DNA of 64,000 bases from Candidatus Poribacteria bacterium (GCA_965218095.1 OZ244587.1:3456001-3520000); one strand, 5' to 3'; shown: positions 1-64,000, numbered from the stretch's first letter. Numbers and translations are program-made. The notes: generated by a model from the sequence alone, not told the origin.

Positions 1-3
1 CGA

Positions 4-312
4 TCATGATGTCCCCTCCTTGATCCGAACTTTCCCTCCGTAAAGGTATTTGTCCAAGTTCACTGATAAATCCGCTGGTGCTTCGGAACTATACCCTTCC
101 ATCTGATAAACCGGGTCTTGTGTCATATCAAACGATTCTCCCAACTCAGGCAAAAGTTGCCGAATCCATTCTTCTGGAGTCCGTCGATTTAACAATTCTT
201 CCACCGAAATCACTTGCTTGCTGGTGCCATGGTAATTCAACTCCTTTCTGATCACGGACAGAAAACACACGAACGCAGCTTTTTTCTCGTACTGCAATGC
301 GTGTTTGCCCAT
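4..312 (-). CDS. small putative antitoxin-like protein (true start uncertain)
   Basis: C-terminal DLSVNLDKYLYG motif resembles antitoxins found upstream of PIN toxins; its stop overlaps (ATGA) a downstream ATG at position 7 with an AAGGAGG RBS that runs off the window. Confidence 0.4.
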   Translation of the reverse strand: MGKHALQYEKKAAFVCFLSVIRKELNYHGTSKQVISVEELLNRRTPEEWIRQLLPELGESFDMTQDPVYQMEGYSSEAPADLSVNLDKYLYGGKVRIKEGTS

Positions 313-545
313 CCGCGACGAACGTTCGTTTGATTGTATGGTAGAACTTATAGCGAGTAAAACGTTTTAGAAGTCGAAAAGTTCAGAGACCGCGATCTTT
401 AGCCCAGGAATTGTCGGTGATGCGTCCAATGTATCTCCATGAACATAGGTTTCACACGCCTGATCTGCAAGCGGGACATTCGGCGTCCAACTTTTATAAA
501 CCTTCACATTGATAGGCATTAAGTTCGATCGGTGGGGCAATATCC

Positions 546-1736
546 CTACTCAAATGGATAAGACGGCAGTAGCTTACTCACGGGTTTATCAACCCGATAG
601 CCGAGCGCGTATTCCGCTTGAATCAACTGATGGATTTCCTGTGTCCCCTCATAAATCAGCGTCCCGCGTGCGTTTCGGAAGTAACGTTCAACAGGGTGCG
701 CGTCACTGTAGCCGTGCGCCCCGTGAATCTGTATGGCATCGTCTGCGGCCTGGAAGGCGTTCCGGCAGTTTGTCCACTTGGCGAGGCTGGCCTCGCGGGT
801 GCACCGTATCCCCTGATTCTTCATCCAGCCGACCTGATAGTAAAACAGCCGTCCGATGTCGCGTCCGGCGACCATGTTGGCGATTTTTTGCTGGACAAGC
901 TGGTGTTTGCCGATGGGCTGTCCGAAGGTCTCGCGCTGCCTAGCATAAGTTACACTCGCCTCAAGACACGCCTCTATCAAACCAACTGCGCCCGCCGCGA
1001 CCATGTAGCGTCCGTTGTCCAGCGCACTCATGGCGATTTTGAAGCCCTCACCTTCCTCACCGACGTGGTTTTCAGCGGGTACGCGCACGTCTTTCAAGAC
1101 GATACCCCCGGTGTTACCGACGCGCCCACCTAACTTGTGGCGGATACTCGAAGTACTCACACCGTCAAAACTGCGCTCGACAATAAACGCCGAGATACCA
1201 CGATGTTTCGCCGCACGGTCTGTGTAGGCGAAGATGATAAAGTGGTCTGCGACATCGGCAAAGCCAATCCACGCCTTCTCTCCGTTGAGGATGTAGGTAT
1301 CGCCATCACGCTGAGCAGTCGTGCGGATATCGACGACATCACTGCCCGCGCCCGGCTCGGTCAGCCCAAACGCCGCTAATTTCTCCCCACGCGCCTGCGG
1401 GACGAGATACTTTTGCTTCTGCGCTTCGTCCCCCCACTGAAACAGCGTCAGCGAATTAAGCCCAAGGTGGACGGCAATTAGCACGCGAAACGCGCTGTCG
1501 GCTCGCTCCAGTTCTTCGGAAACGATGCCGAGGCTTAAGTAGTCCAGGCCCAACCCGCCATAGCGCCGGGGGATGCAAACCCCCAACAGCCCCTCGTCCG
1601 CCATCTTCGGCACAACCTCCCGCGGAAACTGCTGGACGCGGTCCCAGTTGCGCAGGTGCGGCAGAATCTCACGACGACAGAATTCGCGGGTCGAACTGCG
1701 GAAGGTATCGTGGTCCGAGGTTAATGTGAAGTCCAT
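546..1736 (-). CDS. acyl-CoA dehydrogenase
   Basis: AFGLTEPGAGSD, LNGEKAWI, QIHGAHGY and IYEGTQEI motifs; start MDFTLT preceded by a GGAG RBS. Confidence 0.93.
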   Translation of the reverse strand: MDFTLTSDHDTFRSSTREFCRREILPHLRNWDRVQQFPREVVPKMADEGLLGVCIPRRYGGLGLDYLSLGIVSEELERADSAFRVLIAVHLGLNSLTLFQWGDEAQKQKYLVPQARGEKLAAFGLTEPGAGSDVVDIRTTAQRDGDTYILNGEKAWIGFADVADHFIIFAYTDRAAKHRGISAFIVERSFDGVSTSSIRHKLGGRVGNTGGIVLKDVRVPAENHVGEEGEGFKIAMSALDNGRYMVAAGAVGLIEACLEASVTYARQRETFGQPIGKHQLVQQKIANMVAGRDIGRLFYYQVGWMKNQGIRCTREASLAKWTNCRNAFQAADDAIQIHGAHGYSDAHPVERYFRNARGTLIYEGTQEIHQLIQAEYALGYRVDKPVSKLLPSYPFE

Positions 1737-1987
1737 AATTCGCATCTCCGAAAAAGAAGGGTTCACGTCGGTTCGGTAATGGGTTACAATATACCAGATT
1801 TTGCTCTTCTGGTAAACCCAAAAACTCAATTTCTCAACACCTTCAGTCATCGTGAAAGTTCGTTAAAATGTGCGTAACTCCCAAAATCGTGTTATAATAT
1901 TAGTTATCCTGGCGCCAAAAGGTAAGCCTCAACCATTTTGAATGAGGCACATGATCAAGGCGGCTAATCAAAAGAAAGAGGTTGAAC

Positions 1988-2926
1988 ATGAGCCATACAT
2001 TTTCTGGAGGTCGTCGGCTCCGCGATGCGCTATCCGCGGAAACCCCTTTACAAGTCGTCGGAACTATTAACGCCTACTCAGCGTTGATGGCGGAGTCCGT
2101 AGGGTTTCGGGCGATCTACCTTTCGGGCGCGGGCATCGCAAACGCTTCTTATGGCCTCCCAGATCTGGGCATGACTACTCTAAATGATGTGCTGGAAGAT
2201 GTGCGTCGCATTACTAGCGCAACGCAACTCCCGCTTCTGGTCGATGCGGACACCGGCTGGGGAAATGCGTTCATGATTGCCAAAACCATCCGCCAGATGA
2301 TCAAGGCTGGCGCCGCTGGCGTACATATCGAAGATCAGGTGCAGGCAAAGCGTTGTGGCCACCGCCCGAACAAGGAAATCGTGACCGCAGAAGAGATGGC
2401 TGATCGGGTCAAATCCGCTGTCGATGCCAAAACAGACACGGCCTTCGTCCTCATCGCGCGGACCGATGCCGCCGCTGTCGAAGGCCTGGATGCCGCCATT
2501 GAGCGTGCGTGTCGCTATAAGGCAGCGGGTGCAGACATGATCTTCGCCGAAGCCTTGACGGAACTCGATCAGTACCGAAAGTTCGCCGACGCCGTTGGCG
2601 TTCCCATCTTGGCGAACATCACGGAATTTGGCAAGACACCGCTATTCGCCACCGAAGAACTCAAAGATGCCGGGGTTAGCTTGGTGCTTTATCCTCTATC
2701 TGCATTCCGTGCAATGAACGCGGCGGCGCTCAATGTGTATCAAACGTTGCGTCGTGAGGGGACGCAAAAGGGCGTGGTTGATACCATGCAAACACGAGCA
2801 GAATTGTATGAGTTCTTGAATTACCACGAATATGAGCAGAAACTCGATCAGCTCTTGACAGTAGAACGTAATACTAGCTTGTTTGGTGTAGAACGTGCTG
2901 CTAGCTCGCTCAAAAAGGAGGACTGA
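1988..2926 (+). CDS. prpB: 2-methylisocitrate lyase
   Basis: KRCGHRPNK catalytic motif, DADTGWG, adjacent to prpC. Confidence 0.95.
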
Positions 2927-4047
2927 TGCAAACTAAAAGAACTGGCGGTCTAGCCGGCGTCATCGCAGGCAAAACCGCAATCGCCACGGTGGGGAAAGAA
3001 GGCGTCGGATTCACCTATCGTGGGTATTCCATTCACGATTTAGTGGAGCATGCGACCTTTGAAGAAACAACTCACTTGCTGATTCACGGGGTGTTACCGA
3101 CGCAAACTGAGCTTGATGACTACAAGAAGAAACTGATTGGGCTGCGCGGTCTATCCGCCGGGCTCAAAACGGTTCTTGAGCAAGTACCGGGTGATGCACA
3201 TCCGATGGATGTCATGCGCACCGGCTGTTCCACCTTGGGGACAATGGAGCAGGAAAGCGAAACGAACGATCATTTTCACATTGCGGATCGGCTCGTCGCC
3301 TGTTTTGGTTCAATGCTGCTCTATTGGCATCATTTTCACGCAAATCGAGCACGCATCAATACCGAAACAGATGATGATACGATTGCTGGACATTTTCTCC
3401 ATCTGTTGCATGGCGAACAATCCGATGAATTGAGGCGTAGAGCCGTTGATGTTTCGTTAATCCTCTACGCCGAGCACGAATTTAACGCCTCAACCTTTGC
3501 AGCACGCGTCGCAACATCTACGTTATCCGATTTCTATTCGGCGATTGTCGCCGCTATCGGTACGCTGCGCGGTCCTCTTCATGGCGGCGCCAATGAAGCG
3601 GCGATGGAACTCATTTCAGGATTTCAGACGCCGGACGAAGCCGAAGCGGGTATTCTGGACATGCTTGCTAAAAGGCAGTTAATCATGGGATTCGGGCACC
3701 GTGTCTACAAGATTTCCGACCCACGCTCGGATATCATTAAAGGGTGGTCGCAGAAACTCTCCGAGGGGAGCAGCGACAAGGTGTTATACGAAATCTCTGA
3801 ACGTATTGATCAGGTCATGTGGCGGGAAAAGAAGTTGTTTCCGAATCTCGATTTTTACAGTGCCTCCGCTTATCATTTGTGCGGCATTCCGACGCCAATG
3901 TTCACACCCATCTTCGTCATGTCCCGGATTACCGGCTGGGCTGCGCACATCATTGAGCAACGAGGCGACAACAGGCTCATTCGCCCGAGGGCAGAATACA
4001 TCGGTCCCGAGCCGAAACCTTTCATTCCGATAGCAGACCAAACTTAA
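2926..4047 (+). CDS. prpC: 2-methylcitrate synthase
   Basis: YAEHEFNASTF, GPLHGGANE, GFGHRVY and FPNLDF motifs; translationally coupled to prpB. Confidence 0.93.
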   Translation: MQTKRTGGLAGVIAGKTAIATVGKEGVGFTYRGYSIHDLVEHATFEETTHLLIHGVLPTQTELDDYKKKLIGLRGLSAGLKTVLEQVPGDAHPMDVMRTGCSTLGTMEQESETNDHFHIADRLVACFGSMLLYWHHFHANRARINTETDDDTIAGHFLHLLHGEQSDELRRRAVDVSLILYAEHEFNASTFAARVATSTLSDFYSAIVAAIGTLRGPLHGGANEAAMELISGFQTPDEAEAGILDMLAKRQLIMGFGHRVYKISDPRSDIIKGWSQKLSEGSSDKVLYEISERIDQVMWREKKLFPNLDFYSASAYHLCGIPTPMFTPIFVMSRITGWAAHIIEQRGDNRLIRPRAEYIGPEPKPFIPIADQT

Positions 4048-4162
4048 AGAGCAAAAGGAAAGGTGGAAGGTTCAGTTCCCAGTTCTCGCCGCAATGGTGT
4101 TGTAGATTGATTCTCTTCGGATGGGTCAAATTCGGCGACGAACCTTTCGAGGGTTTAAACTA

Positions 4163-4969
4163 GGTTCTGTTGACATTTCAAGGGAGCCATATAAGAGTGG
4201 CGACAAAGCTGAGAAATCCAAAATAACGGACAGCTAGCTTCTCAAACCGAGAGAAGATACGACGATACCATTTTATCTTGTTAATGAAACATTCAACCCG
4301 ATGTCTCTCTTTGTATAAGTGTTTGTCATACGTTCTTTGGTCAACACGATGACTTTTTGGCGGTATCACCGCAATCGCTCCATTCGCCTCAATAACGGCG
4401 ATAAAAGCGTCCGAATCGTACCCCTTGTCTCCAATCACATATTCACTGTTATATCCGATTATCAACCCTTCCGCCTCAGTTGTGTCATGTCTCTGACCGG
4501 GTGTCAGATGAATTCTTAGGGGATTGCCTAGTCCGTCAACTGTGATGTGAATTTTTGTACTGAAACCGCCCCGAGAGCGACCTAATGCTTGGTTTTCAGT
4601 TCCACCGTTTTTTTTAAGGCGCCCGCCGCAGACGGGTGAGCGCGGCAGATGGTACTGTCCACAATAAGCGACTCGATATCGGGGTCAGAGGCGAAGTGGT
4701 GGTGCATCTGTGTGAAGATACCTTTGTCGCACCATCGAGCAAACCGCTTGTAGCGGGTGTTCGATTTGCCATAGGTGTCTGGTAGAAGTCTCCATTGAGC
4801 CCCACTACGAGTCACCCACAGAACCGCTTCGACGAAGCGGCGTGTAGCAGCTAGATGGTGGGACAGCTTAGAAGAAACCGGTATATCTTATTCCATTGTT
4901 CATCAGGTAAGGTTATTGGCGTCATTCTTCTATTATGCCACAACCTTATACTCAAATGTCAACAGAACC
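4163..4969 (-). mobile_element. IS5-family (IS427-like) insertion sequence, degenerate
   Basis: 16-bp perfect terminal inverted repeats GGTTCTGTTGACATTT / AAATGTCAACAGAACC flanked by TA on both sides; encloses transposase ORFs. Confidence 0.9.
4178..4925 (-). pseudogene. IS5-family transposase, two-ORF type with A8 slippery site at 4608-4615; N-terminus broken near 4852
   Basis: [36 protein letters not shown] and YKERHRVECFINKIK motifs; early stop/frameshift after about 24 codons. Confidence 0.85.
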
Positions 4970-5003
4970 TAATACCGATGACTCGTTGATTCACCGATCC
5001 ATT

Positions 5004-6293
5004 ATGAAAATCGCCTATATTGCCGCAGGCGCCGCAGGCATGTACTGTGGCACCTGTATTCATGATAATACCTTCGCCGCGGCTTTGCAGAGGAAGGGAC
5101 ACGAGGTTGCTCTTATCCCAACCTACACACCCATCCGTACCGATGAAGCCGATATCAGCATCGATCGCGTATTTTACGGTGGGATTAATGTATATCTCCA
5201 GCAGAAATCGGGGTTATTCCGGCATACGCCCTGGATGTTTGATCGCTTATTCGATAGTCCCGCGTTGTTGAATGGGTTATCGCGTTTTCGTACCTCCACC
5301 AACGCCAAAGCCCTCGGGGCGCTCACCACTTCGGTGCTTCAGGGCGAGGAGGGACGACAGAAAAAGGAACTGGCGAAATTGGTGAAATGGTTGAAAGATG
5401 TCTATCAACCCGATATCCTCCAACTCACCAACTCTATGTTTGTGGGATTTGCGAGGGAAATGAAAAAAGCGTTGGGGGTTCCGATTCTTTGTGCGCTTCA
5501 GGGGGAAGACATTTTTTTGGAAAATCTCACTGAGCCGTACCAGTCGCAAGCACTGAGACTGCTACAACAGCGGGCTTCGGATGTGGACGGGTTCATTGCC
5601 CCTTGCCAATACTACGCCGATTTCATGGCAGGTTATCTGAATGTTCCAGTGGATAAAATTCATGTCGTGCATCTCGGTTTGAATCTGGATGGTCACGGAG
5701 ATCATCAAAAGAACATCAGCAAACCGCTTTTTGTTATTGGATACTTAGCCCGCATTTGTCCTGACAAGGGCCTGCATCTGCTGGTCGATGCGTTTTATCA
5801 GTTGACGGAGCAGATCGGATTGGATAAAATTCGACTCAAGGTTGCTGGCTACCTTGGTAAGGGGGATAGGCATTATTTTGAGAAGATAGTCAAGCAGATC
5901 GACAGATGGGGCGTATCGGATGCTTTTGAACATTGGGGTGAAGTCGATCGCCCTCAAAAAATCGATTTCCTCAACAGCCTCCATGTCTTATCCGTACCGA
6001 CAACATACAAGGACCCGAAAGGACTTTTCGTTTTGGAAGCACTCGCCAATGGCGTTCCAGTCGTTCAGCCGCGACATGGCGCCTTCCCCGAATTGATAGG
6101 AGCGACAGGCGGAGGCATATTGGTGGACGTTGAATCTCCCAGCGCCATCGCGGAAGGCATTCTTCAGTTAATGAATGATCCAAACGAACGAGAAAAACTC
6201 GGTCGGCAGGGGAAGGAAGCGGTGCATCGAGCGTTTAGCGATGACGTGATGGCAGAGGCGACTATGGCGGTTTATCGGAAGTATCTTGCGTGA
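5004..6293 (+). CDS. glycosyltransferase family 4
   Basis: GT-B C-terminal signature KGLFVLEALANGVPVVQPRHGAFPE; N-terminal GAAGMYCGTC. Confidence 0.9.
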   Translation: MKIAYIAAGAAGMYCGTCIHDNTFAAALQRKGHEVALIPTYTPIRTDEADISIDRVFYGGINVYLQQKSGLFRHTPWMFDRLFDSPALLNGLSRFRTSTNAKALGALTTSVLQGEEGRQKKELAKLVKWLKDVYQPDILQLTNSMFVGFAREMKKALGVPILCALQGEDIFLENLTEPYQSQALRLLQQRASDVDGFIAPCQYYADFMAGYLNVPVDKIHVVHLGLNLDGHGDHQKNISKPLFVIGYLARICPDKGLHLLVDAFYQLTEQIGLDKIRLKVAGYLGKGDRHYFEKIVKQIDRWGVSDAFEHWGEVDRPQKIDFLNSLHVLSVPTTYKDPKGLFVLEALANGVPVVQPRHGAFPELIGATGGGILVDVESPSAIAEGILQLMNDPNEREKLGRQGKEAVHRAFSDDVMAEATMAVYRKYLA

Positions 6294-6380
6294 AACGTAA
6301 AACGTGATGCGTAAGACGTATTGTGTAAACGAACTCTTGAACCAATAAACCCTTGAACTCATGGAGAGGAGGATTTTTAG

Positions 6381-6857
6381 ATGCGTATGACTTGGCTCAT
6401 CTTCGCCTTAATGACCGTCGCCTCGTGGGGGCTTTACGGTGTCTTTCTTCATACGGGACAGGTGTCCATGAGCGATCCGGTTCATGGACGTTACAAAGCC
6501 TTTCTTTTCGTCGGGCTCGCTTATTTGTTGACAGCGGTTATCGGGTCAGCGATCATGTTGGTCGTCAACGGCGCCGCATGGAGCTTCCCGGCGAAGGGGA
6601 TGGTATGGTCAACCTTCGCAGGACTTGTCGGTGCGGTGGGGGCGTTCGGCGTCCTATTGGCGTTTGGCGCGAGAGGTACCCCGCCTGTGGTCATGTCCAT
6701 CGTTTTTGCCGGTGCACCGATTGTCAATGCGATTGTTGCGACAGCGTTGCATCCACCTGCGGGAGGCTGGGGAAGTTTACGTTGGCAGTTTATCCTCGGC
6801 ATTCTGTTAGCGGCAATTGGCGGCTGTCTGGTGACGCTCTATCGGCCGGGGTCGTAG
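6381..6857 (+). CDS. small integral membrane protein (DMT/EamA-like half)
   Basis: about 5 hydrophobic helices, GGAGG RBS, SWGLYG N-terminal motif. Confidence 0.75.
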   Translation: MRMTWLIFALMTVASWGLYGVFLHTGQVSMSDPVHGRYKAFLFVGLAYLLTAVIGSAIMLVVNGAAWSFPAKGMVWSTFAGLVGAVGAFGVLLAFGARGTPPVVMSIVFAGAPIVNAIVATALHPPAGGWGSLRWQFILGILLAAIGGCLVTLYRPGS

Positions 6858-7149
6858 GCAGCCTTGTGGGAAGGTGTTTTAGCTATGAGAAAGGTTGACT
6901 TCTCGACAGGGGGTACCTTTCAAAGAGTTGCTAAGTGCTAGCAAAGCTGGAGAACCTCATTCTCAGAACACCAGACTGACGCGAATTTCTGAGATAAAAT
7001 CCGCGAAAATCGGCGAAATCAGCGGATAATTCAGTTTTTGCTCTGTAGATGATGCGAGAGATAAGTAAGAGATTAGTAAACGTTCAGGTGGTAGACCATT
7101 CCAAAGCCTCCTCCCTTGTACCTCAGAGATCCGTTCGGTTGACTCCAAC

Positions 7150-7563
7150 ATGCCACACGAATACCGTACGAAACGACGAATAGAATTCTCCGACACCGAC
7201 ATGGCGGGCATCGTTCACTTTGCCCGGTTTTTTGTTTTCATGGAAACCACCGAACACGAATTCCTGCATTCCTTGGGAACAAGTGTCGCCACGGAATGGG
7301 AGGGAAACAAGATCGGTTGGCCCAGGCTGGCGGCGTCATGTGAGTATTTCCACCCCGTTAAATTTGAAGATGAACTGGACATCCACCTAACGGTTGCAAG
7401 AAAAGGGGTCAAATCGATCGCCTATCAATTCGTGTTTACGAAGGACGATGTGGAGATCGCTCGTGGTCAAGTGGCGGCGGCGTGCTGTATATGCAATCCC
7501 GGCGAAAAGATAAGAGCTATCCCGATACCCGATTTTATCGCTGACCAAATTGAAGAAGCGTGA
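7150..7563 (+). CDS. acyl-CoA thioesterase (4HBT/YbgC family)
   Basis: FSDTDMAGIVHF hot-dog fold motif. Confidence 0.9.
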   Translation: MPHEYRTKRRIEFSDTDMAGIVHFARFFVFMETTEHEFLHSLGTSVATEWEGNKIGWPRLAASCEYFHPVKFEDELDIHLTVARKGVKSIAYQFVFTKDDVEIARGQVAAACCICNPGEKIRAIPIPDFIADQIEEA

Positions 7564-7609
7564 TGCGTAAAACGTAAATGAATCCCTGAACCCTTGTACT
7601 TCTGAACTT

Positions 7610-8278
7610 ATGAACTCCCTCAAAGTCTCCGCGATCTATAAAAACTTCGGGAATGAAGCACATCCCATCGAAGTACTTCGTGGTATTTCGTTTGAAATAG
7701 CTCAAGGACAATCGCTTGCTATTACGGGGCCCTCTGGCTCTGGCAAAAGCACGCTGTTGCATCTGATTGGTACGTTAGACCGACCTTCATCGGGAAAGAT
7801 CGAGATCAACGGTGAAGATCTATTTACGCTGCCTGAACCGCAACTCGCCAGATTTCGGAATCAGGTCATCGGCTTCGTCTTTCAAGACCACCATCTTTTG
7901 CCACAGTATTCTGTTTTGGAAAACGTGCTGATTCCGACCATGGCGTTCAAAAATCGGGATGGGAACGCCGAGGGACGTGCGCGTGAATTGCTGGAAAGTG
8001 TCGGACTCGCCCATCGACTCGATCATCGTCCCGCTGAACTTTCCGGCGGTGAACGTCAGCGGGTGGCTGTGGCGCGTGCGCTTATCAATAGCCCAAGCCT
8101 CTTGCTCTGCGATGAACCCACGGGAAACCTCGATCGTTCTACAGCAAACGCAGTCGCCTCGCTCTTGTTTGAATTGCACAAGGCCGAACGAAACATCCTG
8201 ATTGTGGTGACACATAGCCTCGAACTTGCCCGTCGTTTTGAACGCCGATTTGAACTGGTAAATGGTACAATTGTGTAA
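7610..8278 (+). CDS. ABC transporter ATP-binding protein (LolD/MacB type)
   Basis: Walker A GPSGSGKS, LSGGERQRVA, DEPTGNLD. Confidence 0.95.
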   Translation: MNSLKVSAIYKNFGNEAHPIEVLRGISFEIAQGQSLAITGPSGSGKSTLLHLIGTLDRPSSGKIEINGEDLFTLPEPQLARFRNQVIGFVFQDHHLLPQYSVLENVLIPTMAFKNRDGNAEGRARELLESVGLAHRLDHRPAELSGGERQRVAVARALINSPSLLLCDEPTGNLDRSTANAVASLLFELHKAERNILIVVTHSLELARRFERRFELVNGTIV

Positions 8279-8321
8279 GGAATAAACTAACTTCGATTGA
8301 GATTAATTTGGAGGGTTCGCC

Positions 8322-10045
8322 ATGTCTGTAGATTCTTTGACTCTATGTGATTTTTCCTTTCAAAAGCCGACCGGCGGGACGTTGTTGGATACGTCCTCTA
8401 ATCAGAATCACGGTCAAATTCATAATACGACGTGGGAAACGGTCAATTCACATCAATACAGCTTGTCATTCGATGGTTCAGGTTTCGTGCGAGTGCTACA
8501 CCATAAATGCCTCAACCTGTTCGACCCCTTCACGATTGAGGTCTGGGCAAAGGGAACCGGGACCTCACTCAGTTGGCGGGAGATGACCTCCGGAGATCCA
8601 CCGACTCGCGATCTCTATTTTCAAGTCGTTGGCGAATGTGTCTACTTCGCGACGAATACAGATATTCCCCATCCCGAAAAGCGTCGTCGCATCGCACATC
8701 ATCTGATTACCGGCTCTGTTGATACGAACGGGGAAAACTGGACAATACGTGAACATCAGTTCACTCCCTTTTCGCTGATTGAGCCGAAGATGTAGGTCGT
8801 CGGCGATCAGATTTATTACAACTTCTTCGCCCTTGACAAGTCACAGCTAGATGTCACAGGTACTGGCCGCATGGGAGAATTCTACACGGCACGTTCAAAT
8901 CTGGACGGGAGCGATTTTCAGGCGAAACCGCGATTGACGCCAGAGGAATTCGGGCGACGTACTGAACAGAGTTGGTTACAGGTTGTTGGCGAACAGATTT
9001 ACCACGCCTATGTGAAGATGGATGAACACGGAAAATGGCAGTTGTGGACAGCGCAGTCGAATCTAGACGAAAGCGGTTGGCGAACTGTTCAGCGGACAAC
9101 AGAGGGCGGTTGGATTCCGCGCTTTCAAGCGACAACTGATGGCATTTACTACTACTATGGCTGCTATTACAAAACGCACCCGCAGGATACCTTCTACATC
9201 GCAAGATCGGATTTTGACGGGCGCAATTGGCAGGAGATCGCTAAGATTCACGATGAATTCGCTTTTCCTTGGGGATGGTTACTCGTCGCGAATGAGTTGA
9301 TTTATGTAACATACGCTGTGCTAGACAACGATGGAATTGCCTGTTTTCACACCGGACGCCTTGACGTCAATGGTGACCGGCGTCAATTTATCAAGCGAAC
9401 CGACCATTCGACCGGTGCCGGTCCCGGACACATTCGAATCATGGGAAACAGCCTTTATTACTGCTATGGGAAGCTCAAAACGTCCGAAACACCCACGCAG
9501 TTTTGGCTTGCAGAATCCGATCTGGATGGCGGAAATTGGAGGATAGAACCGATCGCCGACCCCAATGTTCGCCATCTCATGAATTACAGTGCCTTCCAGA
9601 TGGTCGGCGGAAGAACCTACTGGTCAGCCAACCGTGCACCGGATCTCTATCGTGATCAGCAAGTCGTTTTCGGAACGTCGGGCTCAAACCTCGTTAACAA
9701 AGATGGCGCATTCGGGATTGGTCTGACCGAAAAACAGCGTGCAAGGGGATTCATTAACTGTGGACAGGGGTATTTAAACCGCGGTGAGACGATAGATGGT
9801 TACACCGTTATGTGATTGAGACGGAGGTTGATGACGATTGGCATGCTTACGTGATGTCATTTGACGGAAGAGCGCTGACATTTTGGATGGACGGCGATGT
9901 TGTGGGAAAGAAATTGGTCGATGTCCCTGTTGAGGTGAATGAGGCACCAATGGTAATCGGCGAGGGTTTCATCGGTAGCGTTGCGCGGGTGTCTATCCGA
10001 AAGAGAGTGAACGTGGGGAAATTCCCGAAACCCGTGTTGAGATAG
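8322..10045 (+). pseudogene. LamG-like domain interrupted by a beta-propeller-like repeat region; in-frame TAG at 8793-8795 and frameshift near 9812
   Basis: LamG halves SLSFDG...FTIEVW and WHAYVMSFDG...FWMDG; repeated QVVG(E/D)xxY and SxLDGxxW motifs continue in frame across the TAG. Confidence 0.7.
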
Positions 10046-10047
10046 AC

Positions 10048-10642
10048 TTGAGGTGTTCGTCAAATGGAAATTGTATGATTCAGAACCTGATATATCAGTA
10101 TCGAATCGTGCGAACATTTCAGCTACTGGTCAATGGTTTGGAGGGGCAATATCTCCCCGAAGATATGGACGCTAGCTTTTTCGATTACTTGACTGCAGAC
10201 GGGAAGATTGATATGCGACCCCTACTGGCGAACTTCCGCAACTCCATCGCTCGCGCGGGGTATCGCATCCTCGAAGTTCCAGAAATCCCTCAGGAGTTCG
10301 TCAGACAATACCTGTTGTTTGCCTATCTCAATGCCTTTGTGCGACAAATTCGTGGGTTCATGTATGTCGAGGTCAGAACTGGACGGGACAGATGGTTCTG
10401 ATCATCCTGCACAGTGGCGAGAAGTACATCGTCGAGACCAAGATCTAGGGTGGCAAAAGCCTCTATCAAGCGGGCAAGGGTCAACTGGCTGTGTATCTCA
10501 AATCCGAAGGCGCCAAGGAGGGATACTACATTGTGTTTGATCGCCGCCAGAAGCCCGGGTTGAAGAGGAAGTGATCGACAGCAAAGCGATTGTGAGTTAT
10601 TGTATTCCTGCGGTGCAAAAAAGACCGTCTAATGAAACCTGA
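10048..10642 (+). pseudogene. C-terminal remnant of an ATPase-associated PD-(D/E)XK-like protein
   Basis: EVRTGR..., then a frameshift to LIILHSGEKYIVETKI*...QLAVYLKSEG...GYYIVFD; lacks the N-terminus. Confidence 0.6.
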
Positions 10643-10675
10643 TGCGTCAATCCTAATGGCCTAATACCTCTTCTC

Positions 10676-13600
10676 ATGCGTCGAAGCTTGATCTATTTTT
10701 GGAGAATTCATCTTGCGGTGTTGCTTGGTGCCGCCGTAGCGACAGCGGTCCTCACCGGTGCACTTCTGGTCGGTGATTCCGTTCGAGGCAGTCTACGAAA
10801 TTTGACTCTAGATCGACTCGGTAAAATCGATCATGCGATGATATCAGTGCGTTTCTTTCGAGAAATGCTGACAACAGATTTGTCAACCTCCGCGGCGTTC
10901 AAAACACAACTCGACCACGTCGTGCCTGCGATTCTCTTAAGCGGAGCCGCGGTGAACGCCAACACCCAAGCCCGAGCATCTCGTATCCAGATCCAGGGAA
11001 TCGACGAACGATTTTTGGACTTATGGTCGAACTCTGAAACAGTCAATCTGGACGATTTTCTGACAAAACAGCCAGGGCAGGTTTTTCCATCGGTCATCAT
11101 CAATAGGGCCCTCCAAAAAGAATTAGACACCAAAGTTGGCGACCCCATCCTCATCTCTTTTGAAAGACAGGGTGAGGTTCACCGTGAATTTTTACTCGGT
11201 CGTCGAGATTCCTCCGATGTCGTGCAAACCCTCCGACTCGACGTCACAAAAATCATCCCCGATCGCGGCATAGGCAGGTTTGGTCTACGTCCGCATCAAA
11301 GCCTGCCGTTGAATGCCTACGTTTCCCTACCCGTTTTACAAAAAGCCCTCGGACAAGCGGAAAAGGTAAACGCAATCCTCGTCTCTTGGCCCTCCTATTC
11401 TTCTGATCTCACGGCTGGCGCCGTACAGCCCCTGCAAAACAGACTGCATCGGGTTTTGAAATTAGAAGATCTTGGCTTGAAGCTTCGCCAGAGCAACGAT
11501 TATTTCTCCCTCGAAAGCACACAATTCCTGCTCAAGCCGAATATCATTGAGGGCGCCAAAACGGCTCTAATTGAAAGGCGGGCGCTGTTTCTGCCGATCA
11601 TGACCTACGTAGCCAACGCCATCACTGCCGACGGGCGAACGATTCCGTACTCGACGATTACAGGATTAGATACGCAGCGTGCCCCGTCCCTTAAATTGAC
11701 CGACGGGTCACCGGCACCTGCGCTTGCTGAGGATGAGATCCTCCTCAACGAATGGGCAGTCGAAGATTTAAGCGCGAAGGTTGGGGATAAGATTGACGTG
11801 AGTTATTTTGTGGTTGGTTCCAGAGAAGAATTGTTGACGCGACACGCCCAATTTCGCTTGAAAGGCATCCTGGCATTAGAAGGTTTAGCCGCCGATTCGG
11901 TACTGACACCGGAATTTCCGGGAGTTTCTGATGCGGATGACATGTCCGAATGGGATGCGCCATTTCCGATTCATCTGAGTCAGATTCGCCCCAAAGATGA
12001 AGCATATTGGGATCTATTCGGCGCCGCTCCCAAGGCTTTCGTGTCAGAAAAAACGGGCCAGCAGTTGTGGCGCAGCAGATTTGGCGATTTGACCGCTATT
12101 CAGGTTAGGACAAATTTTGGCGCTGATGTTCAGAAAACTCATGCAAATTTTCAAAGGCGGTTGCTGGAAAAAATTCGCCCTGAACAGGTTGGTTTTGCCT
12201 TTCAGCCGGTCAAAGCCCAGGGCTTAGAAGCCGCTTCAGGGGCAACAGATTTTAGCATGCTTTTTATTGGATTCAGTCTGTTTCTCATTGTATCCGCCGC
12301 CCTTTTGGTGGGACTGCTTTTCAGGCTTGGTGTTGAACAGCGGGCCGGCGAGATGGGTGTTTTGCTGGCTGCGGGTTATCCTATTTCCGCTGTCCGCTGG
12401 CGTTTTGTGAAAGAAGGTGGGCTGCTCGCTGGGATTGGCGGCGTGATTGGCTTAGGCGGGGCTGTCATTTATGCCTGGCTCCTGATGGTAGGACTGCGCA
12501 CCTGGTGGTTGGCGGCGGTGGGGACGCCTTTCCTGTCCCTGCATATCAACCCATTGAGTTTGCTCCTTGGATATTTGATCGCCGTCGTCGTCGTCTTATT
12601 TTCAATCGGGTGGACGGTTCGGCAATTCGGCAAAATGCCTGTTTGGGCGCTGATGGCTGGTATGTCGAGCGCTGGAGCACTCTTCTCCAGAAGTTCGGGA
12701 GGACTCGCTCGCAGGCGGATCATCGCTTTTGCCAGCTTGGGGCTCACCGTCGCTTTGACGATATTCGCCATCCTTTCTGGCGCGACATCTTCAGCCGGAC
12801 TATTTTTCGGAAGTGGGGTGCTCTTGTTGACTGCGGGGCTGGTTTTCTTTTCCCTGTGGCTGCGGGCGGCTACCCCCTCTAACGCCGCCTTTGTAAGAGG
12901 GAGAACCGTCAAGATGGGCGTCAGAAATAGCGCGCGCCATCCGGGGCGCAGCATACTCTGCACGGCGCTGGTCGGCTGTGCCTGTTTTGTCATCGTTTCG
13001 GTAGGCGCCAACCGTCACACGGAGACACAGCACGACACATCTCTGAGAAAAGCGTCTGGCGCGGGGGGATTTGCTTTGGCGGCGGAATCAGACATCCCGC
13101 TGCATCACGACTTGAATTCTGAGGATGGGCGGTTCGAGTTGGGGTTTTCCAAATCGGATTCGGCAATCACGGCTGGCACCCACATTGTTCCATTCCGCGT
13201 CCTGCCGGGGGAGGACGCCAGTTGTCTCAACCTTTACCAACCGCAAAAACCTCGAATCTTGGGCGTTCCCAACGATCTAATCAAACAGGGTGGATTTCAA
13301 TTTCAGCAAACGACCACAACACAAGAGAATCCATGGCGTTTGCTCAAAGGTGAGATCGAACCCGGCGTGATTCCGGCGATTGGGGATTACAACTCAGTCC
13401 TTTGGATCTTGCATCTTGGACTTGGTAAAGATTTAATCATACAAGATGAATTGGGGCAGGAGTTAAAACTCCGTTTAGTAGGACTTTTACAGGAAAGTAT
13501 TTTTCAAAGCGAACTACTGATTTCAGAAGCTAATTTCACCAAACACTTTCCGAGCCAGAGTGGGTATTCCTATTTCTTGATTCAAACGCCTGTAAGTGCA

Positions 13601-14101
13601 AATTCCAAACCTGCGCCTACGGAAAAGATGGCGCAAACTTTGGAGAAGGCTCTGAGTAATTACGGCTTTGATGTTACCTCAACAGCCGAAAAGTTAGCCA
13701 ATTATCAAGCCGTTGAAAATACGTACCTTTCTACGTTTCAAACGCTCGGTGGACTCGGGCTGCTCCTTGGAACGCTGGGTTTAGGGATTGTTTTGTTGAG
13801 GAACGTCATTGAACGAAGCAGAGAGCTGGCAACCCTGCGCGCCTTCGGTTTTCGCCGATCGACTTTATCGATGATGCTTTGGGTGGAAAATGGAGTTCTC
13901 CTTGTGATAGGGATACTGATCGGCAGTTTTTCGGCGCTCATCGCGGTGGCGCCGCAATTGATTGCCCCAGGCAAACAAGCTCCCTGGCTCTCGCTATCGA
14001 TTACCTTGATTGTTGTGTTTTTCGTAGGCATGATTGCCAGCGCGATAGCTGTCTTTTTTGCCATGCGGTGGCCCCTGCTTCCTGCGCTGAAAACAGAGTA
14101 A
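10676..14101 (+). CDS. large FtsX/MacB-like ABC permease
   Basis: two permease halves (VEQRAGEMGVLLAAG; VIERSRELATLRAFGF) with large extracytoplasmic loops. Confidence 0.9.
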   Translation: MRRSLIYFWRIHLAVLLGAAVATAVLTGALLVGDSVRGSLRNLTLDRLGKIDHAMISVRFFREMLTTDLSTSAAFKTQLDHVVPAILLSGAAVNANTQARASRIQIQGIDERFLDLWSNSETVNLDDFLTKQPGQVFPSVIINRALQKELDTKVGDPILISFERQGEVHREFLLGRRDSSDVVQTLRLDVTKIIPDRGIGRFGLRPHQSLPLNAYVSLPVLQKALGQAEKVNAILVSWPSYSSDLTAGAVQPLQNRLHRVLKLEDLGLKLRQSNDYFSLESTQFLLKPNIIEGAKTALIERRALFLPIMTYVANAITADGRTIPYSTITGLDTQRAPSLKLTDGSPAPALAEDEILLNEWAVEDLSAKVGDKIDVSYFVVGSREELLTRHAQFRLKGILALEGLAADSVLTPEFPGVSDADDMSEWDAPFPIHLSQIRPKDEAYWDLFGAAPKAFVSEKTGQQLWRSRFGDLTAIQVRTNFGADVQKTHANFQRRLLEKIRPEQVGFAFQPVKAQGLEAASGATDFSMLFIGFSLFLIVSAALLVGLLFRLGVEQRAGEMGVLLAAGYPISAVRWRFVKEGGLLAGIGGVIGLGGAVIYAWLLMVGLRTWWLAAVGTPFLSLHINPLSLLLGYLIAVVVVLFSIGWTVRQFGKMPVWALMAGMSSAGALFSRSSGGLARRRIIAFASLGLTVALTIFAILSGATSSAGLFFGSGVLLLTAGLVFFSLWLRAATPSNAAFVRGRTVKMGVRNSARHPGRSILCTALVGCACFVIVSVGANRHTETQHDTSLRKASGAGGFALAAESDIPLHHDLNSEDGRFELGFSKSDSAITAGTHIVPFRVLPGEDASCLNLYQPQKPRILGVPNDLIKQGGFQFQQTTTTQENPWRLLKGEIEPGVIPAIGDYNSVLWILHLGLGKDLIIQDELGQELKLRLVGLLQESIFQSELLISEANFTKHFPSQSGYSYFLIQTPVSANSKPAPTEKMAQTLEKALSNYGFDVTSTAEKLANYQAVENTYLSTFQTLGGLGLLLGTLGLGIVLLRNVIERSRELATLRAFGFRRSTLSMMLWVENGVLLVIGILIGSFSALIAVAPQLIAPGKQAPWLSLSITLIVVFFVGMIASAIAVFFAMRWPLLPALKTE

Positions 14102-14308
14102 GGGAAGTTGAAGGTAAATGTGTGCTATCATTAAATGCGTGAGAAAACCTGTTCCAGTTAGCGTATCAAGAACACGATAGGGGATTTGAGTTCAAGAATT
14201 GAAGGGTTCAAAAGTTCAATGAACCCCTGAACTGTTGCGAGTTTAATTTCCAGTTCCGATGCGGTTTCTCAAAGATTTAGTGATAGTACAGAAAATGACC
14301 AGCCCCCG

Positions 14309-14911
14309 TCAACCTTTCACATATTCCCACCCATCGACCAGAACAGGGATGCCGCGAACCACGCACATCGCAACAGCAATAGTTGCGATGACGACGCCCG
14401 CCGCCTCGAATCCCGCGATGACTTCTACAGATAGCGATACACCCTTGAGCGCAATAACGCCCCCCAGATAGAGAAACGTGATCGTTTTGAAAGTGCCGTA
14501 GATGCTGCGACTCGCCCGTGAACTAGTGAGCATACGCGTCCATCCGGATCGCATCATCGTTTTCTCACCAAATGCGCTCTTTCCCTGCGCAAATGCCGCG
14601 CTCCGCAAACCGTCCGTCACAAACCCTCGTGTGAGAACGATCATCGGGATCCAGAAGGGAATCAAGCCAACAATGGCAAAATAGATCCAGTAGACATTTT
14701 CGACAACCCGATCGCCGATGATGTCAAACAACCCGCCGAAATCTGAAGTCTGCCTCAGCTTGCGGGCAACATAGCCGTCAACCGCATCGAGTGCGAGGAT
14801 TAGGGCTGTCATTATAATCATTAGGAGATCGAGATAGACATGCTGACCGAAAAGCGCAACAACGACAAAAACGAGAATTAATCGAATGAGGGTAATAAAG
14901 TTCGCAACCAT
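14309..14911 (-). CDS. CDP-alcohol phosphatidyltransferase
   Basis: DAVDGYVARKL...G..FDIIGD signature; GGAGG RBS before MVANF. Confidence 0.92.
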   Translation of the reverse strand: MVANFITLIRLILVFVVVALFGQHVYLDLLMIIMTALILALDAVDGYVARKLRQTSDFGGLFDIIGDRVVENVYWIYFAIVGLIPFWIPMIVLTRGFVTDGLRSAAFAQGKSAFGEKTMMRSGWTRMLTSSRASRSIYGTFKTITFLYLGGVIALKGVSLSVEVIAGFEAAGVVIATIAVAMCVVRGIPVLVDGWEYVKG

Positions 14912-15061
14912 TTTTTGCCTCCGAAAGTGTATGTTATACCGTTTACAGTTCATAATGACACTTTTCAGATAGACTAACGCCGAAATCTGCCCGTATATCT
15001 TGCATAATGAGGATTTTGGAAAGCTGTCATTTTAAAGTGCATTTGGTATTATGCCTTTTTG

Positions 15062-15077
15062 AGCAAGCCTCATGCCA
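15062..15077 (-). promoter_or_regulatory. sigma54 -24/-12 promoter
   Basis: TGGCAT-GAGGC-TTGCT matches TGGCAC-N5-TTGCW, about 150 nt upstream of the phosphatidyltransferase. Confidence 0.65.
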
Positions 15078-15120
15078 AAAAAAGCCCGCGGGAACACAAC
15101 GTGCGGTGTTCCGACGGGCT
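15077..15120 (-). terminator. Rho-independent terminator downstream of the deacetylase
   Basis: AGCCCG..GGAACAC / GTGTTCC..CGGGCT hairpin followed by T7 on the minus strand. Confidence 0.55.
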
Positions 15121-15291
15121 GATGCGTTTCATCCCTGGAAATGAGACGGAATGTTACTCCTCATGAATACACCGAATTTCATGAATTCTGTACGTCAGGC
15201 TGTGTTTTTGGGGCTCTCGTTTGGGTGGGAACGCCGAAAATTTTGCGTCTGTCTGCATAAATTGCGCAATGGTTGGAAAACCATCCCCTAT

Positions 15292-16134
15292 TCAACTTAA
15301 ATTAACTTCAAGAGCCGATACACACCGAAAAAGGTCTGCATAGGTACAGGGCGTCAACCCAAGTTCGCGGACGAAAGCAAACGTCAGTTCAAGCATTTTC
15401 ATTTCGGGGTCAAACGCATTGAGCGACCACGGATGCCAGATGAGAGAGACAAAGATAAGGCCTGTCTCCGCGGCTCGCTCCAGGAAAACTCGGTTGATAG
15501 CAAATTCCTCCGCCGGGGTGGAAATGAATGAAGAGGGAATTGATTCGGGCATCTCTGGCGGCCAAAGCGTCACCCGCCGCGCTCCCCAACGGTTGTGGTC
15601 TTTCAACAGGTTTTCGTGCCAACCGTGTCCCGGGAGTTCCCACAAATTGGGGAAGCCATCCGAGGTATAGGAAAACGGCTGAATCAGTAGGGCGGGCAAT
15701 GAATAGTCTGGGCCCCAGGTCATACTGCTCATGTAATGAAACCTCGCTTCGGTGATGAAGCGGAGGACATCCGGTGCGCCTTTCAACCCATCATCAAAGC
15801 CGCACCCGGGGCGGATGCCAAGACACGGACGCTCGAAGACGCTTTCAATCGCGGCTTTTCCCTGAAAAATCTCTTCACGCTTCTGTTCTTCCGGTGCGGC
15901 TGGTCCACAGAAGGGATGGTCCCGCAGCATCTTGTGGGAATAGGTATGAGACGCAACCTCGAAAAGCGGATCGTCCAACAGCGCCCGGTATTCCACTGGA
16001 TTTGCTGCAAGTGTTTTGCCGGTGATGAAGAATGTGGCGGGCATTTCATATCGGTGATGGACCTGGACAATCTTACGGCAAGCTGCGAGGCAAGCAGGGG
16101 ATTCTGTGTCGTAAGCGGCGATGTAATGAGTCAT
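15292..16134 (-). CDS. polysaccharide deacetylase family protein
   Basis: AYDTE, ATFFITG, EVASHTYSH and WHPW NodB-like motifs. Confidence 0.85.
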   Translation of the reverse strand: MTHYIAAYDTESPACLAACRKIVQVHHRYEMPATFFITGKTLAANPVEYRALLDDPLFEVASHTYSHKMLRDHPFCGPAAPEEQKREEIFQGKAAIESVFERPCLGIRPGCGFDDGLKGAPDVLRFITEARFHYMSSMTWGPDYSLPALLIQPFSYTSDGFPNLWELPGHGWHENLLKDHNRWGARRVTLWPPEMPESIPSSFISTPAEEFAINRVFLERAAETGLIFVSLIWHPWSLNAFDPEMKMLELTFAFVRELGLTPCTYADLFRCVSALEVNLS

Positions 16135-16538
16135 GGTCTCTCCAATAGAATGTGATGGAAGACTGCTGTCGGTTCAATTGGGCCGGTCTGAACCTCACTT
16201 CGAGCCGATTTTGCAAACGGCGTGGCAAAGTAGCAGTTCATATCGCTTTGCGCTTTGACGGACAGGTAACGCAAGTTGATGTCATAACCTTTCCCCTTCT
16301 AATAGCTTTGATTCTCTGTTAACCTTTGGTGCTAGTTGGTGAGGATGTAGTCTCCACAAGGGTTGTAGAATTTACATATTCGACCTCGCAAAGAATGGAT
16401 CGTTGCTATGACTGGATCTTTGGTTTCAAACTAGCACCATTAGTTTATTATACGCATTCGGAGGGCAAAGTCAACGAGAAAATGGCAAGGTCATCTGTGA
16501 TCACACACCAAATACGCAGATTTCGCGAAAGGGTATAA

Positions 16539-16774
16539 CTTGACTTTGTTACATTCGCCCCCCGGCCCCCAATTCTGGGGGAGTTTTTGCGATTCTCCCA
16601 TTCGTATCAACTTTAGCCCGGTACGGGCGATATGTTTATAGAAATCGCGCACCACCAGAACCCTAGCTCCAGAGGAGCTCTCCCCAAAGTTGGGGGGATT
16701 GAGGGGGGCGAGGTCCGGGGGGGTGAGCCAGCAGTGGATCTGCCGATGAGCCCTTTTAATCTAACAAAGTCAAG
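16539..16774. mobile_element. MITE (236 bp) carrying nested REP-like palindromes
   Basis: 13-bp perfect TIR CTTGACTTTGTTA / TAACAAAGTCAAG flanked by an ATAA direct repeat. Confidence 0.75.
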
Positions 16775-16822
16775 ATAATTGGATTCAGTTTTTTTGAAGG
16801 TGTGCAGCGTAAACGTACTGTT

Positions 16823-17893
16823 TTACGCCTCGAAAAGTGACGCATCATAATCAGCTAGCGGAAACCTGGGGACGACATCTGGATTAACAATATGATTAGG
16901 GTGGGGCCAGTGACCGCTCAAGATTGCCACGGCGTTCTGGATTCCGCCGGTGGCAACGTCCTGTCCGGCTTGCACGGAAAAGGAGGCAACGTGGGGGGTG
17001 AGAATCACATTGTCAAGCATCAACAAGGGGTGGTCTGGCGGGGTCTCAACTTCAGTGAATGGGTCAATCCTCTCGAATGTATCGAGCCCCGCCCCGGCCA
17101 ACCTGTCCTCTCTAAGCGCATCCACCAACGCCATCTCATCCACAAGTGCCCCGCGCGATGTGTTTATTAAATACGCGCCCGGTTTCATTTTGCGCAGCGC
17201 AACTTCATCGAGGAAATGATAGGTCTCAGCAGTCAGGGGCAGGTGCAAGGAAACATAATCGGATTCTGCAAGCAGTGTATCGAGCTCTACCATTGTGACG
17301 CCAAGTTCATCAGCTTCATGGCGCGGGGCATTCATATTCCGCCGCGTGGCAATCACCTGCAAGCCAAACCCTCTTGCCTGCCTGGCAACTGCGCGTGCGG
17401 AGTTGCCAAAACCAACTAACCCCAGAACACACTCCGAAAGACGCTGGTTCGTCCGCGCGTGACGTTTTGCCCTGCTCCATGCTCCGTCAGCTATGGCTTG
17501 CGACATCTGAGGCAGTTTACGCGCCAGACCCAGCAATAACGCCATCGTGTGGTCTGCCTGTTCCTCGACGCAGAAGTTGGGCACGTTGGTGACCATAATC
17601 CCTTTACGGGTCGTCGCCGCAACATCGATCTTGTCTGTGCCAGTCCCGAGTCTTGAGATGACCCGGCAGTGGGACAGGCTTTCAATCACCACTTCCGGCA
17701 GAGCCACCGAAACAGCAAAAATCGCGGCAGAATCGACAACATGGGGAATGATCTCCTCCGGCGTGTAGGCTTCCACCTGAACGGGGTTGAGATTGTATTT
17801 CCGGTAAAGCTCGGCTTCAAACGCATTCACCGGGAATAGGGTCGTGTTTAAGCGCACAACTGAGAAATTTCTGAGATGATTCCAGGTAGACAT
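16823..17893 (-). CDS. D-2-hydroxyacid dehydrogenase (CtBP/SerA-like)
   Basis: GLVGFGNS, SLHLPLT, INTSRG and LTPHVA motifs. Confidence 0.92.
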   Translation of the reverse strand: MSTWNHLRNFSVVRLNTTLFPVNAFEAELYRKYNLNPVQVEAYTPEEIIPHVVDSAAIFAVSVALPEVVIESLSHCRVISRLGTGTDKIDVAATTRKGIMVTNVPNFCVEEQADHTMALLLGLARKLPQMSQAIADGAWSRAKRHARTNQRLSECVLGLVGFGNSARAVARQARGFGLQVIATRRNMNAPRHEADELGVTMVELDTLLAESDYVSLHLPLTAETYHFLDEVALRKMKPGAYLINTSRGALVDEMALVDALREDRLAGAGLDTFERIDPFTEVETPPDHPLLMLDNVILTPHVASFSVQAGQDVATGGIQNAVAILSGHWPHPNHIVNPDVVPRFPLADYDASLFEA

Positions 17894-18143
17894 GTGGTGC
17901 CTCCGTCATATCATTCGATCCGTTGAAATTTTGGCTCTGTGAAAATGGATGTCGTTCCCGTTATCTTCGCAAAAATCCGCGTCGGCGTCAAGTAGAAAAT
18001 TCCTTGTCCTATCACTATTGTTAAGTAATTTCAAAAAGAAAGTAATGGTTTGTAGTGAGGTCTCTAGCGTAGCGAGATCCCGTGTAACAGGGCGATTTAT
18101 TTACCTGTGACGAAGGCAGACAGGTCGCCGTTCCAGACGCGCA

Positions 18144-18720
18144 ATGTTTATTTTTCATTTTGAACCGTTTGCATTACATGAAATTTCACTCATTGAATTG
18201 GCAATGGGCGATATCACCCAGGCCCTTGAAACCGTATCCCAAGGGTTGCGCCTTTCATATCAGATCCGGGATTTATCCGATTTACGTACTGAGTTTGCTT
18301 TCAAAGCCTATTGTGAATTCCCGCTGGGCAATATGCCCCGGGCGTATCAGGACTTTGAAATCGCCTTCTGCTATGCGCAAAGGCGCCAAGCCAATCAACA
18401 ATTCTTATACTCGGGATCGGGAATTTATCAAGCTGAATTCTTCATCCGTCTTGGGGCGTGGAAGTGGTTTGAGGCGGTGAATGCCTGGAATATGGAGATT
18501 TGCGAAGAAGAACATTGGAACCAGCATTTGGCTCTTTGCCATCTTCTTCAGAGCTGGTATGAGATATGCCGGAAAAGGTTTCCCCAGGCAAAAGCAGCGT
18601 TGACTCAAGCCGAGCGCATCCTGCGTTCATCCGGTTTGGTGGAGTATGCCTGCCGCTTGGACTGGGCATAGGCGCTGCTGGCGGAAGTTCGGGGGGATTA
18701 TGCAGCGTTTTGGGTGGGGA
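18144..18720 (+). pseudogene. fragment of a TPR-like helical protein
   Basis: helical-repeat character, no clear N-terminus; reading continues past the TAG at 18669 (ALLAEVRGDYAA). Confidence 0.4.
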
Positions 18721-19342
18721 AACGAGTCAGGAGGGCTAGCTTCCAGTTGGGTGCGATGAAAACGGAAAGCCATGTAGAATCGGGCTGTGTCAAATCTGCC
18801 AGCACACCAAAGTGATCCAAAACCCCAACCATAGTCGTTTCTATCTGTGCCTCCTCTCAAAATCCAGTTCCGACTTTGAGAAGTACCCACGTCTCCCTGT
18901 ACTGACCTGCCACGGCTATCACCTCTAGAAGCAGTACGCTTCAGGAGCAGACAGGTAGTCCGAAAGAACGTGCATCTAGATAAACCCCAGATCTCATGGA
19001 AAGGCGCAATTTAACTTGCCTGAGTGGGCCGTTGGCGACTAACCAATCGAGTCACTTCGTCTTCTCGAAGGCCACCTGATGCGGCCCCTTGCCATTCCTC
19101 GAAGATCACGCCTGCACCCCACTTCCTGTTGGCTTCTACTTCGCAAAAATCCGTCATGGTGTCAAGGAGAGAATTCTGGTATAAACGAGTGTGGACGGAA
19201 AAACTGGAAACGATAAACTCGAAATTCTTGCATTCTCGATAACTTTGATGTTGAATATCAGTCATGCTTCCCTTATAATATTTGACATTGGATTAGTCTG
19301 ACATATCAACTCACCAAACTTGTACTTCCATAGGAGGTTCTC

Positions 19343-19756
19343 ATGTTCAAACACACTGTTTCACTTCTGGCAGTATTGGTCCTATTTGTTGCCGCTTGCG
19401 CCAAAATTGACTATATTGGACAAGCCTATCCGCCTACCACTCATGTTGACCTTTACTTTTCAGAGGACGACGTAAGGGAAGATTATCAGGTGATGGGACA
19501 TGCTGTTGCACAAGCGGGCGAATTCCTCAGTACAGAGAACTTGCAGAAACAATTAGAAGCGAAGGCACGCGAGAGGGGTGCTGATGGAATGATTATTCAC
19601 GGATTCGATCGGATACAGACTGGAGAGACAACCACATATAGTGAGGAAACAAAGCGGAGAGGGAAGAAACACAGTACAACCGCTGTCACGACTACGAATA
19701 CCGAAGAGGAAAGACAGATTAAAGCGATTTTTATCAAGTATAAGAAGAAGATGTAA
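19343..19756 (+). CDS. hypothetical lipoprotein (YbjQ-like fold possible)
   Basis: lipobox VAAC, AGGAGG RBS, KARERGADG motif. Confidence 0.75.
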   Translation: MFKHTVSLLAVLVLFVAACAKIDYIGQAYPPTTHVDLYFSEDDVREDYQVMGHAVAQAGEFLSTENLQKQLEAKARERGADGMIIHGFDRIQTGETTTYSEETKRRGKKHSTTAVTTTNTEEERQIKAIFIKYKKKM

Positions 19757-19837
19757 GGCTTGGTGGATATGCGCTGTATAGTTGGGTCTTTTATTTCACC
19801 GACTGCCGCGAGGCAGTCAAAGGAGGATACACGTAGA

Positions 19838-21028
19838 ATGAACACCGCCGAAATTAAATCAATGGCGACAGAGTACATTATGAACACCTACGGCGACCGC
19901 TCGCTGGCGTTCGTCCGTGGGGAAGGGGCTTACCTCTGGGATGCGGATGGGAAAAAATACCTCGATTTTCTGGGCGGTTTAGCCGTCAACGGTTTGGGGC
20001 ATTGCCATCCGAACGTGGTCTCAGCCATCTGTGAGCAAGCGGGAAAACTCCTGCATGTCTCCAATCTTTACTACATCGAACCACAAGCACAGTTAGCGAA
20101 ACTGCTGATCAACAACTGCGATCTGGATCAGTGCTTTTTCTGCAACAGTGGTGCGGAAGCGAATGAGGCGGGGATTAAGTTAGCGCGGAAGTTCACTAAG
20201 GATCAAGGCAACATTGACGCCTACGAGATCATCACGATGGAGAACTCTTTCCATGGGCGGACGATGGCGACAATTACGGCGACAGCCCAAACCAAATATC
20301 ACGAAGGGTTTGAGCCGATGGTCCCCGGATTCACGTATGTTCCGTATGATGATCTCCCCGCAGTCGAAGCTGCAATCAGCGAAAAGACGTGTGCGATTCT
20401 TGTGGAACCGATTCAGTCTGAAGGGGGTGTCAACACACCGAGCAGTGACTATCTCCAGGGATTGCGCGAGCTTTGTGACAGACATAATTTCGTGCTGATT
20501 TTTGATGAAGTACAAACAGCAATGGGGCGTCTGGGACCATTTTTCGGGTATCAAAGCTATGGTGTGGTTCCCGACGTTATCACGATGGCAAAGTCGCTTG
20601 GTGGGAGCGTGCCAATCGGTGCGATGCTTGCGAAGAAGCATATTGCTGATAGTTTCGTTCCCGGCACCCACGCCGCAACGTTTGGGGGAAATCCGTTGGT
20701 GACTGCCGCAGCGTGCGCAACCGTGAAAACAATCCTTGATGAAAATCTCGGCGAAAATGCGCTTAAAATGGGCGAACGTTTGGCGGACAAATTGATGCAA
20801 CTCAAAGATCAGTACCCAATTAAAGAGGTCCGGGGTAAAGGCTTGTTGCTTGGATTGGTTTTGTCTGTCGATGCCAATGCGCTCGCCGGCAAATGTATCG
20901 AAAATGGCTTAATCACGATCTGCACGAACAACTACGTCCTCCGTTTCTTACCGCCGCTCAACATTACCGCGGCACACGTTGACGAAGCAGTTTCAATTGT
21001 TGAAAAGTCACTGGCTGAGACAATCTAG
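19838..21028 (+). CDS. argD: acetylornithine aminotransferase
   Basis: FFCNSGAEANE, SFHGRT, DEVQT, MAKSLGG and TFGGNP motifs. Confidence 0.92.
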   Translation: MNTAEIKSMATEYIMNTYGDRSLAFVRGEGAYLWDADGKKYLDFLGGLAVNGLGHCHPNVVSAICEQAGKLLHVSNLYYIEPQAQLAKLLINNCDLDQCFFCNSGAEANEAGIKLARKFTKDQGNIDAYEIITMENSFHGRTMATITATAQTKYHEGFEPMVPGFTYVPYDDLPAVEAAISEKTCAILVEPIQSEGGVNTPSSDYLQGLRELCDRHNFVLIFDEVQTAMGRLGPFFGYQSYGVVPDVITMAKSLGGSVPIGAMLAKKHIADSFVPGTHAATFGGNPLVTAAACATVKTILDENLGENALKMGERLADKLMQLKDQYPIKEVRGKGLLLGLVLSVDANALAGKCIENGLITICTNNYVLRFLPPLNITAAHVDEAVSIVEKSLAETI

Positions 21029-21141
21029 GTTTCACCTGTGATGCTTTGCTGACTGTTGGCAACTCAATCCGTTGGTGGCTTCAATCACCACCGGATTGTT
21101 TCGTCGAGGAAAGAACTATCATTCACGAGGAGGCAGCACCT

Positions 21142-22470
21142 ATGAAGACAATTACACCAGCAACTTTCATCATAGCTTACCTGACACTGATTTGTGGTTG
21201 CCAACAGGCATTCAAAAGTGCCTTCGTCGATGCGGGTGAAATTGACAAACAGCTTGTTAACTATGCACTGCCTGAGAACGGGGCTATGATTTTTGTTTCG
21301 CAAGATAATCCCAATCATCCCGCCTCAACCTTGACAGATGGGGTTACGAGTTCTGAAAACTGGGATTCAGGTGAAGGCTGGGAAGTGGACTTTGATGGCG
21401 CCTATGAATATGGGGGATACACGGAGGTTGGAGAAAGCGAGCGGCTGGCGGATTTCAGGTTTGGAGAACAAGCAACACGTCAGCGCGCCGATGGGAGTCA
21501 GAGCAATTACAAAAGCAGAGGCATTTCTGGTACCGGGTTCCGCGGCGCCACTTCTTCAGCAGTTGGATGGGTTGTTATTGAACTTCCAGAAGAAAAGCTG
21601 GTTACCCGCGTTATCGTCCACACCGTTGATTCGGAAAGGTATCCCGCGAGTAAGTATGGCATCAGCGATTTTGTTGTGCAATATTGGACGCCACAAGCGA
21701 AAGGATGGAATAATGTCAACCGGCTTGGGAAAAAAGTTGGAGAGCAGCACAATAGCATCCGCAACAACAAGCAAGGACGAGTTGTCGTGCGTTTTAAGCC
21801 GGTGCGGACTTCGAGGATTCGTCTGGTCATACGGTTGACAAACGACACCGAGATCTACAACAAAAGGCGTTCCTTTGGTTATGTACGTGGGATGTTCAGC
21901 CGCATCAACATCCACAACATGCAGGGAACAATCCGACTCACTGAGATCGAGATTTACGGGCTTGAGAAGAAGCATGAGGTTGCGTCAGTCACATCGAGCC
22001 AACCTGAAGCTGACGAACAATTTCTTGATGGGATCTTTGCAGAAACGCACCCCGAGCTCGCATCATCGCCGACTCTTGAAGAGACTCCACCTGCTATGGC
22101 GGTTGCGCCTGTCGATTCACGGACGCAAATCGAAAGCGTGATACGTGCTTATGAGTCCGCTTACAGGAATCAAGATCTTTCCGTGTTGATGGTAACCATA
22201 TCTCCCAACTATTCGAGAGATGGTGAAGATTACGAGCAATTCCGGGGAAAGATGGCAGGGCTATTCCAAAAATATATGCAGATTAATTTTTCGGTGCAAC
22301 GATTTCGGATTCAACCTGCAACCGGGACAGCAACAGTTGAGGCGGATTATGCCGTTGCCTTGACTTCGGCGGGAAGTTCACCCTCGACGCTTTCAGGCAA
22401 GCTGTTTTTTTCACTGATTGAATCGGAAAGCGGCTGGCAGATCACTCGTATTGATACACAAAGGCAATGA
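21142..22470 (+). CDS. lipoprotein with discoidin (F5/8 type C)-like and C-terminal SnoaL/NTF2-like domains
   Basis: lipobox ICGC; NYAL..GA, WVVIELP and IRLTEIEIYG; C-terminal AYESAY...WQI. Confidence 0.7.
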   Translation: MKTITPATFIIAYLTLICGCQQAFKSAFVDAGEIDKQLVNYALPENGAMIFVSQDNPNHPASTLTDGVTSSENWDSGEGWEVDFDGAYEYGGYTEVGESERLADFRFGEQATRQRADGSQSNYKSRGISGTGFRGATSSAVGWVVIELPEEKLVTRVIVHTVDSERYPASKYGISDFVVQYWTPQAKGWNNVNRLGKKVGEQHNSIRNNKQGRVVVRFKPVRTSRIRLVIRLTNDTEIYNKRRSFGYVRGMFSRINIHNMQGTIRLTEIEIYGLEKKHEVASVTSSQPEADEQFLDGIFAETHPELASSPTLEETPPAMAVAPVDSRTQIESVIRAYESAYRNQDLSVLMVTISPNYSRDGEDYEQFRGKMAGLFQKYMQINFSVQRFRIQPATGTATVEADYAVALTSAGSSPSTLSGKLFFSLIESESGWQITRIDTQRQ

Positions 22471-22471
22471 C

Positions 22472-23383
22472 ATGGATCCTATACATCTTCACTTCACACT
22501 TTGTGCTTCACAGCTCCGAAACGCAGTCTTGCTTCGCGGACCTGCCCCGATGCTTCGGAGTTTTACGTTTCATGTCTTGCCAATTGTGCTCTGTTCTCTC
22601 GTTGCGCTCAATGGATGTAGCAGCCCGGCTGCCAATTTTCAGTTGTCCCCCGCTGACGCCGAAAAGTTGAATCCAATTCTCGCAGAGCTCCAATTGAGTT
22701 ATGATCTCATTTCGACCTTAAAAATACTGCAAATGATTGTGACCATTGAGGAACAGGGCAAAAAGGAGGAAGTCCGTGAATCCCTTTGGTACAAAAAATC
22801 GGAGACCGATGGCGATCTCTTGCACATTCAGGCATTAGGACCTCTCAATGAGACGCGAGTTGTTTCCATTGCCGCACGAAGGCAGTTTCTGCTCTACCTC
22901 GTCAATGAGCAAGAAGTGATCTTTGAACCATTGGAGGATGGGGTGTTACAAGAGATTTTTGGAATAGACTTGCGGGTTTCCGATGTTCGCATCGCGATTT
23001 TCGCTAATCCCTTCCTTGATAGGCGTACACACGAATTGTCCCTGGAACACTCCAGCGCAAAGTATGTCGTGACGCGGCCTGGCATCAAAAAGGGACAGAT
23101 CGAACAGATCACAATCTTCGTGCGTGATTCTGAACCACAGGTCAGCGATTGGAAGGTCCGTGAAAAGAATGGGGCAATCATTCAACAGGTAAAGTTCTCA
23201 GATTATCGAGAAGTCGGCGGCATTTCGCGGGCGCATAAAATTGAGATTGAGCGGCCCATTGAAGAGACGCGAGTTGTATTGAAAATTGTAAAACCGGAAA
23301 TCAATGGCGATATCAGCGATAAAAAGTTCGAGTTCGAGCCATTTTTAACGGAAGCTACAAAGCGCCGATCTTTGAGGAAGTAG
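22472..23383 (+). CDS. LolA/LolB-like (DUF4292-like) lipoprotein
   Basis: lipobox LNGC, FSDYREVGG motif, position upstream of ispE where lolB usually lies. Confidence 0.55.
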   Translation: MDPIHLHFTLCASQLRNAVLLRGPAPMLRSFTFHVLPIVLCSLVALNGCSSPAANFQLSPADAEKLNPILAELQLSYDLISTLKILQMIVTIEEQGKKEEVRESLWYKKSETDGDLLHIQALGPLNETRVVSIAARRQFLLYLVNEQEVIFEPLEDGVLQEIFGIDLRVSDVRIAIFANPFLDRRTHELSLEHSSAKYVVTRPGIKKGQIEQITIFVRDSEPQVSDWKVREKNGAIIQQVKFSDYREVGGISRAHKIEIERPIEETRVVLKIVKPEINGDISDKKFEFEPFLTEATKRRSLRK

Positions 23384-23384
23384 C

Positions 23385-24269
23385 ATGGGAAAGTTCGACC
23401 TGCGCGTACACGCATACGCGAAGATTAACCTGTATCTTGATGTTATCAGGAAGCGCCCTGATGGGTATCACGAGATCGAAACGATCTTTCATTCAATCGG
23501 GCTGCATGACGACGTTATCCTCCGCCGGCGGGCCGATCGACAAATCAAGGTGCACTGTGGTCACCCGCAAGTGGCATGTGATGAGCGCAACCTCGCCTAT
23601 CGTGCTGCAAAGTTGCTGCTTGACAACATGCCCGAGTTGACTGGGGTTGAGATTACGATTCTGAAACGGATACCGGTTGCAGCGGGACTTGGTGGTGGCA
23701 GTGCAGATGCAGCAGCGGTGCTTTGTGGAATGAACGTGCTTTTCGAGTTAGGTCTGACGCAGGCGGATCTGATGCGCCTGGGTGCGCAACTTGGTGCAGA
23801 TGTACCGTTCTGTATTTTGGGGGGCGCTGCTTTGGGGCGCGGCATCGGTGAAATTTTGACGCCTGCGCCCCCACTGGAGGAAGTATGGCTTTTGCTTGCA
23901 AACCCCGGTCTTGAAATCTCCACAGCCTGGGTCTACCAGCAGATCAATTTATCGTTGACTGCGCCAAAAAAAAATGTTACAATTTTGGTTCGCTGCTTGC
24001 AGAATGGTGAGTTTTCCAGCCTTGCGTCCCATTTCTATAACGGCTTAGAAGTACCTGTTTTCTCTAAGTACCCTGTTGTCGCTGAACTCAAAACGAAGCT
24101 CGCCAGATGCCCTGGCAGTGGTGGGACGCTCATGTCAGGTAGTGGCGCAACGGTGTTTGCATTCATGCGAAGCCAAGCTCAAGCGAACCTCGCTGTCTCG
24201 AACTTCAAGAGCGATTTCGCTTTCTGCATTGCAACGCCCACCAGCAACGTAGGATTGCGTATTTCTTAA
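23385..24269 (+). CDS. ispE: 4-diphosphocytidyl-2-C-methyl-D-erythritol kinase
   Basis: AKINLYL, IPVAAGLGGGSADAA, LGADVPF and MSGSG motifs. Confidence 0.96.
   Translation: MGKFDLRVHAYAKINLYLDVIRKRPDGYHEIETIFHSIGLHDDVILRRRADRQIKVHCGHPQVACDERNLAYRAAKLLLDNMPELTGVEITILKRIPVAAGLGGGSADAAAVLCGMNVLFELGLTQADLMRLGAQLGADVPFCILGGAALGRGIGEILTPAPPLEEVWLLLANPGLEISTAWVYQQINLSLTAPKKNVTILVRCLQNGEFSSLASHFYNGLEVPVFSKYPVVAELKTKLARCPGSGGTLMSGSGATVFAFMRSQAQANLAVSNFKSDFAFCIATPTSNVGLRIS
23955..23983 (+). promoter_or_regulatory. sigma70 promoter internal to ispE (for tRNA-Gln/rplY)
   Basis: TTGACT-17 nt-TACAAT with extended TG. Confidence 0.5.
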
Positions 24270-24341
24270 TGGGCGGTCGCCAAGCGGTAAGGCACGGGTC
24301 TTTGGCACCCGCATGCGTAGGTTCGAGTCCTACCCGCCCAG
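24270..24341 (+). tRNA. tRNA-Gln(TTG)
   Basis: cloverleaf TGGGCGG/CCGCCCA, anticodon loop CTTTGGC, GTTCGAG T-loop; CCA not encoded. Confidence 0.95.
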
Positions 24342-24351
24342 TATTTTGTAC

Positions 24352-24390
24352 AAGCCGTAGCTATTATCATAGCTGCGGCTTTCTTTTGTT
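24352..24390 (+). terminator. Rho-independent terminator after tRNA-Gln
   Basis: AAGCCGTAGCTA / TAGCTGCGGCTT stem with T-rich tail. Confidence 0.65.
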
Positions 24391-24423
24391 CGGGAAAAAT
24401 CGTAAACTTTCAGGAGAATTATC

Positions 24424-25083
24424 ATGCAACTACTTAGATTTGAAGCCCAGAAACGGGAGGTTGCTGGCAAAGGGGCAGCGCGCTCCCTTCGCCGTGCAGG
24501 TCACATCCCCGCGGTCCTATATGGTCGCAAAGGCGAGGTTATCTCTCTCCGGATCGATGGCCGAGGATTTCAGCACTTCCTGCGATCACACGGGGAGAAT
24601 GCTTTTATTGATTTAGAAGTTGTTGATCACGGTGTCGAAACTGTTATGGTTAAAGAAATTCAGAGAGATCCGGCAAGCCATCAACTACTCCATACGGATT
24701 TCATGCGGATCTCGATGAAGGAGCCGATTACTTCACTAGTACCTATTGTCCTGGTCGGATCTGCTGCTGGTGTCCAAGAGGGAGGCGTCCTTGAATTCCC
24801 GTACCGACAATTAATGATACATTGCCTCCCAACGCTTTTACCCGAAGACATCGAGATTGATATCAGCCAGTTGGAGATTAATGACAGTATTTATGTCAGC
24901 GATCTCTCTCTTGCTGAAGACATGGAAGTGATCAGCGATCCTCACACAAGGATCGTCGCCATTAGCCCACCGAAGGTTGAAACGGAGGCGGTGGAAGCCG
25001 AGGAAGAAATCGAGGAAGAAGCCGAAACAACCGCTGATGAAGGACCAGAGGTTATCTCTCGGAAAGGTGATGATGAGGAATAA
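24424..25083 (+). CDS. rplY: 50S ribosomal protein L25 (Ctc form)
   Basis: LRRAGHIPAVLYG, KEIQRDP, HTDF, acidic tail. Confidence 0.96.
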   Translation: MQLLRFEAQKREVAGKGAARSLRRAGHIPAVLYGRKGEVISLRIDGRGFQHFLRSHGENAFIDLEVVDHGVETVMVKEIQRDPASHQLLHTDFMRISMKEPITSLVPIVLVGSAAGVQEGGVLEFPYRQLMIHCLPTLLPEDIEIDISQLEINDSIYVSDLSLAEDMEVISDPHTRIVAISPPKVETEAVEAEEEIEEEAETTADEGPEVISRKGDDEE

Positions 25084-26237
25084 TGGCGCGACAATCGCTT
25101 CTACTTATTGTGATGTTGTTAGCGGGCTATAGAATGTTCAGTTTTGCGCAGTCATCGTCGATCCGCTTCATTGACGAGGGGGGCAAAGCCCTTGCCCAGG
25201 CGGAAGTTGTTGTGCAGAGCGGAGGTCTGTATCTCACAATTGACGCCTTGCGAGGTGCATTCGACCCGGACCTGAAGCAACAGTATAGCGCTCTGACAAA
25301 GCGGCTGACTTTAAATCTTAAAGGGAAGCAGATTCGTCTTCGGATTGATAGGCTTTCCGTGACGATCGATCCGGACGAGGGGCGGCTATCGCTGTCTCGT
25401 CCCCCGCTTACCATTGAGGGACAACGAATGCTCCCGCTCGAATTTTTTACTGAACTCATCCCCCAGGTCTACGATTTTGAGGTGTTTTATAACCCCGCGT
25501 TACAAACGATACACATTAAAGAAAAAACGGCGCCACTTCCCAGCTTTCCTTCCCTTTCGTCTCCGGCGCAACAGGCAGAATTTCTGGTCATTGTTGATCC
25601 GGGACACGGCGGCACCGATACGGGTTGCCGAGGAAGTACAGGGGTTCTCGAAAAAGATATCGTCCTCGATCTTGCAAAACAGATTGCGGAGGTTTCTCGC
25701 CAGAATCAGATTCGTGTCCTGTTGACGCGGGATGCAGACCTCGATCGAAGACCGACAGAACGAATCGATATTGCGAATCGGAATCAGGGGAAGCTCTTTC
25801 TGAGCCTGCACTGTAATGCTTCTTTTTCGATGCAGGCTGAAGGCATCCACCTTTACGTCAACAATCCCCGGGGCGAACTGCAATCAGGAGGCCCATTGAT
25901 GGACTCTGACGAAACATCGCAGAATAACACAATTATCCAGGCACTCTCCCAGGAAGATTTCCTGATGCAGAGCCGCCAGTTTGCCGCCATTCTCCAAAAG
26001 GAATTAGCGTTGCTCTCGCCTTCACTGATTCTTTTTACTGAAGTCCCTTTGGCAACATTGTCAGGCGTCTACATGCCGGCGGTTGTCGTTGAGATTGGCT
26101 ATTTATCCAACGAGACCGACGAAACGCGTCTCACAGACGCTGACAACGTTGCCTCTATGGCGGCGGCAATATTGCAGGCAATCCAGATATATATTACAGA
26201 ATCACATCAGGTCGGCGAAGCTGTAAACGGTGAATGA
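25083..26237 (+). CDS. N-acetylmuramoyl-L-alanine amidase
   Basis: VDPGHGG, EKDIVL, LSLHCNA and VEIGYLSN Amidase_3 motifs; signal peptide. Confidence 0.92.
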   Translation: MARQSLLLIVMLLAGYRMFSFAQSSSIRFIDEGGKALAQAEVVVQSGGLYLTIDALRGAFDPDLKQQYSALTKRLTLNLKGKQIRLRIDRLSVTIDPDEGRLSLSRPPLTIEGQRMLPLEFFTELIPQVYDFEVFYNPALQTIHIKEKTAPLPSFPSLSSPAQQAEFLVIVDPGHGGTDTGCRGSTGVLEKDIVLDLAKQIAEVSRQNQIRVLLTRDADLDRRPTERIDIANRNQGKLFLSLHCNASFSMQAEGIHLYVNNPRGELQSGGPLMDSDETSQNNTIIQALSQEDFLMQSRQFAAILQKELALLSPSLILFTEVPLATLSGVYMPAVVVEIGYLSNETDETRLTDADNVASMAAAILQAIQIYITESHQVGEAVNGE

Positions 26238-26859
26238 TGCAATGGGCGACGATGCAAAATCTAAGCGGATTTGGCGAATTGCTATCTCAGGTGCCGCCAT
26301 CATAATCGTTGTTTTTGTTTCAGCGATATTAATATCACGTTGTTCTAAACATCCCGATCGAATGCCTCCGCTCCTCCCTTCTTCTGTTGTCACACCTATC
26401 GACACCCCACTCGTGCTCCAGAAATGTACGCTTTTTTTCTTTGATATGGATGTGCTCGCGCTTGTTGGTGAAGAAAGAGAGTTGCGCGTATCCCAAGATA
26501 TTACCGAACGCCTTAAACAGATTATCTCTGAACTTTTCAGTAACTCTACCAGCGGCTTACACAAAACCATCCCTAATGGTACATTTCTTTATGAAGTGTA
26601 TATTGATGACCAATCAATCGCGTATTTGGACTTCTCACACCATCTCAAAGATGGACATATCGGTGGTACAACTGCCGAAATCCTTACCGTGAAAACCATC
26701 CTGCGAACTCTTCAGGCGAATTTTCCTGATCAGATCAAAAAGGTGCAGATCCTCATCGAAGGGCTCGAAGCGGATACGATTGCAGGACACGTCGATATTT
26801 CAAAACCGTTAGCCCTTCCACCTGAAGTCGTGAGTGAGGTAGTGGAGGAGCCGGAATGA
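26230..26859 (+). CDS. GerMN domain protein
   Basis: N-terminal TM helix; AYLDFS, VQILIEG..TIAGHVDIS; follows an amidase as is typical. Confidence 0.85.
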   Translation: MNDAMGDDAKSKRIWRIAISGAAIIIVVFVSAILISRCSKHPDRMPPLLPSSVVTPIDTPLVLQKCTLFFFDMDVLALVGEERELRVSQDITERLKQIISELFSNSTSGLHKTIPNGTFLYEVYIDDQSIAYLDFSHHLKDGHIGGTTAEILTVKTILRTLQANFPDQIKKVQILIEGLEADTIAGHVDISKPLALPPEVVSEVVEEPE

Positions 26860-27031
26860 TCAAAAGAGGCAAGAAAGGAGGGATCAAAGGCACAGGACAC
26901 GAGCAAAAGCGGGAATGGGTCAATAAGTTCATGAGTTCAGTGGTTCATTGATTACACATTACGTTTTATGCATTACGCATTACGCATCACGTTTCACGCA
27001 ACATGGAATATGTTAAGTGCAGGTACTAACA

Positions 27032-27622
27032 ATGTCTAAGCCAGTAAAATTAATTGTTGGGCTTGGAAATCCTGGCCCACGCTATGAAAACACCAGGCAC
27101 AACCTCGGATTTTGGGTCGTCAATCAACTTCTCCTGAGATTGCGCTTAGATCGCCTGGAGCACTCGTGCCGGTCGCTTATCGCTCGGACGGAATTGCACG
27201 GCTTGGAAACGATCTTTGCCAAACCGATGACCTACATGAACAACAGCGGGCAAGCTGTCAGCCAGCTCGTTCAACGCTTTGACATCACCCTGGGTGATTT
27301 ATGCGTGGTCTGTGATGACCTGAACCTGGACATCGGTGTACTCCGCGTGCGGCAGGCGGGGAGTAACGGTGGGCATAACGGAATGAGTTCGATTATCCTC
27401 CATCTCGGTACACAGGATTTTCCACGTTTGCGCGTAGGAATTGGGAAAGCGGAGGGTGACTGGATGGATTACGTCCTTAGCGAATTTTCCACCGCCGATC
27501 GGGAGGAAATCGATTGGGTAGTTCAATTCGCCGCTGACGCGGTTGAGACATTCGTGACAGATGGCGTCCAGGCGGCTATGAACCGGTTTAATGGACGGGT
27601 CGAACCGAGGCGTGATTCCTGA
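27032..27622 (+). CDS. pth: peptidyl-tRNA hydrolase
   Basis: LIVGLGNPG..Y..TRHNLG, KPMTYMNNSG, GGHNG. Confidence 0.96.
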   Translation: MSKPVKLIVGLGNPGPRYENTRHNLGFWVVNQLLLRLRLDRLEHSCRSLIARTELHGLETIFAKPMTYMNNSGQAVSQLVQRFDITLGDLCVVCDDLNLDIGVLRVRQAGSNGGHNGMSSIILHLGTQDFPRLRVGIGKAEGDWMDYVLSEFSTADREEIDWVVQFAADAVETFVTDGVQAAMNRFNGRVEPRRDS

Positions 27623-27649
27623 ACGTAACAAACGAATGTAAGCGTGGAA

Positions 27650-28276
27650 CTAAGGGTTGTCGTGCATCTGTGAAATCGAAGATCGAAGAATACCAGTAAT
27701 TTCGGATAAAACCTCTAAAGGCATGCCTGTCGCATCAACCTTTTTGATCAGGTGTGGCGAGTAATGGGATAAGGTTGGGGCAGTTTGGGCTTCATATTCC
27801 TCAAAACGCCGCCTGATGACCTCTTCATTAGCATCATCAAGCCGATTTTCATGCAGCGCCCGTTGCTTCATACGCCGAACTAGCACCTCGGTGTCCTGGC
27901 ATTGTAGATAGATGATCTGAAGGACATTGATATAATCCTCCATCGCCTGCGCCTGTGGCAGGTTGCGTGGAATACCATCCGAAACTAGATAATCTGTCTC
28001 CGGGTGAAACTGCTCGCCTTGTATCAGCTTATCAATATGGTCATACCATAATTGAATCGCCAGATCGTCAGGAACAAACTTGCCTTTGCTGGAATATGCT
28101 AGGAAGATCCTCCCGAGCTTGCTATTGGGGACGAGTCTGCGAAATACCTCTCCACAAGCGATATGCACAAACCCTGGAATCTGGTTGAGAATTTTGCCCT
28201 GAGTTCCTTTTCCCGTGCCCGGGGCACCAAAGATTAAAAATGTTCGATACCTGGTTGCGGGCTGCATCAATTCCAA
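27650..28276 (-). CDS. adk: adenylate kinase family protein (short LID)
   Basis: GAPGTGKGTQ, DGIPR, RLDD motifs. Confidence 0.8.
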   Translation of the reverse strand: MELMQPATRYRTFLIFGAPGTGKGTQGKILNQIPGFVHIACGEVFRRLVPNSKLGRIFLAYSSKGKFVPDDLAIQLWYDHIDKLIQGEQFHPETDYLVSDGIPRNLPQAQAMEDYINVLQIIYLQCQDTEVLVRRMKQRALHENRLDDANEEVIRRRFEEYEAQTAPTLSHYSPHLIKKVDATGMPLEVLSEITGILRSSISQMHDNP

Positions 28277-28300
28277 CTCCCTTTCCTTCGCTTTGGCTGA

Positions 28301-29292
28301 TCAATCGATTGATTCCACCCATTTGTTCGGCGCCATATCGATTTCGTATTCAGCAAAGACGCGATTAATTTCGGCCTTCACATCATCTGTCAGCTTCCAG
28401 CCAACAGCACCCATGTTGTCTTCAACTTCGGAAACGTGCCTTGCCCCGACGAGCGAGATGCTGACCGCCGGCTGGGAAAAAACCCAATTGAGTGCAAGAT
28501 GGGGAAGCTTTTTGCCGAGCCGTTCTGCAATCGTCTTGAGTTCATTAACCGCCTGAACGTTACGTTTGAAAACCTCTGGCATAAATAACTTCAGCGACAT
28601 ATTGGTGCCACCTTTGCGCCGCCAATCATCTTCCTCAAAGGTCGTTTCCTCTGTAAACGCTCCCGACAGCAAGCCGAAGGCAAGCGAACCATACGTCATG
28701 ACACCAATCCGTTGCTCCTGGCCATAAGGGAAGATCCATTTCGCCATGCGTCGATCAAAAAGATGGCAGCCGTACTGTAAAACATCGACACGCCGTGTTT
28801 CCATGCACGTCTTGATTTCGTCTAGCGTGAAATTGGATAGGCCGACATATCGACCTTTCCCTGCTGCACAATCTCCTCCAGCGCCCGTATTGTCTCATCA
28901 AACGGCGTTGCGCGATCGGGCCAATGAACCAGATACACATCGACATAATCGGTGTTAAGCGCTTTCAAGTTGCGATCGATGGTGGCATACACCATTGAGC
29001 GGCGGCTATCCCTCTCCTTCGGGCGATCGTTTTTGTAGTGTATGCCAAATTTCGTGACGACGATGACATCTTTACGTCGGTTTCCCAACGCTTTCGCTAA
29101 CAGTCTCTCAGACCTACCCATCCCATAGGCTTCAGCGGTATCAAAGCAGTTGATTCCGAGCTCGATGGCGCGATGGATCGCCGCAATCACCTCTGATTCC
29201 TCGATTGCACCGTAACCGCTACCCATCTCCCAGCAGCCAAACCCAATCGCTGAAACCTGCAGCCCTGTCTGCCCAAATGGTCGATATTCCAC
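28301..29292 (-). pseudogene. aldo/keto reductase split by a 1-nt frameshift near 28852
   Basis: FDTAEAYG and YLVHWPD; GKV(R)YVGLSNF is restored by changing frame and then joins ORF 28301-28804. Confidence 0.85.
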
Positions 29293-29541
29293 GATTTACC
29301 TCCAGTTTTTAACCTTTCTGAACTTCGGGAGCGCCTGACCGTAAATCCATTTCCGACCTCATCATTGTATTATGTTCTGCCGCAATTGTCAAGGATAGAA
29401 AGACTTAGAAAGTGTAGATCTGGTTTGTGCTTCAAAGTTGATGTTGCGCAGGGTATCGAGAAGGATCCTGAATATCGGAAAAAGAAAAGCCCCGCACTCA
29501 ATGTTGAGATGCAGGGCCTTTCTTTATAGTTTAGGCAATCT

Positions 29542-29967
29542 CTATTGCTGTCCCTCAAGTATCTCCTCAATGTAACGGTTTACCACCGCTATCATGATGT
29601 CTAAGGATACGCCATTCTCTCTCGCTTTGTTGAACAAATACTCAGTGTCGAGTCTTAGTATAACAAGGTTGGCATCAAAATCTGGCTCGGCTTGGTATAT
29701 CCCTTCAATCTTGTCTGTCAGTTCGGTGTCCAGAAGATTTCTGCCTTCTTCAGTCAACACTTTCTTACCAGCCGTGGGCGCCAAATAACGAGGTATGGAA
29801 TTAACAACTACACTCTGGATTCGTCTCAAGTAGGACGGCCACACCGGATCGTCCAGATTGACTAACACCCTGGTATTTTCCGCGGTCTCCAACAAGTTCT
29901 TAAGAGTAAGATTTATCTGTTCATCACGACTCTCTAAACGTTCGAGCGTTGTCGAAGCATTAATCAA
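29542..29967 (-). CDS. hypothetical protein (possibly 5'-truncated)
   Basis: 141-aa ORF, lower GC, no recognised motif. Confidence 0.45.
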   Translation of the reverse strand: MINASTTLERLESRDEQINLTLKNLLETAENTRVLVNLDDPVWPSYLRRIQSVVVNSIPRYLAPTAGKKVLTEEGRNLLDTELTDKIEGIYQAEPDFDANLVILRLDTEYLFNKARENGVSLDIMIAVVNRYIEEILEGQQ

Positions 29968-30133
29968 ACTGACAAACCCTATAATGAGAGAAATTGTTTC
30001 TTACCCCACATTTTTTACACTTTGCACACCGGACAGACATATTACACTTTTGCTTTTAGCTTGTCAAGAACTTTTCCAAAATCTGACACATGATTGTGCA
30101 AGACGTATTTTCGACCACTACAATTTTTCAAAG

Positions 30134-30967
30134 TCACAATATAAACCGAACTTCCAAAAGCAGCAGCCGCCCACAAAACTCGCCTATAAACACCGTCAAC
30201 ATGGCAATATAGAGAAATCCTGTCGCGGCGCGTGTTGCACCGACGACATCCCTCCGGGTTGACTTATCGCGCAGGCAGTCCCAAATAATAATGTACATCA
30301 CAACCGATCCGCCAAACCCAAGGAGAATCCGCAGCGAGAACGCGAGTTGATGGAAAAAGTTCAAGGGATTCGCATCGGCTGCTTGCCATCGAAGAAACAC
30401 ATTCAGTACGAAAAACGAGATCGACAAAACCAGCGAAACCAGAAAAATTTGATTGAATCTCTTGAGGTGGATGATAGGCAGGCGTGGAGTCACAAGATAC
30501 CAGTGACCGAACCACATGCCGCTGTTCACCGCACCCAATAAAACAGCAGAAACGAGGAATTGCGCGGGTAACAAAAAGCCTTCCGCAGGAAGGTCAATCA
30601 ACGCTAGGTAGGATCTCGCGCTGTACACGATCCAAACGAAGCCATAGACTGAACCCACAATTAGGAGGGTACGGTTAATGATAGGCGGTTTCAGCCACAA
30701 ACTCACCGTGTAGAAAAGGAGAAGTAAAAAGAAAACGAGAGCGAAAACAGAATCTTGCCCCTGCCATGCGGAGAAAAAACTCCCGACATTGACTGTATGG
30801 TGGTTGATTGCCAAGTTGGCGCAGCGTGCTAACGCGACGATAAGCAGGTAGATTGCCCCCATGAGCCTGTAAAACCCGCGTCCTACCAAGCTCGTGGGTA
30901 TGATGAGCAGCAGCGCAAGACCGCCGACCGCTAATTGGCTGAAAACGAGATAAAAGATGAGAACCAT
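30134..30967 (-). CDS. multi-pass membrane protein (DmsC/NrfD-like character)
   Basis: about 8 TM helices, GMWFGHWYLV motif. Confidence 0.7.
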   Translation of the reverse strand: MVLIFYLVFSQLAVGGLALLLIIPTSLVGRGFYRLMGAIYLLIVALARCANLAINHHTVNVGSFFSAWQGQDSVFALVFFLLLLFYTVSLWLKPPIINRTLLIVGSVYGFVWIVYSARSYLALIDLPAEGFLLPAQFLVSAVLLGAVNSGMWFGHWYLVTPRLPIIHLKRFNQIFLVSLVLSISFFVLNVFLRWQAADANPLNFFHQLAFSLRILLGFGGSVVMYIIIWDCLRDKSTRRDVVGATRAATGFLYIAMLTVFIGEFCGRLLLLEVRFIL

Positions 30968-30989
30968 ACGAGTTAAGACGCTCCGTACC

Positions 30990-31031
30990 AAAAGAAAAAC
31001 CCATCACAGTCGAGAGACTGCAATGGGTTTT
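30990..31031 (-). terminator. terminator after rplL
   Basis: AAAACCCAT..CAGTC / GACTG..ATGGGTTTT hairpin with T tract. Confidence 0.75.
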
Positions 31032-31055
31032 GCGTTTATCTGGAGAAGTTTGAGG

Positions 31056-31463
31056 TTAGAGAATCTCTACAACAGCATTAACGGCTTCCAACTGTTCCTT
31101 AATCTTCTCAGCTTCCTCTTTGGTGATACCTTCCTTGATAACATTTGGAGTAGCTTCCACAGCCTCTTTAGCTTCTTTAAGTCCGAGTCCAGTGACTGCG
31201 CGCACCTCTTTAATCACGGGAATTTTATTGGGTCCAATTTCCTTCAGTTGGACATCAAACTCAGTCTGCTCCTCTTCTTCAGGCGCAGCTTCCTCAGCGG
31301 TGCCTTCTGCTGTTGCTCCTAGCATCATACCGGGACCAGGCATCACCATTGGTGCAGCAGCGGCGCTCACACCAAACTTATCTTCAAGCGCTTTCACCAA
31401 CTCAGAAAGCTCTAAAACTGTCATACCACTGATCTCATCAATCAGCTTTTCAACATCAGTCAT
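31056..31463 (-). CDS. rplL: 50S ribosomal protein L7/L12
   Basis: [32 protein letters not shown]. Confidence 0.98.
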
Positions 31464-31546
31464 TGTTCTATTCCTTTCTTATCTTAAGAAAAATAAGTCT
31501 ATCAGCATTCAGCTTTCAGCCGATTACTGACAACTTTGCTTAAAAG

Positions 31547-32113
31547 TTAGGCTTGTTCAGCCTCTTTTTTCTGATCGGCAATCGCCTGTAATACCGTCGT
31601 AATTTGACGGAGTGAACCATTCAAAACATTGACAAGTCCAGTTAATGGTGAACCTTGATGTAAAACGTTGACCAGGCCGGAAATCGGGGCTTTTAGGCCG
31701 CCAACGGCAAAAGCAATCAGTTCTTCCCTTGATGGCATATTGATCAGCTCATCAACGCTAGCCGCGTTGATGACCCTTTTACCAAGTATTCCACCCTTAA
31801 CTTTTAAATTTTCATGCTTATCGCTGAATGCTTTTAACATCTTTGCGGATGAAGCCGGATCACTACTCAATGCAACGGCTGTTGTTCCGTGAAGGTAAGG
31901 CTCTAAGCCTTCAATCTCCAGTTCCTGGGCGACAACATTTATGAGTTTGTTCTTGTAAACTTTATATTGGATCTCTGCTTCACGCAATTGATTCCGTAAC
32001 TCGCTCATCTCCGCAACACTCAGTCCTTGATATTCTGTCAGGATAATGACTTCCGAGTTTTGGAAATTTTCTCGAATGTTTTCCGTCTGTTGGATGTTTT
32101 TCTGGTTAGGCAT
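31547..32113 (-). CDS. rplJ: 50S ribosomal protein L10
   Basis: YQGLSVAEMSELR, VYKNKL, PSREEL. Confidence 0.97.
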   Translation of the reverse strand: MPNQKNIQQTENIRENFQNSEVIILTEYQGLSVAEMSELRNQLREAEIQYKVYKNKLINVVAQELEIEGLEPYLHGTTAVALSSDPASSAKMLKAFSDKHENLKVKGGILGKRVINAASVDELINMPSREELIAFAVGGLKAPISGLVNVLHQGSPLTGLVNVLNGSLRQITTVLQAIADQKKEAEQA

Positions 32114-32136
32114 TTGATACCCCGTCTCTTCAGTAA

Positions 32137-32257
32137 TACCGTTTCTGAATGAAAATGTCTCATTATAGTGGAAGGAAGGGAAGAAGGGAAGGATGGGTTT
32201 GCTTCCCTTCTTCCCTTCCTTCCGAAACTAATGCGGAGTTATTATTCAGAATTGGTA
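32137..32257. mobile_element. MITE in the rplJ 5' UTR
   Basis: TIR TACCGTTTCTGAAT / ATTCAGAATTGGTA, TAA direct repeat on both sides, internal perfect 22-bp purine/pyrimidine hairpin at 32170-32223. Confidence 0.7.
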
Positions 32258-32285
32258 TAAGTTAGATCATCGGCGGTTAGACGCC

Positions 32286-32316
32286 AAAAAAAAACCTCCA
32301 AACCGAATTGGAGGCT
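32286..32316 (-). terminator. attenuator terminator of the L10 leader
   Basis: CCTCCAA-loop-TTGGAGG followed by T9 on the minus strand, upstream of rplJ. Confidence 0.75.
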
Positions 32317-32496
32317 TCACTTCCGAACTTCCTTAAATAACGACCGGCTTCCGTGAATTCCACGTCGCACATGGTTGTTGTACGGCGCACAAATAGAACC
32401 GGTACAGTTCGACGTTGCGAAAGGAGAGGCAAATTTGAAGTGCCCCGCTTCCGCGGTTCTTTCATCGTATGAACTGTGGTAATAGAAAATCGGATA

Positions 32497-32553
32497 TGCC
32501 TCGGTAGGCTGAATATTTCATTTAAACAAAATTGCACCTACTGTCTACGACGA
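32497..32553 (-). ncRNA. ribosomal protein L10 leader
   Basis: GTAGACAGTAGGTG...TTAA...CCTACCGAGG core between rplA and rplJ. Confidence 0.8.
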
Positions 32554-32592
32554 CTAAAATATGTTCAATTTATACACACATTCACTTCTGGA

Positions 32593-33291
32593 TTAGCCAA
32601 ATTGCTGGGGCTCCAGGCGAATTCCAACACCCATCGTTGACGATACTGCAACACTCTTCAAATACCTTCCTTTGATGGAAGCCGGCCGGGCTTGCGTCAA
32701 AGCCTCCATTATCACCTGGATGTTCTCTTTAATTTGATTATCATCAAATGAGACTTTGCCGACAGGAATATGAATAACTCCCGACTGCTTCTCGGCACGG
32801 TACTCAATCTGACCGGCTTTAATACTGCGGACCGTTTCCGCCACATCCATTGTGACAGTCCCGGCTTTTGCATTGGGCATTAAGCCTCTCGGTCCGAGAA
32901 TGCGCCCCAACTTCGGCATGATGGTCCGCATCAAATCAGGGGTTGCAACAGTTGCGTCAAAATCCAGCCAGCCATCAACAATCTTGTCGACGAGCTCATC
33001 AACTCCGACCTCATCAGCTCCAGCTTCTTCCGCTGCACGTGCTTTATCTCCCTGAGCGAAGACAATCACACGCATCTCCTTACCTGTGCCGTGAGGTAAG
33101 GAAATCGTTCCGCGAATATTCTGATCCGCGTGACGGGGATCGACACCAAGATGTACAGCCAAATCTACTGTTTCATTGAATTTTACTGACGAACCCTTTT
33201 TCAAAAACTGTACGCCTTCATCCAAATCGTAAAGCTTAAAACGATCGACAAGCTTTGCAGCCTCGCGGTATTTCTTTCCATTTTTTTTCAT
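32593..33291 (-). CDS. rplA: 50S ribosomal protein L1
   Basis: LGVDPRHADQ, LGRILGPRGLMPN. Confidence 0.98.
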   Translation of the reverse strand: MKKNGKKYREAAKLVDRFKLYDLDEGVQFLKKGSSVKFNETVDLAVHLGVDPRHADQNIRGTISLPHGTGKEMRVIVFAQGDKARAAEEAGADEVGVDELVDKIVDGWLDFDATVATPDLMRTIMPKLGRILGPRGLMPNAKAGTVTMDVAETVRSIKAGQIEYRAEKQSGVIHIPVGKVSFDDNQIKENIQVIMEALTQARPASIKGRYLKSVAVSSTMGVGIRLEPQQFG

Positions 33292-33320
33292 TTTCTTAAC
33301 ATGAGCCTCCTCTTGAGTGA

Positions 33321-33746
33321 CTATCCACTGATAGTGATGCCCATACTCCGTGCAGTTCCGGCAACCATCCGCATCGCAGATTCCAGGCTCGTTGTATTGA
33401 GGTCCGGCAGCTTCGCCTGAGCGACTTCTTTAATCTGCTCCTCCGTTAAGGAGGCGACCTTATTTCGATTGGGCTCGCCAGATCCCTTTGCAAGCTTCGC
33501 CACCTGCTTCAACAACACCGCTGTCGGTGGCGATTTGACATCAAATGTGAACGACCGATCTGCGTAACAGGTGACAACGGTTGTCACCACCAATCCCTGT
33601 TGGTCCTGAGTTCGAGCGTTAAAAGACTTGATGAATTCTGGGATATTAATCATATAGGGGGCAAGGCTTGGACCAACAGGTGGATTTGGCGTTGCCTGCC
33701 CGGATACCAGTTGAAGTTTCACAACCCCGGCAACCTTTTTAGCCAT
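33321..33746 (-). CDS. rplK: 50S ribosomal protein L11
   Basis: ATPNPPVGP, AGTARSMGI. Confidence 0.98.
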   Translation of the reverse strand: MAKKVAGVVKLQLVSGQATPNPPVGPSLAPYMINIPEFIKSFNARTQDQQGLVVTTVVTCYADRSFTFDVKSPPTAVLLKQVAKLAKGSGEPNRNKVASLTEEQIKEVAQAKLPDLNTTSLESAMRMVAGTARSMGITISG

Positions 33747-33803
33747 CTATATCTCCTTAAAATGAAGTGAATCTGCCTTTCTGAACCTTTGCTTTGCTTC
33801 AGA

Positions 33804-34349
33804 CTAAATCTTTTCCACTTGGAAATACTCAAGTTCAATTGGCGTAGATCTCCCAAAAATAGAAATGGTCAGATGTAATCGCTGTTTATCTTCGTCAATG
33901 CCGTTAATCTCGGCAGGAAACTCATTAAATGGGCCATCAATCACCCGTACCTTATCTCCGATTGCAAAATCTATCGTTAGAGGCACCTTCTTCTTCTCCT
34001 CACCCGTTGAAAGATTCAGGATATTCTGAACATCTTCTTCGCCGAGGGGAGCAACGACATCCATAACACTGGGGGTATCCTGGATGAGATACCAGCTTTT
34101 CTGACTCGCCTCATCTGAGGCATCAGCGCGAAGTTCGTGTGCGGTTTGAACGAGGATGTATCCCGGGTAGGATGGGCGTTCAAATGTCCGCTTTTTGCCA
34201 TTTTTGATTTCAACAATCTCTTTGATCGGAACAACGACCTGGAGGACCTCCTCCTCTAACCGCATTGCTCGCACCCGCTGCTCCAGGTTCACTTTTACCT
34301 TCTTTTCATGCCCAGAATAGATATGGAGAATATACCAGAAACCGTCCAT
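33804..34349 (-). CDS. nusG: transcription termination/antitermination factor NusG
   Basis: WYILHIYSGHE, YPGYILV, KOW motif, IFGRSTPIEL. Confidence 0.96.
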   Translation of the reverse strand: MDGFWYILHIYSGHEKKVKVNLEQRVRAMRLEEEVLQVVVPIKEIVEIKNGKKRTFERPSYPGYILVQTAHELRADASDEASQKSWYLIQDTPSVMDVVAPLGEEDVQNILNLSTGEEKKKVPLTIDFAIGDKVRVIDGPFNEFPAEINGIDEDKQRLHLTISIFGRSTPIELEYFQVEKI

Positions 34350-34391
34350 AAATTCCCCCAAATTTCAGATAAGTTGGCGCTAAAATACGAA

Positions 34392-34769
34392 TTAGCCTGT
34401 CCGAATAAATAAACTGCGTAAAAAAGCCAGCCCGAAACCTTTAATTGGGTAGCCAAGGACAAAATGAGAAAAAAGGACAATTATTAATGGAATCAGCGCG
34501 ATTGGAATTGCGATTTTCCATTTTGGCGTAAACCGCTTTGCGATCAAGGGCACACACACAACGATGCCAACGAGCAAGATTATTCCATGTATAGAGACCC
34601 AGCCGGGATATACTGTGTTTCCGTCAACAAGCCAGAGGAAAATCCCCAGGATTGCACATGCCACAATCACGACAAGTGTATTGCCCTGGACATCCTTCCG
34701 TTTTGGCTTGGACACCTTGCCCCATTCAAGCTGAATGTCTCGAAGGAATTTTTTAATACGTGCTATCAT
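34392..34769 (-). CDS. secE: preprotein translocase subunit SecE with extra C-terminal TM segments
   Basis: FLRDIQLEWGKVSKP..TLVV..FLWLVD, located between tRNA-Trp and nusG. Confidence 0.85.
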   Translation of the reverse strand: MIARIKKFLRDIQLEWGKVSKPKRKDVQGNTLVVIVACAILGIFLWLVDGNTVYPGWVSIHGIILLVGIVVCVPLIAKRFTPKWKIAIPIALIPLIIVLFSHFVLGYPIKGFGLAFLRSLFIRTG

Positions 34770-34791
34770 AGGTCATTGAAAATAAAAAAGG

Positions 34792-34865
34792 CAGGCCAGG
34801 AGGGATTCGAACCCCCAACATTCGGTTTTGGAGACCGACGCTCTAGCCGTTAGAGCTACTGGCCT
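34792..34865 (-). tRNA. tRNA-Trp(CCA)
   Basis: AGGCCAG/CTGGCCT acceptor stem, CTCCAAA anticodon loop. Confidence 0.95.
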
Positions 34866-34888
34866 GCAAGAAAAAATTCATTGAAACG

Positions 34889-35041
34889 CTATCGGATTTC
34901 TTTGTGGAGTGTGTGCTTACGGCAATGACGACAATATTTCTTCAGCTCATAACGCCCTTGCTGCGTTCTTCTATTTCTTGTCGTGATATAATTCCGCTGT
35001 TTGCAGTCATCACACGCCAACGTCACCGCATCTCTCGGCAT
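34889..35041 (-). CDS. rpmG: 50S ribosomal protein L33 (Zn-ribbon form)
   Basis: hand translation [18 protein letters not shown]...[19 protein letters not shown]; below the ORF-track size cutoff. Confidence 0.95.
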
Positions 35042-35091
35042 AATATCCACTCAAACAATCTGGTTTCACTTCAAACGAATCAAAAACGAGA

Positions 35092-35167
<76 letters not shown>

Positions 35168-35204
35168 ATAACCGTCGGCCGCAAAGTTGAAACCCAAACC
35201 ATTA

Positions 35205-35277
35205 GGCGGGAGACGGGACTTGAACCCGCGACAATTGGCTTGGAAGGCCAATGCTCTACCAACTGAGCTACTCCCGC
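35205..35277 (-). tRNA. tRNA-Gly(TCC)
   Basis: GCGGGAG/CTCCCGC acceptor stem, anticodon TCC. Confidence 0.95.
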
Positions 35278-35307
35278 GTTTTACCATGCAGCCAGTCAAC
35301 CGAATGA

Positions 35308-35389
35308 TGGGGGGAGAAGGATTCGAACCTCCGCAGGCAGAGCCAACAGATTTACAGTCTGCTCCCGTTGACCGCTTGGGTATCCCCCC
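35308..35389 (-). tRNA. tRNA-Tyr(GTA)
   Basis: long variable arm, anticodon loop CTGTAAA. Confidence 0.95.
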
Positions 35390-35408
35390 ACTTTGTGGGC
35401 GATGCGGA

Positions 35409-35481
35409 AGCTGGCGAGAGGACTTGAACCCCCGACTAAGTGATTACAAATCACTCGCTCTACCAACTGAGCTACGCCAGC
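35409..35481 (-). tRNA. tRNA-Thr(TGT)
   Basis: GCTGGCG/CGCCAGC stem, anticodon TGT. Confidence 0.95.
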
Positions 35482-35495
35482 AAACGCAGAGGTGA

Positions 35496-35524
35496 ATTAT
35501 ACATGCCAGCCCTTAATTTGTCAA
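35496..35524 (-). promoter_or_regulatory. consensus sigma70 promoter of the tRNA/r-protein operon
   Basis: perfect TTGACA-17 nt-TATAAT just upstream of tRNA-Thr(TGT). Confidence 0.85.
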
Positions 35525-35753
35525 GCAGAAATTTACAATCGTAGAAATTCTCCATGACGGAGGCGAGCATGCCAAGATGAACGTCTTCCGCATAACGACA
35601 GATACCCCTAAAATTTCTGCATTGACACCGATCAAATTTCCGCTTGACTTGGGGTGTTTATACGGCATATAATTCGTAAAGTACGAAATGCACTGCAACA
35701 GACTGAGATGGTAGCACCCACGGATGCGATTGTCCAGCAAACAAGGAGGCGAT

Positions 35754-36833
35754 ATGAACAACGCATCTTGTCCCCTGCGTGTCGGGGTCGTCGGCTGCGG
35801 CTCTTTTGGACGCAACGCCTACGCGCGCAATGTCGTTGATAGTCCCGACACCTATCTCATTGCCCTGTGCGATGTGGACCGAGAGCGTGCCGAAGCGGTG
35901 GGTCGCGAATTCTTCGATGATCAAAATCTCAAACCGTGCCCGACAATTTACACAGATTATAAAGAGATGATTAATCAACAATCTCTTGATGTTGTCATGG
36001 TCGGCACGATGGCAGATGTTCGTCCGCGTGTGACTGTCGCTGCGCTTCACAGTGGTGCCCACGTCCTGGCTGCCAAACCGATGGCACCATCTCTGGCTGA
36101 AGCCGAAGAAATGCTTCAGGCGGCGGAGCGAACAGATCGAATTCTGATGGTTGGCTACAACTTCCGCTTCCGTGAGGATGCTCAGGCTGTGCACCGCTTT
36201 ATCCGCAGCGGTGGGGTGGGGACGCCACGCTTTGGACGCGCCTGGATTCACGTGGGCGGTGTTCCGGTATGGGGCCCACACTACATCAAGTCTCGGTCAG
36301 GGGGCGGCTCGCTCGCTAGTACCGGGGTTCATACGCTTGATCTGGGTGTCTGGTTCCTCGGCAATCCACCCCTTCTCTCTGTAGAAGGGCAAGCGAGTTC
36401 ACGTTTTGCCGACCTCCCCTCCCTGCCCACTGAATTGGAAGCCGTTCGAGACGCCTACGATGCCGAGGATCTTGTGACTGGCTACATCCGCTTTGCCGAC
36501 GATGTGACTTTGTCGGTTGAGAGCATGTGGCTGGCGCCCCTTCAGATCAGCGATAATGGCATTGATGTGTGGGGGACCATGGGCTACGCTTCGTTGTCGC
36601 CGTTGCGGTTGTTGACCTGGGAGGATGGCGATTATGTTGATTAGACAGAAAAAGTGGCGCCTGGCCTCGCCGGTTCATTCCGCGATGATGCACGGCGGCG
36701 CACACGGCAAGAGGTGCTCCACTTTATCGATTGCGTCCTTGGCCGGGGGGCGCCCATGATCACGCCGCAGGAGATGTGGACAGATTAGGCAATTATTGAT
36801 GGCATTTATGGCAGGGGGCGAAAGTTTTGGTAG
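35754..36833 (+). pseudogene. Gfo/Idh/MocA oxidoreductase with two in-frame TAGs (36642, 36786) in the C-terminal part
   Basis: VGVVGCG, AKPMA and GVHTLD motifs; family-like tail EVLHFIDCV...IIDGIY continues in frame beyond the first TAG. Confidence 0.75.
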
Positions 36834-36890
36834 CACTCCACTAAAAATGGAAAAGGGAGAGATTTTTGTCAATTGGTTAGGATAGCCCAA

Positions 36891-37679
36891 ATGAGAATTC
36901 AAGAAATGTTTGAACTGCATGGTCATGTCGCAATTGTTACTGGTGGTGGGACTCACCTCGGGCGGGCGATGGCGACCACGCTCGGCGAATTGGGGACTGA
37001 CGTTATCATTGCCAGTCGCCGCAAATCCCTGTGTGGACAAGTTGCAGCTAAGATGCGGGAAGCAGGCATCAAATGTAGGGGCTTCGGTTGTGACGTAACC
37101 GACGAAGAGCAGGTCAACGCCCTGGTGGAGAGCACCGTCAAGATGCACGGGCAGTTGGACATCATGGTGTGCAACGCAGGTGGCTCTGCGACGACGACTT
37201 ACCTTCCCACCGCCTCGGTTGACGAGTTCATGCGCACATGGGAGATGAATGTCAAGAGCACCTATATGTGCGCGCAAGCCGCAGCCCGCGTGATGATTCC
37301 CCGACGCAGCGGCAAGATAATCACCCTCGGTTCCATCCACGGCTTCCTGACCGCTGACAAGCGCCTTTATAAGGATCTGAATTTCCACCGTTCGGGTCCC
37401 CCGTACCAGGCCGCGAAGGGCGGGATAGTGAACTTGACGCGGGCGCTGGCAGCCGAGCTTGGCGAGTATGGCATCACCGTCAACTGTATCAGCCCGGGAC
37501 AAATTCCGAAATCAACGACAGATCCGGAAATGGCGGAACGTTGCCGTCTGAGTAACCCGCTTGAACGAACAGGAACAGCAGATGACATCAAGGGTGCCAT
37601 CGCCCTCCTGGCATCTCGCGCCGGAGACTGGATCACCGGACACAACTTGGTGGTAGATGGCGGCTGGAGTATCTGGTGA
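36891..37679 (+). CDS. short-chain dehydrogenase/reductase
   Basis: TGGGTHLG, NAG, YQAAK, VDGG motifs. Confidence 0.93.
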   Translation: MRIQEMFELHGHVAIVTGGGTHLGRAMATTLGELGTDVIIASRRKSLCGQVAAKMREAGIKCRGFGCDVTDEEQVNALVESTVKMHGQLDIMVCNAGGSATTTYLPTASVDEFMRTWEMNVKSTYMCAQAAARVMIPRRSGKIITLGSIHGFLTADKRLYKDLNFHRSGPPYQAAKGGIVNLTRALAAELGEYGITVNCISPGQIPKSTTDPEMAERCRLSNPLERTGTADDIKGAIALLASRAGDWITGHNLVVDGGWSIW

Positions 37680-37754
37680 GCACCAGGGCGGGTAAGCGGA
37701 TGGACCTCTGGGGAATAAGACAACATATCGATTTTTATAGGGTTTGGAGACCTC

Positions 37755-37787
37755 AGACCTGACAGATTTCAAAAAATTGTCGGGTCT
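37755..37787. repeat. REP-like palindrome AGACCTGACAG...CTGTCAGGTCT (second copy at 42032-42064)
   Basis: two related imperfect 33-bp palindromes in intergenic regions. Confidence 0.6.
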
Positions 37788-37837
37788 ACCACCCCTATAT
37801 GTACAGACTTATGAAATGCACTACTGAGGAGCAAAAT

Positions 37838-38584
37838 ATGAAAATTAGTCAAGACGCTTACAATCATTACTGGAAAAAAGGCTGGGTCGTTATTGAAGGG
37901 GTTTATGGCACCGAAGAAGTCGATCGGATTGCACAGATCGCGATTGAGGTGAGCGATGCAGAAATGAAGGGGGATAGGCCAAGTTGCGCGGTTGATCGAG
38001 CAGAGGACGGCACAATCGGGCCGCGGAAAATCGATCGCCCTTTCTTTAAGGCACGTGCTTTTCAATCTTTCGTGCTCGACCTCCGTTTGTTGCGCATCAT
38101 CGCTGATTTCACTGGTGTGAAGCCGCTGCTGGTCGGCGATCAGATTTTTATGAAACCGCCGCACTTCGGCAGCGCCAAGCCATATCACCAGGACAACTAT
38201 TACTTCAAATGCGAGCCGGCTGACCACGTAATCACTGCGTGGATTGCAATGGACGATGTAGACGAGGCCAATGGTTGCCTCCGCTATATCGAAGGGTCAC
38301 ACAAGGGCCCGGTCGTGCCACACGAAACGCCAGACCCCGACGAGCCATACAACCTTGTGCCTCCACCCGAACTCATTGATTTATCGAAAGAAGCATTGGC
38401 ACAGGTAAACAAGGGGGGCGTCGTCTTTCACCACAGCAAAGCGTTGCATACGTCACATCGTAACGAATCAGACCGTTGGCGGCGGGGTTACGCTACGCAT
38501 TGGGCTAGCTCCCAAACCACGTCGGAAAACGATACCATCAAGAACGCTTACTTTAACCACGACGATTTTCCGGCGAGCATTTAG
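37838..38584 (+). CDS. phytanoyl-CoA dioxygenase (PhyH) family
   Basis: YHQD, TAWIAMDD, GCLRYIEGSH, LHTS..N.S..RR. Confidence 0.92.
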   Translation: MKISQDAYNHYWKKGWVVIEGVYGTEEVDRIAQIAIEVSDAEMKGDRPSCAVDRAEDGTIGPRKIDRPFFKARAFQSFVLDLRLLRIIADFTGVKPLLVGDQIFMKPPHFGSAKPYHQDNYYFKCEPADHVITAWIAMDDVDEANGCLRYIEGSHKGPVVPHETPDPDEPYNLVPPPELIDLSKEALAQVNKGGVVFHHSKALHTSHRNESDRWRRGYATHWASSQTTSENDTIKNAYFNHDDFPASI

Positions 38585-38715
38585 CAATTCATTACAGGGG
38601 GTCAGCTATGTATCGAACGATTGCTCACCAGATTTTCAATGGGCTTACGTAGAAGCATGAGGCGTCCATTTTTCTACGTTGATATACCAATTTCCTAGAA
38701 ATCGGAGGCAAAACT

Positions 38716-39828
38716 GTGGACAAAAGATATCTGATTCGAGATGCAAGCCAAATCCCGAGCCCGTCGCTGGTTGTCTATTTGGACCTGGTTCAAAAGAACA
38801 TTGAGCGGATGATTGCCCTCGCGGACGGTGATATGTCGAAACTGCGCCCGCATGTGAAAACGCACAAAACCGCCGAGATTATCGGCCTGGAGCAGGAAGC
38901 CGGCATCACAAAACACAAGTGCGCGACATTGCGCGAAGCCAAAATGATAGCCGAAACGGGTGCAACGGACATCCTGATCGCCTATCAGATGGTCGGTCCC
39001 AACCTTGATCGGTTGGTCGAACTCAAACGGCGTTTCCCCGATGTCGATTTCAAGGTCATCGTCGATCACCCGGACAGTGTAGAGTGGCTTTCGCAGGCGA
39101 TGGCGAAAAACGGCATGACTATCAAGACGATGCTAGACCTTGACGCGGGGATGCACCGCACGGGAATTGCCCCTGGCGATGCCGCCGTTGATTTATACGC
39201 GCAAATAGATCACGCCGAAGGTTTGGTTCCATGGGGGCTGCACGTCTACGATGGGCATATCCACGACGAGGATTTAGAAGAGCGTCGGAAATCTTGCGAT
39301 CAGAGTCTGACGCTTGTTGCGGAGTTGAAGGAACGATTGGCAGCCAAAGGGCTTGATGTGCCATTGGTGGTGATGGGTGCGACGCCGACGTTCCCAATTT
39401 ATGCGAAAACGCCGGACGTTGAAGCCTCGCCAGGAACTTTTATCTTCTTCGATTTTGGGTATTCAACCCGCTATCCCGACCTCGGATTTACGCACGCCGC
39501 GCTGCTCTTGACCCGCGTTATCAGTATGCCAACGGCGGATCAGATTACCTTAGATCTCGGGTACAAAGCCATCGCTGCAGACCCACAGGGCGTACGGGGT
39601 AGGGTTTTGAGCATTGAAGGGGCGGAGGTTGACCACCAAAATGAGGAACACTGGATTGTGAAAATCCCCAAAGGCACAGAAGTCAAACTGGGACAGGAGG
39701 TCTACGTGTGTCCAACCCACGTCTGTCCGTCCGTTGCCTTACATCATTCATATTACATTATTGACCGGGATGGTGATTGTATCGACACCTGGCGAGTCAC
39801 TGCGCGAAACCGCGATCTTGATGCGTGA
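38716..39828 (+). CDS. PLP-dependent D-threonine aldolase / D-serine dehydratase-like enzyme
   Basis: RPHVKTHK, HRTG, YDGH, EEH and HVCP motifs. Confidence 0.88.
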   Translation: MDKRYLIRDASQIPSPSLVVYLDLVQKNIERMIALADGDMSKLRPHVKTHKTAEIIGLEQEAGITKHKCATLREAKMIAETGATDILIAYQMVGPNLDRLVELKRRFPDVDFKVIVDHPDSVEWLSQAMAKNGMTIKTMLDLDAGMHRTGIAPGDAAVDLYAQIDHAEGLVPWGLHVYDGHIHDEDLEERRKSCDQSLTLVAELKERLAAKGLDVPLVVMGATPTFPIYAKTPDVEASPGTFIFFDFGYSTRYPDLGFTHAALLLTRVISMPTADQITLDLGYKAIAADPQGVRGRVLSIEGAEVDHQNEEHWIVKIPKGTEVKLGQEVYVCPTHVCPSVALHHSYYIIDRDGDCIDTWRVTARNRDLDA

Positions 39829-40140
39829 TGCGCGGATAAAGAAATACGCCCCCGCAAAGCAGCGTCCGATGGAAGTCGGCGACAAGCGATTCAACGTACC
39901 GAAGACTGTATCCACCTGCCTCATCGGACCTGACCCATTCGAGATACCGCTGTGTCGCTTCGGGGAAGGTTGGGTAGTAAGTAGACTTCGTTTTACCCTT
40001 CTCCGGCATGCGCACGTTCTCCTGTGTCAGCACATACGCCCCAATCGATGGATCGAGCGTGAATATGTGGACACTGTCCCCGGATGTATAGACCATGGCT
40101 GTGCTGCTGGATTGTCACGGGTGATACATTTGCCGTGGTG
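39797..40140 (-). pseudogene. fbp: fragment of class 1 fructose-1,6-bisphosphatase
   Basis: FTLDPSIG and YSLRYVESLVADFHRTLLCGGVFLYP; both ends missing. Confidence 0.8.
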
Positions 40141-40159
40141 TATGCTCCTTTCGCAAATT

Positions 40160-40933
40160 TCATAACGTTTTGCCACTTGCCCCCCGAAACTTCAGAGACA
40201 ATAAAACAAGGATGATCGAGTTAAACAGAAGCAAGGTTGAGATGGCGTTAATCTCCGGTGTGATGCCAAATTTCAGCATGGAATAGACCCGCACAGGCAA
40301 TGTCGTATACCCAACGCCCGCGGTGAAGAACGTAATCACAAAATCGTCAATCGAAAGCGTAAATGCTAACAACGCACCGCCAATCACGCCCGGTGCGATC
40401 AATGGCAAGGTAATCTGCCAGAACGTCCGCCATCTGTTTGCGCCGAGATCTAAGGCGGATTCCTCCAAAGATTGATCGAACCCTCTGAGTCTTGCGCGGA
40501 CAACGATGGTGACATAAGAGATATTGAACGCAACATGGGCAATGATAATTGACACGATACCGAGTGGAAGACGCACCCGGTTGTAGAACATTAAGAGCGC
40601 GATTGCCATCACGATGTCCGGGACAATTATCGGGAGATAAACGACCCTTGCGAAGATCAGGCTTAACAGAAAGCGGTATCTTTCAATCGCTAGTGCCGCC
40701 ATCGTGCCGATGATTGCTGCGACGATGGTTGAACTCCCTGCAACAATAATGCTCGTGAGACAGGCGTCCCATAGATCTCGGTTCTGAAACAACTTCCCAT
40801 ACCAACTTAGCGTGAAGCCTCCCCAAACAGCGGTTTGCTGAGAGGCGTTGAATGAGAAAACGATCAGCGTCAAGATCGGGGCGTAAAGAAACAGGAAGAT
40901 CAATAAGGTGTTGAGTTCGAGTAGTCGTTTCAT
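40160..40933 (-). CDS. potC: spermidine/putrescine ABC permease PotC-like
   Basis: LYAP..SFN, EESALDLGA, FTLSIDDF, PEINA. Confidence 0.85.
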   Translation of the reverse strand: MKRLLELNTLLIFLFLYAPILTLIVFSFNASQQTAVWGGFTLSWYGKLFQNRDLWDACLTSIIVAGSSTIVAAIIGTMAALAIERYRFLLSLIFARVVYLPIIVPDIVMAIALLMFYNRVRLPLGIVSIIIAHVAFNISYVTIVVRARLRGFDQSLEESALDLGANRWRTFWQITLPLIAPGVIGGALLAFTLSIDDFVITFFTAGVGYTTLPVRVYSMLKFGITPEINAISTLLLFNSIILVLLSLKFRGASGKTL

Positions 40934-41041
40934 AATGCGTGAAACGTAATGCGTGTTGCGTGTTGTCGAACCTCTGAACTAATGAACCTCTGAACCCATT
41001 TCCGCATTCCCTCGTTTCCCCCATATCTTCTTCCCCTCCTC

Positions 41042-41920
41042 CTACATTTCCTCCTCCCCCTGCAAGATACGGAAGTAGATCACTGTTGCGACAAGGACGA
41101 TGCCCATCAGCAGAAAAGAGAGCGCGGAGCCAAAGGGCCAATCGCGTGCCGTTTTGAATTGGCGCTCGACCACATTGCCGATGTAATCGACCTTTCCGCC
41201 ACCGAGAAGATCCGGTGTGATGAATGCGCCAACTGTCGGGATGAAAACTAACACCGAGCCCGCGGCGATACCAGGGAAGCTTAAAGGCAGCGTTATATTC
41301 AGGAACGCCTTCCAGTGGCTCGCCCCGAGATCTTTTGCCGCATCAATCAGCGAGGAGTCTAGCTTTTCCAGTGAGGCATACAACGGCAAGATCATAAACG
41401 GCAGATAGCCGTAAATCAGCCCAATCTGAACTGCGGTCGGGGTGTTCAGAAGTTCGATTGGCGGAGCATTTGGCAAGAACCACGCCAAGATGGTATTCAA
41501 CACCCCTTCTGTCCGCAAGATCAAGATCCAAGCGTAAGTCCGAATGAGGAAATTCGTCCAAAACGGGATGACAACCAGCAACAACAGAAGGTTGCGCCAC
41601 CGATATTGATGTCGCACGAGGTAGTAGGCAAATGGATAGCCAATCAGCAGGCAGACCGCTGTTGAGATCATGCCTGTCGAGATTGATCTCCAGAGAATGC
41701 TGAGGTAGAGCGGATCGAGTAACCGCTGATAATTTTGCAGCGTAAAAAACCACCGAACCCCACCGTAAGTGCCGCGCTGTGCAAAACTATAGACGAAAAT
41801 AGATCCAATCGGGATGAGAAAAAAACATGTTAACCAAAAGAGAGCTGGGAAAAGAAGGATGACACCTTGAAGGTTGGAATGTTCTCGGAAGGATTGGAGG
41901 AGTTTGGAAATGTAGTTCAT
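41042..41920 (-). CDS. potB: spermidine/putrescine ABC permease PotB-like
   Basis: IPFWTNFLIRTYAW, YLPFMILPLY, AAKDLGA. Confidence 0.88.
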   Translation of the reverse strand: MNYISKLLQSFREHSNLQGVILLFPALFWLTCFFLIPIGSIFVYSFAQRGTYGGVRWFFTLQNYQRLLDPLYLSILWRSISTGMISTAVCLLIGYPFAYYLVRHQYRWRNLLLLLVVIPFWTNFLIRTYAWILILRTEGVLNTILAWFLPNAPPIELLNTPTAVQIGLIYGYLPFMILPLYASLEKLDSSLIDAAKDLGASHWKAFLNITLPLSFPGIAAGSVLVFIPTVGAFITPDLLGGGKVDYIGNVVERQFKTARDWPFGSALSFLLMGIVLVATVIYFRILQGEEEM

Positions 41921-42157
41921 TTCGGTAATTAATCATAGTGACGGCTTCAATCATTCCCAAACAACGACTAATACCGCTACCGCTTTAGGAATTCTCTTTC
42001 CCATACATAGACACCGTTGCGCGAGGAGCATAGACCTAATAGGTTTCCAAAACCTGTCAGGTCTGAAGGATAAGATGAGAAATTTAAAACCGAAATTGGT
42101 GTAAGGTCGTCACGGAGTATACCCGAATTTTTGAACTCCATAAGAAATCGGTGTCTT

Positions 42158-42400
42158 CTAACCAAGCGCTTCGGCAACTGCTTCTGGCAGCGTGACGGTA
42201 TTTGGATCGACATCGATTGGATATTCGGTGCCATAAGCGGCAACAAGCTCATCAAAGGAGGTGTTATCCACACGCCCAAGTTCTTCGCCAGGACGATTGA
42301 GAAAAACACCCTGGCAGCTGTCACAACTCATGAGATCTACATCCGATCGTTCAATCGGGAATTGTGTAAGTGGATTATTACAATCTGGGCAAGGTAGCAT
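42158..42400 (-). CDS. small zinc-ribbon (zf-TFIIB-like) protein
   Basis: CPDC...CDSCQGVF, AAAGGA RBS. Confidence 0.65.
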   Translation of the reverse strand: MLPCPDCNNPLTQFPIERSDVDLMSCDSCQGVFLNRPGEELGRVDNTSFDELVAAYGTEYPIDVDPNTVTLPEAVAEALG

Positions 42401-42515
42401 AGATTCAATCCTTTCGGGTAGGGGTTTGGTGAAATGTGTAACCGTAAGACGTAATACAGGGTTCACGATGCAAGATTCAGAGACATCTTGGTATTCTGAA
42501 TCGCTGTATCCTTGT

Positions 42516-43709
42516 TTAATCAGCGGCAGTGGCAAGTTCTTCAGGGTGATCCATTTCGCAGAATTCAACGTAATCACTAATCAGTTCAGTGATCGTCGGA
42601 TTCTCGCCGCAGATGGGGCAGTGCTGATCGCGATTGACTTTCAACTCACGGAACTTCATGCCGAGCGCGTCGTACATCAGCAAGCGACCGATGAGCGGTT
42701 TGCCGATTCCGAGCAACACCTTGACAGCTTCAGTCGCCATCACGAGACCAACTATGCCTGGGAGCACGCCCAGGACGCCGGCCTCATTTCAGCCGGGCAC
42801 CATGCCCGGAGGCGGTGGCGTTGGATACATGCACCGATAGCACGGACCTTCGCGTGGTTTAAAAACGGTCGCCTGTCCTTCAAACTGGAAGATACTACCG
42901 TGTACGATAGTCTTATTCGTCAGCACCGCAGCATCATTGACTAGATAGCGCGTTGCGAAGTTATCGCAGCCATCCACGATCAGGTCATACGCATTAAAGA
43001 GATCTGTGACGTTGTCTTCTGACAAGCGGTCATAATACGGAATTACCTCAACATCAGGGTTTAAGGCCTTGATTGTTTCAGTTGCAGACTCAACCTTCGG
43101 CTTACCGATGGTTTCGGTACGATGGAGCACCTGACGCTGCAGGTTATTGAGTTCAACGACGTCCGAATCAATGACGCCGAGTGTGCCAACGCCGGTAGCC
43201 GCAAGGTAGAGGCCCGCCGGTGAGCCTAAACCACCTGCTCCCACGAGTAACACCTTGGCATCAAGTAGTGCTGCCTGTCCTTTTTCTCCGATTTCGTGCA
43301 GCATGAAGTGACGGCTATACCGCTCCAACTGGTCAGGGGTCATCTGTCTATCTTTTGCCGTTGAATATCCGGCAGCCCCCCAGTCTCTATAGCCGCCAGC
43401 CATCGATGTGGTATCTGTGTACCCCATTTCCCTCAGAGCTTTGGCGGCAAGCAGCGATCTTGCTCCTGCGGCGCAGTGAATGACGATCTGTTTGTTTCGG
43501 TCCGACACATAATCTTCAATATCGAACTCAAGCATACCCCGCGTGATATGAACGGCGCCGGGAATGTATCCTGCGCGATACTCATCTTCATCGCGAACAT
43601 CAAGCAGCACAAAATCTTCGTGATTATCCTGCTTCTTTTTAACTTCCTCAATCGTAACTTCCGAGATTTCCTTTCTGACTTCTTCAAGAATTTCTCTGGA
43701 TGATTTCAT
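42516..43709 (-). CDS. moeB: rhodanese-MoeB/ThiF fusion with in-frame TGA (candidate selenocysteine) at 42789-42791
   Basis: rhodanese HCAAGARS, RYSRH, GAGGLG, CYRC, PG*NEAGVLG, CPIC; the two ORF-track pieces are in the same frame. Confidence 0.85.
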
Positions 43710-43889
43710 GTTCTCCTCCGAGCCTCCCGTTCAGTTGACGTCGGGATAAGATTCTTTCAATGTAAAACTCAATCGCTTCCGGCGTAAATCGCCATCTCGT
43801 CGAAAAGGCGGCGTTTTTGCAACTTTCATTATATCACAAGGGGATGGGGCTGTCAAAACTAAATTGAAATGGATATTCCTCTGGAAAAT

Positions 43890-44125
43890 AAATCCTGTAA
43901 TGTTGTTCTCTTTCGAGCCGAGGGCTTCATGCCGGCCGAGATTGGGACGTTCCCAGTGGATGCCGTCCTCGGAGATGGCAAGACACTGAACATGCTCCTT
44001 TCCCGGGGCGTAGAAACCCACCATGTACCAGGCTTTGAATATGCCCTCCTCTTCGTCGCAGATGACCGACGCGGTCATACCGCCGTGTCGCTCCCAGGGC
44101 GCCTCTTGTTTGATAACCGGATGCG
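43890..44125 (-). pseudogene. fragment of a five-bladed propeller glycoside-hydrolase-like protein
   Basis: PWE..., FKAWY, AISEDGIHWERPNLG motifs; truncated on both sides. Confidence 0.6.
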
Positions 44126-44132
44126 CCCCGTT

Positions 44133-45221
44133 TTATGACAGCATGCGCTCGACTGTTTTTAACTCAGCCGCAGTGTATGGTTGTTGGAACGCGCTATCCG
44201 TCGGTTCTCCATCTCGCATCAACACCGGCGATGGATTCGGAAGTTCCCAGTCGCCCAGTTCCTCTCGGTGGACAAAGGCGCCGTCTCGCTCCAGAATCGA
44301 ATAGAACGGCAGGAGAAACATCGTCAATTTTTCCATCAGTTCATCACCGGTCTCCGGCGATTCTCCCGTTTCAAACATCTCCTGAATCACGAGCTGCAAG
44401 GCGTTCCATGTGTTGTAACGAAAATACCCCGGACGCCCCGGTATCTTGCCTTCCGCATCACCCTGATGGTCGCCGAAAATACGCATATACGCCTGTCCAT
44501 CCGCTCCGCTGACCAATTGCAATGAACCATAGTACGGATGGCTCGGATGGTCATGCTCATAGATTACAAGGCCATTTGGCCTTCGCCAATTCACGGTGTG
44601 ATATGCCGCGCCTGTCATCTTGCCCCGACCTTTTTTGATTTCGTCCCGCAATACGGCATGGATGTACCACACGCCGTGTAGCCCATGCGAATAATAATCG
44701 CTCATCGAATTGTGTGCGACATAACCCTTGATGTCCGTCATGTCAGCTGCTTTTGCGCGGAGGTCGCCCACGCTTTCGGTATATTCCCAGGTCGATGCGG
44801 TCAACAGTGCGGCGCCGTGTTTTGCTGCCAGATCCACCATCGCCTGTCCCTTCGCCAGAGACGTGGCAAACGGTCGATTGACAAACGTCGGAATACCCGC
44901 CTCCAGAAAAGGCTCTGCCAGCAGTGGATACAACGAAATTGCGCTGACGTCGTCGATATATACGCCATCAACATGCTCGATCATGTCAGCGGGACGCTGC
45001 ACAATCTCAAGGCCCTGGAATGACGATTGTAATCGCTCCGCCATATTAGGCCTAATGGTCCAGGCATGCGTCAGCACCATACCTGTCGTACGAAGATGGC
45101 CCGCAGACGGATTCATTGTATTGCCCCAGATAGAGTGTGTATGCCCGCCGGCGCCGGCTATCACACCAACACGGACAAGGTCATACGGAGTAGATCGAGT
45201 AAAAGATGGCGTGGTCATCAT
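44133..45221 (-). CDS. Gfo/Idh/MocA-like oxidoreductase (divergent)
   Basis: Rossmann-like N-terminus, FVNRPFA, YSHGLHG. Confidence 0.7.
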   Translation of the reverse strand: MMTTPSFTRSTPYDLVRVGVIAGAGGHTHSIWGNTMNPSAGHLRTTGMVLTHAWTIRPNMAERLQSSFQGLEIVQRPADMIEHVDGVYIDDVSAISLYPLLAEPFLEAGIPTFVNRPFATSLAKGQAMVDLAAKHGAALLTASTWEYTESVGDLRAKAADMTDIKGYVAHNSMSDYYSHGLHGVWYIHAVLRDEIKKGRGKMTGAAYHTVNWRRPNGLVIYEHDHPSHPYYGSLQLVSGADGQAYMRIFGDHQGDAEGKIPGRPGYFRYNTWNALQLVIQEMFETGESPETGDELMEKLTMFLLPFYSILERDGAFVHREELGDWELPNPSPVLMRDGEPTDSAFQQPYTAAELKTVERMLS

Positions 45222-45448
45222 TTAGCTCCCTTTTGAAGCGGTCAAATGTTGTATGAACGAAATGAGGTTCGCTGATTGTAATGGAGTTCTATTTCAAAGT
45301 CAACCCTTTTCCGCCGGTTTTCCCGGCCAAGGGATGATGACAATTTCCCTTGACCGGCGAGCGAGAAACAGGTAAAATGGCTTGCGTATATTTCCTCGGT
45401 AGACAAGAATTAACGATTCTAACGCAGAGGCGGTATAATGGCTCACAT

Positions 45449-46339
45449 ATGACTCCAATTTCCATCGTCCTCGTTTTACTCTCCGCCTTTTTCCACGCCC
45501 TGTGGAACTACTTCGGCAAAGCAAGCCGCTCACCGCAACTTTTCTTCTTCTGGATTGGAGTTTTTACAGTGGGGATAGCGGTTGCCGCCTTCGCAATTAA
45601 ACTGCCGATCGTCCCGCAATCGGTTTGGATCTATGTCATTGCGTCGGGCGTCGTTCACTTTTTCTACTGGTTCTTCCTGAGTCGTGCTTACACATCAGGC
45701 GAGATCTCCTATGTCTACCCGATTGCCCGCTCTGCGCCCGGATTTATTCCCCTATTCGCCTTCTTGTTTTTACGAGAGCGGATCTCAGCACAGGGACTAA
45801 TCGGCATTTTTTGCATCGTATTCTCGATTTACCTTCTCCAACAGCGGGGAAGCGGCTTGACGTTCAAGGAACTGATTCGGTACATGAAGCAGCCGGATTC
45901 CGTTTGGGCGTTTTCGACGCTCGGCACAGTGATCACATACTCACTAATTGATAAGGCGGGTATGTCCGACTTTCATGCGAATTCGACCGAACATCCCGTC
46001 TGGCGGGCCGTAACCTACTACTTGACGGAAGGGGTGATTGCGCATGTATTTTACGGCATCTACATTCTATTTCGGTTTCCAAGGAGGGAAATCGCGGAGA
46101 TTGGGCGTCGGGAATGGAAGCGAATTCTCGCGACCGGGGCACTTGCGATGGCCTCTTACACGTTAATCCTTTATGTGTATATGACGCAAAAGGTGAGCTA
46201 CGTCGTCGCGCTCCGGCAGTCTTCCGTGATCTTCGCGGTGCTGCTCGGCGCTTACGTACTGAAGGAATCGCAAGCAAAACTGCGGTTCACCGCAGCAGTG
46301 GTGATGGTCATCGGTATGTTTCTGATTTCGACAGCTTAG
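45449..46339 (+). CDS. DMT/EamA family transporter
   Basis: about 10 TM helices, HALWN, SYVYPIARSAP. Confidence 0.9.
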   Translation: MTPISIVLVLLSAFFHALWNYFGKASRSPQLFFFWIGVFTVGIAVAAFAIKLPIVPQSVWIYVIASGVVHFFYWFFLSRAYTSGEISYVYPIARSAPGFIPLFAFLFLRERISAQGLIGIFCIVFSIYLLQQRGSGLTFKELIRYMKQPDSVWAFSTLGTVITYSLIDKAGMSDFHANSTEHPVWRAVTYYLTEGVIAHVFYGIYILFRFPRREIAEIGRREWKRILATGALAMASYTLILYVYMTQKVSYVVALRQSSVIFAVLLGAYVLKESQAKLRFTAAVVMVIGMFLISTA

Positions 46340-46983
46340 ATCAGATGCAGCCAATCGTGCATCAGGAAATCGACCCGTTGGATTAGAAGCGATACACGTC
46401 CCATCACCGTATTACCAAACGCTGAACCGAATCCAATCATCAAAAAGATGATGCCGATCTTGGAAATCCCCCCAACAGCGCCGCGATGTTCGACGGAGAA
46501 GAAGAAATAAGTCAGTGTCGAGATAACACCGATGAGCATCAAGATTGCGCCGAAGATTTCAAAAGGGCTTAACGCGCCCGCATGAATTTGTACAAAGGGA
46601 TCTAGGGTACCATGGACCTGACGGAATATGCTTGCCTCCATCACATTAGGAATAGCCAAGCCAGATCCAATACCAATGAGGATGGCAATCGGATAGCGGA
46701 TCAGCCATGCGTATTTCGGAATGAGACGGGCAAAGAACAGTAGCCCAATGCCAATCGGAATGAGCTTCACCAATCCTCCTAGTTCGCGCTGAGTCACGGC
46801 TTCCCAAAATGGATTCCATGCTAATGGAATCAGACCGTCATAGATTGAAAGCACGATACCGTAGCCAACCGAAACGCCAAGAAAAAGGTGCTCAGCAAAA
46901 CGATAAAACGGGTTATCGCGGTAAAGAAAGCTGTAAATGCAAAGCGTGAGAAAAGCAGCTATCCAAACGCCGACTAATGCCAT
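46336..46983 (-). CDS. uncharacterised membrane protein (gene 4 of DUF6754-like operon)
   Basis: YSFLYRDNPFYRFAEH, FGNTVMGR; about 6 TM helices. Confidence 0.85.
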   Translation of the reverse strand: MALVGVWIAAFLTLCIYSFLYRDNPFYRFAEHLFLGVSVGYGIVLSIYDGLIPLAWNPFWEAVTQRELGGLVKLIPIGIGLLFFARLIPKYAWLIRYPIAILIGIGSGLAIPNVMEASIFRQVHGTLDPFVQIHAGALSPFEIFGAILMLIGVISTLTYFFFSVEHRGAVGGISKIGIIFLMIGFGSAFGNTVMGRVSLLIQRVDFLMHDWLHLI

Positions 46984-47001
46984 ATATACAAACCTCCGGT
47001 T

Positions 47002-47817
47002 TTATTGTTCTTCACGTCGCTGGATAAAGAAGGCGATATTGCCCAAAATCACTAAGACCACAATTAGGAGATGAACGAAGGATTGGACGCTCATCCCCGC
47101 TGTTCCCTGTGCAGGTATGTTAATCAGTTTTTCGTACTCCGCCGCTCCCAGGAGTCCGGGCATCAATCCGACCAACTGCTTCGTCTGTAGATATGGATAC
47201 AGTTCCGATACCATCACGCCAGTCACGCCTGCAGCAATCTGCTGATTGTATCTTGTATTCGCGTAGGTAATCCACGCCCCCGGCGTCGCAGATGAAGCCA
47301 AATCCAAAACCAAATCTATCTGATCATAATTTTTGATGTCCATCATCATAGGGATTTCGGCAAGCGATTTTTTGCTATAATCGCTCTCGTAAACACTATC
47401 GATTGCATTGCCCATTCCAAGAAGCACTTGCACACCGCCGGGGCGGAATCCGAGATAGACATAGTCGTCGCCATTGACTGCGCCGGTTTCCTCTGCGACA
47501 TCCTTCATAACCTCGTCGCCAAGCGTCGCCCCGACGTTAAACAGGGTCAACCCAATGGCTCGAATCTTTTTCCTAAAACAGTGACGCAGAACAGCGGCAG
47601 CCATTGGTTCGAGTTCTGCCAATGACGAGGGACCATAGTTGAACGCTATCATAACTGTTGAGCGGGGCGGGAGAGCGTCAATATAATCGTAGATGTTGCG
47701 CGTTGGCTCGGAAACCGTAACTGGAAAATTGACTTTTAGCAATGTTGGGATGATCACTGCCAGCGCAACTAGAATAAAGATGATACGTCGGTCAATGTTC
47801 ATCAATTTTTCGAGCAT
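47002..47817 (-). CDS. uncharacterised membrane-anchored protein (gene 3)
   Basis: N- and C-terminal TM helices, GLLGAAEYE motif. Confidence 0.85.
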   Translation of the reverse strand: MLEKLMNIDRRIIFILVALAVIIPTLLKVNFPVTVSEPTRNIYDYIDALPPRSTVMIAFNYGPSSLAELEPMAAAVLRHCFRKKIRAIGLTLFNVGATLGDEVMKDVAEETGAVNGDDYVYLGFRPGGVQVLLGMGNAIDSVYESDYSKKSLAEIPMMMDIKNYDQIDLVLDLASSATPGAWITYANTRYNQQIAAGVTGVMVSELYPYLQTKQLVGLMPGLLGAAEYEKLINIPAQGTAGMSVQSFVHLLIVVLVILGNIAFFIQRREEQ

Positions 47818-47822
47818 CGGTT

Positions 47823-48467
47823 TTAATCTCCTCCTCCAAGATAGGAACGCTCAATCCCCAGGATAATCCGAATAGATTGAGATATAACGCCAAGGCTGAC
47901 ACCGAGGATAATCCCTCGTCGTGATGAGAGGTTAGGATTCTCCAAGATCCATTGTCGGGCTGTGGAGGGCAAATTATCTTCAAATGGCATAATCTTATTC
48001 CAAATGAGATCCCCGATGGGAGCATTCCCAAGCATCACAATCAGGGCCGCTACCAATAAGAGAGTTGCCTCGAAAGTACGGGTGCGGAAAGCACGATACG
48101 CTGCGGACGCGATAAAAAATGCGAGGAGTGAAAACATTGTTGCATCCATTGGCACCTGGACATTTTTGAACATCCACACAAAGGCCGAATGACGGGGACC
48201 AAAAGGGATACCAATCGCAACCATAACAATCATCCCGATAAAAACTAGGTAACTGTACTGCCAATATTCGGTGCGACGTCGTATGCGTACCCAATGAGTA
48301 TGCACTAGTGTTGCAACAGCCAACACCAGTGCAAATGGTCCTATAATCAACGCCCAGTTGATGACTTCGTTCCTGAGCCCCTGAGATACTGGATGTGGGC
48401 TAAACTCGACGAACATCATCACAATACCAAAAAGGAAGCAGAACGCTAACGGAACTTGTCGTCTCAT
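47823..48467 (-). CDS. uncharacterised membrane protein (gene 2)
   Basis: TMFSLLAFFIASAAYRAFR, RIILGIERSY motifs. Confidence 0.85.
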   Translation of the reverse strand: MRRQVPLAFCFLFGIVMMFVEFSPHPVSQGLRNEVINWALIIGPFALVLAVATLVHTHWVRIRRRTEYWQYSYLVFIGMIVMVAIGIPFGPRHSAFVWMFKNVQVPMDATMFSLLAFFIASAAYRAFRTRTFEATLLLVAALIVMLGNAPIGDLIWNKIMPFEDNLPSTARQWILENPNLSSRRGIILGVSLGVISQSIRIILGIERSYLGGGD

Positions 48468-48505
48468 AACACCTCCATATTCGTGAAACGTGATGCGTGA
48501 AATCC

Positions 48506-49387
48506 CTACCCGACCCGCTGGAAGAAGGTTGTCATCCAGTTTATGCCGGAAAGCTCAAGAATGATGCCAATGATAATGGCAGCGAAGATTAACAACTTTC
48601 CGTAATCTTGTCCTTTTAGGCTCCCGAGCAGCATGGGTTCTCCCGATAGATACGCGCTTGCAGCGTACAACTCTTCGCCAATCAATGTGTAATCACAGGC
48701 GGCTATGAAAAACGGCAATTGTGAATCGGAATCGGTGCCTGCAATTTGAATCGCACCGACAGAATTGCCCGTCTCGGCGAGGATTAGCGATTCGGCGTAG
48801 AACGTACCTTGCATGAACACCGCGGCGGGTTTCTCACGGATCATCATCCCATCAACGCCCGCAGCGTACGCAAACTGACTATCAGTTAAGAAAAAGATGT
48901 CATCCTCTTTATAGGCATCCGGGTGGCCTTCATTCAAGTAAGCAGTTCTCACCATCTCACGAACGACATTCAGTACAATCGGATCGTTGCACGGTACGCG
49001 AAGCGAGGTTTCATAGTCAGCAGTTTTCCGCGCAACCTGACTCAGGATATTCATGCTCGCGATTGTCGCAACATCGCTGACACTGCCCAGTCCCAAGATG
49101 TACATAATCGGACGCCCCATTTCTGTCGATCTGCCGATAGCCTCATCTACGGCTTCGAGGCCGGGAATACGACGGATGAACAGTTTCTTTCCACTCCGCG
49201 CGTGATAGATGCAATAGACCACTGTAACCGAGTAAAGGACCACGGATAGGAAGACCCATTTTTTGCCGGTGTGGAACCATCTAGTATCTTCGGTTTCGGT
49301 TGCATCCTGTGCAAAGGCAATGCTATAGCCCCACCCAAGCACAAGCATCAAGATAACCAGACACTGAATGATTTTCTTAGACTTCAT
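48506..49387 (-). CDS. DUF6754-like protein (gene 1)
   Basis: IRRIPGLEAVDEAIGRSTEMGRP, ESLILAE, QLPFF..CDYTLIGEELYAASAY recalled as DUF6754-type motifs; signal peptide. Confidence 0.75.
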   Translation of the reverse strand: MKSKKIIQCLVILMLVLGWGYSIAFAQDATETEDTRWFHTGKKWVFLSVVLYSVTVVYCIYHARSGKKLFIRRIPGLEAVDEAIGRSTEMGRPIMYILGLGSVSDVATIASMNILSQVARKTADYETSLRVPCNDPIVLNVVREMVRTAYLNEGHPDAYKEDDIFFLTDSQFAYAAGVDGMMIREKPAAVFMQGTFYAESLILAETGNSVGAIQIAGTDSDSQLPFFIAACDYTLIGEELYAASAYLSGEPMLLGSLKGQDYGKLLIFAAIIIGIILELSGINWMTTFFQRVG

Positions 49388-49435
49388 TCTGTTTTCTTTC
49401 TCCTAACTTTTGAGTTGACGATTAAAACGTAAAAC

Positions 49436-49640
49436 CTATTTGCGTACTGCGTGATTTGCTGATTCGCCCGTCTCCCGTTCAACAGCATGGCAACGCACAA
49501 TGCGTCCATCCCCAAAATCCAGAGGCTTCGGGACAACCTCGTTGCACACGCCATCAATATAAAGCGGACAGCGCAGGTAAAACCGACAGCCTGTCGATGG
49601 ATTCACAGGCGATGGTAACTCGCCGGGCAGGATCTTGCGG
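49436..49640 (-). pseudogene. C-terminal relic of an oligopeptide ABC ATPase (oligo_HPY, OppF/DppF-like)
   Basis: hand translation KILPGELPSPVNPSTGCRFYLRCP...C...P...RIVRCH; no start codon. Confidence 0.8.
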
Positions 49641-49649
49641 ACAGCAGCG

Positions 49650-49678
49650 ATTATAGCACGTTATCAGTGATGTGTCAA
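49650..49678 (-). promoter_or_regulatory. consensus sigma70 promoter
   Basis: perfect TTGACA-17 nt-TATAAT pointing into the DUF6754-like operon. Confidence 0.8.
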
Positions 49679-49760
49679 AAGGAAAATTGAACCGACGAAT
49701 CAACAAACGGGCGAATCAGAAACAAGCATCAAAGTAGGGGATAGTTCATCCTGAATTGTT

Positions 49761-49921
49761 TAGGACTTACGCAGCCGACATGCAGAACATGCAGTTTCAC
49801 AGGATCTTGAATCATGACTCCCCGATGGATCGGGGCAGGCTCTGAATCTGATGCAAGATGCAAAATACAGGGGGCGCAAGAGGTTGGGGGTTAATCGACT
49901 TATGCAATTGCCTAAGTCCTG
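49761..49921. mobile_element. MITE (161 bp)
   Basis: TIR TAGGACTTACGCA / TGCCTAAGTCCTG flanked by a TTGTT direct repeat. Confidence 0.7.
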
Positions 49922-49932
49922 TTGTTATAATC

Positions 49933-51030
49933 CTACCGAAACCAAGCGTAGTTGAGCCGCAGCGATCGGTCTTCTAAGGGCAATTCAACCCGTGTACCGC
50001 CCCGGGCACTGGAAACCTTCAGCGCAATCTCCACCTCCAGCGCCACAGCCACACGCCGGCCTGAGTTCTTGGGTTCGTCCAGCTTTCCTGCCAGGCAGTC
50101 AAAAATATCGGCGTACCCATACACCGCACCGTAAGGCGGTCTGAACTGCGGGTCTGGCCAAGGCATTTCCACATGTTTCTGTCCCGACAGGGTATCAACC
50201 TCCTGCCACAGACGCCAACCCGGTTCATACCCAAAGACAATCTCCCCTTTCGTCCCTGAAAGCCGGATGCCCGGCGCGCCCTTACGGAAGTGGAGCATCT
50301 GGTCCTCAACCGTCACCAGTATGCCCTGCCCCATGAATTCATCGCTGCCTGATTCCTGCCGCGGCGCATCGCCAATTCCAACGACCCAGGCGGGCGCGCT
50401 ATTGAGAAAATACGACCAGTTCTGGTGCTGAGCCCCAGGGCCAGCGGCTTCCATGCCAATGATTTCCCCAATAGCGCCGCTCCGCACCAGTTCTTTCGCC
50501 TTGCCAAAGGACGGGTGCGTGGTTGTGATTGAACCGCAGCAGAGCGGTACGTCAGCCTTGGCACACGTCTGCACCATGCGGTCCGCCTCGTCAAGGGTGT
50601 GAGCCATAGGCTTTTCCGTCATGATGCCCCTGGCGCCACATTCAACAGCCAAGCAGGTCAGATCGGCCCGTCCCTTGGTATTGGTGGCGACAGCAACGAT
50701 ATCGAGCTTCTCTCCGCGCAGCATTTCCTCGGCATCGGTATAGAGATTCTTCACGTCATAACGCTCGCTGAAAATCTTCAGACGCTTCTCATCGCGATCT
50801 GCGGCGGCGACCAACTCGACCTCTGGACGGTCCCAGAGTGCTTCAGCATAGGTGCTCGGCAGCCCCTCATTGCCGGGATGCTCCCAGTGGTGAATACGAC
50901 GGTGCGGGTCCACCTCGGGCGTGGGGCGGTCCACATCGTCCACGCTGAACCGATCCGGAAGTCGTTGCGCTAAGTCGTACAGCATTCCCATCCAGCCGAG
51001 ACCAATGACTCCAGCGCGATATTTATCCAT
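49933..51030 (-). CDS. Gfo/Idh/MocA oxidoreductase
   Basis: GVIGLGWMG, TEKPMA motifs. Confidence 0.88.
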   Translation of the reverse strand: MDKYRAGVIGLGWMGMLYDLAQRLPDRFSVDDVDRPTPEVDPHRRIHHWEHPGNEGLPSTYAEALWDRPEVELVAAADRDEKRLKIFSERYDVKNLYTDAEEMLRGEKLDIVAVATNTKGRADLTCLAVECGARGIMTEKPMAHTLDEADRMVQTCAKADVPLCCGSITTTHPSFGKAKELVRSGAIGEIIGMEAAGPGAQHQNWSYFLNSAPAWVVGIGDAPRQESGSDEFMGQGILVTVEDQMLHFRKGAPGIRLSGTKGEIVFGYEPGWRLWQEVDTLSGQKHVEMPWPDPQFRPPYGAVYGYADIFDCLAGKLDEPKNSGRRVAVALEVEIALKVSSARGGTRVELPLEDRSLRLNYAWFR

Positions 51031-51451
51031 AAGTCTCCTCCTTGTTTGTTCAACCTTATCAGAAATTTTGACCCCTAGAAGATCTTACACATATATAGAA
51101 ATCTCCTATTCAATCCTCACCATCAAATTCATCTTTCATTCGATCTCCGGCCTGCTTCATTATTCCGGGAAATACGGATCCCTGGATTATTCTAGCCCCG
51201 CTTTGACATTCACCAACATCAAACTTATCTGATTATACTTGAAAAAAGGATTAAAGAAAAGAAAAAATGACAAAGCCCTATAATATAATAATGCCGGATT
51301 CGTTTCAAAGGGGCTATCTGAAATATCGAAAATGTGGTATACTTGATTCTGTACCATCAAAAACTTCGGTCGTTCAAGATCAATAAGTATACGGCCTTAG
51401 TATACGGCCTTTAAGAATTTTCATCCCAATCGATCAGCATGGAGGGTCATT

Positions 51452-52240
51452 ATGAGCCTAGATACGAAGTATGACATCAACCAGATGATGGAGGAATGGC
51501 GGATCAATGGGTTCGTCGTTTTCGAGGATCTCATCCCGACGGAGAAGATTGACCGTATCCGCGATGCCTGGGTGCCGATTCGAGACCGCGACATTGAGCA
51601 ACAGGGGAAAAATCCGTCCCGCGGCTATCATCGCTATAACGTGCAGGTGCCATTCAAGCGCCCCTTGGTCGACGAAGAAATCTTCGAGCATCCCGCCCTG
51701 GTTGAATTTCTTGGGCGCGTGATGGGGCCAGATTACGTGTGGACACACTTCGACTCGAACATACCACTGCCGGGAACAGACTATCAGAAATGGCATCGGG
51801 ATGGCATGGCTTCCCCCTTCCCAGGCGTTATGACGCCGGCTTTCTGTGTCGGCGTCAAATTCCCACTGGTTGACACGAACGAAGATAATGGCAGTTTTGA
51901 AGTCATTCCAGGTACGCAGTACGTCACCAATGACGAATTACCCCCCAATTTCGACGACATCTTTGGCGCTGGCGCAGACCGCCGTGGGAGGTACCACCCA
52001 ATCCGCCTCAATCTGAAGAAGGGCTCGCTCTGGGTTCAGGATGGGCGCGCCTTTCATCGCGGCACCCCCAATCGATCGGATCACGCACGCGATGAACTGT
52101 GCATGGCATTCAGCGTCCCCTGGCTATTCAGCGGGCGGCTGCATGAGTACACCGAGAAGCACTTCCCACGGGACCTTTGGGAAAGCCTGTCGCCCCGCGC
52201 GAAACATGTGCTGCGATGGCAGCGAGTGAAAGATGAGTAA
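51452..52240 (+). CDS. phytanoyl-CoA dioxygenase (PhyH) family
   Basis: QKWHRD, NGSFEVIPG, HRGTPN.S..R. Confidence 0.9.
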   Translation: MSLDTKYDINQMMEEWRINGFVVFEDLIPTEKIDRIRDAWVPIRDRDIEQQGKNPSRGYHRYNVQVPFKRPLVDEEIFEHPALVEFLGRVMGPDYVWTHFDSNIPLPGTDYQKWHRDGMASPFPGVMTPAFCVGVKFPLVDTNEDNGSFEVIPGTQYVTNDELPPNFDDIFGAGADRRGRYHPIRLNLKKGSLWVQDGRAFHRGTPNRSDHARDELCMAFSVPWLFSGRLHEYTEKHFPRDLWESLSPRAKHVLRWQRVKDE

Positions 52241-52488
52241 GGAAATGAAGGAGCCGGGTGGGTAGCTAACCGAATTTGAACCCAAGGGAGGATACCGAAT
52301 CCTCCCCGCATCAGGTTGGACAGGGAATCGGTTTTAAGCCCCTGTTATCCTCTCTATTCTAATGATCTGCTTTTGACATTTGAGGTACGATCATAGTTCG
52401 ATAGCCAAATCAACAGATTTAGAACATTATCTGTCATTTGAAGAGGATTGCGCGGATAGATCAGCAACGACCTGATATAGGAGAAATT

Positions 52489-55400
52489 ATGTCCAATTGT
52501 AGCACATCTCGGTCCCGAATCCGAGACAATCACAAGCGGGGAACGGTTGGCGATTTTCTGAAGTCCGAAATCGAAAACGGTTCGTCGCTCTCCATTGTAT
52601 CGGCGTACTTCACGATTAACGCCTTTGACGCGCTAAAAGGGTATCTGCGCGGAATTGACGGACTTCGATTTCTGTTTGGTGAACCCGACTTTATCAAAAG
52701 CCTTGATCCGGAAAACACCGACGAGAAAGCCTTCAAAATTGTGGACGATGGCTTGGAACTTCGGGAACAGCTTCAACAGAAGCCGATTGCCAAAGCGTGC
52801 GCCGAGTGGATAGAAGATAAGGTAGAGATACGGTCAACCCGGCAATCGAATCTACTCCACGGAAAAATGTATCACATTGCCAACAACGGGGTGGAAAAAG
52901 CCATCATGGGCAGTTCCAATTTTACCGTGCGCGGACTCGGGTTGAGTCCGCCCCACGATAACATTGAACTTAATCTTGAGGTAGACGACTCCCAAGATCG
53001 CCACGACCTGAAAGCATGGTTTGATGAAATCTGGAATGACATGAACCACGTCGAAGATGTTAAAGCAAAAGTGATTGCCGCACTCAACCGGCTTGGAAAA
53101 GACCACGCGCCGGAGTTCATTTACTATAAGACGCTCTACGAGTTGTTCCGGGACGACTTAGAAGCCAGAATGAACAACGACCAGAAACTGGAAGACACGC
53201 ACCTGTACGACACAGAAATTTGGAAGGCGTTGTATGCCTTCCAGAAAGATGGCGTAAAAAGCGTTATCGCCCGTCTGTTGCGTCACAACGGTTGCATCCT
53301 CGCCGACAGCGTGGGATTGGGCAAAACCTACACGGCATTAGCAGTTATCAAGTTCTTTGAATTAAGAAATGACCGGGTGCTGGTGTTGTGTCCCAAAAAA
53401 TTACGCGAAAACTGGGCACTGTATTCAGAGCGTCATAACCAGCGCAACAACCCTTTCGAGGAAGATAAATTCGGTTATCATCTCATGTCGCATACCGACC
53501 TATCCCGTTACAGTGGTGAGTCCGGCGGCATCAATTTGGAAGGCTTTAATTGGAGCAATTTTGACCTAGTGGTGATCGATGAATCGCACAACTTCCGCAA
53601 CGACACCAAACCCGTTCGTGATGATGCCGGTAATGTCATCCGCCACAGTCGTTACACACGGCTGTTAGAGGAGGTTATCAAGGCAGGCGCCAAAACGAAG
53701 GTACTGATGCTTTCGGCGACGCCGGTGAACACCTCTCTTATTGACCTGCGAAATCAGATCTACCTGATGACCGGAAAGCGCGAAGAGGTCTTCCAGAAAA
53801 GTTTGGGGATCAGCAATATTCGCGCTTTGCTGGGGCAGGCGCAAAAGACGTTTAAGGCATGGGAGGACAGCCCGGACGAGGGCGGTGGTAGAGATAAGTC
53901 GAAGTTGCTGGCTGAATTGGGCGCCGATTTCTTCCAGTTACTTGGCGGCGTTTCTATCGCCCGCTCTCGGCGTCACATTGAGAATTTCTACGCTGAAGAA
54001 ATAGAGAGAATCGGCAAGTTTCCCGAACAACTGAAACCGGAAAACCATCACCCACCGACCGACCTGACCGGCGCGCTCTCTTATAAATACTTGGCTAAGC
54101 AGATAGGGAAATTCTCTCTGTCTATCTACACGCCGTCTAAGTACATTACCGACCCGAAGGTAAAGCGACGGTTGGCACAAGAGAAAAAAGAACGGCGGTT
54201 CAATCAGGAGGATCGCGAGCGGTTCCTGATCGGGATGATACGCACGAACTTCCTGAAGCGTTTGGAGAGTTCTGCACACTCCCTCACAGAAACACTCGGA
54301 CGCACCATCGGCAAAATTGACACCTTGCTGGAAAAGATTAACCGCTATGAACAAAACCAGCAGATGCCAGAAGCAGAAGCCGACATCCTTCCGGATGACG
54401 ACGAAGACGATGAGGAGTTCCTAGTGAATAGGGCACGTCACCCCTATCACTTGGGAGAATTGGATTGCTCCGGCTGGAAGGACGATCTCATAAAGGACAA
54501 ACAGACTCTGACCGAGGCGTGGGAAAGCGTCAAAGCAATCACGCCGGCGCGGGATGGCAAGCTCAAAGCGATCAAGGCGCATATTCGGGACAAGGCGCGA
54601 AACCCGATGATCGACAAGGACAGCAAGATCAAACGCAAGCTGCTGGTGTTCACTACTTTCAAGGACACGGCAGAGTACCTTTATGATAACCTGTCAGACT
54701 TGGCGGCGGAATTAGACCTGAACATGGCGTTGGTCTCCGGCGACGCGACGCGAACCACAATTAGCCCAAACAACTTCAACGCTATCCTGACTAATTTTGC
54801 GCCACGAGCCCGTGGGCGCGCCAACAACGGCGGCGGCGAAATCGATCTGCTGATCGCCACCGATTGCATATCAGAGGGGCAGAACCTGCAAGATTGCGAC
54901 ACGGTGTTGAACTACGACATCCACTGGAATCCGGTGCGTATCATCCAACGCTTCGGCCGCATTGACCGCATCGGCAGCCGCAACCTGTCTGTGCGAATGA
55001 TTAACTATTGGCCCACCGAAGACATGGAGGTCTATTTACGTTTGCAGAGTCGTGTGGCGGCTCGCATGGCACTCGCGGACGCAGCGGCAACCGGCGATGA
55101 AGACCCATTGAACGAATTGGCATACGAACAAGCCCAGATGGAACTGAATTTCCGCGACCAGCAATTGAAGCAACTGCGCGAAGATGTGCTCGACCTAGAC
55201 GACCTCTCCGACGGGGTTGTTCTGAGCGATTTTACGCTCGATTACTTCTTCACCCAATTGTTGCAGTATCTGGAAAAAAACAAGGCGGAATTGGAGTCAA
55301 CTCCTAGCGGGGTGTATGCAGTTACCCATGACGAAAAACGTCCCGAGGAAACGGGTGTCATCTTTTTTCTCCGCCAGCGGAACGCCAGCACGGATAAACA

Positions 55401-55779
55401 GAGAAAAACAGCCAGCCCCATTTACCCTTTTTATACGGTCTACATCCGCAACAATGGTGACATCCGCTACGGTTGTGCAAATGCCCGACAGGTGCTCGAT
55501 CTGTTTGAATCGGCGGCTGTCGGAAAGCCCAAACCGCTGCAAAACCTGTGCATCCAGTTTGACGGCGAAACCAGAAGCGGCAGGGACATGGCGCACTATG
55601 ACAAACTGTTGAAAGCGGTCATCGACCACATCAGCAGGGCACATAGAAAGACACAGATCAGAGGTATGGGGATTGGCGGCACACGCGGCTTCAAACTAGC
55701 TCCGAAATCCGAAGCCCCCAGAGATACCAGCGATTTTGAGTTGGTGACTTGGCTAGTTATCACAACCCCGCAGTCATAG
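52489..55779 (+). CDS. PLD-nuclease-SNF2-type helicase
   Basis: HGKMY...MGSSNFT (PLD), ADSVGLGKT, DESHN, LSATP, SEGQNLQ and QRFGRIDR motifs. Confidence 0.92.
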   Translation: MSNCSTSRSRIRDNHKRGTVGDFLKSEIENGSSLSIVSAYFTINAFDALKGYLRGIDGLRFLFGEPDFIKSLDPENTDEKAFKIVDDGLELREQLQQKPIAKACAEWIEDKVEIRSTRQSNLLHGKMYHIANNGVEKAIMGSSNFTVRGLGLSPPHDNIELNLEVDDSQDRHDLKAWFDEIWNDMNHVEDVKAKVIAALNRLGKDHAPEFIYYKTLYELFRDDLEARMNNDQKLEDTHLYDTEIWKALYAFQKDGVKSVIARLLRHNGCILADSVGLGKTYTALAVIKFFELRNDRVLVLCPKKLRENWALYSERHNQRNNPFEEDKFGYHLMSHTDLSRYSGESGGINLEGFNWSNFDLVVIDESHNFRNDTKPVRDDAGNVIRHSRYTRLLEEVIKAGAKTKVLMLSATPVNTSLIDLRNQIYLMTGKREEVFQKSLGISNIRALLGQAQKTFKAWEDSPDEGGGRDKSKLLAELGADFFQLLGGVSIARSRRHIENFYAEEIERIGKFPEQLKPENHHPPTDLTGALSYKYLAKQIGKFSLSIYTPSKYITDPKVKRRLAQEKKERRFNQEDRERFLIGMIRTNFLKRLESSAHSLTETLGRTIGKIDTLLEKINRYEQNQQMPEAEADILPDDDEDDEEFLVNRARHPYHLGELDCSGWKDDLIKDKQTLTEAWESVKAITPARDGKLKAIKAHIRDKARNPMIDKDSKIKRKLLVFTTFKDTAEYLYDNLSDLAAELDLNMALVSGDATRTTISPNNFNAILTNFAPRARGRANNGGGEIDLLIATDCISEGQNLQDCDTVLNYDIHWNPVRIIQRFGRIDRIGSRNLSVRMINYWPTEDMEVYLRLQSRVAARMALADAAATGDEDPLNELAYEQAQMELNFRDQQLKQLREDVLDLDDLSDGVVLSDFTLDYFFTQLLQYLEKNKAELESTPSGVYAVTHDEKRPEETGVIFFLRQRNASTDKQRKTASPIYPFYTVYIRNNGDIRYGCANARQVLDLFESAAVGKPKPLQNLCIQFDGETRSGRDMAHYDKLLKAVIDHISRAHRKTQIRGMGIGGTRGFKLAPKSEAPRDTSDFELVTWLVITTPQS

Positions 55780-55792
55780 CAAGTCCTTAGTC

Positions 55793-55945
55793 CAGTAGGG
55801 GCAGGTCTTGTGCCTGCCCTATACACCAACAGACACAATAGGGCAACCACGAGGGTTGCCCCTACGGAATCACCCGAATGACTGTAGGAGGGATTTCCTA
55901 ATCCCGACACCTCTCGTTCAGTAGGGGCAGGTCTTGTGCCTGCCC
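55793..55945. repeat. cluster of GTAG-type REP palindromes
   Basis: CAGTAGGGGCAGGTCTTGTGCCTGCCC occurs twice (55793, 55919) with an inverted GGGCAACCAC..GGTTGCCCCTAC between them. Confidence 0.8.
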
Positions 55946-55982
55946 AAAACTGAAGGCTGCTTAACAAACAGGAACGAAATAC

Positions 55983-58900
55983 ATGAACAACGAAGAGATC
56001 AAAAAGAAGGAAGAAATTGAATCCGCTTTGGCGGCAATAGCCGGCGGCGATTTTTTGGAAACCTCAATGGAACTACTAGCGGTTTTGGGCTACCGCAGCG
56101 AACTCACTGATGAACTTCCGGAAACGGTGGATGGCTTTATTGAGGAATTACCAGCCCGGAACAAAAACACCAAGACGGAACAGGAATTCCGAGATGACGC
56201 GGAATCGGTAGAGTTGGTGTTTCAAGTTGGGAGCGACGAAATTGCTGGTAGTCAGCTAACGTTGTTTGAGTCACGTTTCGATGAGGAGAATGAAGATAGT
56301 TTCATGTTTTTTACGGTTGAGTTGAAAGATAAAGACTACCCCCGAGGCAAATACGCCCAGTTTACACGAGAGGTCAACAAGCGGATGGTGATGCCGGTTG
56401 TGGTGTTCTTTCGTGTTGAGAATCGCTTGACCATAGGCTTTGTCGGTCGCCGTCCAAACCAGCTTGATGAATCCAAAGATGTCCTCGAAAAGGTGACACT
56501 GATCAAGGACATTCGGCTGAATGATCCGTACCGTGCACATAAAGATATTCTGTTTGAACTCTCGTTGGCGGAGTGCGCGAAATGGATGGCTGACCACAAC
56601 CAACCGAAAAACTTCGATGGCTTGCTCGCGGCTTGGCTTGCCCGACTGAATACCGAAGAACTCAACAAGCAATTCTACCGGAAGTTGTTCCACTGGTTTG
56701 AATGGGCGGTTGAGGAGGCAAAGTTTCCGACAGACAAAAATCGCACCTTGAAGCCGGAGGAGCACGTCATCCGCTTAATCACGCGCCTGCTGTTCGTCTG
56801 GTTTATGAAGGAAAAGAGGCTGGTTGCGGAAGAACTGTTCAACGAGACGCAAGTCTCCCCCTTACTGAAAGACTACGACCACGACACCGGCGATTCCTAC
56901 TACCGCGCGGTGCTACAGAACCTGTTTTTCGCCACACTGAACACCGAGATAGAGAAGCGTCAGTTTAGCAAAGGGGGAAACCCCGGCCATCGCAATTTCT
57001 CACGGTATCGCTACAAGGAGCAGATAAGCGACCCCGATAAACTGCTAAAACTGTTCGTCCAAACGCCATTTATCAACGGGGGCTTGTTTGATTGCTTGGA
57101 CAGCGAGGCGGCGACAGAGGGCGGCGGCTACCGAATTGATTGCTTTTCCGATGTGCACTACAAGAAGTTGAGCATTCCCAACCGTCTCTTTTTTGACAAA
57201 CAGCGCGGTCTGTTTCCCCTGCTGGAACACTACAAGTTCACCGTCGAGGAAAACACGCCGATAGAGCAGGAGGTCGCGTTGGACCCGGAGCTACTCGGCA
57301 AGGTGTTTGAAAACCTACTCGCCGCCTATAACCCCGAAACCGGCGCAACGGCACGGAAGCAGACAGGTTCTTATTACACCCCGCGCGCCATTGTGGACTA
57401 CATGGTGGAGGAAGCATTAATAGCAGGGCTAACAGGACAGGTGTCGCCAACAGATGGCAATGCAAAGTTTTGGGAAGAACGGTTGTACTATCTGTTCGAC
57501 TATGCGAAGGTGTTCGACGATGCGAGCGAATGGTTCGATAGCCGGGAATCGGACGAGGTTGTGCGGGCAATTTCAGAACTGAAGATACTGGATCCGGCGG
57601 TCGGTTCGGGTGCGTTTCCGATGGGTGCCTTGCACAAACTGACCCTCGCACTGCGGCGACTTGACCACGATAACACCCGATGGGAACAGCTACAGAAAGA
57701 ACGCGCCATCCAGCGGGCAGCGGATGCGTTTGATACGAAGGATAGACAATCACGCGATGAAGAACTCAAGGAAATTAGCAGAATCTTTGAAAATTATTCC
57801 GGCAACTTCGGGCGAAAGTTGTATCTGATCCAAAACAGCATCTTCGGTTTGGACATTCAATCCATTGCCTGCCAAATCGCCAAACTCCGCTTCTTCATCT
57901 CCCTTGCAATTGAGCAGAAGCCGGATCGAGACGCCGACAACTTTGGGATTAAGCCCCTGCCGAACCTGGAGACGCGCTTTATCGCAGCAAATACGCTAAT
58001 CGGCCTCGAAGGGGAGCTAACCCTGACAAGTCCCAAAGCGAAGGCGCTAGAGCATAAATTGAGCGCGAATCGCGAGCGACATTTCCACGCAACGACACGC
58101 CCACAGAAACTGGCGTGTAAGAGAGATGACAAGAAATTACGACGAGAATTGGCTACAGAGTTAAGACATATCGGTATGCCCGCCGATGATGCGGATAAAG
58201 TTGCCGACTGGGACCCCTACGACCAGAATGCAAGTGCGGATTGGTTTGACGCAAGACGGATGTTTGATGTTAAGAACGGGTTTGATGTGGTGATTGGCAA
58301 TCCGCCGTATATTAAGGAATATACATTTAAGCACGCATTCGATGGGCTTCGAGAGTCTCCTTACTATCAAGGTAAAATGGATATTTGGTATATGTTTGCC
58401 TGTGAAGGAATAGATATCATAAAAAACGGTGAAGGTGTAGTTACATTTATTGCTCAGAATAATTGGGTTACCAGTTATGGTGCTTCAAAGATGAGAAATA
58501 AAATTATTAAAGACGCGCAGGTTTTGAGTCTAATAGATTTTGGTAGTTTCAAGATATTTGAGTCCGGAATACAAACAATGATAATGATTTTCAGAAAAAA
58601 CACCGACTCTGACAGTTACTCGTTTGATTATAGGCGACTTCATGGGCGGGACCTCAATATCAACGATGTTATGTTGCTTCTCAATAAGAGCGATAACAGT
58701 AAAGCAGAACACTTAACTCCGACGATTAAAAGAAGTGAATACGCAGGTAGATCTTTAACATTTAGCAATTCTGAAGTTGAATTGATTCTTGAGAAGATTT
58801 CATTAAAGGGCAATCTTCGTCTAAATCCCAACAAGGAAGTCGCTCAAGGGATTGTCCCCAATCCAGATGTGGTTGGAACGTCGAATTTAAATAAGATTCC

Positions 58901-59645
58901 AGAACATAAAATGATAAAATACGGAATAAAAAAAGGCAATGGTGTTTTTGTCGTACCGAAAGACTTTTTCAAGAGGTTAAACAATTATGAAAAAAACCTG
59001 CTTAGGCCTCTTTATGAACCTAGCGACTTAACCCGATACTTTATAAAAAAACCGAGTTCCAAGGAAATCATTTACATAACAAAGTCCAATGATGACAAAC
59101 AAATACCAATTTTATTAGACCATCTAGAGAAATTTAGAGAGATAATGAACGCAAGAAGGGAAAACAAAAATGGTCGCCTCAATTACTATCACTTGCATTG
59201 GCCGAGAGATGAGTATTTTTTCAAACCAGGTCCTAAAATTTTATCGGTTCGAAAGTGTACTAGGCCAACCTTTACATACACTGAGGAGAGCGCATATGTA
59301 ATGATGGCTATAAACGTCATAAAATCAACCCGATTAGCTACTAAGTATCTTGTAGGTTTGTTAAACTCCAAACTGATTGCTTTTTGGTTAAAACATAGGG
59401 GGAAGATGCAAGGAACAAATTATCAAATTGACAAACAGCCGTTATTAGCAATCCCCTTAATTTCACCTTCATTTGAACAAAAGGCTTCGGTTGAAACTTT
59501 AGTTAATCAAATCCTTGAGGCCAAGTGCGCTGACCCAGATGCGGACACTATCGCCCTTGAAAATGAGATTGATCGGTTGGTATACTCATTATACGATCTC
59601 ACCCCCAAAGAAATCGCTATTGTGGAGGAAGCGGAAAATGTCTGA
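55983..59645 (+). CDS. Eco57I/TaqI-like N6-adenine DNA methyltransferase with C-terminal TRD (type IIG-like)
   Basis: GSYYTP, LDPAVGSGAF, IGNPPY, TaqI_C-like LLNS..., IDRLVYSLYDLT tail. Confidence 0.92.
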   Translation: MNNEEIKKKEEIESALAAIAGGDFLETSMELLAVLGYRSELTDELPETVDGFIEELPARNKNTKTEQEFRDDAESVELVFQVGSDEIAGSQLTLFESRFDEENEDSFMFFTVELKDKDYPRGKYAQFTREVNKRMVMPVVVFFRVENRLTIGFVGRRPNQLDESKDVLEKVTLIKDIRLNDPYRAHKDILFELSLAECAKWMADHNQPKNFDGLLAAWLARLNTEELNKQFYRKLFHWFEWAVEEAKFPTDKNRTLKPEEHVIRLITRLLFVWFMKEKRLVAEELFNETQVSPLLKDYDHDTGDSYYRAVLQNLFFATLNTEIEKRQFSKGGNPGHRNFSRYRYKEQISDPDKLLKLFVQTPFINGGLFDCLDSEAATEGGGYRIDCFSDVHYKKLSIPNRLFFDKQRGLFPLLEHYKFTVEENTPIEQEVALDPELLGKVFENLLAAYNPETGATARKQTGSYYTPRAIVDYMVEEALIAGLTGQVSPTDGNAKFWEERLYYLFDYAKVFDDASEWFDSRESDEVVRAISELKILDPAVGSGAFPMGALHKLTLALRRLDHDNTRWEQLQKERAIQRAADAFDTKDRQSRDEELKEISRIFENYSGNFGRKLYLIQNSIFGLDIQSIACQIAKLRFFISLAIEQKPDRDADNFGIKPLPNLETRFIAANTLIGLEGELTLTSPKAKALEHKLSANRERHFHATTRPQKLACKRDDKKLRRELATELRHIGMPADDADKVADWDPYDQNASADWFDARRMFDVKNGFDVVIGNPPYIKEYTFKHAFDGLRESPYYQGKMDIWYMFACEGIDIIKNGEGVVTFIAQNNWVTSYGASKMRNKIIKDAQVLSLIDFGSFKIFESGIQTMIMIFRKNTDSDSYSFDYRRLHGRDLNINDVMLLLNKSDNSKAEHLTPTIKRSEYAGRSLTFSNSEVELILEKISLKGNLRLNPNKEVAQGIVPNPDVVGTSNLNKIPEHKMIKYGIKKGNGVFVVPKDFFKRLNNYEKNLLRPLYEPSDLTRYFIKKPSSKEIIYITKSNDDKQIPILLDHLEKFREIMNARRENKNGRLNYYHLHWPRDEYFFKPGPKILSVRKCTRPTFTYTEESAYVMMAINVIKSTRLATKYLVGLLNSKLIAFWLKHRGKMQGTNYQIDKQPLLAIPLISPSFEQKASVETLVNQILEAKCADPDADTIALENEIDRLVYSLYDLTPKEIAIVEEAENV

Positions 59646-59756
59646 ATCACGGATTAAACAGATGACGCGGATAGCGCGGATTTCTTGAATCTGTGGCAAT
59701 CTGCGATTCTGACAATGAAGAAATTACTATTGTGGAGGAAAGAGAAGGAAATTATA

Positions 59757-60893
59757 ATGGATGATTTAACTACTTCGCTACTACGGGATTTAGAAGAGGA
59801 AGCCACTGAAGCTAAAGTCGAAACCGAAGAAGCGTGCAACAAAATGCTCAGAGATTTGCACACTAATAACCCCCAACTCATGGCTGCAGAGGTCAAAAAA
59901 CTTAATGATGTGAACCTTACAATGTTCTTTGGCAATAGTTCCGCTGAATCCAAAAGCTGGAAAAAATACCATCACCAATTGGAGGCTCGCCTGCTCAAGC
60001 AGATTTCTTCTGAGGTGGGAAAGTTTCTTAATTGCCCAGTAGAAGCCAGTGAGTTAAAAAAGTACCTGGTAGACTCTAGAAACAAAAACAATGAGTTGAA
60101 TGGAATTGTTCATGGTCCCAAGCGGGAAATTGACAAAGTACGTCAAATCTGCGATGACTTTCAAGTTAGGACTATGACAGAGATACGGGACATGTTTATA
60201 CGAGTTACGATTGAACGCGCTCGTCACATCGGACAGCCCGTCTTACCGGATATTCGTATAACACTACTCTTCCCCACCTCTAGTACGACAAATGTACTGA
60301 TATATCATGCGGAGGCGGATGTAGTGAAGGCGGATTGCATCTATCGTCTACCATCAGTGACACTAGATACCAATGTGGTTCTCTATATGAAGAAAGGAAA
60401 GATAGTAGACCCGCTGGAACTCCGCAAGAAATGCCCGGTGGATTTAGCAGTTACACACCGAATCCGAGAGGATCTGAAACCTTTGCTGTCTGATGAGCAG
60501 TTTCTTACAGATAACTATATTAGAAAAATTCCTTCAATTATGCGCTGTTGTTTCGACAGCCGAAGCGAGCGATTCCTACTTAATCCAGAGTTCGACAAAC
60601 CGGGGAGTACCGAGTTTTTAAAGATGGCCGAATCTATTATTGACGATTTTAAACAAACCGGGGAGAATCCTCCAGAATATCAAGACTGGGATCACCTCCA
60701 CGCCCATTACATGTCTGGGAGAGATTTTTTTCTGACAGAAGATAAAAAAATTCTTAAGATTAATTGTCAGTTAAAAGAATTAGGTATTCGCGTAATGAGA
60801 TTTGAAGAATTCTTAAGATTGATTGAAAAAAATGGGATATTGTTGTATCCAAAAAATCCTGAAAATCCTAAAATCCAGTCAATCCAGATTTAG
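59757..60893 (+). CDS. hypothetical protein with C-terminal PIN-like domain
   Basis: VTLDTNVV ... DWDHL ... FLTEDKKIL acidic PIN pattern. Confidence 0.65.
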   Translation: MDDLTTSLLRDLEEEATEAKVETEEACNKMLRDLHTNNPQLMAAEVKKLNDVNLTMFFGNSSAESKSWKKYHHQLEARLLKQISSEVGKFLNCPVEASELKKYLVDSRNKNNELNGIVHGPKREIDKVRQICDDFQVRTMTEIRDMFIRVTIERARHIGQPVLPDIRITLLFPTSSTTNVLIYHAEADVVKADCIYRLPSVTLDTNVVLYMKKGKIVDPLELRKKCPVDLAVTHRIREDLKPLLSDEQFLTDNYIRKIPSIMRCCFDSRSERFLLNPEFDKPGSTEFLKMAESIIDDFKQTGENPPEYQDWDHLHAHYMSGRDFFLTEDKKILKINCQLKELGIRVMRFEEFLRLIEKNGILLYPKNPENPKIQSIQI

Positions 60894-60907
60894 ACAAAGG
60901 AAAAAGA

Positions 60908-62431
60908 ATGAGCGAACCACTAGAAGTATTCATTACCTATTCACATGAGAACACAGAAGCAAAAGACGAACTCATAACGCGCCTTGCTGTGATGAAGCAA
61001 CAAAATGAATTAGTAACTTGGCACGACAACGAAATGCTTCCCAGTGACAAGTGGCGTGAAGAAATTTTTTCCACGCGCCTTCCCAATTCGGATCTTTTGC
61101 TCTACCTCGTCTCCGCTGCGAGCCTTGCCTCTGAAAACTGCAATAGGGAGTTGGCAGTAGCCTTAGAAAAAAACATAAAACCCATCCCGATTATCCTTGA
61201 GGATTGCGATTGGAAAAAGCATCAACTTGGTGAATTCCAAGCTCTTCCTGACAAAGGCAATCCTATTAACGAGTGGGAATTTAAGAGCAAAGGTTGGCAA
61301 AATGTAGTAGAGGGCATCCGAAAATTCGTTGACGCAATGCAGTCTCAGGTGGATTCGCCTCCCAGTACGCCTGAAGAAGAACTACGCGCTGAATTGGCAA
61401 TCCAACAGGGTAATTTTCTGCTAATGCTCAAGCAAGTAGACAGGGCGATAGAAACCTATTCACGCGCGATTGACCTCAATCCTCGCGCTGCTCATGCCTA
61501 TTATAATCGTGGCAATGTTTACCACAACAAAGGCGAGTTTGGACGCGCCATCACAGATTATACCAAAGCAATAGAATTGAACCCTAATCTTGCGGAAGCC
61601 TACAACAATCGGGGTAATGCTTACATGGACAAAGGCGATTCAGGGAGTGCCATTGCAGACTATAATAAAGCGATACAACTCGACACCAATTGTGCCAGTG
61701 CCTATTACAATCGTGGTGTGGCTTACGGAGAAAAAGGCGATACTGACCGTGCCATCGTAGACTATACCAAAGCGATAGAACTAAATCCTGATTATACCGA
61801 GGCCTATAACAATCGCGGTCTTGCTCACAGTAAGACAGGCAATCTTAATTGTGCCATTGCAGACTATGACAAAGCGATACAACTGCGACCAAATGATGCC
61901 GAAGCCTATAACAATCGCGGTCTTGCTCATAGTAAGACGGGTAATCTTGACTGTGTCATTGAAGACTTTACCAAAGTGATACAACTGCGACCAAATGATG
62001 CCGAAGCCTATAACAATCGTGGAGTGGCATACCACAGAAAGGGCGAAATTAATCTTGCCATTAAGGACTATAACCGGACGATGGATTTGAATCCCGATTT
62101 TGTTGCCAAAGTCTATTGCAATCGTGGCGAGGCGTGGTTACATCTGAGAGAATGGGGCAAAGCCAAATCAGACCTGACTGCTGCCAGAGACATGGGTGTA
62201 GATATCATTACCTCGTTTCATAACGAATACGCAAGCGTCTTGGACTTCGAGCAGAAACACGATGTTCAGCTACCAGCAGACCTCGCCGCCATGCTGACAC
62301 CCCAGGGAGTCGCCATAGGAGAAGAAGTAGAGCGGGAAGCCCCCCATGAATTGGCGAGCGATTTTGAAATCGTCTTAGACGAGATAGTAAGAAAATACGA
62401 TCGAGCATGGAAAACTCTAGCCAAACCTTGA
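60908..62431 (+). CDS. TIR domain + about 8 TPR repeats + antitoxin-like tail
   Basis: VFITYSH, SENCNREL, IPIILEDCDW; repeated AYNNRG units. Confidence 0.9.
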   Translation: MSEPLEVFITYSHENTEAKDELITRLAVMKQQNELVTWHDNEMLPSDKWREEIFSTRLPNSDLLLYLVSAASLASENCNRELAVALEKNIKPIPIILEDCDWKKHQLGEFQALPDKGNPINEWEFKSKGWQNVVEGIRKFVDAMQSQVDSPPSTPEEELRAELAIQQGNFLLMLKQVDRAIETYSRAIDLNPRAAHAYYNRGNVYHNKGEFGRAITDYTKAIELNPNLAEAYNNRGNAYMDKGDSGSAIADYNKAIQLDTNCASAYYNRGVAYGEKGDTDRAIVDYTKAIELNPDYTEAYNNRGLAHSKTGNLNCAIADYDKAIQLRPNDAEAYNNRGLAHSKTGNLDCVIEDFTKVIQLRPNDAEAYNNRGVAYHRKGEINLAIKDYNRTMDLNPDFVAKVYCNRGEAWLHLREWGKAKSDLTAARDMGVDIITSFHNEYASVLDFEQKHDVQLPADLAAMLTPQGVAIGEEVEREAPHELASDFEIVLDEIVRKYDRAWKTLAKP

Positions 62432-62844
62432 AGTATTTGACAATTGAGGACATTCTGAGGGTTGCCAAGGGGCAGGTGGGTAGCTATCAGTTGTTGAATG
62501 AAAATCAGTTACACTATTTGGTTGAAATAGTCGGTGAAAAATTAGGTGATACAGAACTGTTTCCGACTTTGCCCAAAAAAGCTGCTGTATATGCCCATCA
62601 CATTATTACTGGACATATATTTTCCGATGGGAATAAACGTATCGGCCTGACTTGTGCGCTCGCGTTTTTAGTTTTGAATGGCTGTTCTCTTCATCGCAAC
62701 ATTGATGATTCGATTATTGAGCTTGGCTTTAAGATTGCGGATGGGACGATAACCGATCTGGAGATAATCGCCGAGGATTTACAATCATGGATTCAGCGAC
62801 AGACGTATGAATCGGTTGTATTTACATTAGATCCGTTTAACTGA
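62428..62844 (+). CDS. doc: Fic/Doc (death-on-curing) toxin
   Basis: HIFSDGNKRIG Doc motif; TTG start overlaps the upstream TGA. Confidence 0.88.
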   Translation: MKYLTIEDILRVAKGQVGSYQLLNENQLHYLVEIVGEKLGDTELFPTLPKKAAVYAHHIITGHIFSDGNKRIGLTCALAFLVLNGCSLHRNIDDSIIELGFKIADGTITDLEIIAEDLQSWIQRQTYESVVFTLDPFN

Positions 62845-63042
62845 GGGCGGAAATTGTCAGAATCGCGAATTAGACCGGAGTTGACACAGGTTACGCTGTT
62901 TTAATCCGTGGCAATCTGTGATTCAGACAACGCAGAAATCTCCCTTGTGGAAAAACCGCCGCCCTGAAATCCTGAGAATCCTAAAATCCAGTAAATCCAG
63001 ATTCAGACAATGAGGAAATCGCCATTGTGGAGAACAAAAAGT

Positions 63043-64000
63043 ATGGCAAAAAAAGAGCCGCGCCGTGTCAAAACTCTGAGCGAGTTTATAGAATGGGCAG
63101 CACAATTCAGGGACGGACGATATCTGTTTCGTGGTGTTTCAAACGACGCCTACAAAATAGAGGCATCTGCTTACCGCCGCCTGCGAGAAGCGGACAGAAA
63201 TAATCCGAGTAAGCTACTCAAAATCAATCAGGAATTGATAGAAAAAGCACGAGGTCGGGGACACGATCAGAAAAACGGTCAGCGACTATCCGATCTGGAA
63301 CTACTTGCAGAACTTCAGCACTTCGGCGCAGCCACCTGCCTGATAGACTTTACACGCAGTGCATTGGTCGCGCTCTGGTTTGCCTGCCAACAAAGTGCCA
63401 AGGGAGAAGCAAACGGTAAAGTATTCGCTGTCCGTAGCGATGATCCGGCACGCTTGAAAACGGTTAATCCGGAATTGATAAAAAAAGATATTGACCACTT
63501 TCTCAACTTGGATGAAAACGATAACTATCTGCTATATCAATGGGATCCCAAACTTCAGAATAATCGCATCATCGCCCAGCATTCAGTTTTCCTATTTAGC
63601 GGTGCCCAAATTGAAGCAGAGGCTGAATGTGTAATCATAAAAAGTAGCAAGCAAGACATCCTGACATCTCTGGATAAAATATCAGATATCGCTGAAGAGA
63701 GTATTTATCCTGACTTTGACGGCTTCGCTCGCGTACATGCCCACGATAAACCCTACATTGAACCCAACGCCCACGGCTATCTGCGACGCGGTATTGAGGC
63801 ACAGCAAAATAATAATCTGGATGATGCTATCGCCTACTACACTGAAGTCATACGGTTAGAGCCGGACCCCGGCATTGTTGCCAATGCCTGTTACAATCGC
63901 GGCGTGGCTTACAGGAAAAAGGGAGATTATGACCGTGCCATTGCAGACTATACCAAAGCGATAGAACTCAATCCCTATTATGCCAACGCCTATAACAATC
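63043..64000 (+). CDS. FRG domain + TPR protein (runs off the window)
   Basis: hand translation YLFRGVS, LQHFGAATCLIDFTRSALVALWFAC, RIIAQHSVF, then TPRs. Confidence 0.9.
   Translation, partial: MAKKEPRRVKTLSEFIEWAAQFRDGRYLFRGVSNDAYKIEASAYRRLREADRNNPSKLLKINQELIEKARGRGHDQKNGQRLSDLELLAELQHFGAATCLIDFTRSALVALWFACQQSAKGEANGKVFAVRSDDPARLKTVNPELIKKDIDHFLNLDENDNYLLYQWDPKLQNNRIIAQHSVFLFSGAQIEAEAECVIIKSSKQDILTSLDKISDIAEESIYPDFDGFARVHAHDKPYIEPNAHGYLRRGIEAQQNNNLDDAIAYYTEVIRLEPDPGIVANACYNRGVAYRKKGDYDRAIADYTKAIELNPYYANAYNN

Follow-up and report, generated by a model that had tools for sequence, protein, structure and literature searches.

The window considered here, a 64,000-nucleotide stretch of Candidatus Poribacteria DNA, holds the proximal part only of a defence island; distal positions are given as window-equivalent coordinates, and all window features listed below lie on the + strand. 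That strand carries every large ORF from 52.4 to about 81.1 kb, with ordinary oxidoreductase genes on both flanks. A restriction-modification (RM) methyltransferase (MTase) is followed by a 21-kb array, presumably co-transcribed, which ends distally at about window-equivalent 81.1 kb and contains two Eco57I/type-IIG-like MTases and numerous defence genes. The first-pass annotation's description of defence genes stacked in one orientation behind an RM locus is thereby borne out.

The proximal gene of the RM locus encodes an SNF2 helicase fused to a PLD/HKD nuclease (52438..55779; Pfam Helicase_C, SNF2-rel_dom, PLDc_2, and ResIII; PADLOC C3a139 'HKD+Snf2', 378 bits). This protein is the likely restriction partner of MTase1 (55983..59645) and may supply its cleavage function. 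MTase1 is an N6-adenine methyltransferase of the Eco57I/type IIG-like class, as judged from an Eco57I/N6_Mtase catalytic region combined with a TaqI_C specificity domain (Pfam), and PADLOC scores it as REase_MTase_IIG (223 bits). It had been thought to end at 59630; the frame in fact extends five codons more, with its stop (59643-59645) inside the first arm of a palindrome. MTase1 homologues were found in 52 of the 61 genomes. They are conserved over residues 1 to about 870 and variable in the C-terminal part: most of the listed homologues align to the conserved region at 52-77% identity, and only seven of the listed matches, the gene itself included, align through residue ~1216-1220. A conserved core is thus decoupled from a variable C-terminus, as in rhs loci. 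MTase1 and MTase2 are 85.6% identical in DNA over 1.7 kb, and each is followed by colinear modules (~86-88% identical) in the order TIR-TPR, FRG-TPR, repeat region, and GxxExxY nuclease, with different insertions at their junctions. The copies of the GxxExxY unit are 95.8-98.6% identical to each other, versus ~87% for their surroundings.

Behind MTase1, the first cargo gene (59757..60893) encodes a 378-aa protein and has no counterpart in the second module. Its earlier PIN label is not upheld, as the protein matches no Pfam, NCBIfam, or PADLOC family and PIN appears only as a weak language-model lead (0.89). The next gene (60908..62431) encodes a TIR-TPR protein (Pfam TIR_2 and TPRs; PADLOC ThsB-like TIR) with a second copy at 70170-71610 (87% identity). 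Overlapping its 3' end is a Fic/Doc-family gene (62407..62844; Pfam Fic) that is absent from the second module. An FRG-TPR gene (Pfam FRG and TPRs; PADLOC PDC-S15) then runs from 63044 to the window's end at 64000 and continues to window-equivalent 64485.

The genes are joined by junctions consisting of a whole or 5'-truncated palindrome copy, often followed by a decayed copy of the MTase 3' end (T'). The native tail, T (59608..59638; reference motif 59608-59630), encodes ...KEIAIVEEAEN and includes GCGGAAAA, which belongs to the MTase because the palindrome-free junction of one relative (locus L019) has it too. Palindrome 1 (59639..59714; 76 nt; nhmmer E 7.7e-17), which directly follows GCGGAAAA, is MITE-like: its inverted termini measure 10 nt, its subterminal repeats are of the GGATT type, and it folds as a DNA hairpin (-15.2 kcal/mol; z -3.5). 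Between it and the palindrome behind MTase2, identity reaches 98.8% across 85 nt but drops to 83.5% overall in a 200-nt alignment extended into the MTase tails. Palindrome 2 (62855..62929; 75 nt; E 3.2e-05; fold z -1.7), preceded by GGCGGAAAT, is a diverged copy. Two half-units (60854..60897, into which the final codons of the 378-aa gene run, and 62967..63010; 93% identical to each other) represent the right arm of a second palindrome subtype, with AATCC repeats ending GATTTAGACA; two-armed full copies of this subtype lie at genome position 4219503-4219712.

Three T' relics follow GATTCWGACA at a constant offset in the window. The first (59718..59756; motif 59718-59740, 91% identical to T) would end, in the MTase frame, at a TGA overlapping the ATG of the 378-aa gene; the second (62933..62955; 74%) is degenerate and has no gene after it; and the third (63013..63043; motif 63013-63035, 83%) places GGAG upstream of the ATG at 63044. 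The tail motif, palindrome, and half-unit reported by the first-pass annotation were thus all recovered at these coordinates, far above chance: GAAATYNNNATTGTGGAG with at most two mismatches has four matches in the window versus 0.44 expected, GATTCWGACA has five versus 0.40, and in neither case did any of 100 shuffles reach the observed count. Genome-wide, 9 of 12 matches to a 20-nt tail (at most three mismatches) fall in one 21-kb stretch, all on the + strand. Junctions had also been credited with the ribosome-binding site of every cargo unit, which holds for some units, a start codon lying within ~40 nt after 4 of 10 tail-like positions across the whole array, and fails for the TIR-TPR genes. 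These have another leader, AGGAAAAAGAATG, matching the native MTase/TIR-TPR overlap of L019. T' would accordingly provide, where so placed, the Shine-Dalgarno sequence of the next gene.

The T' copies are relics of the MTase gene, not target-site duplications. Their lengths vary (the cut usually lies 5 nt before GAAAT and once ~11 nt before), MTase relics of about 23 and ~7 aa occur in this array, and one relic of ~70 nt has no palindrome in front. A comparable arrangement is present at an unrelated hsdM/hsdS locus (genome 4.219 Mb), where palindromes and a GxxExxY gene are inserted between hsdM and hsdS, and the last ~37 nt of hsdM recur after the insertion (30/37 by reading) together with GGAGGA and the GTG of hsdS.

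The palindrome family, defined by perfect 10-nt inverted termini (TGTCWGAATC/GATTCWGACA), subterminal repeats, and lengths of about 76-118 nt, comprises 31 distinct loci in the genome (nhmmer), 10 within a 27-kb island and 21 elsewhere; the island copies, about a third of all loci, share one orientation. Inverted termini, small size, and dispersed copies place the family among MITE-like elements. Searches for mobility signatures returned little: all seven family copies tested outside RM loci, full-length or partial, lack target-site duplications (flanking direct repeats versus shuffles, p >= 0.18), no transposase in this genome lies between a pair of termini spaced at most 2.5 kb apart, and beside the four genomic Y1_Tnp matches, where a REPIN/RAYT association would predict palindrome sequence, only 10-11-nt chance matches occur. 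One nested family is a 355-nt non-coding repeat. Twelve palindrome copies show no compensatory changes at 29 predicted pairs.

The pattern of right end plus tail was found in 14 of 61 genomes (37 matches, eight in this genome; no control matches), and 22 of the 29 matches in other genomes lie on the same strand as, and at most 15 kb downstream of, a listed MTase homologue. We compared 20 loci from relatives (L015-L034); most of those with a full-length MTase show the order MTase–T–palindrome–T'–genes–(right end + T')–genes; the exact-termini palindrome is absent from L019, L031, and L034 and truncated in L030. Cargo differs between relatives, in line with the earlier expectation of variable gene content behind the same MTase. 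In four species with a common downstream flank (ORFs of 202-203, 311, and 421-456 aa), the genes between flank and MTase differ, and a BrnT + TPR-PDDEXK_3 cassette occupies different positions in five loci, with right end and T' just upstream in four of them and ~340 nt upstream in the fifth (L022). At the "empty" junction of L019, the MTase tail directly overlaps the TIR-TPR start (…GGCGGAAAAGGAAAGAAAATGAGC), and at the filled junction of L033 GGAAAA is followed immediately by a 92-nt palindrome and this immediately by AAGGGAAGAAAATGAGC; this pair allows a duplication of at most 2 nt. Four of the 20 loci (L020, L023, L025, and L026) carry displaced pieces of an MTase C-terminus, 45-268 aa long, downstream of the resident MTase, as in rhs loci, and two such fragments are fused to TIR-TPR genes. 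Homology blocks (at least 85% identity over at least 250 nt) end within 60 nt of a palindrome terminus in 83 of 347 cases versus 8.3% expected, an enrichment of only about 3-fold whose endpoints are not independent because the loci are related. MTase alignments ending in or at the palindrome were seen for L015/L016 (92.8% identity right up to the palindrome), L015/L023, L016/L023, and L030 against this genome's own locus. No segment of at least 95% identity is common to non-syntenic arrays of different species, and therefore no recent exchange was found.

An integron-like system had been suggested for this locus, and co-oriented cassettes with content variable between relatives are indeed present. 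Integron membership is nevertheless not supported, because neither a linked recombinase, attC cores, target duplication at the dispersed copies, nor hairpin covariation was found. No recombinase domain occurs among 24 ORFs between 49.9 kb and window-equivalent 82.8 kb (Pfam), in agreement with the first reading that no integrase is visible, and the linked recombinase named there as potential support did not materialize: the nearest tyrosine recombinase match (PF00589, Phage_integrase) lies at genome 3.073 Mb, ~440 kb away. The integron integrase model TIGR02249 has no genome-wide match over its cut-off, the best being a frame with seven stops at 1.537 Mb. A motif search of both palindromes and both half-units, each with 10 nt on either side, turned up no attC core (GTTRRRY/RYYYAAC), and the palindrome family is dispersed. 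The array looks instead like the product of repeated recombination, and the homology-driven alternative raised in the first-pass annotation fits the evidence. Ordinary genome-wide REPs without the tail motif, together with an invariant downstream gene order, would have told against that annotation. This is half the case: the palindromes do occur genome-wide and elsewhere mostly lack the tail, but the joint of palindrome plus tail is specific to arrays linked to an MTase, and the downstream content varies. As a whole, the earlier interpretation is partly supported.

On balance, and with somewhat better than even confidence, we regard the defence island as a mosaic built and reshuffled by homologous recombination, with no dedicated cassette recombinase, in a manner resembling rhs C-terminal displacement. 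This origin is suggested by the empty MTase–TIR-TPR junction, the displaced MTase C-terminal fragments, and the homology blocks of relatives that end at palindromes. Ancestrally, an accessory defence gene would have been translationally coupled to the MTase, its start codon and Shine-Dalgarno sequence lying within that tail or overlapping it. Crossovers could have occurred at three places, namely the conserved MTase body and 3' tail, the 76-92-nt MITE-like palindrome just after the MTase tail and most cargo genes, and the near-identical TPR repeats of cargo proteins. Upstream recombination could have brought in a new MTase, specificity domain, or module, or an MTase body could have been lost by deletion between two palindromes. 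In either case the old tail would have stayed with its partner gene; it would tend to be kept because it holds that gene's translation-initiation region. The T' copies would then be leftovers of former MTase 3' ends. This direction and mechanism of events is what we infer from the comparisons above. Besides the modest breakpoint enrichment and the lack of any recent exchange found between species, two observations count against the mosaic. Most junctions, spread over several genera, keep the same offset between right end and T', which random recombination does not predict and which needs either a single inherited ancestral junction or a site-specific event; and the near-identity of the palindromes behind MTase1 and MTase2 stops at the element termini, which looks like recent transposition or targeted conversion rather than plain homologous recombination.

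These two features also favour an active site-specific cassette system, in which palindrome and tail form an att-like site. The enzyme acting on it would be the array's GxxExxY PD-(D/E)XK nuclease or one with its gene elsewhere, and defence genes would be taken up, cut out, and rearranged behind the MTase, similarly to an integron though with other components. The constant offset holds in most junctions of 14 genomes, the cassettes are all co-oriented, the same cassette appears at differing positions in differing arrays, and three of four palindrome folds give imperfect single-strand hairpins with z of -3.1 to -3.9. In this genome, each of the four GxxExxY copies belongs to an RM locus and is bordered by palindrome arms on at least one side, and 17 of 27 strong GxxExxY matches in 29 genomes fall in RM loci; a terminus motif is near only 15 of 26 GxxExxY loci, however, and the protein has no characterised relative. 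Such a system is unlikely given the 31 kb examined without a recombinase, the distant Phage_integrase match, the lack of an integron integrase match over the cut-off, the absent attC cores and covariation, the heterogeneous junctions (whole palindromes, right arms alone, tandem right arms, and relics of varied length), and gene fusions and split genes typical of imprecise recombination. Slightly more doubtful is its extension to an integrase-free platform, in which the palindrome–tail joint serves a trans-acting enzyme, the GxxExxY nuclease being the candidate, and newcomers are captured behind the MTase stop, always restoring the tail and acquiring a ribosome-binding site. If true, the integron principle would have arisen independently a second time, here dedicated to immunity genes in sponge-symbiont bacteria.

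Equally doubtful is plain tandem duplication of an MTase-plus-accessory module followed by decay, with the junction repeats as inherited 3' UTR elements that play no role in rearrangement. The two colinear modules agree with it, as do junction variants orthologous across species at the same locus (e.g., the CCCTT tail variant at the distal end of L016, L018, and L023), but it does not account for slots whose cargo differs from one module to the other and from species to species, for cassettes at different positions in different arrays, for homology blocks ending at palindromes above expectation, or for GxxExxY units far more alike than their surroundings. Some IS4/IS1634-group elements make long, variable duplications, and a transposable MITE that targets the MTase tail, duplicating ~30 nt on insertion, could in principle have built arrays by repeated insertion at duplicated targets. 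The geometry fits a long staggered cut, with the left end set against the end of the tail and the right end against a position ~33 nt farther upstream within the copy (likewise ~37 nt at hsdM), and the TG…CA termini, 10-nt inverted repeats, subterminal repeats, and 31 loci are those of such an element. Insertion is nonetheless very improbable: none of the seven copies tested outside RM loci has flanking repeats, no T' follows the MTase2 palindrome, the L019/L033 pair limits duplication to 2 nt, T and T' are never identical among the listed T-flanked pairs, neither a transposase with matching ends nor a Y1 transposase flanked by the element was found in this genome, and the genes lying between the repeats are left unexplained.

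Considered as such a mosaic, the array shares features with several known systems. Like integron arrays, it has co-oriented, close-packed genes separated by imperfect palindromes of 60-120 nt beside an anchor, with content variable among relatives; unlike them, it lacks IntI and attC core motifs, its palindrome family is dispersed over the genome, many of its "cassettes" are multi-gene, and its junctions hold pieces of the anchor gene. The palindrome resembles MITE, REP, BIME, and REPIN elements as a short, non-coding, hairpin-capable intergenic repeat with inverted termini and many dispersed copies, but the tested copies gave no target duplication, this genome yielded neither an autonomous partner nor a RAYT association, and about a third of its loci lie in one orientation in a single 27-kb island. 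Genomic islands at tRNA genes duplicate the 3' end and leave the target gene intact, and their tandem accretion yields repeated att-like copies; the intact target and repeated copies recur here, whereas the array lacks an integrase and its repeats are imperfect and of variable length. Orphan cdiA-CT modules belong to the same class of comparison as the rhs loci below. Accessory defence genes embedded in RM operons, such as PrrC in the EcoPrrI locus, and the cassette-like variation of the E. coli immigration control region, both covered in a review (PMC12707154), likewise place defence genes in or beside RM operons and replace gene sets at a fixed locus without a resident mobilising enzyme; the long arrays and the conserved, repeated joint partly derived from the MTase gene set the present locus apart. 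The rhs loci, known for C-terminal displacement that leaves arrays of dissociated tips (Jackson et al., 2009; PMC2935791) and for orphan Rhs modules (PMC3967940), share with it a conserved long core joined to a hypervariable C-terminus, co-oriented downstream leftovers that retain a piece of the main gene with its own partner gene, and homologous recombination as the proposed driver. In contrast to rhs, the anchor is a restriction-system DNA methyltransferase rather than a secreted toxin, most relics comprise ~20-30 nt of the extreme 3' end rather than the core-tip boundary, the partners are unrelated defence genes rather than immunity genes, and a MITE-like palindrome lies in nearly every joint.

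The array that opens in the window reaches far beyond the window's end (positions past 64000 are window-equivalent, i.e., the same numbering run on). Nine of the 12 genome-wide matches to the 20-nt methyltransferase tail (up to 3 mismatches) fall within 59610-80726, all on the + strand, and every large open reading frame (ORF) between 52.4 and ~81.1 kb is also on that strand. With family matches taken from Pfam, NCBIfam, and PADLOC, the order along the + strand is an SNF2/PLD ("HKD+Snf2") protein; the type-IIG-like methyltransferase MTase1 (55983-59645); a 378-aa gene; a TIR-TPR gene; Doc; an FRG-TPR gene and then a repeat region; a truncated GxxExxY (PDDEXK_3) gene fused to TPR; a second methyltransferase, MTase2; a GxxExxY gene lacking a start codon; a second TIR-TPR gene; a split FRG/TPR gene; an intact GxxExxY gene; a fused AriA-AriB (PARIS-like) ATPase; a TPR protein with a 137-aa ORF; another FRG-TPR gene; and, as the last cassette, a 105-aa membrane protein (PDC-M50A). 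The 378-aa gene, earlier called a PIN protein, has no family match, and the PIN lead is a weak one. Both flanks of the array are GFO/IDH/MocA oxidoreductase genes. Comparison of the array with itself revealed two colinear modules of ~86-88% identity—MTase, palindrome, TIR-TPR, FRG-TPR, repeat region, and GxxExxY—whose differences are insertions that coincide precisely with the joints; module 1 alone has the 378-aa gene and Doc, and module 2 alone a GxxExxY unit.

Several features of the encoded proteins were recorded alongside this gene order. The PARIS-like gene (74821-76536; 11821-13536 of L001, the downstream array locus) is a single 571-aa ORF that contains AAA_21 and DUF4435 domains and matches the fused AriA-AriB model with 198 bits, and an anti-restriction sensor within an array anchored on restriction-modification (RM) genes fits a 'guardian' role. 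The first TIR-TPR copy bears a 45-residue C-terminal extension (62296-62431), missing from the second, that extends over the beginning of the Doc/Fic gene (62407-62844), as if an antitoxin-like segment had been fused to the TPR protein. TIR-TPR, FRG-TPR, and plain TPR proteins have in common a conserved C-terminal peptide, …DFE..NGV.LP.DIAAML… (e.g., at 62230-62300, and at 8560-8616 and 17630-17698 of L001), which is independent of the N-terminal domain and might serve all of them for docking or regulation. Judged against homologues ending in …AAMLTPQQ, the second TIR-TPR gene is broken at its 3' end by a ~55-nt insert (71616-71670) of small CCCGATAAATCGGG-type hairpins.

All three classes of junction repeat described in the first-pass annotation were recovered by direct reading and a repeat finder over 59000-64000. 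The 23-nt tail motif begins at 59608, 59718, 62933, and 63013 (100, 91, 74, and 83% relative to the first copy); the repeat finder places two palindromes at 59639-59714 and 62855-62929, and the 44-nt half-unit at 60854 and 62967 with 93% identity. Two key motifs occur four and five times in the window against expectations of 0.44 and 0.40, and no shuffle attains either count. MTase1 had been taken to end with the tail motif; its ORF in fact continues five codons further, to a stop codon inside the first arm of the palindrome. The suggestion that each junction supplies the ribosome-binding site of the next gene holds in part: T', the decayed copy of the MTase 3' end, is the leader of four genes (starts at 59757, 63044, ~71919, and ~78958), while the other six tail positions read across the array run into further repeat elements.

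The palindrome itself, which resembles a MITE, has perfect 10-nt inverted termini (TGTCWGAATC/GATTCWGACA), GGATT-type subterminal repeats, and a copy length of 76-118 nt. By profile search the genome holds 31 distinct loci; the ten that lie in this 27-kb island all match best on the + strand. A second subtype, found as complete copies between hsdM and hsdS (4.219 Mb), has the half-unit as its right arm. As single-stranded DNA the elements fold into imperfect hairpins, with z-scores of -3.1 to -3.9 in three of four cases and -1.7 for palindrome 2; because none of 29 pairs shows a compensatory change among 12 copies from seven genomes, there is no sign of selection on the hairpin structure. No intrinsic-terminator-like site coincides with a junction palindrome on the + strand in a terminator scan, promoter-like and terminator-like sites occur at the shuffle level, and Rfam returned no match over 59400-64000 in E-value mode. 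In one relative (L056; 900-2650 of G039:C15), seven right arms stand in tandem with a period of ~87 nt; the row adjoins a GxxExxY gene and follows directly on an MTase homologue.

As judged by comparison of sequences, the T' copies are what remains of MTase 3' ends, not target-site duplications. In the empty site of the related locus L019, the MTase tail directly overlaps the TIR-TPR start codon (…GTGGAGGCGGCGGAAAAGGAAAGAAAATGAGC…); GCGGAAAA is hence native MTase sequence, and the TIR-TPR gene was coupled to the MTase in translation. The filled site in L033 carries a 92-nt palindrome exactly at that overlap point, and the TIR-TPR leader in the window (AGGAAAAAGAATGAGC, behind the half-unit) is the same sequence as the overlap in L019. 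The FRG-TPR genes are joined by T' directly at the start codon (GTGGAGGACAAATCATGAAC at 78.9 kb), and in the MTase reading frame this T' ends …IVEDKS with TGA overlapping ATG. The usual cut lies 5 nt before GAAAT; ~11 nt more are retained at 71.89 kb, the relic at 80.7 kb retains …DRLTSEEIAIVEEALERKLT, and that at 78.7 kb comprises ~70 nt of MTase 3' end without a palindrome in front. Behind MTase2 the palindrome is not followed by a tail copy. A long target duplication was rejected for the dispersed copies, since all seven palindrome-family copies sampled outside RM loci, full-length or partial, lack flanking direct repeats. Longer pieces are found in relatives: four of 20 fetched loci contain, downstream of the resident MTase, fragments of an MTase C-terminus that measure 45-268 aa, and in two of these relatives the fragment forms a fusion with a TIR-TPR gene, behind which comes an overlapping partner gene of its own. 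In these fusions (L020:6104-8971; L023, oriented 4256-6211), TIR-TPR shares one reading frame with the TaqI_C specificity domain and tail of an MTase, and an SMC_N/AAA gene follows with stop and start overlapping.

A type I RM locus outside the window (genome 4218800-4219800) offers a parallel case. The insert between hsdM and hsdS comprises a GxxExxY gene together with three copies of the palindromic element, and behind it the last ~37 nt of hsdM are repeated (30/37 identical by manual reading), including GGAGGA (SD) and the GTG of hsdS. Elsewhere in this genome (5326400-5326760, minus strand), the array's last cassette has a second copy—tail relic, 75 nt, and membrane-protein gene—preceded by a palindrome right arm that interrupts a small antitoxin-like ORF; it is the sole right-end-plus-tail joint outside the island.

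The pattern is not peculiar to this genome. MTase homologues, often in many copies, occur in 52 of the 61 related genomes searched, with residues 1-~870 conserved and a variable C-terminal part. The right-end-plus-tail pattern was found in 14 of the 61 (reversed control, 0); outside the array's own genome, 22 of 29 such matches lie at most 15 kb downstream of, and on the same strand as, MTase matches listed, and the other seven are at a contig end, in a genome without an MTase match, or near nothing among the matches listed. Most of the 20 loci share the same grammar of joints and genes, with right ends far exceeding left ends; the exact-termini palindrome is missing from L019, L031, and L034 and truncated in L030. 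Four species have a common downstream flank and different cargo (Pfam annotation of relatives' cargo covers 51 of 98 ORFs), and a BrnT plus TPR-PDDEXK_3 cassette recurs at differing positions in five loci, with a right end and T' just upstream in four and ~340 nt upstream in L022. Of 347 homology-block ends, 83 are no more than 60 nt away from a palindrome terminus, where 8.3% would be expected; these endpoints are not independent, since the loci are related. Four MTase alignments end in or at a palindrome. Contigs from four public runs were placed over 54000-64000; these short metagenome contigs are broken at repeats, with many joints in TPR repeats, and none bridges a cassette deletion at a junction. 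In two runs (X4 and X6) the specificity region of MTase1 is covered at 99.7% identity or more and the 378-aa gene is left uncovered, which is a lead only, as missing cover is not evidence.

An integron-like origin had been proposed together with the observation that no integrase was visible, and the latter extends to the whole island, which holds no recombinase domain. The nearest tyrosine recombinase match is ~440 kb from the array, no gene in the genome reaches the integron-integrase cut-off, and no attC core motif occurs in the joints. Integron-integrase-like fragments do exist outside the window (genome 1536854-1537808, 2745024-2745251, and 1055430-1055824); the best, a broken frame with seven in-frame stops, reaches 216 bits where the cut-off is 265, and the fragments could represent a decayed integron unrelated by position to the array. 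No autonomous transposon sharing the palindrome ends is enclosed by terminus pairs within 2.5 kb in this genome, and a RAYT/REPIN link was rejected, no Y1 transposase being associated with the element. GxxExxY genes are themselves concentrated in RM loci, as are all four copies here and 17 of 27 strong matches across 29 genomes (12 in arrays of this MTase family, five beside type I genes), so that their function becomes testable. The copies in this genome are 95.8-98.6% identical within surroundings of ~87%, and the terminus motif is near only 15 of 26 GxxExxY loci. No solved structure was found for the family, nor any account of its function in literature searched by family name. Another dispersed non-coding repeat accompanies GxxExxY genes (65015-65290, 73800-74260, and genome 3283600-3284282), ending at the last locus in a palindrome right arm; the 78-aa 'ORFs' within it are probably not genes.

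The best-supported reading is that the array is a mosaic built by recombination. A site-specific mechanism is retained as an unlikely, though appreciable, alternative because the mosaic leaves unaccounted for the constant offset between right end and T', the near-identity of the palindrome copies after MTase1 and MTase2 despite diverged adjoining MTase tails, and the origin of the first unit of native tail, palindrome, and T'. In the recombination mosaic, the dispersed palindrome and the conserved RM-methyltransferase tail would act as reusable joints, leftover tails preserving the translation of each formerly MTase-coupled gene. The result is a view, at nucleotide resolution, of how a defence island may be assembled and kept expressible without a resident mobility gene. 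It also ties an effector-TPR family, whose N-terminal domains include TIR, FRG, and PD-(D/E)XK, physically and, in a single instance, translationally to a type-IIG-like MTase/SNF2-PLD pair, making these proteins candidates for guarding or partnering the restriction system. Searches of the literature on MITE/RM/TPR and on poribacterial RM/TPR/TIR arrays returned no description of this junction. The closest comparison is the C-terminal displacement model of rhs loci, in which displaced tips are left downstream of a conserved core gene (PMC2935791); the array would carry this "displaced tips" logic over from polymorphic toxin loci to RM genes.
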